Assembly (NCBI RefSeq): GCF_009914755.1
Contig: NC_060934.1
Strand: one strand, 5' to 3'
DNA: 64,000 bases
From: the human T2T-CHM13v2.0 reference genome, Homo sapiens
Part shown: in pieces, positions 1 to 64,000 of the stretch
How positions within the stretch are numbered: the first letter of the stretch is position 1
Layout of the letters: each line of letters begins with the position of its first letter
Program-made: the position numbers and the translations under genes
Notes under the pieces: model-generated
What the model saw: the letters and a program-made list of their open reading frames with translations, nothing else
Databases searched by the model: none
What the model was told of the DNA's origin: nothing

Positions 1-112
1 GGCACTGTTCTTGTGCTTTATGTATGTTAAATTGTTTAAACATCCCACAGCAACCCTACAAGGTGGGCACTGTTACTCCCATTTTATACATGAGGAAACA
101 GGCATAGAGAGA
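1..112 (+). mobile_element. MIR SINE fragment
   Basis: Core MIR motif cccattttatacatgaggaaacaggcatagagag preceded by catcccacagcaaccctacaagg. Confidence 0.75.
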
Positions 113-205
113 TTATATGGGAAGTTGTTGGTGATCTTGTTGGGTGGTTTTATTAAAGTGGGAAGAAAGAAGCCAAGTTGAAGATGGTTAAAAAACAATG
201 AATGA

Positions 206-490
206 TTTTTCTTTTTAAAGACAGGGTCTCCCTCTGTTGCCCAGGCTGGAGTGCAGTGGTGTGATCGTAGATCACTGCAGCCTTAAACTCCTGGGTTCAA
301 GTGAATCTTCCTGTCTCAGCCTCCAGCCTCCCGAGTAGCTGGGACTCGGCTGGCGAATTTTTAAGTTTTTTGTAAAGATGGGGTCTCACTGTGTTGCCTA
401 GGCTGGTCTGAAACTCCTGGCCTCATGTGATCTTACCACCTCCGCCTCCCAAAGTGCTGGGATTATAGGCGTGAGCCACCACACCCAGCC
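206..490 (-). mobile_element. Alu (AluJ-like)
   Basis: T-rich tail then gacagggtctc...cccaggctggagtgcagtgg...gtgagccaccacacccagcc; J-type cactgcagcct and ctgggttcaag. Confidence 0.93.
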
Positions 491-1058
491 CCTGAATGAA
501 ACACTTTGAAAAAGAGTGAGAAATGAGCAAGTGCTGACACAGTGGGTGCAGACCACTCTTTTAAGATTAGCTCTGAAGTGAACAAAGAAATGGGTTGGTG
601 GATAAAGGAAATTGTGAGGCTCAGAAAATGAGTGAAAATGGCATTGCTGTATGTAGGAAAGGGGATGCAGAGTACGGGTAGAGAGTTTGGCCCTCAGTAG
701 AGGAGAGATCTTTTCCATCTAACAGGAGGAAATGCAGAAAAGTTGTGTGCCCTTGCGAGGAAGTTTGGAAGTTGGAAGGTGAAGGCCTATTCTCCTGGCT
801 TTCATCTTCTCTGTGGTTTCTGTTTGCTCAATGAAGCATGAGATTCATACGGGCAGAAAGGGATGGGAGTTTGGGGAGTTTGAAGCAGTTTGCCAAGAAG
901 TATTGATTGTTCATTTAAGGTTTAAAATCTTGAATTTAAAGTGATATCAGTCAGCCTGGTTTTGTGACCCCCCACCCCCCCAGCATTATTTAGCTGATTA
1001 GTTACAGGCACAGATTAAGGCAGGTAGTTGAATTTACCCAGGGTGAGATTTTGCCAGG

Positions 1059-1433
1059 TGTATTAGAGTTCTCCAGAGAAACAGCAAATCGGAGTTATAG
1101 GTAGGTAGACTGAGATTTTAAGGCATTTGTTTTTGTGAGGGCTGGCAAGTCTGAAATCTGTAGGGCAGGCAGGAAATTCTTGGTCAGGAGTTAATACTGC
1201 AGCCTTGAGGCAGAATTTTGTTTTTCTCAGGGAAACTTGTTTTTGCTATTAAAGCCTTACCAAGTGATTGGATGAGGCCTACCCACGGTATCAAGGATAA
1301 GCTCCTGTACTTAAACTTGACTGTTTGTAGATATTAATCACATCTACAAAATACCTTCACAGCAACTACATTAGTGTTTGAATAACTGGGTACTACAGAC
1401 TAGCCAAATTGACACTTAAAACTAACCATCACA
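1059..1433. mobile_element. MLT2-type (ERVL) solo LTR
   Basis: Starts tgtattagagttctccagagaaacag, contains gctggcaagtctgaaatctgtagggcagg, ends ttgacacttaaaactaaccatcaca; 5-bp flanks ccagg/ccaga resemble a TSD. Confidence 0.8.
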
Positions 1434-2117
1434 CCAGATCAGTTCAAAAGAAGGAAAGGGGGACAAGGGAAATAAGGACCTTTTAACTAGAATGCTTATT
1501 GTGTGGTGGTGGTTGAGTGTGTAACTGGCCACAGGGTTTGAGTAAGTTAACTTGAAAGATTGAATGCCATGGTCAGAGTGGAATACCTGAAAGAGAGATT
1601 TCACAAGTATGACAATTATTGACATTAATAATGCTCAGGTTAACTTTGGGTGTGGGCTTCCGAGGTGGAATTCAGAGACAAATCCTGAACGTGAGGAGGC
1701 CAATGAGTTAAAGAGTCTGAGGTATTAAAAAAGGGTCAGTCTGCATGCATGGTGAAATCAGCAACTAGTGAGGGGAGTAAGGGTACGTACTGTAAACCAG
1801 TTGTAATGTCCTCAATGAATAAGGAAGAATTGGAGGGAGGCTAGACGAACAAGAAAGGTTAAAGGTAGTGTAACAGGCTAAGTTTGCTTGTCACAAATTG
1901 GGAATTTCAGAAGGCCAAGTAAAGGAATTAGGAGGATGAAGAATTGAGTCAAATGGAGGACGTACACAGCAGTGTGGCAGTGAGAATTCAGAGAATAATA
2001 GATAACCAGGGAGAGCTGGATTTTTTCTGGTGACCATAAGCAGGGATGTGAGGTATGAGAGGATTAGTCCTGATACAGGAGATGGTGGTTATCACTTTTA
2101 GTGTTGTAGGACTCTGT

Positions 2118-2250
2118 GGCAGTGCTTTCAGACTGTTACTCATGACCCATTAGTAGGTTATAGAATTTTGGGAGATCACAATTTCTGTTATGTTGTTAAA
2201 AGAAATGAAATAGAAAATACCATAGTGTGTCATGTGTAATAAGGGACTAA
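2118..2250. mobile_element. Short hAT-Charlie-type DNA transposon fragment
   Basis: cagtgctttcagactg...gacccattagtaggttatagaattt resembles Charlie-family MITE termini; a related piece lies in the opposite orientation at about 49750-49820. Confidence 0.4.
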
Positions 2251-2499
2251 GAATTTTTTAACGGTTTTATTGAGATATAATTCACATACCATTATAGTTA
2301 TCTATTTGAAATATACAGCTCAAAGCTTTTTTAGTATATTCCTGGAATAATGGAGCCATCATCACAGCCTAACTTTAGAACATGTTTGTCACCCCAGAAA
2401 GTAACCTCATACTCACTAGCAGTCACTCCCCATTTCTTCACACACACCCCCTCCTCTCCCTGGCCCTAAACAGCCACTTACCCACTTTCTTCTCTATAG

Positions 2500-2868
<369 letters not shown>

Positions 2869-2935
2869 TGACTGGCTTATTTCACTTAGCATGATGTTTT
2901 TAAGGTTCATGTATCATGTATCAGTACTTCGTTTC

Positions 2936-3572
<637 letters not shown>

Positions 3573-4123
3573 CTTCATTTCTTTTTATGGTGAAATATTA
3601 TTTGGTTGTACGATATGCCACATTTTATTTACCTACACTTCATTTGATGGGCATTTGGATTGTTTACACTTTTTGGCTATAGTAAGTAATATAGTACACA
3701 AGTTATGAATATGAACATTTGTACACAAGTTTTTTTGTGTTGTATGTTTTCATTTCTCTTGGGTATGTATCCAAGAGTGGAATTGCTGGGTCATATGGGT
3801 AACTCTATGCTTATTATTTTGAAGAACTGCCAAACTGTTTTTCAAAGTGGCTGCACCATTTTACATTTCCACCAGCAAGGTGTGAAGATTCCAAATTCTC
3901 CACATCCTATTCAAGCTTGTTATTGTCTGTCTTGAAAATAGCCACCTGATGAGAGTGAAGTGATAGCCCATTGTGATTTTAAATTGCACTTCCCTGATAG
4001 CTAATGATATTGAACATAGTTTCATGTGCTTCTTGGCCACTTTTATATCTTCTGGAGAAGTATTTCAGATTCTTTGCCTATTTTAAAAATTGAGTTATTT
4101 ATCTTTTTATTACGTTGTAAGAG

Positions 4124-4420
4124 TTTTTTTTTTTTTTTTTTTTTTTTAAGAGATGGGGTTCTTGCTCTGTCACCCATCCTGGAGTGCAGTGATGCAACCT
4201 GGGCTCACTGCAGCCTCAAACTCTTGTACACAAATGATCCTCCCTCCCCAGCCTCACAAGTAGCTAGGACCACAGGTGTGCCCTGCTAATTTTTAAAATT
4301 TTTTGTAGAGATGGGGTCTCACTGTGCCGCCTAGGTGCTGTAACTCCTGGGCTCAAGTGATCCTCCCACCTTGGCCTCCAAAAGTGCTGGGATTACAAAC
4401 ATGAGCTTCCTCGCCTGGCC
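4124..4420 (-). mobile_element. Alu (AluJ-like)
   Basis: Poly(T) then Alu body ending cgcctggcc; flanks aagagttt / aagagttct resemble a TSD. Confidence 0.9.
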
Positions 4421-5399
4421 AAAGAGTTCTTTATATATTATAGATACAAGTTGCATAACAGATGTATGGTTTATAAATATTTTCTCCTGTTTCAGAGGTA
4501 GTCTTTTTACTTTCTTGATGGCATCATTTGTAGCACAAAAAGTTTTAATTTCAATAAAGAAATCCAATGTATTTGTTTTTCCCTTGTGCTTTTGGAATCT
4601 TTTATAAGAAGCCAATGCTTAACTCAAGGTCATGAAGACAACTTCTGCATTTTCTTCTGAGTTTTATAGTTTTAGCTCTTACATTTAGGTCTGTGATCCA
4701 TTTTGAGTTAATTTTATGGTGTATGGTATAAGGAAGGCATGTGAGGTAATTCATTTGCATATAGACATGCAGTTGTCCTAGCTCCATTTGTTGAAAATAC
4801 TGTTCTTTCTTACCAAATTGTCTTGGGCATTCTTGAAAAAAAGGCAGATTTATTTCTGGACTCTGAATTCTATTCCATTGATCTATGTGTCTATTCTTAG
4901 GTTCCCACGGTGTGTTGATTACTGTAGTTCAGAATTTTTTGAAAGTTGTGTTTCACATAGATGTGTGAGTATATTTATATATAGATACACACAGAGGTGT
5001 GTGTGTAATGGGTTATGTTGGAAAATGTTGGAAAACCTATGGTGTCTCCCCATTAGTTCACTCGCTTGTGGCAACTTAGTGGAGTATGTTCCCTCTCAGG
5101 TAATATACAGAGAAGACAGGTTAGAGGGTCTGTCTGTGAGTGTATGAATTCCTTTTAGATTGGATGACTGATTTTTCTTACTTTAGTAAAGTTTTCAAGT
5201 GCATGTGGACTGAAGGGCAGTAAGGAGGGCATAGAACAGCTATGGGAATTCCTAAAGAATTCATCAGAGATGAATGTAACGATTATGGAGTGAAGTATTT
5301 GAAATTTTGAAGTTAGCAGGGTTTTGTACTGTGCCAGTCTTTCATGATTTAAAAAAAAAAAAACTTTTTTGAATATATTAAGCATGTCTGTGTCGGATA

Positions 5400-6020
5400 A
5401 CTTAAGACATTATATAAGGAAAATTATATAGATAATTTAAGGTTTGGGAATGATGCTATCTCCTTCTAGAGAGGATTTTTGTTGACTTTGGCAGGAGGCA
5501 AGCTAGTGGCACTAGCAATCCCGAATCATCTTAATCCAGTCAGAGACTATGATGTTTCAAAACTGGGTTCCGGAGTCTACGAAGGCTGGTCTATTTTATG
5601 TTTTATTTACTTCTAGGTATGACCCCTTGGAGTTCTAGCATAAAGCCAGGGATGTTATCAGCCCCACATGCCCCCACCCTCACACTTTCTTGGGCCCTTA
5701 ACTCCAATATTTAATCCTCTCTAGTCATGTAAATCTATTGCAAGTTCAAGCTCAGCTTCTCAGCCACGTCTTTGGAATTGGCAGATCCCTTCAGGGGGAG
5801 AAATGGCCCCGGATGCCAGACTCCCTTATGAGCTTTTCCTTACTCTCCCAGATCTTGGTCTTCATGCTTTTTCACTACCTTGGCACTCTGATGCCCTCAA
5901 ACAGGTTTTTTGGTTTTGATTTTTAAAACATTTTTTCTGGGGACTTGGGCAGGTGTCCAGTTTTTCTAGTTGCTCTCAGTACGATAATTGGTTTGAATTA
6001 TCTAGTTCACCATTTTAAGG
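5400..6020 (-). mobile_element. Old L1M 5' region fragment (tentative)
   Basis: Degenerate similarity to ancient L1M 5'UTR-type sequence, recognised by eye only. Confidence 0.35.
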
Positions 6021-7280
6021 AAAGCGATTTGTTAGGTTGATCAAGGTTTATGTCATAAGATTCTCTGTTTGAAATTGTAGTATATGTGGTTTCAGTTTTT
6101 CCTGAGGGTAAGATTTTGGGTACCAGTTTCTACAGATTATAGAAATTATTAGAAAAGGGGGAAATAGCCTTAGGAATAGAAATGGGAGGGAAAATGGCAG
6201 AGAAAACTAGATATTTTTGCAAAGTTTGGGAAAGATAAAGGTATAGGGTAACATTTTCATGTCTATTAGGAGTGTAAAAGGGCATTCATGTATCAAAGGC
6301 GCTGACATATTTGTTGTAATGATATTGTCATAATTAAAAGGCTGTAGAATCTAGGTATTGTGGGGGTGGCTTTGAGAAGTATCTACTTAGTCGTGTTGAA
6401 TAAAATTTTTAAATTTCGCAGAGAAACCCTAGGATACTGAGTCATTAATTGAAGGAGTCAACTTTGGGGCTGGACTTATGGTTGTGTCTTATAGCAGTAT
6501 AAATCTGCGCAGCCAGTAGTATGTAAGGGATTGCAGAAAGAATTTAATTTCATAGAACCCATTATTAATATGAGAGATACAAAATGATACTGATTTTGAT
6601 TTAGCATGCCATCTTCATTTATGTATGAAAATAAATGTAAGGTCTTAAAGAGTTTTTGTTTTTGATTCTCTAAGCTATTCCCATACTTCTTAAATTTCAA
6701 AATTACAAAGTTTTCCATACATCTTAATCATTATAATTGAGGAAAAATGGTATATCTTTAATAGCCCCTTCTTCTCTTGAGAAAATGATAGATACTGGGT
6801 GTATTTCAGAAGGTTTTATCAGCAGAGTTTTGGTTGATATTTTAAACTTTTTGAGGATAGGAATTGTTTAGTAAAATGATGCCCTCTCTTTTTTGGCTCC
6901 ATCTTCCAGTATATGTGTCATAGGAACCTGGTTTAAGTTCAGTGTGTTTCTTTGTTACACCTGTCAGTAGAATCGGCTATTACTGTTTTTTGGTTCCTTA
7001 CAACTGAACATTTTGGTCACCGTCCTCACCCACTTTTTAAAGTGACTTCATTCTCCCACATCACTCCCAACTGAAGAATGTTCAGACATACACATTGAAA
7101 GAATATTACGGTAAACACCTGTATACTTCATTTGGATATTGTGGTTGTTAGCTTTTTTGTCATATTCGTTTATGTCTCTCCTAAAAGTAAACACATTCTC
7201 TTACATATGTCATACTTAAGCCCTTAATATCTAGTTCATATTCAAGTTTTGCTAATTATTCCCCCAAAAGGTCAGTTTGT

Positions 7281-7427
7281 GCTGCAACCAGGTACTGTGA
7301 TTTCTCACCTAGTTTCCATAGCTCTTGTGAAGGTGTTTTCGTGCATGGATAGTGTTCAAATTGATGTTTCTGTTAGGGGACAATCACTGGAGAGTCCTAT
7401 TCTTCCATCTTATTCTGCCCCTCTCCT
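7281..7427 (-). mobile_element. Isolated L1M 5'-terminal fragment
   Basis: ccaggtactgtgatttctcacc...tgaaggtgttttcgtgcatggatagtgttcaaattgatgtttctg...cctattcttccatctt matches the antisense of an old L1 5' end; flanked by a duplication of about 17 bp. Confidence 0.6.
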
Positions 7428-7960
7428 CCAAAAAGGTCAACTTGTAACTGCTTTTTTCAAACCAATATTCAATCAGTTTATGAACCACATTTGATCGTTG
7501 TTGCTTTAGTCACTTATACAACAGTTGTCCTGTTTTCTAGTTTTTTTTTTTTTTTTTTACACTCATGATATTGGCTTCTTGAAGAGACCAGGCCATTTGT
7601 CATATAGAATGTTTCCCATATTTTGGATTTGTCTGATTTTCTTGTAGCAATTAACTTTTATCTCAATTCCCACTGTATTTCCTAAAGTAGAAGATTGAGC
7701 CTAAAGACTGGATTATATTTAGTTTTTTTTGGCTTAGTTACTCCTGTGTACGTTATATTGACTCATAACACAGGCATCAGGTGGTTTGCCTAAAGTGTGA
7801 TCATTTGGTGTTAAGGTGGTATTCACCAGATCTATCCATTATAACAATGGGTTTCCCCTTGACAATCAGCAGATCAGTGAGATGACGTTTTGGTTCCCTT
7901 TGAATATCCTGTTTTCCAGCAGCCTTTTACCTGTGTGTTGAGTCTCTTGGTGAGCTTTGA

Positions 7961-8308
<348 letters not shown>

Positions 8309-8561
8309 TAATATTAACCAGCTTTCCTCTGTTAAGAAGACCTTTCCCTCTTGTCAACTGGGATTGAACTACAGTTCTTCCTAACAAGATGAGATAAATG
8401 TTTATTTCTCTTCAATATACCAACTCTTTTTAACATACCAATTTTGAAAATTTAACCAATTTGGAGTAGTCATCTTCAAAAAGTGGCACATAACTTTCAG
8501 TCTCTCTGTATCACAGGGATTTTTGTTTTTTTCAGAAGTTTTATGATCATTTCAGTCATTC

Positions 8562-9985
8562 TTTTTAAAATAGTCTTCATTTGTAGAAGTTTTAGTTTTA
8601 CAGAAAAATTGAGTATATACTACAGTTTCCATATACCCCAGACCCAATTTCTCCTATAATTAACATCGTATGTTTGCATGGCACATTTATTACAATTAGT
8701 GAAAAGTATTGGTACATTATTAACTAAAATCCATAGCTTATTCAGCTTTTCTTAGTTTTTAGCTAGTGTTTTTGTTTTGTTTTTTCAAGATCCCATCTGG
8801 AATACCACATTACATTTTGTTGTCATATCTCCTTAGGATTTCTTAGCTGTGAGTTTCTCAGATATTCCTTTTTGTGATTACCTTGACTGCTCAAATATTT
8901 TGTAGGATACCGTTTTATTGGAATTTGATGTTTTTCTCATTTTTAGACTGGCCTTATGGGTTTCTAGAAGGAAAATCACAGAGGTAAAGCATCATTTCAT
9001 CACATCCTGTCAAGGGTATGTACTGTTAACATAATTTATGACTTGATTTTGACTTTGATCACCTGGCTGAGGTAATGTTTGTCTGATTTTTCCATTGTAA
9101 AGTTACTCTTTTTTCCTCCTTTTCATACTGTAATACTGGGGAAAGGTGACCATGCACAGCCCACACTTTAGGGAGTTATGTCCTGCTTCTTGATGGCAGA
9201 GTATCTACATAAATTATTAATATTTGGAATCCTTCTGTGCAGGAGATTTTTATTTTCTCCCATTTAGTAATTTGTTCAGTCATTTATATCAGTATGGACT
9301 CATGGTTGCTTATTTTATACTTTGGGTTATAGTCCAATACTATTAATACTTAATTTTGCTACACACATTGTTTCAGATTTGGCCATTGGGAACCCCTTTA
9401 GTTAGCTCCTGTGCCTGTGACATACTTCCATCGGTGTGGGTGTTTTGTGAGCACTTACTTTCTGGCACTGCAGGATACTCCCAGCTCATCTTGTATGTTT
9501 TCTACCCTAGTCCTGGGATCAGCCGTTTCTCTAAGGAGCACTGTTTCCTTTAATTAGAAAATGGTATTAGAAACAAAGATCTAGGTGCCCTTGTTGCTAC
9601 TGGGATGTTGTGTTTTAGGTACTCTCAGCAGATAGAGCAAATAAATATATTCATATATTAGAAATATCTGTATATCTATGTGTCTAGAGAGAGATATAAG
9701 TATTTAATATTATATATCAGTATTTATATGTGCATAAATATTTGTAACCATCTGTATCTATATAAGCTAAACATGAATTCTTAATGTCTTCAACTCTAAT
9801 CTATTACCATACGGATCATTCCTGGTCCTCCCGTTACTGACCAGTAAATTTCCTCCAATAGCGGGAAACCTGCCTCCCAGCACACACCATTTATTTACTT
9901 AGTTGTTCAATTCCAACATAGGTCTTATAGCAGTATCAGAATTGTTAACTCACACCCAATGGAAACAGCTGTATCAACTAGGAGT
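8562..9985 (-). mobile_element. L1MC/MD 3' UTR
   Basis: ttttagttttacagaaaaattgag...ggcacatttattacaattagtg...tactttctggcactgcaggatactcccagctcatcttg motifs. Confidence 0.75.
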
Positions 9986-10019
9986 GTTTTTTGTTTGTTT
10001 GTTTGTTTTTTGTTGTTCA

Positions 10020-11445
<1,426 letters not shown>

Positions 11446-12049
11446 TGATGATCAGTTGTCTCACATTTGGCCAGTGAGAGTCTCTTGAGGTGGCTGCTGT
11501 GTCCATTTTGATCTGACCTGGTTGATCGTTGAATGCTTCCTTGCTTTCTGGCAGGATAAAATGTATTTCAACCTGTACTTATCTTGCCTTAACCTGGGAC
11601 ACTCCTTTTCTTTAGGAAGTTGGCTTCAGTCTTAATTTTATGTGATTGCTCACGTCTTTCATCTAAACTTTAAACAGATTTGACACATTGAGATCAGCAC
11701 TTTTGCCTTTTTTTGGTAGTCAACAAGAGCAACTGAGGTGTCCTGTTGATGCTAGTATTTAATGTCTTAAAACTTGTCTTAAAAACAGAACATTTTCCTG
11801 TTCAATTTATATAAGCAAAAAGACACTTTAACTGTATCCAGCCAAACTCTTCTATGGCATCTCTGAAAGTAATTTATACTTTGCCAGTTTGTACTTTTGC
11901 TAAGAGATAGTTGAAAACCACACCTTTTTAAGAAGTTCAGAAATTGAGGATGCGGTATTCTGAATTATCTAATTTGATTTTTCTGCATCTCTACAGTTGT
12001 TTCATTACTTAGTAAAGCGTTTCCAACTTTAGCTTCAGGGTTTTTCTTT

Positions 12050-12280
12050 TACTTTTAACAAATATTATGTGCCAACACTTACAAATAGTAACTCATTTAA
12101 TTATTTTAACCTTGCTGGTAGATATGGTTATTCTCCTCTCTCCCTCATAGATGGGGAAACTCAGGCAAGATGAAGTTAAGTAACTTGCGCAGGGTCATAC
12201 ATGAGTGGCAGGGCCAGAGTCTGAATCCAGACAGTTGGCTCCAGACGCCAGACTCCTAGCCACTGCTTTGTGCTGCCCCT
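12050..12280 (+). mobile_element. MIR SINE
   Basis: atagatggggaaactcaggcaagatgaagttaagtaacttgcgcagggtcatac...gtggcagggccagagtctgaatccag. Confidence 0.85.
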
Positions 12281-13585
12281 CTTTCCTCTGCTAGTTAAGT
12301 CGAAAAAGTTGTTTGTGATTCTGCATCTTGCTTTCCTCTTCTCTTATTAATTATAGTATAATGGGTGTCACTCTTATTACCATAAGCCTTAGTATGGCAT
12401 TGCGAGCACCAGTTAATTAAGCAATAACGTTTTGAGATCCCTAATTGGAAGAATTCAGAGCGGTGTATTGCTTTGAGTTAGTTGGCCCTTTGCTGCAACT
12501 CTGGCCATGAGACAACGTTATCTTGAATAGTGATAATGTGTAAAAAGATGAGGCCTCCTTTTTTTTTTAAAAAAAAAATTAAATTCATTTAGAGTATGAA
12601 TTTTAAAGTAGTGTAGTCAGTGATGATATAAGATCAAAGAATAAGTGAAAACACTTCATAAGGCACAGAGAGCTAAATGTGTGTAACTGTTTTATTGGTG
12701 TACATAGTTACTGCTGGAACTACAGAGGAAGAATCATTATTTTATGGGAAGAACATATGTTACTGGAAATCCTAGATTCTTAGATCACAATTCTAAATTC
12801 CAGTTCTTTGATGTGTTAACATAGGGTCCATTGCATCCTATTTACTGGTTTATTTTTATCCTTGCTCTGCTTCTTCATAATTGTAATTAAGTAAAACTTT
12901 CTGGTTCCCCAAGGTCAGGGCATACTCTTTTTGAAAATAATATTAACTACTGCTGATGAGAGGAAGAGAGCAACAGGAAGCATTTAAAAAAATTTTTTTT
13001 AAACTAACGGCAAATATAAAATATTTAGGAAAAAGGTAAAGATTAAAAGTACCTATAGCTAGTAATATTTTGGTGTACTTCTTTTTATGTATTTTGTGCA
13101 CATGTGAGAGAGATTTATATACATGGGTACACACATGTATAATTTGTAAGGATACAAAAATCATATTAGCTTACGTTAATTGAGGACTAGAGTACTGATA
13201 ACTGCTTTTATTTAAGTCTAGGAAATAGATTTTGTTTAAAAGAAATGTATTCTTAATAGAGAAATAATTTTTATAAAATAAGAGATTTGCAGCATTGCTT
13301 TTTTTGTATAAGTATGCTAAGACTGCCATCTCTTTATTTAACAGGAAGGAGTTTTAAACTTTAACTTAATAGGAAGATGTTTCAGGGGTTCTCTGAAGTC
13401 AAGAATGTTTTCATATAATACTAGAAGTGTTATTTGCCTTTTTCATGTCTGTTCTCAAGAGTTTTTCTGAGGCCATGTGACTTGCCCTGTGATGTGGCAA
13501 CAGACTGTATAGAAGCAAATGAGAGAACCCAGCTGTCTGAAATTAAGCCAGACCATAAAGGGATTTGCAGAAATGTAGAACAATG

Positions 13586-14003
13586 TGTGAGAAACACATT
13601 CACCCGTCCAAACCCGATGAATGGACTCAGAGACATGAAGAACAGCGGAAGTGAGACTTTCAATGGCAGTCTTGCAAGATCAGGTGTCTGGTAGGCAGGC
13701 ACACCCGGGGCAGGTACAGCAGGTAATTTATCTCCTAGCACGCAGGTCTCTTCCCCAGTTCCTCACTGGTCGAGTACTATGGGGTTACAGTCTTCCCGGA
13801 CGTTGCCTAAGTTTCATTATCCCCCTTAAAAGGTTATACTCCAGTCCCCTTCCCCCCGTAACTTTCAATTTCCCAATAGCAAAACTTTCTTCCCTTTTAT
13901 GGGCTGACCCCTCCTCTACATTCTGATCACTTATCATGACTTTATAGGTGCATGAGCCATGCAATTTGTCACATCCGCAGGCTGACTGCCAGTACTTAGA
14001 TTT
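13586..14003 (-). repeat. Provirus 3' LTR, missing the first ~41 bp of U3
   Basis: Aligns to 17773-18189; similarity ends at gtacttagattt and joins directly to env sequence. Confidence 0.92.
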
Positions 14004-14472
14004 GTTTCTCGGTCTAGAATGGATGGATTGTCATTGGTGATGAGTATAGGATTGCATTCTAAATTGTGGCAGTTATTTGGCAGGGAGCCCTTGGACAGAT
14101 GTAGTTTATTCTTCAAGGGTCTCCAGCTTAGAGTTACCCACCCCGTTTACTGTCCAACCCTGAAAATGGGTAGTCTACCATACATCATCCCAGCTGGGTG
14201 GGGCAGGATGATGCTCTACTGTAACCTGTATCTGGTTCAGGGCAAAGATACTTATCTGCCTGCGAGAGCTATCCCTGATTTTCCAAATTCCCACAAGGTA
14301 AGACCTGGCAGGCATCAAATCTTACAGTCTGGGATGCTACTGTCTTGGTTACACTAATTACCAACCTCATTGGATAGGGAGGAGTCCCCTGCCAGTTTCC
14401 ATTTTGACCTTCTGCTTTTTGTATAGTAGCCCATCCCAGCCATATTAACTTCGAGAAATGGGGCCAACCCAT
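14004..14472 (-). pseudogene. env: env remnant (signal peptide and start of SU only)
   Basis: ORF MGWPHFSKLIWLGW...RLVISVTKTVASQTVRFDACQVLPCG resembles the HERV-IP-type SU N-terminus. Confidence 0.75.
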
Positions 14473-14624
14473 GTTTTCTTTTTAGATTTTTCTCAGAGTT
14501 AACTTTAAGGGTTCCTCAGTGCACTTTCCACTGGTCTTTTCCCCTCCCTTCCAGGGTCTCTTTTACCAATCCCTTGACTCAAGGATAGTGAGTCCACCCC
14601 TGTTCAGCTGTTTGCACAGCTATC

Positions 14625-16702
14625 TTAGTGGGGACCTTCCCAGCTTGGGTGGAGCTTGTCTTCTTTCCAAATCTTAATCAGCACCAAGTTGCCAGGCTGG
14701 AAGTGGTGAACCGTGAACTCAAGAGGTGGCATTTGAGTCAGAAGTCCTCTTAACCTAAGGGATGACAGGGTGGAGGATATGGCCAGTATATAATTTCTTA
14801 AGCATTGATCCATGGTTTCCATAGTAGGGAGGATCTGTAGCTCTGCCCAAATATGGGTGCCCCTATAATAACTCATAGGGGGATAATCCCAAGTATTTTC
14901 TTGGGGCTGTCATAATCCTAAGGAGTACTATTGGGAGACATTTGGTCCAGGGTATTTTAGTTTCTAGATTAGTTTGGTGATTATGCTTTTTGAGAGTTTG
15001 ATTCATTCTTTCTACCTTTCCAGAGGAAGGGGGATGCCAAGGGGTATGATAATCTCATCTAATTTGTAAACCTTCCATAATTCCCCTTAACACCCTTGAG
15101 ATAAAGTGGCTCCCATTGTTTGAATCAATATTTTCTACCAGGTCAAATCTAGGTACAGTCTGTTCTAATATTATTTTGACCACATTACTGGCAGTGGCTG
15201 TTGGAAGGGGAAAGGCTTCCACCCAGCTGGAAAGGTGACCTACGATCACCAGTAAATATATCAGTCTTCCTCCTTTGGGCATTTCTGTGAAATCTACTTG
15301 AATGCTTTGAAATGGTCTTAGTCTGGGAGGTCTTCCTCCTGTGGCCTGTTTTCTGATCACCTTTTTGTTTATCCTTTGACAAGTTACGCAACTTCCACAT
15401 ACTTGTTTAGCAGGGGTATAAATCCCTGTACACCCATACCCTGTTGCATCATGCAGAGTCGGGGATCCCCAATGACTCCTTTTGTGTAATATAGACGTTA
15501 GCTCTCTCATCAGGGGTTTACTTATTTTTCTTCCATCGGGAAGTATCCATCTCATCTTCAGTTTGAGTGACCCCTATCCTGTCTAATTCTTCTTTCTCCT
15601 CTCTGATAAACTGGGGCCTTAATACTACCTTAGGGATGTCTGGGATCAGGCTAAATAGTCTAATTTCTTCCTCCAGGGAGGCTTGCTTAGCAGCTTCAGC
15701 TGCAAACCTGTTTGCTACAGCTTCTGTGGTGTTCCCTTTCTGAAAACCATTTACATGAACTATGGCTACCTCTGCTGGAAGCAAGAGGCTTTCTAAAACC
15801 TGTTTGGCCAGTTCCAAATGTACCAATTATTTTCTCCTGCTATTTATTAGGCCCCACTCTGTCCAGATTTTTCCAAAAGTGTGTACCACTTTGGATTTTA
15901 AGTAGGCATACTTAAATTCAGTGTATATAGTGCCTTTTTGGCCTTCAGGGAGCTTTAGGGCCTGGTTAAGAGCATAATAATTCACAGGTTTGGGCTAACC
16001 AGCAATTAGGTAATCTTCCTTTCTCACATAAGGAGTGTTTATTTCCATCAATGACACCATCACTGTTATGTCCCTTGCCATCTGTCACTGGAGACAGCCC
16101 ATCCACAAACAGCCTTATCTCATCATGTAGTAGAGCTTCCCTAAGGTCTGGTCTAACTTTGGTTTGGTATTCTATGATACCTAAGCAGTTATGATCTGAT
16201 GTCTCTTTGTTCTCCTCTCCTTTCCCTAGAAAACTGTCTGGATTCAGGCAAGTATTTGTTGTTACGACCAAGTCATCTTTTTCTAGTAATACAGCCTCAT
16301 ATTTTAGAATCCGAGAATCAGTTAACCATCTTCCAGCTCTTTGATTTAATATATTCCTGACTAGGTGTGGGGTGCTTACTATTAGGGCCCCACCAAAGGT
16401 TAGCTTTCTAGTCTCCTCTACCAGCAAGTCTGTGGCAGCTATTGTTTGCACACATTTGGGCTACCCTTGAGAGACAGGATTGAGAAGCTTGGAGACAAAA
16501 GCAGCAGGTTGCCTTTTCCCACCCCATATTTGAGTGAGCACTCCAAGGGCCATGCCCTAGTCTACTGTTAGAAACAGGTGGAATGGGTTCTCTAAAGATG
16601 GGAGGGCCAGGGCTGTAATGAGGGCCTGGTTTAGCTCTTTCACTGCCTGAATTTCTTCTGAGGACCACTGCAAGTGATCAGGTTCCTCTTCTAATAACTT
16701 GA
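14625..16702 (-). pseudogene. pol: pol remnant: RT connection, RNase H and integrase, frameshifted
   Basis: ORFs with GRWLTDSRILKYEAVLLEKDDL, AIVHVNGFQKG...NRFAAEAAKQA, HWG...C..C, PFQSIQVDFTEMP, WVEAFP, IDSNNGSHF, LHPSWEGP. Confidence 0.93.
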
Positions 16703-17220
16703 CCGGCCGGATGCAACAGGGAAAGAAGAAGGGGTGGGGACACGGGGCAGAGCCAGTCCTCCTGTTTGGGGCCTGGGCCTAGGAAAGCTAACTAGGGGCA
16801 GGAAAGGGGAGCCCCAGGCTGTGGATGCCTCTGCGGGGGAACGTTGGGTCAGCAACGGCCAGAGGAAATCCTAAGGCCAAACAGTATCTGTGGCCTCCCT
16901 ACCTTTGGGCATCTTCTGGTCGCCAATTTGCTGCAAGTCACAGCTCCCAAATCTGGTTGTGCAGGCTCCAAAGCAGTGGAGCCTGGCTTTTCTGCCATCT
17001 CCACCTCCTGGATCTCAGAGCTGCTGGATGGCTCCACCCACCACCCGCTGAGCTGGCCCCACTTGGGGCTGGCATTGGTGGACAGCATGTTCCGGGCGCC
17101 TCTGCTCCTCTTTGCTGGGGCCTGCACCTTTCCTGGCTGCTGACTCATAGATGTCAGAGCTGCAGGACGGCTCCACAGAAGCCCTGTGTTTAGGACACCT
17201 CATTAGTGAAGGAGAGTGGA
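16703..17220 (-). other. Non-retroviral GC-rich insert replacing gag-pro-RT; contains an exon-like segment 16903-17183
   Basis: No retroviral motifs; bounded by the gag DSPLGL codons and the pol KLLEEEPD codons; minus-strand ctaat...aaacacag|GG acceptor and AAG|gtaggg donor. Confidence 0.7.
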
Positions 17221-17316
17221 GAGTAAACCCAAGGGACTATCCAGAGGAATGTCAGATGGAGTCTCTTTGGCTCCCTCTTTCCTTTGTCCCCTAAGCCTAG
17301 AATTTCTGTTTCTCAT
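17221..17316 (-). pseudogene. gag: gag N-terminal remnant
   Basis: Manual translation MRNRNSRLRGQRKEGAKETPSDIPLDSPLGLL carries the class I matrix motif IPxDSPLG; a stop follows a few codons into the insert. Confidence 0.8.
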
Positions 17317-17750
17317 TTTCAGTCAGTCTCTGTGTCTGAGCTTTTCCCTGTGTACTCAACTCCCCAACTGGAGGTTTCTTGCACACCTCGAGAATCGCTT
17401 TGTCTGTCTCTGGCCGTTTCCCTCGCAGAACGGAACTGCAGATTGGGACTCTGCACTTGCCTTATATCTGGGATACGTCTCAGTCACACACACTCGACCT
17501 CCAAAAATGCCCAACCACCAAGGCAGTACTTAGAGTCCAATTTTCCTACCTTGGCTTGTGCATGAGGTTTCCTGGTTGCTGCAGTGCCTGCTTTTCTCCG
17601 TATGTCACCTCCACTGCCTCCTGAATAACAGTCTCAGGTTTGTCTATGGCCTTTGCAAGGAGCTGGGACACTCAGACAGAGCGGGCCACCTAAATCGGGT
17701 GAGATTCATCTCCCTTTTCGGCCGGAGTCTGACTCTACGCCGGCATAAAG

Positions 17751-17768
17751 ATCCCAGACGGGCCCCCA
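17751..17768 (-). promoter_or_regulatory. Primer binding site, tRNA-Pro-like
   Basis: TGGGGGCCCGTCTGGGAT, 16/18 match to the tRNA-Pro PBS TGGGGGCTCGTCCGGGAT, 4 nt from the 5' LTR end. Confidence 0.85.
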
Positions 17769-17772
17769 AGTT

Positions 17773-18230
17773 TGTAAGGGAAACATTCACCCGTCCAAAC
17801 CCAAATAATGGACTCGGAGACATGAAGAACAGCGGAAGTAAGACTTTTAGTGGCAGTCTTGCAAGATCTAGGTGTCTGGTAGGCACACACACCCACGGCA
17901 GTTACAGCAGGTAATTTATCTCCTAGCACGCAAGTCTCTCCCCCATTTCCTCACTGGTCGAGTACTATGGGGTTACAATCTTCCCAGACGTTGCCTAAGT
18001 TTCATTATCCCCCTTATAAGGTTATACCCCAGTCCCCTTCCTCACTTAAGTTTCGATTTTCCGATAGCAAAACTTTTCCCTTTCATGGGCTGACCCCTCC
18101 TCTACATTCTGATCACTTATAGTGACTTTCTAGGTGCATGAGCTGTGTGGTTTGTCACATCTGCAGGTTGACTGCCAGTACTTAGATTTAGCATGCCTTG
18201 AAAATGGATCATTTAAAATGTTTTCTCACA
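17773..18230 (-). repeat. Provirus 5' LTR (458 bp, LTR71/LTR10-like)
   Basis: TG...CA termini; minus-strand start tgtgagaaaacattttaaatg; adjacent PBS. Confidence 0.92.
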
Positions 18231-19199
18231 CAATGGCACTCTTTTCACCAGGTTTTCCTTTTTTTTAAATTGTCGTTTTCCATCAAAATTCTAGTTAATC
18301 ATGCAGTGGAAGTTTATTATGTTTAAATAAATTTTAAAAAGTTTAAGTGCTCACTTCTGTTTAATATATTAAATATTGATATATCAACATAAATAAAAGC
18401 TTCTGTTAACAAAGTTCTTTGTTTAAAAAGTATAAAGGAATAGTGATAACCAAAAAGTTTGACAGCTGCCATATTATATAATATCAAAAAATTATTTATT
18501 ACTTACTACTCATCTCACCAGCAAAATCATTGGATCCTGCACAGGGATAGATACAAATTTTGCAAAATTTTAATTTTCACTTGATAGTTTTAATTTTTTC
18601 ATTGGCAATAAATACTGTCATTTATTTTTCTTGAAGTGATAGGCACACTTTGTTCATTTTCAAGAAAATGTCTTCCACATACCCTAGCCCAAATAACATA
18701 GTTTGTGTGTCATTCTTTCAAGTAAAAATTGTATTATTTAAAAACATGTCTCACAAGTGCTTTTCCTGCAATGGCCCCTGTACTTCAGTATATAGCAACA
18801 GTGCTTATGTATACTTCCCATTTCATCATAACAGATAATGTGGATATTCCTCTTTTATATGTGCTACACCAGAATTTAACAAGGTAACTGCAGGGAGAAT
18901 CTGAAACTATATTAATAAATTTTTCATATTCTATTATATTAAAATCCATTTGTCTATCTTGCGTTTTAAATGAGTGTTTTGCCCATTTATAAGTTTGAAA
19001 CATCATGTATTAGTCATTTGGAAAATACTGATTTAGTGAGGCCTGCAGATCTTTCAAATGTGTTTCTTTATACCACCATTGTCATAGTGTGGTTTGAGGA
19101 CTGACAGGGCTAGCAGAAAACTCCATCTGTATCAGGTATTTGACGGTCAAGATTTATGTAATTAAGAATTTTTGGAAATAGTAAGATTGTTAAATTTCT

Positions 19200-19450
19200 A
19201 CCCTGACTGATGAGTATTAAAAAAAAGAACCACAGATTATCAGTATGTGGAGTGAAAGATGGACATCACAACATATATGGCAGATATTAAAAGAATAAAG
19301 GAATATTATAAACACTCAAAAGCTAAGAAACAATGTAGATGAAATGGAACACTCTTTTAAAAAATATTCATTGCCCAGATTTACACAAGAAAACAGCTAC
19401 GTATTTATTAAGGAAATTAAATTTGCAGTAAAAAAGTTCCTCACAGGCCC
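19200..19450 (+). mobile_element. Old L1M ORF2 fragment
   Basis: ggacatcacaac...gcagatattaaaagaataaaggaatattataaacactc...gtagatgaaatggaac. Confidence 0.6.
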
Positions 19451-19867
19451 TGTGATATCATGAGGGAATAATTTGATGTGGCTCCTACTTCTAAAAGCAG
19501 CAATTCTCAAACTTTTTAAGAGTTTTGGAATGTCTGTGTTGTTAAAAATTATTGAATATCTCAAGGTGCTTTATATAGGCTATAGCTATTGAAATTTACT
19601 CTATTAGAAATTAAAACTAAGAACTCTAAAAAATATTTATTCATCAGTTCATTGACAAAGTAATAACCCAGTTAAAGTTAACATAAAATTTTATGAAAAA
19701 TAACTTTTTCAAAAGAAAAAATAATATAACCTATTGTGATAACCCTGTGGGTTGCTTAGCCCCTGGAAAACTGCTGTACACATGTAAGAGAATGCCAGTG
19801 AAAAAGGCAAAAGGTAGGCATTTCTGGAATGGAACTTTTATTTCTCAGCACTTTATAGGTTTTTTAA

Positions 19868-22800
19868 AGAGAAGGTGTTGCTATTGTTGTATCAGATAAC
19901 ACAGATATTAAACCAACAACAGTAACAAAAGACAAGGGCATTATATAATGACAAAGGATTTAATTCAACAAGATTTGTATCTCCTAGGTATATATGCCAT
20001 ACCCAGTGTTGTAGCACCCACATTTATAAAACAAATACTACTAGACTTAGGAAAACGAGACAACCACACAATAATAGTGGAGGACTGCAACAGCCCACTG
20101 ACAGCACTGGACAGATCACCGCAGAAAACTAACAAATTCTCGACTTAAATTGAAGTTTTGACCAAATGGACGTAATACACACGTACAGAATACCCTACCC
20201 AACAACCACAGAATACACATTTTACTCATCTTTGCATGCTCTAAAAATGACCACATGCTCAGTCATAAAGCAAGTCTCAATAAATTCAAAAAAGCAGAAA
20301 TCATACCAAGCATCTGTTTGGACCACAGTTGAATAAAATTAGAAATCAATACCAAGAATAACTCTGAAAGCCACGTAAGTACATGGAAATGAAACAGTTT
20401 GCTCCTGAATGACGTTTGGCTAAACAAAATTAAGGCAGAAATACAATTTTTTTTTGGAACAAATGAAAATAGAAACAATATATGAAAACCTCTAGGATAT
20501 AGCAAAATAGAGTTAAGAGGAAAATTTTAGTGCTAAATTCCTACATCAAAAGAAAGATCTCAAATTAACAACCTAACATTGCCCCTAAAGGAACTAGCAA
20601 AATAAGAACAAACCAACCTGAAAGCTAGCAGAACAAAAGAAATAACAAAGATTTGTGCAGAACTAAACAGAATTGAGACCAAAAAATTACACACAGAATC
20701 AACAAAACGGAAAGTTCTGTTTGTCCTTCTAAAGGGTAAACAAAATTGATAGACTGCCAGCTAGATGAACCAAGAAAAGAGAGAAGATTCAAATAAGCAC
20801 AGAAATGGCAAAGATGTCATTACAGTGGATACCATAGAAATACAAAGATCCTTAGAGACTACTGTGGACATTTTTATGTGCACAAACTAGAAAATTTAGA
20901 GGAAATAGATAAACATCTGGAAGCACACAGCCTTCCAAGAGTGAACCAGGAAGAAATCAAAATCCTGAACAGACCAATAACGAGTTATAACGTTGAATAC
21001 ATAATAAAATCTACCAACCACAAAAAGCCCTGAACCAAAAGGATTCATAGCCAGATTTTACTAGATGTTGGTAGAAGAGCTGATACCAATCTTACTGAAA
21101 CTATTCCAAAAAAATCAAGGTGGAGAGATATCCTCCCTAACTCATTCTTTGAAACCAGTATCATCCCAATATCAAAATCTAGCAAGGACACAACAACAAA
21201 AAGAAAAACAGAAATGCAGGCCAGCATCCCTGATGAAGATAGAGGCAAAAATCCTCAACAAAATACTAGCAGACTGAATCTAGCAGCACATAAAAAAGAT
21301 AATTCACCATGATCAGGTAGGTTTTTTCCTAGATACAAGGATGGTTCAGAATACACAAATCAATAAATGTAATTCACCACATAAACAGAATTAAAAAACA
21401 AAAACCATATTCTTATGCAGTAAAATCCAGCATCTCTCCATGATAAAACCTCAACAACCTAGGCATCAGAGGAACATACCTCAAAATAGTAAGAGTCATT
21501 TATGACATACCCACAGCCAACATCATCCTGAATGAGCAAAAGTTGAAAGCATTTCCCCTAAGAACCAGAACAAGACAAGGATGTCCACTCTCACCATTCC
21601 TTTTCAACATAGTACTAGAAGTTCTAGCCAAAGCAATCAGACAAAAGAAATAAAAGATGTCCAAATAGGCAAAGAGGAAGTCAAATTATATGCTTGTTGA
21701 TGACATGATCCTGTACCTAAAAAAACCCTGAAAGATTCCCCGAAAGACTCCTGGACCTGAGAAACAACTCCAGTAAAGTTTGAGGATACAAAATAAATGT
21801 ACAAAAATCACTGGCATTTCTATACACCAATAACATTCAAGCTGAGAGCCAAATTAAGAACTAATTTACAATAGACACACACAAACACACACACCACACA
21901 CACACAATATCTAGAATTACATTTAACCAAGGAAGGGAAAGATCTCTACAAAGAACTGTAAAACACTGATGAAAGAATTCATAGATGACACAAACAAATG
22001 GAAGAAACGTCCCATGCTTGTAGATTGAAAGAATCAACATTGTTAAATGACCATACTGCCCAAAGCAATCTACAACTTCAATATAATTCCTATCAAATTA
22101 CCAATGTGATTTTTTTTCACAGAATTAGAAAAGACAATTCTAATATTCATGTGGAAATACAAAAGAGCCTAAATAGGTAGAGCGATCTAAGCAAAAGGAA
22201 CAAAGCCAGAGGCATCATATTACCCAACTTCAGACTATACTGCAAGGCTATTGTAACCAAAATAGCACGGAATTGGTACAAAGATAGACACATACATCAA
22301 TGGAACAAAATAGAGAACCCAGAAATAAAGCCACACACCTGCTATGAACTGATCTTCAACTGAGTCAACAAAAATAAGCAATAGAGAAAGGATACCCTAT
22401 TCAATAAATGGTGCTGGGAAAACTGGCTAGCCATATGTAGAAGAATGAAAATAGACTCCTACCTCTCACTATATACAAAAATTAACTCAAGATGGATTAA
22501 AGACTTATTTAAGACCTCCAGCTATAAAAATTCTAGAAGAAAACCTAGGAAAATATCTTTTGAACATTTAAAGAATTTATGACTAAGATCCCAAAAGCAA
22601 ATGCAACAAAAACAAAACTAGACAAGTGGGGTTTCATTACAGAGCTTCTGCACAGCAAAAGAAACAAACAGGGTAAACAGCGTACAGAATGGAAGAAAGT
22701 ATTTGCAAACTATATATCCAGTAAAGGACTGATATCCATAATAAATAAGGAATTTGAATCAATAAGAAAAAATAACTCGATTAAAAAGTGGCAAAGGACA

Positions 22801-23600
22801 TGAACAGACCTTCTCAAAAGAAGACATACGAGTGGCGAAAAAAGGTGAAATAATGTGCAACATCACTAATCATCAGAGAAATGAAATTGAAACCACAGCA
22901 AGATACCATCTCATAGCAGTTAGATGGCTGTTATTAAAAAGTAATAAAATAAGACATGTTGGTGAGGATGCAGAGAAAAGGGAACGCTTACACGCTGTTG
23001 GTGGGAATGTAAATTAGTACAACCCCTATGGAAAACATTCTGGAGATTTCTCAAAGAACTAAAAATAGAACTACCATTCAAACCAGCAGTCTCATTACTG
23101 GGTATCTACCCAAAGGAAGAGAAATGGTTTTATCATAAAGACAGCTGTGCTTGCATGTTTGTTGCATGCAGCACTATTCACAATAGCAGAGGCACAGAAT
23201 CAAGTGTTCATCAACAGTGGATTAGATAAAAGAAAATGTGGTACATATGCACCATGGATACTACAGAGCCATAATCAGGAATGAAATAATGTCCTTTACA
23301 GCAACGTGGATGCAGCTGGAGGCCATTATCAAGTGAATTAATGCAGAAACAGAAAAATACCGTATGTTCTTACTTATAAGTGGGAGCTAAACAGTGGGTA
23401 CACATGGACGCAAAGATGGAAACAGTAGACACTAGTGACTCCAAAAGGAGGCTGAGGGGGTAGGGTTGAAAACCTCCCTCCTGGGTACTATGTTCACTAT
23501 TTGTGTGATGAGTTCAACAGAAGCTCAGACCCCAGAATTATGCAATGTACCCATGTAACAAACCTGCGTATGTGCCCCCTGAATCTATACTTAAAATAAA
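19868..23600 (+). mobile_element. L1 (L1PA15/16-L1PB-like), 5' truncated within the ORF2 endonuclease
   Basis: Continuous degenerate ORF2 (IYA..VAPTFIKQILLDL, ELIPILLKLFQK, gatgacatgatc) and 3'UTR ending acccatgtaacaaacctgcgtatgtgccccctgaatcta; internal (CA)n at about 21875-21906. Confidence 0.93.
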
Positions 23601-23654
23601 TATACTCATAATTCTCTATTAAATATAATTTTCACTATAAAACAAAGTTTTAGT

Positions 23655-24170
23655 TTTCTTATCTCTGACTTGTGTAGTTTCAGATGAGAAGTCTGTTGTA
23701 ATTCTTAGTGTTTCTGAATAAGTTCTAGGAATTGTTCATCTTATAGTTTCCTGGCATTTGCCCTTTGCCTAAGACTTGTGAGGTTTTGCTTTATGCATGT
23801 GCAAATTAGTATTCAAACAAAAACATAAGAGGATCCCTATGCCAATTTCTGGTGCTCTCTATTCTCTGAATCTCTCTCTTCTCTCTATACTGCCCTACAA
23901 ATTCTACTCACCTTCACCTCCTTGATCTGTCTCCTCAACTTGGCAAAGTTTCCATACTGTGTTTGGTGTGACCCTTTCTGCACAGTGTTCTGGAAAGAGC
24001 CTCCTGCCAGAATGGCAGGACAGTTATAGGACTTACCTAATTTGTTTTCCTTCTGTCTGTTGCTAGTGTCTGACAACAGTTTCTTATATTCTGTCCAATT
24101 TCTAGTTGTTACTGTAAGAGGGTAAATCTGATCCCAATTACTCTACCATGTTAGAAGCAGAAGTTATATT
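23655..24170 (-). mobile_element. Old L1M fragment
   Basis: gtttcagatgagaagtctgttgtaattctta motif; appears to continue a piece at about 19820-19860 that was split by the younger L1. Confidence 0.55.
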
Positions 24171-24387
24171 AATTTTTATTTTTAGAGTTGCCTCAAGAAC
24201 TGCTGTTCTAAAATAAACTGAACCCTATTTAATATATAATGGATAATACTGGACAGTGAAATATTTTTTCCTTAGGAAAATCTAAACAGCTGTGGGTCTG
24301 GGTTAAACCATATTAACAGCCTTGCTAATGAAATGTAAAAAGTAAAAGAAGAAACGTTAGGTGCTTCCAGGACACTCATACTTGAAG

Positions 24388-24613
24388 TACAGGTTGAACA
24401 TCCCAAATCCAGACATCTGAAATCTGAAATGCTCCAAAATATGAAACTTTTTGAATGCCAGCATGACGCTCAAAGGAAATGCTTATTCAAGCATTTGGGA
24501 TTTGGGATGCTCAACTGGCACATATATAATGCAGATATTCCAAAATCTGAAAAAATTAGAAATGAAACACTTTTTGGTTACAAGCATTTTGGATAAAAGA
24601 TACTCAAGCTATA
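24388..24613. mobile_element. Tigger4a/MER46 MITE
   Basis: TA-caggttgaacatcccaaatcc...gaaatgctccaaaa...ggataaaagatactcaagc-TA terminal inverted repeats. Confidence 0.85.
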
Positions 24614-25033
24614 GTAGATTTCATTTTTCAATTGGTAAATACTGTTTGGTGCTTATTATGCGCCAGGCAGTATGCTTAGACTTCAAGATGAGTAAATACA
24701 ACAAGCATTACCTATCTTCTTGGAGTTTATAGTCTAGTGAAGAAGAGGATTAATTGTAAAAATAAACAATTAGAACTCTGATGAGTACAATGAAAGAGAA
24801 GAACATGGTGCCATGAAAGTATATAAAGATACCTGATTTAGGATGGACAGACAGGGAAAGCTTCCCTGAGAAGCTGGTAGCTGAGCTGAAATTTGATACT
24901 TGAAGGATGAGCAGGAGCTCAATAGTAAGGAGAAGGAAGTAAGTTGAGTAGAACATTTGCACAGCAATCTAGGCTGAGGGAAAGCACATGCAGAAGCGAT
25001 CAGGAGAGAGCCTGGCATATGCCAAGGAACTGA

Positions 25034-25537
<504 letters not shown>

Positions 25538-26127
25538 TGAGGAATCAGTGAGCAGATTTTAAATAAGAAAACATAATTTTGTTATTGTGAAGAATGGATA
25601 GAATATGGCAAACCTATTAGGGAACTATTGCAGTTATCCAGGAAGACATGATGGTAGCTTGAAATGTAGTCGTGTGAATGGATTCAAGAGAGATTTAGAG
25701 GGTAACAGTATAATCAACCTGTTGTTGATAGGAGGAGTAACTCCTCAGAGTAGTTGTGGGTAATGGAATACATGTTTCTACCGTTTGCTGAGACAACACC
25801 GGAAGAGGACCAGATTGGTTTTTGGATATGTTGAATTTGAGGTGCCTTTTGAATGTCCAGATGGAAATGTCATGTAGGCATTTGAGTTTGAAATCAGAGG
25901 AGAGATCAGAATTGGAACTCACACTTGGGTTTTATTATATTGAGGTAGTAATTGCTGTGGGTGTGAATGAGATTAGCCAGAGCAAAGGAATATAGAAAGA
26001 GAAGAGCAGTCCTGTATTTTGAGGAATTCCCCCTATTGAATATCCAGGTAGAATAGTGAATCATTAAAGAAGCCTGCAAAGAACTGATTTCAGCAAACCT
26101 AGGACAGTGAATTATTAAAGAAGTTAC

Positions 26128-26595
26128 CGTGTGTTGCTTTCCTATGGCTGCTTTAACAAATTACCAGTTCTACTGGCTTGAAACAACAGAAGTTTATTCT
26201 CACAGTTCTAGAGGCCAGAAGTCTGAACTCAGTATTAGTAGGCTGGATTCAAGGTGTCTGTCACCAGGGCCATGCTCTCTCCAGAGTCTCCAGGGGAGAA
26301 TCTGTTCCTTTCCTCTTCCAGCTTCTGTTGGCTGCTGGCATTCCTTGGCTTATCTCCACATCACTCCAGTTACTGCCTACACGGTCAGATTGCCTCCTCC
26401 TTTTCTGTGTGTCTAATCTCCCTCTGCTTCTCAGACAGCTGTAATGACATTTAGGGCCCACAAGATAATCCAGGACAATCTCATCTCAGAATCTTTAATG
26501 ACATCTGCCAAAATTTCCCATAAAAGATAACATTCGCAGCTTCCAAAGGTTAGGACCCAGTATCTTCAGGGTAGCATTTTTGAACCTGCCACTCA
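26128..26595 (-). mobile_element. MLT1 (MaLR) LTR
   Basis: ggctgctttaacaaattacc...aaacaacagaagtttattctcacagttctagaggccagaagtctga...gataatccaggacaatctc. Confidence 0.85.
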
Positions 26596-27989
26596 AGGGA
26601 AGAAAATGCTTCAAGGATTCAATTGATCAGCAATGTCAGGTGTTTCTGAAAGATTAAATGTGAATTAAAAAAGTCCAATCAGTAGCCTCAGAGAGTGGAA
26701 GCCAGATTGAGAGGTGTTAGGAGTTAATAAGGTGTTTTGTAGCTAGACGTTGCAAGATTTCTTGATTGCTTTTTCTCTGTGAGATGGAATTATTGGAGAT
26801 TGAAATTTTGAAAAGAATGGAGAAAATTTTGTGTTGGAGAGAATGGAAAGTAATTTTAACAAAGAGGGCATTATTGTATACTCATTGTATACTGTTGATA
26901 CCATGCATGAAATGATAGCTGAATCGTCTGTCCTCTTGTGTTACTTTGTCCATTTGCACTTGGATATAGCTATGGAGAAAGCAGCTTGCTGGGTTCATCT
27001 GGGGTTGGTATTTTGCAAGACAGGAATCTAAGGAGTTTGATATGTTGGTTTGCAGTAGTTTGAATCCTCTACTGCTTACCCCGTGAACATTTTTGGTGTA
27101 CCTCCACTCTGTCCCATTTAGCCAGGATTTACTTAAGGAATGCAAATGAAATAGTTGGTAAAATAGAACAATATCAGAGTAAACAAAGATCACATATTTT
27201 CACTCTTAATTATGGGTCCCCTCTGTGACCACAAGAAGCAACGATAGTTGGTCACTTCTGAAAATTGTTATAATACAGTCCAGATGTGACTTAGAAAGTC
27301 TAGGGTAACAGATTTGCTTTTTCTATATGCATTTTTAAACCTGCACAGATTTTGTCAGCTACTTTTGTTTTTAGTGCTATTTATAACTCCCTGTTGCCTT
27401 TATTCCTAAAGAGCTACTGCTGTTTAAGATGGTTGCCAGATTGGCCATCTGCTGTTTCCCACTAGTCATCGATTTTTCATCAGGTACATAACCAAAGCAT
27501 TTCTTCTTTTCAGTCCTTTTGGGGAGTTTCACATCAGTCCACTGTATAGAAGCTGATAGAATATTTTGGTGGTGGCATTCTCAGCATACATTTCTGAACT
27601 GGCAGACTGTTTTCTTACCAGGATCTCATTGTTGATATACTGCCTAGCTTCCTAATGCTGCAAGATTAATCTTCTTGAGTAATTTAAATTCAAAATGTAT
27701 TTTTAAAATATCTTCTATAAGCAAGGCTACAGGCTGAATACTTTTAGAAATTTAAAAAAATTAATTAAAAATTTTCTACCTTCCAAATGCATATAGTTCT
27801 TGGGGAGACAGTGTGTTTGTCAATATGCCCAAACCATATAATTAGAATTACAAAGAGACAAGGAAAGGTAAAATGCTGTATAAGAATTCAGGAATTCTAG
27901 ATAAGATTGTGATGTGATTGTGCATATCTCGCATTCTGTCTTCCTCTTTGTCCACCGAAATCCAGGTAGAGTCAGTAAACAAAATCTAA

Positions 27990-28270
27990 GTAGATGCTTT
28001 CTAAAAGAAAATCATCTAAAACAAAGTGATACAGAAGGGTTAAAAGTTTTTTAAAAAAATCCGTGAATGCTTGAAAAAGATTGTGCAATTTCAAAAGAAA
28101 CCAAGAATTGTAATAATATAAGATGCGGCAGAATTCAAGGCAGAAAACATTAAACAGAAAGGATCATTTTTTAATAGATCATAGTGGGAGATTTTAACCA
28201 TTGTCTCTGAGAGTAAAGTATTCGGAGAATAAGCAAGACCATAGGAGATACTAAGAGATCTAGATAAACT
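27990..28270 (+). mobile_element. Old L1M ORF2 (endonuclease) fragment
   Basis: atcatagtgggagattttaac (IVGDFN) motif. Confidence 0.55.
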
Positions 28271-29173
28271 TGGCAGGAACTTCCGGTTTCATTGCTTGAC
28301 CCAATACTTCTGTGAATTACCCACTTTATTTCTTTATTGTTAACCCTCTCTCTCAACTATTGGGTACCTTCTCAATTTGGTTAATGAGTCACTTGGCATA
28401 CAGTTCTCGGGTTCTTTGACATTTTCTGGTAGAAAGTGAATCCTAAGTATTTTGCGAAATAAATTTCAGGGTTCTTGTAGAGTCATAAAGAGGCAAATGA
28501 ATGAAATGAATTAGGCACATTTCTTTTGAGTCCAAGATCTAATTCTGTTCACACACACACACCTTTGCCTATCAAGCCTAACCATGAAGAAAATGATACG
28601 TAAACTTCTAAGTGATATGGTACACATTTCTGCTTCCAAAATGGGATAGATATACTTTTCCATAGTTTTACCTATTATTCTTGCTAAGTAGAGCTAAAAT
28701 CCCTGGACATTACATTTAAAAACAAACATAAGAAAACAGAAAAATGGAGAGAACTGGGTGGATCTGCTCAGGACCCAGATAATATCACAGTAAAAGTCCT
28801 GAGTTTTCTTATTACCTTATGTATTTCAGAATGGTGCAGAAAAGCTGGCAATCCAGAAATGTTGGGCACAGACAAAAGCCCCAGGAAAAAAATGATGCTC
28901 TTTAGCTGGGGACCAGGAAAAGGGTAGCCTAGCAAGACAGAAAATAACCACTTCAGCCAAAGAACATAGAAGAGTCACCCTGATTAGCAAAGACCAAGTG
29001 AGGACCTAGACTTTCACAGTGTTTAGGCTGTAACAAGACAACTCCTCACTCCATAGTGGCAGCAGAGCCAATATGGGAAGCAGTAACCATAGGCAGGGAG
29101 CCTGAACTCCCACGTATGCTTAATATGAGTCCCTTCTTCCCTTCACCCCCAAGTTCTTTGGTATACAAAAGCC

Positions 29174-30202
29174 TGTGGGCGGCAAGCCACCCAGGCACCG
29201 AGGCAAGAGACAGGGGACACGAGCTGTTCCAGTATAATAAAATATAAAACAAGAATAGTTATACCAGATATAGATCTTAGATATGATTATATATGAATAT
29301 CATTAATCATTAGTTTGTAGCAATTACTTTTTATTCCAATATTATGATAATCCTCACTCTATAATCATAGTCTAGGAAAAACCAGGCCATACAGAGATAG
29401 GAGCTGAGGGGACATAGTGAGGTGTGACCAGAAGACAAGAGTGCAAGCCTTCTGTTATGCCCGGACAGGGCCACCAGAGGGCTCCTTGGTCTGGCAGTGA
29501 CGCCAGCGTCTGGGAAGACGCCCGTTACCAGGCGGATCGTGGTCCAGCAGTAGCAAAAGGTGTCAAGGAACAACACCCGCTCCTTAGCAGACTGGGAAGC
29601 GGGGGGGAGGGTCTCCTTTTCCCCGGGGGAGTTTAGAGAAGACTTTGCTCCTCCACCTCTTGTGGAGGGCCTGACATCAGTCAGGCTCTCCCGCAGTTAT
29701 CCGGAGGCCTAACCGTCTCCCTGTGATGCTGTGCTTCAGTGGTCCCACTCCTAGTCTGCCTTCATGTTCCATCCTGTACACCTGGCTCTGCCTTCCAGAT
29801 AGCAGTAGTAAATTAGTGAAAATACTGATAGTCCCTGATATGCAGAAATAATGGCGTAAGCTGTCTTTCTCTGTCTCCTCTCCCTCTCTGTCTCCTCTCC
29901 CTCTCTGCCTCAGCTGCCAGGCAGGGAAGGGCCCCCTGTCCAGTGGACATGTGACCCACGTGACCTTACCTATCATTGGAGGTGACTCACATTCTTTACC
30001 CTGCCCCTTCTGCCTTGTATCCAACAAATAACAGTGCAGCCAGACATTCGGGGCCACTACCGGTCTCCGCGCATTGGTGGTAGTGGTCCCCCGGGCCCAG
30101 CTGCTTTTTCTCTTGTCTCTTTGTCTTGTGTCTTTATTTCTACACTCTCTCGTTGCCGCACACAGGGAGGGACCCACCGACCCTGTGGGGCTGGTCCCTA
30201 CA
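29174..30202 (+). mobile_element. Solo LTR13 (HERV-K13/HML-4 family LTR)
   Basis: tgtgggcggcaagccacccagg ... gaccctgtggggctggtccctaca; perfect 6-bp TSD AAAGCC (29168-29173, 30203-30208), typical of betaretrovirus-like ERVs. Confidence 0.9.
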
Positions 30203-30455
30203 AAAGCCTAGTGAGAAACCTGCACTTCCACCCCCCACTAGGCATTTTTTCCACCAGAGCAATGTCAAAGGAAGCTTACTATAATGGAATATTAAAAGTA
30301 GATCCAGTCACCTAATGTAATAACCCAAATATCCAGGTTTCAATGAAAAAAACCTCTCATACCAAGAAGCAGGAAAGTGTCAGCTCAAATTAGAAAAGAC
30401 AGTTAATACATGCTGACACTGAAATAACACAGATACTAGAATTATTTGACAAGAA

Positions 30456-31933
30456 TTTTTTTATTGTACTTTAAGTTTTGGGATACATGTGCAGAATGTG
30501 CAGGTTTGTTACATAGGTATACACGTGGCATGGTGGTTTGCTGCACCCATCATCCCGTCATCTACATTAGGTATTTCTCCTAATGCTATCTCTGCCCTAG
30601 CTCCCCACCCCGCAACAGGCCCCGGTGTGTGATGTTCCCCTCCCTGTGTCCATGTGTTCTCATTGTTCACCTCCCACATAAGAGTGAGAACATGTGGTGG
30701 TTGGTTTTCTATTCCTATGTTAGTTTGCTGAGAATGATGGTTTCCAGATTCATCCATGTCCCTGCAAAGGACATGAACTCATCCTTTTTGATGGCTGCAT
30801 AGTATTCTATGGTATATATGTGCCACTTTTTATTTATCCAGTCTGTCATTGATGGGCATTTGGGTTGGTTCCCAGTCTTTGCTGTTGTGAACAGTGCTGC
30901 AGTAAACATACATGTGCATGTGGCTTTATAGTAGAATGATTTATAAGCCTTTGGGTATATACCCAGTAATGGGATTGCTGGGTCAAATGGTGTTTCTGGT
31001 TCTACATCCTTGAGGAATCGCCAACTGTCTTCCACAATAGTTGAACTAATTTACACTCCCACTAACAGTGTAAAAGTGTTCCTATTTCTCCACATCCTCT
31101 CCAGCATCTGTTGTTTCCTGACTTTAATGTTCGCCATTCTAACTGGCGTGAAATGGTATCTTGTGGTTTTGATTTGCATTTCTCTAATGACCAGTGATGA
31201 TGAGCTTTTCTTCATGTGTTTGTTGGCTGCATAAATGTCTTCTTTTGAGAAGTGTCTGTTCATATGTTTCACCCACTTTTTGATGGGGTTGTTTTTTCTT
31301 GTAAATTTGTTTAAGTTCTTTGTAGATTCTGGATATTAGCCCTTTGTCAGATGGATAGATTGCAAAAATTTTCTCCCGTTCTGTAGGTTGTCTATTCACT
31401 CTGATGATAGTTTCTTTTGCTTTGCAGAAGCTCTTTAGTTTAATTAGATCCCATTTGTCAATTTTGGTTTTTGTTGCCATTGCTTTTGGTGTTTTAGTCA
31501 TGAAATCTTTGCCCATGCCTATGTCCTCAATGGTATTGCCTAGGTTTTCTTCTAGGATTTTTATGTGTTATGTCTTACATTTAAGTCTTTAATCCATCCT
31601 GAGTTAATTTTTGTATAAGGTGTAAGGAAGGGGTCCAGTTTCAGTTTTCTGCATATGACTAGCCAGTTTTCCCAACACCATTTGTTAAGTAGGGAATCCT
31701 TTCCCCATTGCTTGCTTTTGTCAGGTTTGTCAAAGATCAGATCGTTGTAGATGTGTGGTGTTATTTCTGAGGCCTCTGTTCTGTTCCATTGGTCTATATA
31801 TCTGTTTTGGTACCAGTACCATGCTGTTTTGGTTACTGTAGCTTTGTAGTATAGTTTGAAGTCAGGTAGTGTGGTGCCTCGAGCTTTGTTCTTTCTGCTT
31901 AGGATTGTCTTGGCTATACGGGCTCTTTTTTGG
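30456..31933 (-). mobile_element. L1PA7/8-like, 3' non-inverted segment
   Basis: 3'UTR and ORF2 C-terminus ([31 protein letters not shown]) on the minus strand. Confidence 0.95.
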
Positions 31934-31934
31934 G

Positions 31935-34326
31935 CATGTGCAAAGACACTCATAGGCTCAAAATAAAGGGATGGAGGAATATTTACCAAGCAAATGGAAA
32001 GCAAAAAAAAAAAAAGCAGGGGTTGCGATTCTAGTCTCTGATAAAACAGACTTTAAACCAACAAAGATAAAAAGACAAAGAAGGGCATTATATAATGGTA
32101 AAGGGATCAATGCAACAAGAAGAGCTAACTCTCCTAAATATATATGCACCCAATACAGAAGCACCCAGATTCATAAAGCAAGTTCTTAGAGACCTACAAA
32201 GAGACTTAGACCCCCGTACAATAATAGTGGGCGACTTAATACCCAACTGTCAATATCAGACAGATCGAGACAGAAAATTAACAAGGATATCCAGGAGTTG
32301 AACTCAGCTCTGGACCAAGCGGACCTAATAGACATCGATAGAACTCTCCACCCCAAATCAACAGAATATACACTCTTCTCAGCACCACATCACACTTATT
32401 CTAAAATTGACCACATAATTGGAAGTAAAACACTCCTCAGCAAATGCAAAAGAGCAGAAATCATAACAGTCTCTCAGACCACAGTGCAAACAAATTAGAA
32501 CTCAGGATTAAGAAACTCGCTCAAAACCACACAACTACATGGAAACCGAACAACTTGCTCCTGAATGACTACTGGGTAAATAATGAAATTAAGGCAGAAG
32601 TAAATAAGTTCTTTGAAACCAATGAGAACAAAGACACAATGTATCAGAATCTCTGGGACACAGCTAAAGCAGTGTTTAGAAGGAAATTTATAGCACTAAA
32701 TGCCCACAGGAGAAAGCAGGAAAGATCTAAAATCGACACCCTAACATCACAATTAAAAGAACTAGAGAAGCAAGATGAAACAAGTTCAAAAGCTAGCAGA
32801 AGACAAGAAATAACTAAGATCAGAGCAGAACTGAAGGAGATACAGACACGGAAAACCCCTCAAAAAATCAGTGAATCCAGGAGCTGGTTGTTTGAAAAGA
32901 TTAACAAAATAGACTGCTAGTCAGACTAATAAAGAAGAAAAGATAAAAGAATCAAATAGACAAAATAAAAAATGATAAAGGTGATATCACCACTGATCCC
33001 ACAGAAATACAAACTACCGTCAGAGAATACTATAAACACCTCTATGCAAATAAACTAGAAAATCTAGAAGAAATGGGGAAATTCCTGGACACATATAGCC
33101 TCCCAAGACTAAACCAGGAAAAAGTTGAATCCCTGAATAGACCAATAACAAGTTCTGAAATTGAGGCAGTACTTAATAGCCTGCTAACCAAAAAAAAGCC
33201 CAGGACCAGACGGATTCACAGCCGAATTCTACCAGAGGTACAAAGAGGAGCTGGTACCATTCCTTCTGAAACTACTCCAAACAATAGAAAAAGAGAGACT
33301 TCTCCGTAACTCATTTTATGAGGCCAGCATTATCCTGATACCAAAACCTGGCAGAGACACAACAAAAAAAGAAAATTTCAGGCCAATATCCCTGATGAAC
33401 ATTGATGCGAAAATCCTCAGTAAAATCCTGGCAAACCAAATCCAGCAGCACATCAAAAAGCTTATCCACCATGATCAAGTCTGCTTCATCCCTGGGATGC
33501 AAGGCTGTTTCAACAGATGCAAATCAATAAACATAATCCATCACATAAATAGAACCAATGACAAAAACCACATGATTATCTCAATAGATGCAGAAAAGGC
33601 CTTTGACAAAATTCAATAGCCCCTCATGCTAAAAACTCAACAAACTAAGTATTGATGGAACTTATCTCAAAATAGTAAAAGCTGTTTATGACAAACCCAC
33701 AGCCAATATCATACTGAATGGGCAAAAGCTAGAAGCATTCCCTTTGAAAACCAGCACAAGGCAAGGATGTCCTCTCTCACTACTCCTATTCAATATAGTA
33801 TTGGAAGTTCTGGCCAGGGCAATCAGGCAAGAGAAATAAATAAGGGTTATTCAAATAGGAAGATAGGAAGTCAAATTGTCTCTGTTTGCAGATGACATGG
33901 TTGTATATTTAGAAAACCCCATCGTCTCAGCCCAAAATCTCCTTAAGCTGATAAGCAACATCAGCAAAGTCTTAGCATACAAAATCAATGTGCAAAAATC
34001 ACAAGCATTCCCATACACCAGTAATAGACAAACAGAGAGCCAAATCATGAGTGAACTCCCATTCACAATTGGTACAAAGAGAATAAAATACCTAGGAATA
34101 CATCTTACAAGGGATGTGAAGGACCTCTTCAAGGAGAACTGCCAGCCACTGCTCAAGGAAGTAAGAGGGGACACAGACAAATGGAAAAACATTCCATGCT
34201 TATGGATAGAAGAATCAATATCATGAAAATGACCATACTGCTCTAAGTAATTTATAGATTCAATGCTATCCCCATCAAGCCACCATTGACTTTCTTCACA
34301 GAATTAGAAAAAATAACTTTGAATTT
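31935..34326 (+). mobile_element. L1PA7/8-like, inverted 5' segment of the same insertion
   Basis: ORF2 EN-RT ([17 protein letters not shown]) on the plus strand, ending about 9 nt short of where the minus segment begins in L1 coordinates. Confidence 0.93.
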
Positions 34327-34565
34327 TTTTTTTTTTTTTTTTTTTGAGACAGAGTCTCACTCTGTCACCCAGGCTGGAGTGCAGTGGCATGTGATCATAG
34401 CTCACAGCAATCTCAAACTCCTGGGCTTGAATGATTGTCCCGCCTCAGCCTCCTGAGGTCTCGCTATGGTGCCCAGGCTGGTCTCAAACTGCTGGGCTAA
34501 GCGATCCTCCTGCCTTAGCCTCCCAAAGTGTTGGGATTGTACCCATGAGTCATGGCACCTCGCCC
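34324..34565 (-). mobile_element. Alu (AluJ-like) with internal deletion
   Basis: cctcagcctcctgag joins directly to gtctcgctatgg (linker region lost); TSD-like tgacaagaatttt (30447) / tgacacaaatttt (34566). Confidence 0.88.
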
Positions 34566-34804
34566 TGACACAAATTTTAAAGGAGTCATCAAGACAGTGC
34601 TTCAACAAGCAGTTATGAACATGCTTGAAATAAATTAAAAAAAAAGGAAGTTTTCAGCATAGCAAATAAATAGGTAAAGAAAAACCAATTGGAAACTTTA
34701 TAACTGAAAAATACAGTAACCAAAATAAAATCTTAATGGGTAAAACTGTAGCAAAACTGACACAAAAAAAAGAAGACACAAATCATCAGGAGTAAAATAA
34801 GAGA

Positions 34805-35032
34805 TACAGGTTGAGTATCCTTCATCTGAGATGCTTGGGTCCAAAAATGTTTCGGATTTCAGATTTTTTCAGATTTTAGAATATTTGCATTGGTTGAGCA
34901 TCCCGAATTCAAAAACCCAAAATCTAAAAATGCTCCAGTGAGCATTTGCTTTGAGTGTCTTGTTGGTACTCTTAAAGTTTCAGATTTTGGAGCATTTCGG
35001 ATTTCAGATTATCAGATTTGGGATGCTCCACC
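34805..35032. mobile_element. Tigger4a/MER46 MITE, opposite orientation to the 24388 copy
   Basis: tacaggttgagtatccttcatctgagatgcttggg...ttttggagcatttcggatttcaga...gggatgctcca. Confidence 0.85.
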
Positions 35033-37542
35033 ACTCTGGAGCCTGTGGACATGAAAAGGATACTATTTTTAAAAATCTACAGAAATAAATTTGACAACTT
35101 TGATGAAATAAACTAAGTTTTCAGAAAGTACAACATACTGCAAGTCACTCAGTATGGCATAGATAATTTGAATAGTGCTACAACTTAATAGAACTTTATA
35201 ATTTTAAAATGAAAATAGGCCCGAATGATTTCATTGGAGAATTCTAGCAAAGGCTTAAAGAAGAATTTACACTATTTCTGTGTAGTCTCTGCCAGAAAAT
35301 AAGGGAATACTTCCTAATTCATTTATGAAATCAGTATTATTTTGCTACCAAAAGCAAAGACAATACCAAAAAAAAAAACCTACCAATAAAGACCAACTCC
35401 TTTTTAAGTATAGATGTAGATAATCCTTAACAAAATGTTAATCAGTATAATCCAACGGTATATAAATAGAATTAAACACAATGACCAAGTGGACTTTATT
35501 TTGGGAATGCAAGATTGATTCAACATTTGAAAATCTGTCAATGTAATCTATCAATGTAACCATATTAACAGGATCATGAAGAAAATATATCAAATGCTAT
35601 AGAAGCATTTGACAAAATTCAATACCATTTATGATTAAAACTCTTAGAAAACTAGGAATAGAAGCAAACTTCCTCAACTGGATAAAGAATATTTATAGAA
35701 AATAAACAGCATCATACCTGATGAAAGACTGAATGCTTTCCCCTTATGATTGGAAACAAGGTGACAAGGATGCACACACTCACAACTCTTATTCAACAAA
35801 ATATTGGGAGTTCCACCCAGCACAGTAAAACAAGCGGGGGGAAAGCCCTGACAATTGGAAAAGGAGAAATGAAACACCTTCCTTTTCGCCTGTGACGTGA
35901 TCATCTGTTTAGAAAATCCTAAGTAATCTACAAAAAATCTGTGGAACTAATAATGTAGCAGGATCACAAGATACATTTAAAAAGCAATTGAATTTCTCTA
36001 CACTAGCAATGAACGTGTGAAAACCATAATTAAAAGTGAAATACTATTTGGAATTGCTAAAAAAAAAGTGAAATACCTAGATATCAGTCTAACAAGACAT
36101 GCATAGGACTTGTTGGATGAAAACTATTAAATGTTGATGAAAGAAATCAAAGACCCAAATGAATGGAAAGACATACTGTGCTCATAGATTGGAAGACTCA
36201 GCATGTTATAAATGACTATTTTCCTAAAATAGATGTAATACAAGTTTAACAAAATTTCAGCAGGTTCTTTTTGTAAATATAGACAAAATTTTTCTACGAT
36301 TTATATGAAAAGACAGAAGAACCAGAGTAGCTAGTTTTTCATACAGTTTTGAAAAAGATAAGGTGGGAGGAAACACTCTATACTCAATTTCGACTTATAA
36401 AGATAGCATAATCAAGACAGTGTAGTATTGGCAGACAGATAGACACATAGGTCAGTGGAACAGACTAGAAACCCAGAAATAGCTCCACACAAGTAAAGCC
36501 AATTGATTTTGACAGACGTACAAAAGAGACTCAGTGGAGGAAAGTGGCCTGTTCAAATGGTACTGGCACAGTTGGATAGCCATAGGCAACAAAATAAACC
36601 TTGACCTAAACCTTGTGCAAAAATTAACTGCAAGTGGATCATAGATTCTAAATGTAAACCCTACAACCATAAAACTTAAAACATGGAAAAAAAAATCTCT
36701 GGGACATTTGTGATTCATTTGTATCATGGAATCCTACTCAGCAATAAGAAGGGAATGTGATGTATATGCAACTAATCAGAACTCTTAAAGACATTATGCT
36801 GAGTGAAGAAAAGTCAGCTCGAAAAGTCACATATGTATGACTGCATTTATAGAACATTCTTGAAATGACAAAATTATAGACATGGAGGACAAATAACAGA
36901 TTAGTTGTTGCCAGGGATTAGGGATGGGGTTATGGGAACAGAGAGGGAAGTGAATGTGACTATAAAGCAGGTAGTCTTTGTGGCGATGGAACAGTTTTGT
37001 ATCTTGATTGTGATTGGTGGTAGTGACACAAATCTGCACCTGTGATAAAGCGATACATAGCTATACACACACACTGTACTAATGTCAGTTTCCTAGTTTT
37101 GATTTTATATTATAGTAAGATGTAACCATGGGAGAAACTGGGTGCAGGGTACAGGGGACCTCTTTTGCTATCTTTGGAACTTCCTTTGAATCTAAAATTA
37201 TTTCAAAATTAAAAAAAAATTTTTTTAAATTATCCTAGCTAAAGCATCAAGTGAAAGTTCTTAAGAGAAAAAAAGAAAACAAGGGAAGGGAAGGTACAGG
37301 ATGTCTGGGAAATTGTCTGTGACATTTAAACTGGTTTTTGCCCAGGGGGCATTTGCCAAATCTGGTTTCCTTTCCTCAGCATCAGAGAGCATTGAGGAAC
37401 CTGAGGAAATAATAAGGTCTTTCTTTCTGGGATGATGAATCTGATACGTTCTTCCTCTTCACCTTAAAGCTGAGACTCAGCTAAACTGGAAACCACCACC
37501 AATCCCACCATCCTTCAAGATTGCAGGGAAAGTTGATTTTCT

Positions 37543-37733
37543 GCATGCTTCTTAGTTTTTAATGTGCATCAGAATCACATGGAGGTCTTGTTAAAACAAA
37601 GATTGCTGGGCAACATCCCCAGAGTGTAAGATTCAGTAGGTCTGGGGTGAGACTTTTAAAATTTGTACCTCTAATAAGTTTCCAGATGATAGTGATTTTG
37701 CTGGTCGGGAACCACACTGCAAAAATTATTTGT
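37543..37733. mobile_element. MER5A hAT MITE
   Basis: gtgcatcagaatcacatggaggtcttgttaaaacaaagattgctggg...gattcagtaggtctggggtg...gaaccacactg. Confidence 0.85.
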
Positions 37734-38282
37734 ATAGCTAAAACCTTGTCGGAGTGAATATGGGGGCAAGATCACTGCTGAGAATTTTAAGCAACCAGCT
37801 GACCCTTGTATAATTTGCAGTGCGAATTTAACGCTGTGTAGGTGATCTAAAAAAAAAAAAGAAAAAGAATTCCCTAAGATAATTTATCCCCATAATGGCA
37901 GTATACATAGACTGGCAGTGAGTATCCCCAGACTCTTGTAGAAGCTAACAGAAATTCTCTTTGGAGAAACTCATCTCCATCCCAGAGTTGAAAGTTTTCC
38001 TAGAAATAAAATTCTAAGTAAGTAGAACAACTGTGATAGTCAAAAAGAAAAACATAAAGAAACTAAGCACTGTGAGCAGGACTCAACAGCAGACCTGCTG
38101 GAAAATAGGAATAGGCAGCTACAGAATATGAAGTAAGTGTTTCATATGTTTCAACAAAAGTTGAAAATATGTTCCAAGATTCAGAAACTATAAAGACTAT
38201 TCAAAGAGATTTTTTAAAAATAGCTAGAATTTATACAATTGAAAATTATAGTAGTTGAAACTTTATTAAAAGTCCTCAATAG

Positions 38283-38598
<316 letters not shown>

Positions 38599-39617
38599 TT
38601 AACTGCAGATTATATAAACTCAAAAAAGGAAATAATGAACTGAATAATTACTCAACAAGCATTCAAGAGAAACAGTTGAAAAGTACGAAAGAGAAGTTAT
38701 ACATATTTAAAAATAAATATTTATCTGAATGGTTTTCTGTAAGAGAGAATGGTAAACAACAGTTAAAAGAATAATGGCTAAGAATTTTCTGCATCTTGTG
38801 AACAACACTAAACTATACATTGAAGAAGCACAGGAACCTAAGGTGGTTAAATAAATAAATCCTCACTTAGCCTTGTTACAATAAAACAGCAGAACATCAA
38901 AGACAAAGAAAAGATCTTTGATATATCTGGGGAGGAAGACAGATTTACCGTGAATAAGGTCACACCCAGAAGACAGGGGAACATTTTCTTAAATTAAAAT
39001 AAAAATCTAGAATTTTATACTAAGAGAATAAATCCAGGGAAATTCATACGTTTCTTGCAGACAAAAACTGAGCATTTGCAATTAGGAAGTCTTCACTTGA
39101 AATTTAGAAGTGTGTACTCTAGGCATGAAGAAAGTTGACTCTCAGACAGGAGGCCAGAGATACAAGAAAGATCAAAAAGCATAAGAGTAATAAATATCTT
39201 AGTAAATCTAAACAAACATTTTTATAAAACAGTAATCATTTTCATAGGCTTTAAAGCATATTAATATATATGTCAATGATAGCACGTAAGTCAGAAGGAT
39301 GAATGGAGTTTCTGTAAGGTACTTGTGAGGACAGTAAAGACACATAACTTTTCAGAGTCTAAAGTTAATCAGTATGTGTGTCATAATAGCAGATAGAAGA
39401 AATAGAGGTAATAACTTGTGAAATAACATAGAGGATGAAATAAGGGAAAATATGAAATCCAAAAGGAGAAAAACCCAGAAACACATAGTTCACAGATTAA
39501 GTAGAAAACAACGTGATGGATATAAATCCAAATATATCATTAACTACATTAAATGTAAGATGAATTAAGCCCCAATTAGTTTGAGTGGCCTACTGAATTT
39601 TTAAAATCCAACTATGT

Positions 39618-39898
39618 GGCCTGGCATGATGGCTCACACCTATAGTCCCAGAACTTCAGGAGGCCGAGGCAGGTGGATCACTTGAGGTCAAGAGTTCAAG
39701 ACCAGCCTGGCCAACATGGTGAAACCCCGTCTTCACTAAAAATACAAAAATTAGCTGGTTCTAATGGCATGTGCCTGTAATCCCAGCTGCTTGGGAAGCT
39801 GAGGCAGGAGAATCGTTTCAACCTGGGAGGTGGAGGTTGCAGTGAGCTGAATTTGCACCACTACACTCCAGCCTGGGTGACAGAGTGAGACTCCGTCT

Positions 39899-39935
<37 letters not shown>
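39618..39935 (+). mobile_element. Alu (AluSx-like)
   Basis: Full dimer, tail of about 36 A, TSD aaaatccaactatgt / aaaatccaactacgt. Confidence 0.95.
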
Positions 39936-39938
<3 letters not shown>

Positions 39939-40451
39939 AACTACGTAGTTTACCAAAAAAAAAAAAAAAAAAAGTTTAAAATGGTTGAAAGTAAAAGGAT
40001 GGAAAAAAGATATATCGTGCAAATACTAATATAGGTTTTAAAGGCAAAAATCGGATTGTTTTTTGCACTGATAAAAGGTAACACTTCGATGGGAAAATAC
40101 GATTGTAAATTCCACATATTTAATGCTGTGACTACAAAGTATATAATGCAAACAAAATACCAGGAGGAAAAAGACATTCATAATCACAGTTGGAGGGTTT
40201 TTAGGCTTGTCTCATTAACTGATAGAACAAGCAGAGAATACACTGACATAAACCTTGTTTTACAAGTATTCTTTAATCTGTTTCACATCTGTAACATCTG
40301 TAGTCACATCCTGTTTTTCACCACTCATAATTGGTTTTCTGTGCCTTCTTTGTTTTTGTTTAGTCTTGCAAACACCAAATAGTAAATGCCGCTATCTTTA
40401 TGGTTTGCTAAGAATAATCAGTGATAAGTGAACATACCAGAGAGTTCATCA

Positions 40452-40748
40452 TTTTTGTTTGTGTTTTGAGACAGGGTCTCGCTCTTTTACCTATGCTGGA
40501 GTGCGGTGGCATGATCCAGGCTCATGCAGCCTTGACCTCTCGGGCTCAGGTGATCCTCCCACCTCAGCCTCTGAAGTGGGAGCTGGGACTATAGATACAT
40601 GCCACCACACCTGGCTAAATTTTGTATTTTTTAATAGAGATGGAGTTTCACCATGTTGCCCAGGCTGGTCTCGAACCCCTGGGCTCAAGCAATGCATCCA
40701 CCTCGGCCTTCCAAAGTGGTGGGGTTATAGGTTACACTGCACCTGGCC
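40452..40748 (-). mobile_element. Alu (AluJ-like)
   Basis: gacagggtctcgctct...gggctcaggtgatcctcccacc...cacctggcc. Confidence 0.93.
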
Positions 40749-40759
40749 ATCAATCTTAT

Positions 40760-42480
40760 TTTTTAAAATCTTTTAATTATAAAATACACGTAACATAAAT
40801 TTATTATTTGTTTAGTACATTTAGAATGTTGTGCATCCGTCACCACTGTATAGTTCCAGGACATTTTCATCACCCCAAGAGGAAACCCTGTATCCGTTAC
40901 GTAGTCACTCCTCATTCCCCTGTCCCATTTCCTTCCTGGTAAGCACTAATCTGCTTTTTGTCTCTGGGTTTGTCTTTTTTGGATATTTCATGTTAATGGA
41001 ATCATAGAATATGTACCTGGTTTACTTCACTTAGCATAATGTCCTCAAGGTTCATCCATATTGTAGCAGGTATCAGTACTTTGTTTCTATCTACCACATT
41101 TTGTTTATCCAGTCATTAGTTGATGAACCTTTGGATGTTGCTACCTTTTGGCTGTTGTGAATAGTGCTGCTATGAACATGTGTATCCACGTTTTTGTTTG
41201 AGTATCTGTTTTCAGTTCTTTTGGATATATACCCCTGACTGGAATTGCTGGGTCATATGGTAATCTATGTTTTACTTTTTGAGGTACCCAGCAAACTGTT
41301 TTTCATAGCAGTTGTACCATTTTATATTTCTACCCATGTGATATACAAGGATTCTAATTATCCACATCGTGGTCAGAGCTTGTTACTTTCTTTTTGATTA
41401 TATTAGTAGTCATCATAGTGGATATGAAGTGGTGCCTTATGGTTTTGATTTGTATTTGCCTCATGGGGTAATGATGTTGAACATCTTGTAACATACTTAT
41501 TGGCTGTTTTGGGTTTGTCTTTTTTGTTGTTGAATTGTAAGAGTTCTTTCCTGTTTTGGATACAAGACCTTTGTCAGATACATGAGTTGCAAATATTTTC
41601 TCCTCTTCTGTGGGTTGTCTTTCCACTTTCTTAATAATGTCCTCTGATGTACAAAAGTTTTTAATATTGGCAAAGTCTAATTCATCTGGTTTTCTTTTGT
41701 TGCTTGTGCCTTTGATGTCATATCTACAAAACCGTTGCCAAATCCAGGGTCTAAAAGATTTACCCTCCTATCTTTTCTTCTAAGTGTTTTATAGTTTTAG
41801 TTTTATATTAGGTCTTTGATCCATTTTGAGTTAATTTTTGAACATGGTATAGGTAACAGGCTAATGTATTCTTTGTGCATGTTGGCAATCTAGTTGTCTG
41901 GCACCATTTGTTGAAGATACTGTTCTTTCCCTCTTGTCTTGACACCCTTGTCAGAAATCGATGACCATTGATATATGGGTTTACTTCGGGACTTTCTGTT
42001 CTATTCCATTGATCTGCATGTCTGTCCTTATGCCAGTACCATACTGTTTTTATTACTGTTACTGTGTAGTACGTTTTGAAGTCAGAAAGTATGAGTCCTC
42101 CGGCTTTATCTTATAAAAAACCCGACTTTTGGTTTTGCTGATTCTTCTTCTGTTTTGCTTCATTAATTTGTGCTCTCATCTCATCTTCATTATTTTCTTC
42201 CTTTTACTATATTCTTTGGGTTGATATTACTGCTCTTTTCCTAATTCAAATTATTATTTATTAGCTTATTAACTTTTATCTCTTAAAAATACGCATTTTA
42301 AGTGTGTACATTTTCTTCAGTATACTGCACCAGCGGATCCACAGGTTTTCATTTTTTAAATTAATTTATCTCAGTTTTCATTTTTAGTAGTTTTCTGTTT
42401 ATAATTTGCTGTTGTAATTCGGATACATTTAGTTTTGCCATTTTTTAAAAGCTTGTTACACATAGTTTTGTAAGCTGTGA
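40760..42480 (-). mobile_element. L1M (L1MB-like) 3' end plus ORF2 fragments
   Basis: ggacattttcatcaccccaagaggaaaccctgta; ggaattgctgggtcatatggtaa; gatccattttgagttaatttttg. Confidence 0.85.
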
Positions 42481-42569
42481 TCATTTTAGTGTTTAAGTTC
42501 TTTGCAGGTCTTTTTCTCTTGTCTGTGTCAAGAGTTTCTTGACAGTTTGGGGGGCTAGCCCTATCAGAT

Positions 42570-44090
<1,521 letters not shown>

Positions 44091-45767
44091 GTGGTTGATT
44101 TTTTTTAAAGGAAAATAAAAATAACCAAAATCGATAAAAAGAAAAAGACCTGATTGATTAATATTATGGAAACAGCATCAGACCAGCTACTTTTATACAT
44201 GAATTCTATCGAGGAACGTGACCCACTTTTTAGAGTTCCACTTTTGTATTTCCGTACGTCTGTTGCATATTACCCCTGATCACATTAATAGGGTCTCCAA
44301 ATTAACATGTCCAAAATCAGTGTTTTTATCTTTTTGCTTTTCCAGTGTGTCACTTGATAGTCTGTTTGTTCTTGGTTGACTGCCCTTAGTTGACTTATGA
44401 CTGCCTCTGTAATTACCTTATAATGATTTCATTTTCCTTATGTTCTCAGCTGTTTTCCACTTCCCTTCTCCCCCAATCTCTTACTGCTCCACAGGACCTC
44501 ATGTCCTTTTCTAGGGTGAAAACAGCCACTGAACATGAATTATTTCAGTTTACCTTTCCTAGGCTTGAATGCTTCCCTGTTGCTTTCAGAATAATACTTA
44601 TACTTTTAAAAAAGGAAATGTATTATAGCTATCATCACTTTCACACTTTAAAGCAAATAAAGTTTTTACCACTTCATACTACTAACATTGCTCTCTCTTG
44701 TACTATTATACTTCTCTAAGTTTTCCTTTCTACCCTGATGACCGTTGTGCATTTCTTCTTCCATCCTTGCCTTTCTTCTTTCTTTCCCCTGGGGCGTAGC
44801 GGGGAGCTTACATATAGGTCTTCCCTAAGGTGCTGTCCTTAGTCTGCATCTTTCTTCTTACTAATTTGTATGTAAAATGAGAATTTATATGACACAGTAA
44901 GTATGTTTTCTACTTGGGTTAATAATATCACTACCCTTCCTGGCATGCAGACTGAAATTTCTTGAGTTCTAGCTTCTTCCTCATTGCCTGTATAGCCAGT
45001 TGACTAGCAAATTTCATTGATTCTTTCCAAAACTTCAGAAAATTTTCCTCATTTTCATTGACATGACCAGCTTTATTTGCCTTGCTTAATGTCCTCAGAT
45101 GTGGTTTGCCAGTGGTCTGTGATGCAAAAGTAAATTCATCGTACCTTTTTCCAGCTTTATTTCCTGCAGTGGATCCTTTATGAAACCTGTATGCCCAGCA
45201 AAATGGAATATTTTTCTTTGACAGTTGCTGTTTTTGCCTCTGTTCTTTCCTCTCACTATTCATTCCCTTCACCATATCCCCCATCCCTTCTACCTCTTTT
45301 CTCCTTACACAATGAGTCTTAGAAAGAAAGATACGGAAGTGAAAATTACCTTTTTTCAGGCCAGATTCTTAGCCTCAAAGATATCTGTAGCATTTCATTT
45401 GTATCTTTTCTGACCCTTGTTTCTGCCTTGCTTTAAGATGAACTTTGAGTGTTTTATTTCTACTAACTAGTTTCTCTATTTCTTGGGATCAGGGAGTCAT
45501 CTTTGTGTCCCAGACTCAGAAGAGGAAATCATATACTGTTCATGTGAATTAATGGGGAACAAATACAAAGAAAAAAACCACATTTTCTTTTTATTAGCCT
45601 CTATTTTGGGGGTGGGGGGTGGGAAGTGGGTAGGGGTTTCTAAAATCATTAAATTTTAGTTAAGAGCGATCTTACCACTAATTTATTCCAAGACCATAGT
45701 TTTATGAACAAGAAAAATGTGCCTCCAAAATTTAAGTGGATTCCACTGTATCACACTGCTCACGTAA

Positions 45768-46091
<324 letters not shown>

Positions 46092-46096
46092 GTGGT

Positions 46097-46232
46097 ATTT
46101 ATTTTTTAGAAATGGGGCCTCGCTGTGTTGCCCAGACTGGAGTGCAGTAGCTATTCACTGGCCTGAACATAATGCACTGCAGCCTTGAACTCTTGACGTC
46201 TAGCCATCCTCACGCCTCAGCCTCCTGAGTAC
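46097..46232 (-). mobile_element. FAM (fossil Alu monomer) fragment
   Basis: Retains the 7SL-derived gtgcagtagctattcactggc segment that dimeric Alus lack. Confidence 0.75.
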
Positions 46233-47571
46233 TGAAAATTTTAAGGTCATTTTGCCTTCAGTCCCACATGGGAGCAGGAGTCCTAGGTGAGCTGGGGTTG
46301 CCATAACCATAATTGAATGTGAGTCCCCTGGCAGAAAGGTAACCTCCTTTTCTTTATATGCGCTCATAGAAATTCATTTATCTATTCCTATTTCTCTTTT
46401 CTCCCCACCTTTGGCTTTGGTAGCTGGAGCTGGTAAGAAATCTTTCTTATTTTCTGTAATGTGTTTTATAAATTATGTGTGGTCTAATGATTATATGGTT
46501 GTAAGAAAAATACCATAAAGGAAGAGTGTTTGTCCTTAGTTTTCATCTTTAGTTATCCATAAAATCTGAACTCTACCCTGAAAAATTTGTCGTCATTGTA
46601 TTTTTCATCTTTCCTCGATATCTACTTGTTAGTTCAATACTATCTTTTATCAATTTTAATGTACTGTTCCAAAGAACATATTTGTTACTGTTTTCATAGG
46701 GAATTGAGCAGTAGGACGTTTTTCTTACAGAATTAAACTTACATTTTTCTCCATCCACTAGATGGCTCAAGTGCACCACTTTGGCAGCTCAGATTGATCC
46801 TTGCTTGCTTTGCTTGTAGTTTCTACTTTGAGTACTGTTTGCTTTTTAAAAACTGGATGAGCCCTTACCTGAACCTAGCTTTACATATATGTGATGGCAG
46901 ATTTCCTCGCATTTTCTGATTATTTACAGACTTCTGAAAAGCTGGTGAAGTGTTCTTCATATCAGTAGTAAAAAGTGCATTACAGTGCTTAGAAGATTTT
47001 GTTTTTTGCTTTTAAGTTATTTTAGACTTTAATTCAATTGCCAATAATCTATTTAGATTTCTTCAAACTAGGCATGCAGTTAATAATTCATCCATTTCTT
47101 CCTGATTCATAGTCATTTGGAGTCATTTTCCAGCACATGGTGGTACCTCAGGAGTTTTTGAGGCACACGGGGCTATTTGCTTCAGTTCTGTAGTAATATT
47201 TATTTAGTGTTTTTGTGCTTGGAATTGTATGGGGCAGTGGAGGGAAATACCAGGATGACTAAAGAGGATATTTTCATCAGCAGGGAGCTCACTGCGTTAA
47301 TTCGTTTCCTTAAGTTTCCTTTTTTATTATTTTTTATTTTTATTTTCCCTGAAAGCACACATTGGTATCTTGAGTTTTTGAAGCCAAATAATGAGTATAA
47401 TGAAATGGCTCATTAGAGCTTATGTTTGTAACCAACCCTGAGGAGAATTTTGTTTTTGACATTGACCCTGTTGATATTGCCTGAAAAAATTTAAAAAAAA
47501 AAACTGAATTCTTTAGAAATATTTTATGCTTATGGCTTTCTGTTTTGAGTTAAGTAAAAAGGAAAAGGAAT

Positions 47572-47730
47572 TAAGATTTGTTGAATGCTTATCATGTGCC
47601 AGTTTCTTACTTAATTTGATGCTCTCAATAATTTGGAAGACAAGTACAAATATCTCTATTTACAGATGAAGAAACTAAGGAATCAGAAGTTGCCTAGGAT
47701 CAAAGAAACAGTAAGTTAGAGAGGCAAACT
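47572..47730 (+). mobile_element. MIR SINE
   Basis: tgaatgcttatcatgtgcca...ctatttacagatgaagaaactaaggaatcagaagttgcctaggatc. Confidence 0.7.
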
Positions 47731-49293
47731 CTTTGTGATATCAAGGGTTGTTTTTTATTTTTTTGCCCAAGAGAAAATAATTATTTTCTGAAATGGCAGA
47801 AACATTTGTAATATCAACTAGTTGGATACTTTCATATCCTAAAGACAGAAAACTCCAAACAAAGGATTGATTGCCTCTCACAGTTGATCTTTGAGATTAT
47901 AAACAAATATTCTTGCCAAGCTAGAGCAATCAGTCATACTGGTATCTCTTTTACAGATACCTTTAGAATGACAGCAAACACTATAAAATTGATTTTTCCA
48001 GAGAAAGTGTTTGCACCTAATAATCTTATTTTTCAGGAATAATAACTGAATTATTTCATCAGTTTGAAAATATAGTGTACGATTTAAAGGAGAATGGCAA
48101 GTTATTGATGTAAATACACATTATTTACAATATTATAACTAGATTACATTACAAATATTGTAACAACAATTTGTCTTTATAAAATCCCCTTGATTTCTCT
48201 TTATTGTTTAAGAGTCCTTGCAGCTAAGCCGTGTAAAACAGGAAATATGGCTGTTTGCCAGTGTTCTTAAGGAAGCAGGAGTGAAGTAAAGCAAACAATA
48301 CAAAAGGGGTTTGTTTAAAGGATGTACTTAATTTCTGTGTGGCTGTGGTATCATTTTTCTGGCTCTGTTGTCTTTGTCCTTTTTCACTGCAAAGTTGAAA
48401 TTGTACTTTCACAACTATTAAAACAAAAATAACCAGTAATGCGAACTGAACCCAAAGATATCTAAGATAAATATCCTCCCATGACTGTAAATTTGTATCC
48501 TCCATATCACCTTAGAAATTTTCGTATGCATTGACTAGATTTATTGCTATTTTTGTTCTTTTTTTATGTATTATCAGATATTGCCGTCAGTACTATTACC
48601 GCATTTACACAATGTTGCCTTGTGTGGAAATTCTAAACCTTTGCTAACTCTTGGTAACCAAAATAACGATAAACTAAAGAGATTATTATCCCATCTTTTG
48701 AGAGAAATGTAAAATTATTCATTTGTCTATAAAGAATCTTTGACAAAAGTATTTTTTAAAGCATATTGAATCCTAGCCATTTTATTATTATTAGCTGTGT
48801 ACCTAAATGATATTTTAGATATGAGTATAAGGAAGACAAACTTTAGGTTGTCAAAGAATGAGCATGTCTCATGTGTTACAGTCATGGCATGACAGTTGGA
48901 TTACAATTATCTCTTGATGAATCAACTTCATCTAAACCTTAATTGCATATTAAATTATTTAGTCATTTCCTGATTCAGTAATGAGAAGTCAGAATATATA
49001 GTAATTTACTGGGTAGCATGTTACATGCCATAGTTTGCGGAATGTACTTGATCAGTAAAGTCCACAGTAAATCAAAGACAAATGAGAAAATTCTTTTAGA
49101 ATTCAGTTTTTTTTTTCTTAATTTGAAGTCACTTTAAATGCTCTTATGTAATAAGAAAAGAACCCTAGGTATATTTAAATACTTAACCTGCTATAACTTT
49201 TTGTTGGAAAGGAGGTAGATTTTTTTTATGAGTATTTTTTTCCTATGGGAAAAAAAATAACTTTGGTGATGCAGTATGCCTTTATCTGTGTAT

Positions 49294-49664
49294 TGTTAAA
49301 AACTAAACTAAACAAAAAAAACCCCTAAGAACCTTTAAACTTAACAAAGTTTATTTGAGCAGGAAAAAGGTTCTAGAAGCAGACAGCACTCTAAGATGGT
49401 TCAGAATACTACCACTTACAACTGGTGAGCTGTTCTAATAACAGGGAAAAATAGGAAATGTCATACAGAAATTACCTGATTGGTGCAGGTTGGTGTTTGC
49501 CTTATTTGGGCATAATCTAGCAGCTTTTAACCTGGGATTGGCTGAGACTCAGATGTGTGGTTATAAGGGTATACTCCTAAGTTAGGTTATAACTTGTTTA
49601 CACATCAAGCTAGAGTACAGTTAATAGTGTATGGAGGCAGCTTTGGGCCAAATCTGATTGAACA
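49294..49664 (-). mobile_element. MER4-group (MER57/MER67-like) solo LTR
   Basis: tgttaaa...ttgaaca termini with a perfect 4-bp TSD GTAT; gattggctgagactcag and ggaggcagctttgggcc motifs. Confidence 0.7.
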
Positions 49665-50156
49665 GTATAAAAATAAGTTTTGCAAATATTTATCCTTACC
49701 ACATGAGTTACATCCTAATATTCTTTATTCTCTTCTATTTCACTAAAAAAAATTCAAATCCACCAAATTCATTTCATGACCCATCGGTGTGTTGGAGCTC
49801 ATTAGTTTGGAAAACACTGCCATATAGGGTTGAAAAATTTTTTTTCTTTTTTTACCCTGTTAACAACTGACTAGTCTGAAGGAGCTCAAATATTTGGAAA
49901 GCTTTATTAGTGCAGTTTAGTAGCTGGCTTTTAAAAAAAAAAAATTGCTTTCTAGAATCCTCCCTGCTACATAATCACCAAATGTTATTTCAATATTGTT
50001 TTCCTAACTTGAAAATTTAACTGAATGACTAGAAGGTGTTGGACCAAGAAATATCTGAAGTACCAAGCCCACAAAGGAAAATTTAATATTGATTGAGGTA
50101 TCATGGTTATTTGTGCACCCTTAAAATTAAGCCAATTTTAGTTAATAGAAGTTTCA

Positions 50157-50425
50157 GCTGGGTGTAGTAGCGCAGCACTTTGGGAGGCCAAGGCAGGAGG
50201 ATCACTTGAGGCCAAGAGTTTGAGACCAGCCTGGGCAACAGAATGAGACCCCATCTATACAATTTTAAAATTAAGCAAGCTTGGTGGTACACGCCTGTAG
50301 TCCTAGCTATTCAGGAGGCTGAGATGGGAGGATTGCTTAAGCCCAGGAGTTTGGGGCTGCAAGTGAGCCATGCTTGTGCCGTTGCATTCCAGCCTGGGTG
50401 GCAGAGTGAGATCTTGTTTAAAAAT

Positions 50426-50456
<31 letters not shown>
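50157..50456 (+). mobile_element. Alu (AluJo-like) with (TAAA)n tail
   Basis: ggaggatcacttgaggccaagagtttg and gattgcttaagcccaggagtttggggctgc; small left-arm deletion. Confidence 0.92.
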
Positions 50457-50879
50457 ACATATATATGTTTACATATATATATAAATTTCAAGTTAATTGT
50501 TTAAAGGATGTCATTAACCAAAACTAAGCATCAGTCTTTGGTAATGAAAGCATTCTAAAAGTCTTTCTTTTAGATAGATTGAAAAGTCTATCTTGCAGAC
50601 AAAGATAATTTTATTAATCATAAGTAACATTATTATGAAAAGTATTTGTGAATATTAATAACTCAGTTTCTTCACTTATGTTGAGTTGCTTTACATGTTT
50701 TATCTTTGCATAATCTGTAAACTTGATGTTTCGTAGTTGACAGAATAAGTTTACAGTTAGATATATAGGTAACTTTTAGTTCAATGTTTTAAAAATTGTG
50801 TCATGAGAAGTATAAATAAAATTCAACGAAAGATACCATTTCTTGGCCTTATATAATGGCATATATTTGAACACTTGGA

Positions 50880-53800
50880 GATAGTGGAAAAGGGCATTTC
50901 ACATAAGGGGACAGAGGCATCAAGGCAGAAAAGCTTAATATGGTCCAGGAATAAAACATTCAACTGGATGGGCTTTGTTCTAAAGGCAGTTTTTGAGAGA
51001 AGACAGAATTAAATTAACTTATATTACAATACCTACTTGCTACAGGAGATAATGGGTGGATTTGAAGGGAGTGAAATTAGGCAGAGAGAGTAGTTAAGAA
51101 ATCATTGAAATATTTTAGAGAAGAAATGAGATTGAAGTAGGACAGTGTCTAAGGAAATAAAAAGTAATTTATCAAGACAGTAAAATCAACACAATTTGGC
51201 AGCTGATTAGATTAATTCAAAAATATTTGAGTGTGTGCTATGCAATTCTGGGAATCCAACTGTGAACAAAATGCATGCTCTTTACCCTTACATGTGTTTT
51301 AGTCCAATGGGAAGCACAGACATTTCAATTCAGGGTAATACATGTGCTGCCATGGAGAAAGACTCAGTGTTGTCTTGGGAGTGAGTATACTGACTGAACT
51401 TGAAGCCTCAGGGATGAGTAGGTCTTGACCAGGTAAAGTTGGGGTTAGAGTGTGTTACAGATTCCTCCCTGTCCTCTCCCCGCATGTTGGCTTGGAGGTG
51501 AAAAGATTGTGGTACTTTTAAAGCAGTTAATTGTGGCTGGATCCTGGGATTGGAGAGGGAGGAGGATCTGGTAAGAGAGGGCCAGGGCCAAATCATCCAG
51601 AGTCCTGAAGTTCCTGGAATCCCCTAGTTCTTGGTCCACAACCCTAATGAAGCCTTGGATTTTATCTTAGGAACAGAAATTAACTGTGGTATGATTTTAA
51701 GCAAGGGAGATTCAGGGTCAAAATTGCATGTTAGAAGAATTATTTTAGCTAAGAATGTCTTAGTTATAAGTCAGAAACTTAAGCAAAAGACAAAGAAAGT
51801 GACCCAGAGGATTCAGCATATGCAGAGGTAGGAAGTGCGGCTGGACTTCACAAAGATTTGGAACCAGACATGGTTCAGTATCAGATGCTTCCTCTTCTGT
51901 TGTATCGCATAGTGTCTTGTCTCTCATGTCTGCTTCATTGCTCTGTGTATACTGTCTTCTCTTAACTATACAGCTCTAACTTAACAGCCTCTGAATTTCT
52001 CTCCCACTTTCAAGTCCTCTGGAGAGAGTCTGACTGGTTCCTTGTCAGTTGTCTACCCTTGGTTTAATCAGCTGTGCTAAGAGGGCAGGGTCATGTAGCA
52101 TAAACATGGTGCTTCAAAGCCAACCCCTCTCACAGTTAAGGGGTATGGTGAGTTGTGGGCTAGGCAGAATTCTTAGAAAGAACCAACTTCAGAAGATCAT
52201 TTTGGCTGCAGAATGAAGAATTCAGGGGAAGGGAACTAAAGGAAGGGGACCTCTTTAAGAGAATACAGTAATCCAGGCAGTAGGTAATACTGCCCTGAAT
52301 CAGGGGTAAGTAAGAAGAGAACTGATCTGTGGTAGATTAAAGGTTGAATCTCCAGAAGTGTATGTAGATTGGATATTGGAGTATAAAGAGTCAAGGATAG
52401 TGTTTGTGTTTCTGGCTTGAATACCTGAATGGATGATGATAGCAATCCCTGAGCTGAAGTAGCATCGCAGCAAATTTAGTGGGGATTGAAGACGAAGAAT
52501 TTATTTTTGTGCACGTGCAGAGTTTGAGATAGCCTCAAGACATCTAAGTGGTAATGATTAGTAGACCCTTGAATATATGCATCTATAGCAGAGGGAAAAG
52601 CTCAATAGTAGATACATATTTGAAATTCTTTAGTGTTAAGTGATAACTAGAGCCATGAGGGTAGATGAAATTGCCATGGGAGAGTGTAACAAGACAAGAG
52701 GGCCAAGACAGCCATGAAGAGAATCTGAGGGCTAGCAGAGGGGGGAAAATGAGCCTACAGGGCAGACTGGGAAGGAACAGAAAGGTGTGAGAAAAATCCA
52801 GAGTATGCAGTGTTTTTAGAAACCCAAGAAAAGTGCTTCAGGCAGGAGAATGTGGTGAAAGTGTCAGGTGCTGATGAGCAGCATAGGAAAAAGTCAAGTT
52901 CTGTTTAGGAGCAAGAAGTTTGTTGATGACCTTGGTGAATGAGCTTAATGGGATTGGTGAATATGGGAAACAGGATTGAGGACTCTGGCAAGTGAAGAAA
53001 TCAAAATAAATATAAACAGTGCTTGAGCTATAAGGAGAAAGAGTGGGTAGAGATGATTATGACAGCGAAGTAAGGTTTTTATGTATTTTTTAAAATATCA
53101 GGGTCTTGATCATATTTCAGTGCTAGGAGAAAGAGTGATAATCAGTTGAGCAAGATCAGGAGATTCTTCAGGGCACTATTACATTGTAATGGTGAAGAGT
53201 GAAGCAAAAGTATGTGGAAACTAGTTTAGTGAATGGAAGAAGAGGTATTCCCTGACTTTCATTTTCTCTAGGAAGAGGTTGGGATTATTTACAAATAAGG
53301 TAAAGTCGAAGACTTAGGGAACAGGAGGACAGTTTGTAATAGATACTGTAGAAATTAGACTAGTGCAACTTGGGATTTTTTTTTTCACTAGCTTAATTAG
53401 AGGTCTTAAATTGAAAGCAGCACCAGTATACATCATTGTATTGGTTTTGTTCAGCAGTCTGATTACATGCTTATGTTGTGCTACTTCAGGTTGGTACCTT
53501 GAGAGTAAGATATTGACATGATGGTGGTCTGACTAATGGAACATGGAATATAAGCTGTGGAAGGAAAGAAGTAAAAGTGAGGACTAATAGAAAAGTGAGT
53601 TGTTAAAGGCCTAGAGGTCTTATGTGCAAAGAATAAGTGAGAGTAACTCAGCTTGAGAGGCAGGTCCTAAAATGAGGGTAACACTAAAGGGGAATGGACC
53701 AATAGCGTCTTAGGAGATTTTCCTGCATTTGCCTGCATTGCTGGAAGAATGGTATTGCTGATAAAAGAAGTAAACATGGAAGGAAGAGCAAGTTAGTTTT

Positions 53801-54170
53801 AGAGGGAAGAAAAGTTAGATTTTTACTGTTTCCCCTTTGAGTACCTATGGATCATTCATACTGAGATGACCAAGAGGCAGTTGAAAATATAAGGGAGAAG
53901 CCAGGGCTGGAAACAAAATTGGGAGATTATAATTGAACCCATAAATTTACAAAGAATATAAAGTGGTAAGGTCTACTTAGACGCTATGTACATTTAAGGA
54001 GTAAGAAATAGAGAAAAGATGCTTACAAGCTTTGAGAATTTGTGAAGAAACTCAAAAGAGGTTGAAAGGGTTGACCAAGCAGATCACCGGATTTGTGAGT
54101 GGCTTTCCAGAGGGTTTAGTGGAGCATGAAAGGAGATTGGAAAGGTTTGAAGAGTAACTGACTTTCTGAG
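50880..54170 (-). mobile_element. Cluster of L2 fragments with an embedded MLT1-like piece (about 51750-52180)
   Basis: aattcaaaaatatttgagtgtgtgctatgc; ggagtcaaggatag...ttctggcttgaatacctgaatggatg; gatgaccttggtga motifs. Confidence 0.65.
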
Positions 54171-54599
54171 AGTATGTATATTGCCAATGAATGATGTATT
54201 ATTATATGTGATTTTTAAAATCTCCCCAATATACTGATATTTTTAAAATAACTTTAATTTGCTTTTTTATTAAAAAAATTATTAGCTATAGTCTGGCTTT
54301 CTGAAATAGAGTATACTGGTCATTTAATTTGTTAATGCCTCAGGAGTATCATAGTTATCGATTATTACTCAGAGCTATAATATGGTTGGGCCCTTTCAAG
54401 TGCTGTTAAGACCATTTGTTTTTGTACTGAATGCCTTCAGTGTGTTGTGTTTTTCAAGGCCTTCTTTCCCTTGTCATTTGTTGCATTAAGTCATTTGACA
54501 GTATTATTCAAGGATTTTTTTCCCCCTCGAAGCACTTTACTGTGTTATAGTTTATAATTATTGGAAGCCTCTGTAGATATATCTGAGGATATGGGGGTT

Positions 54600-55250
54600 G
54601 GTGGGGAGTAGTATCTCCTACTATAATCATACAAGACAGAATACTTCTGTGGCCTCTGGTCACCAAAATGTATGAAGATTTCTCTCCAACAGACACCAAC
54701 TGGGTGTCTTCTGATTCAATTCTATTCTGACATTGTCTTCCGGAAAACAGCATCAGATCCCACAGGTTGAGGTCTCAGTCCCACAACACTGCCCCCCTAC
54801 TTCAGATGCCAGTCACAGGCATAAGTTGTAGCCTTGTGTCTGACTGAATAGCTATAAATTGGGGTTCCCATGATCCGCTCCTTGGGTTCGATTAATTTTC
54901 TAGAGTGGCTCACAGAACTCACAGAAATACTTACATTTATCCACTTATTATAAAGGATATTACAGAGAATACAGATGAACAGCTAGATGAACAGACAAGA
55001 TGCATAACACAAGGCGTGGAGAAGGGGCATGGAGTTTTCATGCCTTCTCCAGCTATGCCACGCTCTGGGAACCTGCATGTGTTAATGTTATCCAGAAGCC
55101 CACAAAACAGTCCTTTAGAATTTTTATGGAAACTTGTTTACTTAGGAATGATTGATTAAATCATTGGCCATTGGTTTATCGACTCAACCTTCAGCTCCTC
55201 TCCCCTTCCTAGAGGTTGGAGTAGGACCGAAAGTTTCAACCCTCTAATTA
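54600..55250 (-). mobile_element. MER21-type ERV LTR, truncated
   Basis: gacaccaactgggtgtc...gcatcagatcccacaggttgagg...gctataaattggggttcccatg...gagtggctcacagaactca. Confidence 0.8.
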
Positions 55251-55255
55251 TGATT

Positions 55256-60427
<5,172 letters not shown>

Positions 60428-60437
60428 TACATTTCTT

Positions 60438-60850
60438 GGACCCATGGTAGAAAGACTGATCACTATATCCAGATATCCACTCCCTCACTGCTCTTGGTCA
60501 ATTGAACCCTTCAACTTTTAGTTGGGTACATGGCTACTTTGCGGTAAGATGTGACTGTGGTGTGTGAGCCAAGCTAATTTGCGCAGAAGGAATTGTGTAG
60601 CTTGCAAGTCATATCCTCAGAAGAGAAGATGCTCACCCTTGTCTTCTTTCCACCCCTCCCCTGGATTGGAGAAGAGATACGTTATTGCCCACCACATGGG
60701 CAGTAACTCCCTAGGAGGTGACAGAGCAACAGGATAAAAGGAACCTGGGTCCTTGGATAACTTCATGAAATAGAGTTGCCTTTTCTCTGTGGCTCTCCCA
60801 CTTAACTCTGGACTATTATATGAGAAATAAATAAACTAAATTGTTTGAAA
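60438..60850 (+). mobile_element. MLT1 (J/K-like) MaLR LTR
   Basis: ggtgacagagcaacaggataaaaggaacctgggtccttgga...tctggactattatatgagaaataaataaac. Confidence 0.65.
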
Positions 60851-61829
60851 AATAAATAAAAGATGAATAGGGAGGGAGTGACTACAAAAGTTGCTTATCA
60901 GGAATTCTAATTGGTTTACAGAAATAACATTGGTTAATGATTTTCTATACATTGTTAAATTGTAAGGTGTGTGGCATTTTATGTCTTCTTGAGGTCAGTT
61001 AGTCTAGAGCTTGAATAGCAAGTGGCTTCAAGGGGTAATTATTTACCTCAAGGGAGAATGAGGCATGACTGCTGTTAGATTTTAAATACCTTTTTGGGAC
61101 TGATAACTTAGGCCCATATTCCTTAGATAAAAAGCTTTTCTTCCCCCCTCCCTCCGCAACCTTTACTCCTTGTGGTCAAAAATCTTTCTTCTCGAAAGCA
61201 TTGTTAATCAAAATCTAAGTGTCATGATGTCCCTTGTCACCAGGAAGTCTCACTCCCAGGTAGTGCTGTCCCATGTTGATGAGGGAGGAGGAAATGTCTC
61301 AGTGAGGAATTTTAAGAGTTCCCAAAAGCTGACTTAGGATGGCATCACAGAGTGGCAGAAATGAGACCTCAGTTAAGTCATTGATTTATGTAAGTCATTG
61401 CTTGTTGAATCATCCCTAGTCTTTGGAATCCCATGATTTTAGTTTCCTCCAAAGTAAAACAATGAGAGATACATAACATTAAGAATTTGTATTGCAGAAA
61501 TATAATGCACACATTGACTACAATCAAAAAGTGAATTTACATGTCAGAATGAAAAAAGAACCTATTCATTAGGGAGCCAACAACAAAATCTTGAAAAAAA
61601 TTAAAACCTGGTTCTTCTTTACAGACTGGTTGTAGCCAGGAAATAATTCAGGATTTAGTCCAAGTGGTAGACAAATAAGAAAACTCAAAAACAATGGTCA
61701 GGCTAGAATCTAATAACAGGTGTGTTATAGTTTTCTTATGAAACGTGATTTTTCTGTCTCTAGTCTCCCTTTTATTTTTTTAAAATACATAATTATATAT
61801 ATATAAAATGTATACATTTATACTTAGAA

Positions 61830-61985
61830 ATTTTTTCTTTAGTAACAATCTCACTCTGTCACTCAGGCTGTTGTGCAGTGGCATGATTATAGCTCATTGC
61901 AGCCTTGAATTCCTGGGCTCAAGTGATCCTCCACCTCAGCCGTGAGTAGCTGGGCTTACAGGCACAAGCCACTACACCCATCCAG
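61830..61985 (-). mobile_element. Alu monomer (FRAM or AluJ right arm)
   Basis: ctcactctgtcactcaggctg...gctcattgcagccttgaattcctgggctcaagtgatcc. Confidence 0.85.
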
Positions 61986-63018
61986 TGCCTCTTTTCTACC
62001 GAAGAGAAATAGACCAATTTATTTGCAAAAAAAGTTTTAGAGTTATTATACTTGGCCTGATTTATTTGCATAAAGTGCAGCAAGAGTAGTGATTGGTCAT
62101 ATAGACTAGTTGGCTTTGCCTGAAACTTTTTCGTTAGAAATTTTGGATTAGACTTTTGGAAACTTCTCAAGTCTAAGAAGTCAAGCCAGGGATTAACCAT
62201 CAGCCTGTGCCTGTAATACTTTCACAGTTTGGTGAATTCTTCTCTTCTTGAAGTCCCAAAATATTTTGATATTCCTGAAACTCTCAGAAAGTGACATTCT
62301 TTACATACCGCAAGTCAGGATTCTTGTAAGGGAACAGTATAGACAACTTATTAGGTCAAGTCTTTCCAAGGGGCTTTTTATTGGCTCTATAAAGTCAACC
62401 TTAATTCCTCAAAGTAGTTTGATCATATGCTGTTCCAGTTAAACCTTGGTACAATAACCAGTGTCTCCAATGCGTCCTCTTACAAAACAAAGAAAATATT
62501 GCACTTATACAAACAACTATATTGTCATAAATGTCATAAAATAAGAATATTCACAAATAGTTCCCAAATTCTGGAGAAAATCAGGTAAAGAGGAAGGTAA
62601 ATGTTTCACTTTTCCCCACAAAAGTATACTTTACCTAATTGCTATGAGCTATAAATGGCTCAAAAAAAATGTGGACTCTGGCAAAACAAATATGAGAAGA
62701 ATCAACAATGTTTCAAACAAAAAGTGATTAAAAAATCATTTCAGTCCTCTATCAGTTCAGTCCCATGTAATTAATTCCTGTTCTGTTTCATGTTGGCTTA
62801 GCAATCTTCATTAACACATCAGTTTTTTATTCGAATTTTGGAAATTTTTACCTAGTCCAATGGTATCATCTCCATAGTTATCTGAAACCTGTATTCAAGA
62901 ATACTTGAATATGGTACAAACTCGTATTCAAAGTCCTTTCCACGAATTTCTTTGAAGACACACATTTTAGGATTTGGAGGGAAACAAAGCTCTTAAAAAA
63001 AAAAAAAAAAAAAAAACA

Positions 63019-63402
<384 letters not shown>

Positions 63403-63506
63403 TCAAAGAAAGCTGAACACTATTTCTTGTCTGACAGTGCTTTCCATGTTTGAAATTTGATTTGGGGGAACTGTATCAGATATCAAAGGTTTAAAACACT
63501 AGATAT

Positions 63507-63810
63507 GGCCGGGCGTGGTGGCTGACACCTGTAATCCCAGCACTTTGGGAGGCTGAGGCAGGCAGATCACCTGAGGTCAGGGGTTCGAGACCAGCCTAGC
63601 TAACATGGTGAAACCCCATATCTACTAAAAGTACAAAAAAATTAGCCGGGCGTGGTGGCATGCACCTGAATGTGAGCTACTTGGGAGGCTGAGGCAAGAG
63701 AATCACTTGAACCCAGGAGGAGGAGGTTGCAGTGAGCCAAGATCACGCCAGTGCGCTCCAGCATGGGCGACAGAGCAGGGCTCCCATCTAAAAAAAATAA
63801 ATAAATAAAT
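63507..63810 (+). mobile_element. Alu (AluSx-like)
   Basis: ggccgggcgtggtggc...gatcacctgaggtcagg; A/(TAAA) tail. Confidence 0.95.
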
Positions 63811-64000
63811 GTAAATTAAACAGATATCAAGATAAGAAAGGTTTGAAATGCTCAGTGTTAAAATAGGATCACAGGTCATTGTAAAACAGTCATTTAAACA
63901 AAGTGATAAGTCAGTGATTTTTAAAAAGTCAAAACCTGTGCTCTTTGATTAGCAGGAGACTCCATCAAAGAGTAAGTTTGAGGAGACTGTATCAAAGAGT

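What the first reader, a model, noticed from the sequence alone, without database searches (positions are those of the whole stretch)
16703..17220. Provirus carrying a captured exon-like host fragment in place of gag-pro-RT (candidate retroviral transduction)
Seen: on the minus strand, gag starts at 17316 and runs to the matrix motif DIPLDSPLGL (about 17221). About 520 bp of GC-rich sequence with no retroviral motifs follows, and pol resumes abruptly in the RT thumb/connection (KLLEEEPDHLQW, about 16702). The insert has intron-exon-intron anatomy: pyrimidine-rich stretch and branch-like ctaat, acceptor aaacacag|GG at 17183, a 281-bp segment with one frame open throughout (...MSQQPGKVQAPAKRSRGARNMLSTNASPKWGQLSGWWVEPSSSSEIQEVEMAEKPGSTALEPAQPDL...), donor AAG|gtaggg at 16903, then pyrimidine-rich intron-like sequence. 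There is no poly(A) tail or TSD, so it does not look like an L1-mediated insertion. Established: acutely transforming retroviruses replace viral genes with cellular sequence by template switching, and ERV capture of host genes is documented (e.g. FAM8A1). Inference: a defective HERV-IP/P71-like genome recombined with an unspliced cellular RNA and may have spread as a non-autonomous subfamily. I could not identify the donor gene.
Basis: partly seen in the sequence, partly recalled or inferred. Interest (0 to 1): 0.82.

Follow-up and report, generated by a model that had tools for sequence, protein, structure and literature searches.

The report
Rearranged old provirus with borrowed repeat DNA
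An ancient retrovirus copy in a MAPK8 intron lost its gag-pro-RT genes, and the gap holds a short flipped piece of its own RT gene plus about 490 bases copied from a non-coding human tandem repeat; it is a one-off rearrangement, not a captured exon.

Summary
The core observation holds. A minus-strand provirus (18230-13586) has LTRs 9.9% apart, a CATTG target duplication and gamma-type pol.

- **Breakpoints:** family homology stops in gag at 17228 and resumes in pol at 16702. These points lie about 3.0-3.4 kb apart in relatives.
- **Filler, part 1:** 17227-17189 is an inverted copy of RT sequence from 126-168 nt upstream of the 3' break.
- **Filler, part 2:** 17188-16703 is an internal, GC-rich piece of a low-copy 1.85-2.5 kb tandem repeat. 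I found about 39 copies: 15 at chr10p12, 21 pericentromeric, acrocentric or 4q35 (18 beside FRG1 exons), and 3 on chr16/19. The best identity is 83-86%, and the insert sits in no extant clade.
- **Exon reading fails:** the "acceptor" straddles a junction and its "pyrimidine tract" is antisense RT. The open frame is chance level (832 of 1000 shuffles) and is lost in 16 of 20 relatives. Pfam finds nothing.
- **No spread:** no other T2T site spans either junction, so no subfamily exists.
- **Junction overlaps:** 4, 0 and 1 nt.

Most likely this was post-integration break repair or replicative template switching (about 0.55). Template switching during reverse transcription remains open (about 0.33). 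Interest is modest.

The parts
17773..18230 (-). 5' LTR (458 bp). It starts TGTGAG and ends ..TTACA, and is preceded by CATTG at 18235-18231.
   Evidence: LTR pair alignment; relatives match from about 18230.
17751..17768 (-). Primer binding site, 18 nt, 4 nt after the LTR. It looks proline-tRNA-like, but that label is recalled and not tested.
   Evidence: Sequence read; the tRNA assignment comes from memory only.
17228..17772 (-). Leader and the first ~30 codons of gag (ATG at 17316). This is the last stretch colinear with the family before the break.
17189..17231 (-). Inverted copy of RT sequence (end of RVT_1) from 126-168 nt upstream of the 3' break. TGGG at 17231-17228 is shared with gag, a 4-nt junction overlap.
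   Evidence: matched in 9 of 9 pol relatives at the same place, in opposite orientation. It maps to L049 1329-1371, and RVT_1 ends at about L049 1338.
16703..17188 (-). Foreign piece: an internal, GC-rich part of a low-copy 1.85-2.5 kb tandem repeat unit. T at 16702 is shared with pol, a 1-nt overlap. There is no overlap at its 5' end.
14004..16702 (-). Rest of pol (RT connection, RNase H, integrase) and the first ~600 bp beyond integrase, colinear with relatives.
   Evidence: Pfam rve, rve_3 and MLVIN_C; RT_RNaseH_2 in the chrX relative.
14003..14004 (-). Second deletion junction. The remainder of env, the polypurine tract and the first ~41 nt of U3 of the 3' LTR are missing. About 1.86 kb lies here in the chr17 relative, including an Alu-like insert.
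13586..14003 (-). 3' LTR, truncated at its 5' end (418 bp). It ends CTCACA and is followed by CATTG at 13585-13581.

Best explanation
After an old gamma-type ERV had integrated antisense in a MAPK8 intron, a DNA break or a stalled replication fork inside it removed about 3.3 kb, from gag codon ~30 to the RT thumb. The gap was closed with two filler pieces.

- The first is 39-43 nt copied in inverted orientation from the RT gene, 126-168 nt from the right-hand break.
- The second is about 487 nt copied from a distant unit of a non-coding tandem repeat, either from its DNA or from a transcript of it.

This is a complex deletion with templated insertions, made by end joining or replicative template switching. 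It has no function of its own.

Shown: the three junctions, the two origins of the filler, the uniqueness of the chimera, and the absence of coding signal. Inferred: the timing (after integration) and the repair pathway.
For: 1. The inverted local fragment sits at the 5' junction, and the repair returns to the original template within 170 nt of where that fragment came from. From general knowledge, this geometry is typical of replicative template switching or polymerase-mediated templated insertion at breaks.
2. The junction overlaps are 4, 0 and 1 nt, with no TSD and no poly(A). These are the features listed for class 2 templated sequence insertions. Those inserts come from distant regions and measured 73-414 bp in experiments (PMC5110952, passages read).
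3. The chimera is unique in T2T-CHM13. Apart from the window's own row, none of the 28 matches or the 39 crosses a junction.
4. The same provirus carries a second large deletion that must post-date integration. It removes the first ~41 nt of U3 from the 3' LTR, and the 5' LTR keeps them. So this copy did suffer large post-integration damage.
5. The donor family is non-coding and CpG-depleted, with o/e at most 0.45 in the chr4 copy. It is not an obvious abundant mRNA.
Against: - Nothing in one genome dates the event relative to integration.
- A 3.3 kb loss is far more than the 'microdeletion' described for class 2 insertions.
- The blunt junction J2 fits microhomology-primed replication poorly.
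- This ERV family did propagate internally deleted genomes. Two relatives on chr15 and chr3 have unrelated flanks but share one gag-to-integrase deletion. Rearranged genomes made at or before reverse transcription were therefore in circulation.
- The deletion spares everything a packaged genome would need in cis: leader, PBS and, originally, the 3' end.
- No donor unit closer than 83% (full length) or 86% (partial) survives.
Confidence: 0.55

Rival explanations
1. The chimera was made before integration. During reverse transcription of a defective genome, the enzyme switched template three times: from pol to a co-packaged host transcript of the tandem repeat, then to a complementary copy of RT sequence, then to gag. 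The product integrated once. This is LTR-mediated retroposition, or 'deletion with insertion'.
For: - Host sequence lies between discontinuous viral segments, with both LTRs and a CATTG target duplication present.
- There are no L1 hallmarks.
- This architecture, including multiple switches and short extra sequences at junctions, is described for LTR-mediated retrocopies, 3 of them in human (PMC5131818, passages).
- RT is known to make 'deletions with insertions' (PMC3187697, passages).
- The family mobilised deleted genomes.
- Leader and PBS are retained.
Against: - The inverted RT fragment needs a template of the opposite sense. That means a DNA copy of a region not yet reached on the same template, or a switch during plus-strand synthesis followed by heteroduplex resolution (inference).
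- Overlaps of 0 and 1 nt are weaker than the microsimilarity reported for such events.
- The captured piece is not a processed mRNA.
- There is no second copy.
- Non-homologous switching is at least 1000-fold rarer than homologous switching.
Confidence: 0.33
2. A two-step or other history: for example, a deletion with the inverted fragment came first and a separate insertion of the repeat fragment followed, or the piece arrived by ectopic repair from an already rearranged template.
For: The three junctions differ in character, with overlaps of 4, 0 and 1 nt. The provirus shows more than one deletion event.
Against: It needs two independent rare events at the same spot. No intermediate is seen.
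Confidence: 0.07
3. The 487 bp are a transposable element, such as a solo LTR, that inserted after integration, or they are ordinary family gag/pro sequence.
For: The piece is multi-copy, with about 39 copies.
Against: - In other copies the homology runs on past both ends of the piece, inside a 1.85-2.5 kb tandem unit. It therefore has no termini of its own.
- There is no TSD.
- Pfam finds nothing in 7 frames of the piece or in 15 ORFs of the chr9 unit.
- It has no match in the 22 relative loci. In the chr7 relative these loci cover all but 45 nt of the deleted interval, and in the chrX relative all but 367 nt.
- No ERV relative appears among the hits.
- Dfam and RepeatMasker were not available, so a curated name cannot be excluded.
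Confidence: 0.03
4. It is an assembly artefact.
For: None found.
Against: The insert is 14-17% diverged from every near-full-length copy. The junctions are clean, and the flanking provirus is equally old. A mis-join would carry a near-identical copy of some other locus.
Confidence: 0.02

Closest known systems
Class 2 templated sequence insertions at repaired double-strand breaks (Onozawa et al., as reviewed in PMC5110952)
   Same: A few hundred bases are templated from a distant locus and placed at a break. There is no TSD and no poly(A), and junction overlaps are short or absent.
   Different: Here the insertion comes with a 3.3 kb deletion and a second, inverted local filler. At 487 nt it is slightly above the experimental range of 73-414 bp. 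The exact donor is not found.
LTR-mediated retroposition and retroviral transduction (Tan et al. 2016, PMC5131818; FAM8A1 in a HERV-K, cited there)
   Same: Host sequence is embedded between discontinuous parts of an LTR element, with both LTRs and a target duplication. Multi-switch chimeras are known.
   Different: The captured piece is not a processed mRNA or an exon. One filler is inverted viral sequence. Microsimilarity is weak at two of three junctions. The locus is single.
Replicative complex rearrangements (FoSTeS/MMBIR), named from general knowledge with no paper read
   Same: There are several template switches, and an inverted segment is copied from close to the break.
   Different: One junction has no microhomology, and one template is on another chromosome arm or another chromosome.
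Gamma-type (class I) HERV with a proline-like primer site.
   Same: It has an LTR pair, a PBS and gamma-type integrase with an MLV-type C-terminus. Relatives carry Gag_p30 and RVT_1.
   Different: The family name could not be tested because no Dfam was available. This copy lacks gag-pro-RT, most of env and the start of its 3' LTR.

Membership tests
Retroviral transduction of a cellular gene (v-onc type) | Host-derived sequence inside a retroviral genome, between viral segments and LTRs | tested here: met
Retroviral transduction of a cellular gene (v-onc type) | The captured sequence is exonic (usually spliced) sequence of a cellular gene | tested here: not met
   The relatives are internal parts of a non-coding tandem unit. 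Pfam finds no family. The frame is lost in 16 of 20 relatives. The ORF is at chance level. The 'acceptor' is a junction artefact.
Retroviral transduction of a cellular gene (v-onc type) | The recombinant genome replicated, giving further copies with the same junctions | tested here: not met
   Apart from the window's own row, none of the 28 matches or 39 matches crosses a junction. Only one human assembly was searched.
LTR-mediated retroposition (Tan et al. 2016) | Internal host sequence flanked by discontinuous LTR-element sequence, with both LTRs present and no L1 hallmarks | tested here: met
LTR-mediated retroposition (Tan et al. 2016) | Microsimilarity at the fusion points | tested here: inconclusive
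   Overlaps are 4 nt (TGGG), 0 nt and 1 nt.
LTR-mediated retroposition (Tan et al. 2016) | The parent is a processed transcript, shown by exon-exon junctions | tested here: not met
   The piece is colinear with genomic copies of the repeat over its whole length. No gene parent was found.
Class 2 templated sequence insertion | [quoted passage not shown] | tested here: inconclusive
   The family is found at about 39 other places, but the nearest is only 83-86% identical and the insert branches deep. The true donor is not identified.
Class 2 templated sequence insertion | No TSD and no poly(A), with end-joining signs at the junctions | tested here: met
   The criteria come from PMC5110952.
Replicative template switching (FoSTeS/MMBIR) | Microhomology at every switch | tested here: not met
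   Junction J2 (17189|17188) has none, with +/-2 nt uncertainty from a possible CpG change.
Replicative template switching (FoSTeS/MMBIR) | Templated segment from nearby sequence, often inverted | tested here: met
Transposable element insertion | Copies share discrete termini and have target duplications | tested here: not met
   Homology between other copies continues past both ends.
Gamma-type (class I) endogenous retrovirus | LTR pair with target duplication, a PBS, and gamma-type gag and pol domains | tested here: met
   Gag_p30 and RVT_1 were seen only in relatives, because this copy lacks them.
   No Dfam or Repbase was on hand.

The most novel reading that the evidence does not exclude
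The chimera is a fixed product of three non-homologous template switches during reverse transcription of a proline-primed gamma-type retrovirus that packaged a non-coding transcript of a host tandem repeat. That would be a fourth human case of LTR-mediated capture and the first of non-genic RNA. No human copy is closer than about 85%, and the insert branches at the base of the family tree. The capture could even have happened in another host lineage before the virus entered the human germ line.
Probability: 0.3. Interest if true: 0.55.

Novelty: new member of a known kind. Interest (0 to 1): 0.3.

Why it matters
The finding removes a tempting false lead. This provirus holds no captured exon, no transduced gene and no hidden non-autonomous subfamily.

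What remains is a cleanly resolved three-junction rearrangement in an old provirus. It would serve as a worked example for telling reverse-transcription errors from post-integration repair. Comparing the orthologous intron in apes and Old World monkeys would settle that in one step.

The work also exposes a low-copy tandem repeat shared by chr10p12 and the FRG1 duplicon. I could not name this repeat.

Tried and rejected
- **Pfam.** Seven frames of the insert and its chr9 homologue gave nothing, apart from one chance hit at E 0.35. Fifteen ORFs of the chr9 tandem unit gave only chance hits at E 0.03-0.08.
- **Rfam.** Two 10 kb repeat loci gave 0 matches.
- **ESM Atlas.** The 116-aa frame scored at best 0.76, below the level that means anything, and the model pLDDT was 0.24.
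- **FRG1 first exon.** I looked for it in three 10 kb loci and did not find it. FRG1 exons lie 27-38 kb away instead.
- **CpG island idea.** Rejected: o/e is at most 0.45 in the chr4 copy.
- **Dating the insert from its divergence.** The terminal branch is 0.084, against about 0.054 per LTR lineage. This is uninformative because the donor lineage is not preserved.
One 4 kb stretch was taken instead.
- **Pathak and Temin 1990** (PMC54464) is not held, so I know it only as a reference in PMC3187697.
- **Naming the repeat and the ERV family.** I ran no paper search for either name, and I opened no supplements.

Full report
**The provirus**

On the minus strand lies a 4.6 kb provirus, 18230-13586.
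- Its two LTRs align over 413 sites with 41 differences (9.9%; K2P 0.108; 0.089 without CpG sites).
- The LTR begins TGTGAG and ends CTCACA. The same five bases, CATTG, flank both ends at 18235-18231 and 13585-13581. The two LTRs therefore belong to one integration.
- An 18-nt primer binding site follows the 5' LTR at 17768-17751. Calling it proline-like rests on recall only.
- Pfam finds an integrase core (E 2e-11), plus rve_3 and the MLV-type integrase C-terminus, both below their curated cut-offs.
- In a chrX relative, Pfam finds Gag_p30, RVT_1 and RT_RNaseH_2.

This is a gamma-type (class I) ERV. It lies antisense to MAPK8, according to the hub's gene table.

**The break points**

Searches of the window's own assembly with the leader and with pol found about 40-50 family copies each.
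- Homology with 9 of 9 gag relatives ends at 17228, after ...SPLG. The relatives then continue with gag sequence that the window lacks.
- Homology with 9 of 9 pol relatives begins at 16702.
- In relatives the two points lie 3.0-3.4 kb apart: 3368 bp in chrX, 3141 in chr3 and 3046 in chr7.
- In the chrX relative the 3' break lies between the end of RVT_1 (about L049 1338) and the start of RT_RNaseH_2 (L049 1541).

**The filler is composite**

BLAST of the provirus against the relatives gave an unexpected inverted hit. Window 17231-17189 matches the antisense strand of RT, 126-168 nt upstream of the 3' break.
- With short-word BLAST the match appears at the same place and orientation in 9 of 9 pol relatives. 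Three match over 43 nt (E down to 3.6e-10) and six over the last 24-25 nt.
- Only 17188-16703 is foreign.

The junction overlaps are:
- J1: TGGG, 4 nt, between gag and the inverted piece.
- J2: none, between the inverted piece and the foreign piece. This is uncertain by +/-2 nt because of a possible CpG change.
- J3: a single T, between the foreign piece and pol.

**The foreign piece**

It matches 42 other rows in T2T-CHM13, about 39 distinct copies, at 68-86% identity.
- None of the 19 best loci has ERV sequence within 1.5 kb.
- The 12 larger loci were aligned only with the insert, not with the provirus.
- Fifteen copies form three clusters of five units on chr10 at 26.60, 26.66 and 26.97 Mb.
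- Twenty-one lie on chr4q35, chr9, 13, 14, 15, 20, 21 and 22.
- Two lie on chr16 and one on chr19.
- A search with the Pfam FRG1 domain places FRG1 exons 27-38 kb from 18 of those 21. The three chr9 copies have none listed. These 18 are therefore copies of one duplicon.
- Self-comparison shows that the copies are internal parts of a tandem unit of about 1.85-2.5 kb. Homology between copies runs on past both ends of the window's piece.
- The piece therefore has no termini of its own. It is not a discrete mobile element.
- The repeat has no Pfam or Rfam signal and is CpG-depleted.
- The nearest near-full-length copies differ by 14.6% (a chr10 unit) and 15.6% (chr9). A partial chr20 copy differs by 12.5% over 224 sites.
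- In a tree of 21 near-full-length copies the insert branches deep, with a chr16 copy at support 0.845, and lies inside no extant clade.
- No parental unit survives in this assembly.

**The exon reading**

- The proposed acceptor lies on junction J2. The sequence upstream of it is antisense RT.
- In the repeat copies the corresponding upstream sequence is not pyrimidine-rich.
- The window's piece has open runs of 132, 115 and 112 aa in three of six frames. Of 1000 dinucleotide shuffles, 288 reach 132 aa and 832 reach 93 aa.
- Among 20 relatives the segment length differs by a non-multiple of three in 18. Only 4 have any stop-free forward frame.
- The donor-like AAG|GTA(G/A)GG keeps its GT in all 20. 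This is the one element that could reflect a real splice site in the repeat. With so few independent lineages it proves little.
- The Atlas search gave nothing usable.

**Uniqueness**

Queries spanning J1+J2 and J3 found only matches that stop or start at the junctions. Apart from the window's own row, none of 28 matches and none of 39 matches crosses one. The chimera did not spread, at least in this assembly.

**Other damage, and the family's habits**

- The stretch 14631-14006 is colinear with relatives.
- In a chr17 relative, about 1.86 kb follow that point, including an Alu-like insert, before the 3' LTR begins.
- In the window this interval is missing, together with the first ~41 nt of U3, and the junction is simple.
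- The 5' LTR keeps those bases, and both LTRs are copied from one template. This deletion must therefore post-date integration.
- Two relatives on chr15 and chr3 have unrelated flanks but share one gag-to-integrase deletion.
- At least seven loci share a ~100-nt gap in the leader.
- So the family did propagate deleted genomes.

**Mechanism**

Two known processes fit.

Break repair with templated insertions:
- Class 2 insertions lack a TSD and poly(A), show end-joining signs, and come from distant regions (PMC5110952, passages).
- Replicative template switching belongs here too.
- These explain the inverted nearby fragment, the return to within 170 nt of it, and the blunt or near-blunt junctions most simply.

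Template switching by reverse transcriptase:
- It makes 'deletions with insertions' (PMC3187697, passages).
- It also makes LTR-flanked chimeras with multiple switches (PMC5131818, passages).
- It fits the overall architecture and the family's record.
- However, it needs an opposite-sense template for the inverted piece, and it captured something that is not an mRNA.

I put post-integration repair at about 0.55, a pre-integration RT origin at about 0.33, and other histories at the remainder.

**Limits**

- No other primate genome was available.
- No Dfam or RepeatMasker was available.
- No gene annotation outside the window was available.
- No supplements were opened.
- The family counts are lower bounds, as the search tool states.

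Noticed in passing
window 14003-14004 (minus strand): A second, simple deletion joins sequence about 600 bp beyond integrase directly to position ~42 of the 3' LTR. It removes most of env, the polypurine tract and the start of U3. It must post-date integration, because the 5' LTR keeps those bases.
   Followed up: yes
L040 (chr15:72.93 Mb) and L041 (chr3:149.09 Mb): Two relatives of the same ERV family are colinear through an identical gag-to-integrase deletion but have unrelated flanks. This points to a deleted variant that was copied to new sites.
   Followed up: partly
one search hits on chr1 (x2), chr2, chr5, chr6, chr7, chr13: At least seven family copies match the leader as two pieces (1-125 and 228/234-393). 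They share a ~100-nt gap, suggesting another propagated variant.
   Followed up: no
G000 chr10:26.60, 26.66 and 26.97 Mb (L021-L026): Three clusters, each of five diverged tandem units of 1.85-2.8 kb with a GC-rich core. The same unit occurs once, 27-38 kb from FRG1 exons, in the 4q35, pericentromeric and acrocentric duplicon. I could not name this repeat.
   Followed up: partly
window 16899-16907 and the same column in 20 repeat copies: The motif AAG|GTA(G/A)GG keeps its GT in all 20 relatives, although the copies differ by 15-25% overall. It may be a used splice donor of a repeat-derived transcript, or just a conserved patch.
   Followed up: partly
L057 about 1000-1320 (chr17 relative): An Alu-like insertion sits inside env of the chr17 relative. 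I recognised it by eye from the ORF translations; it was not tested.
   Followed up: no
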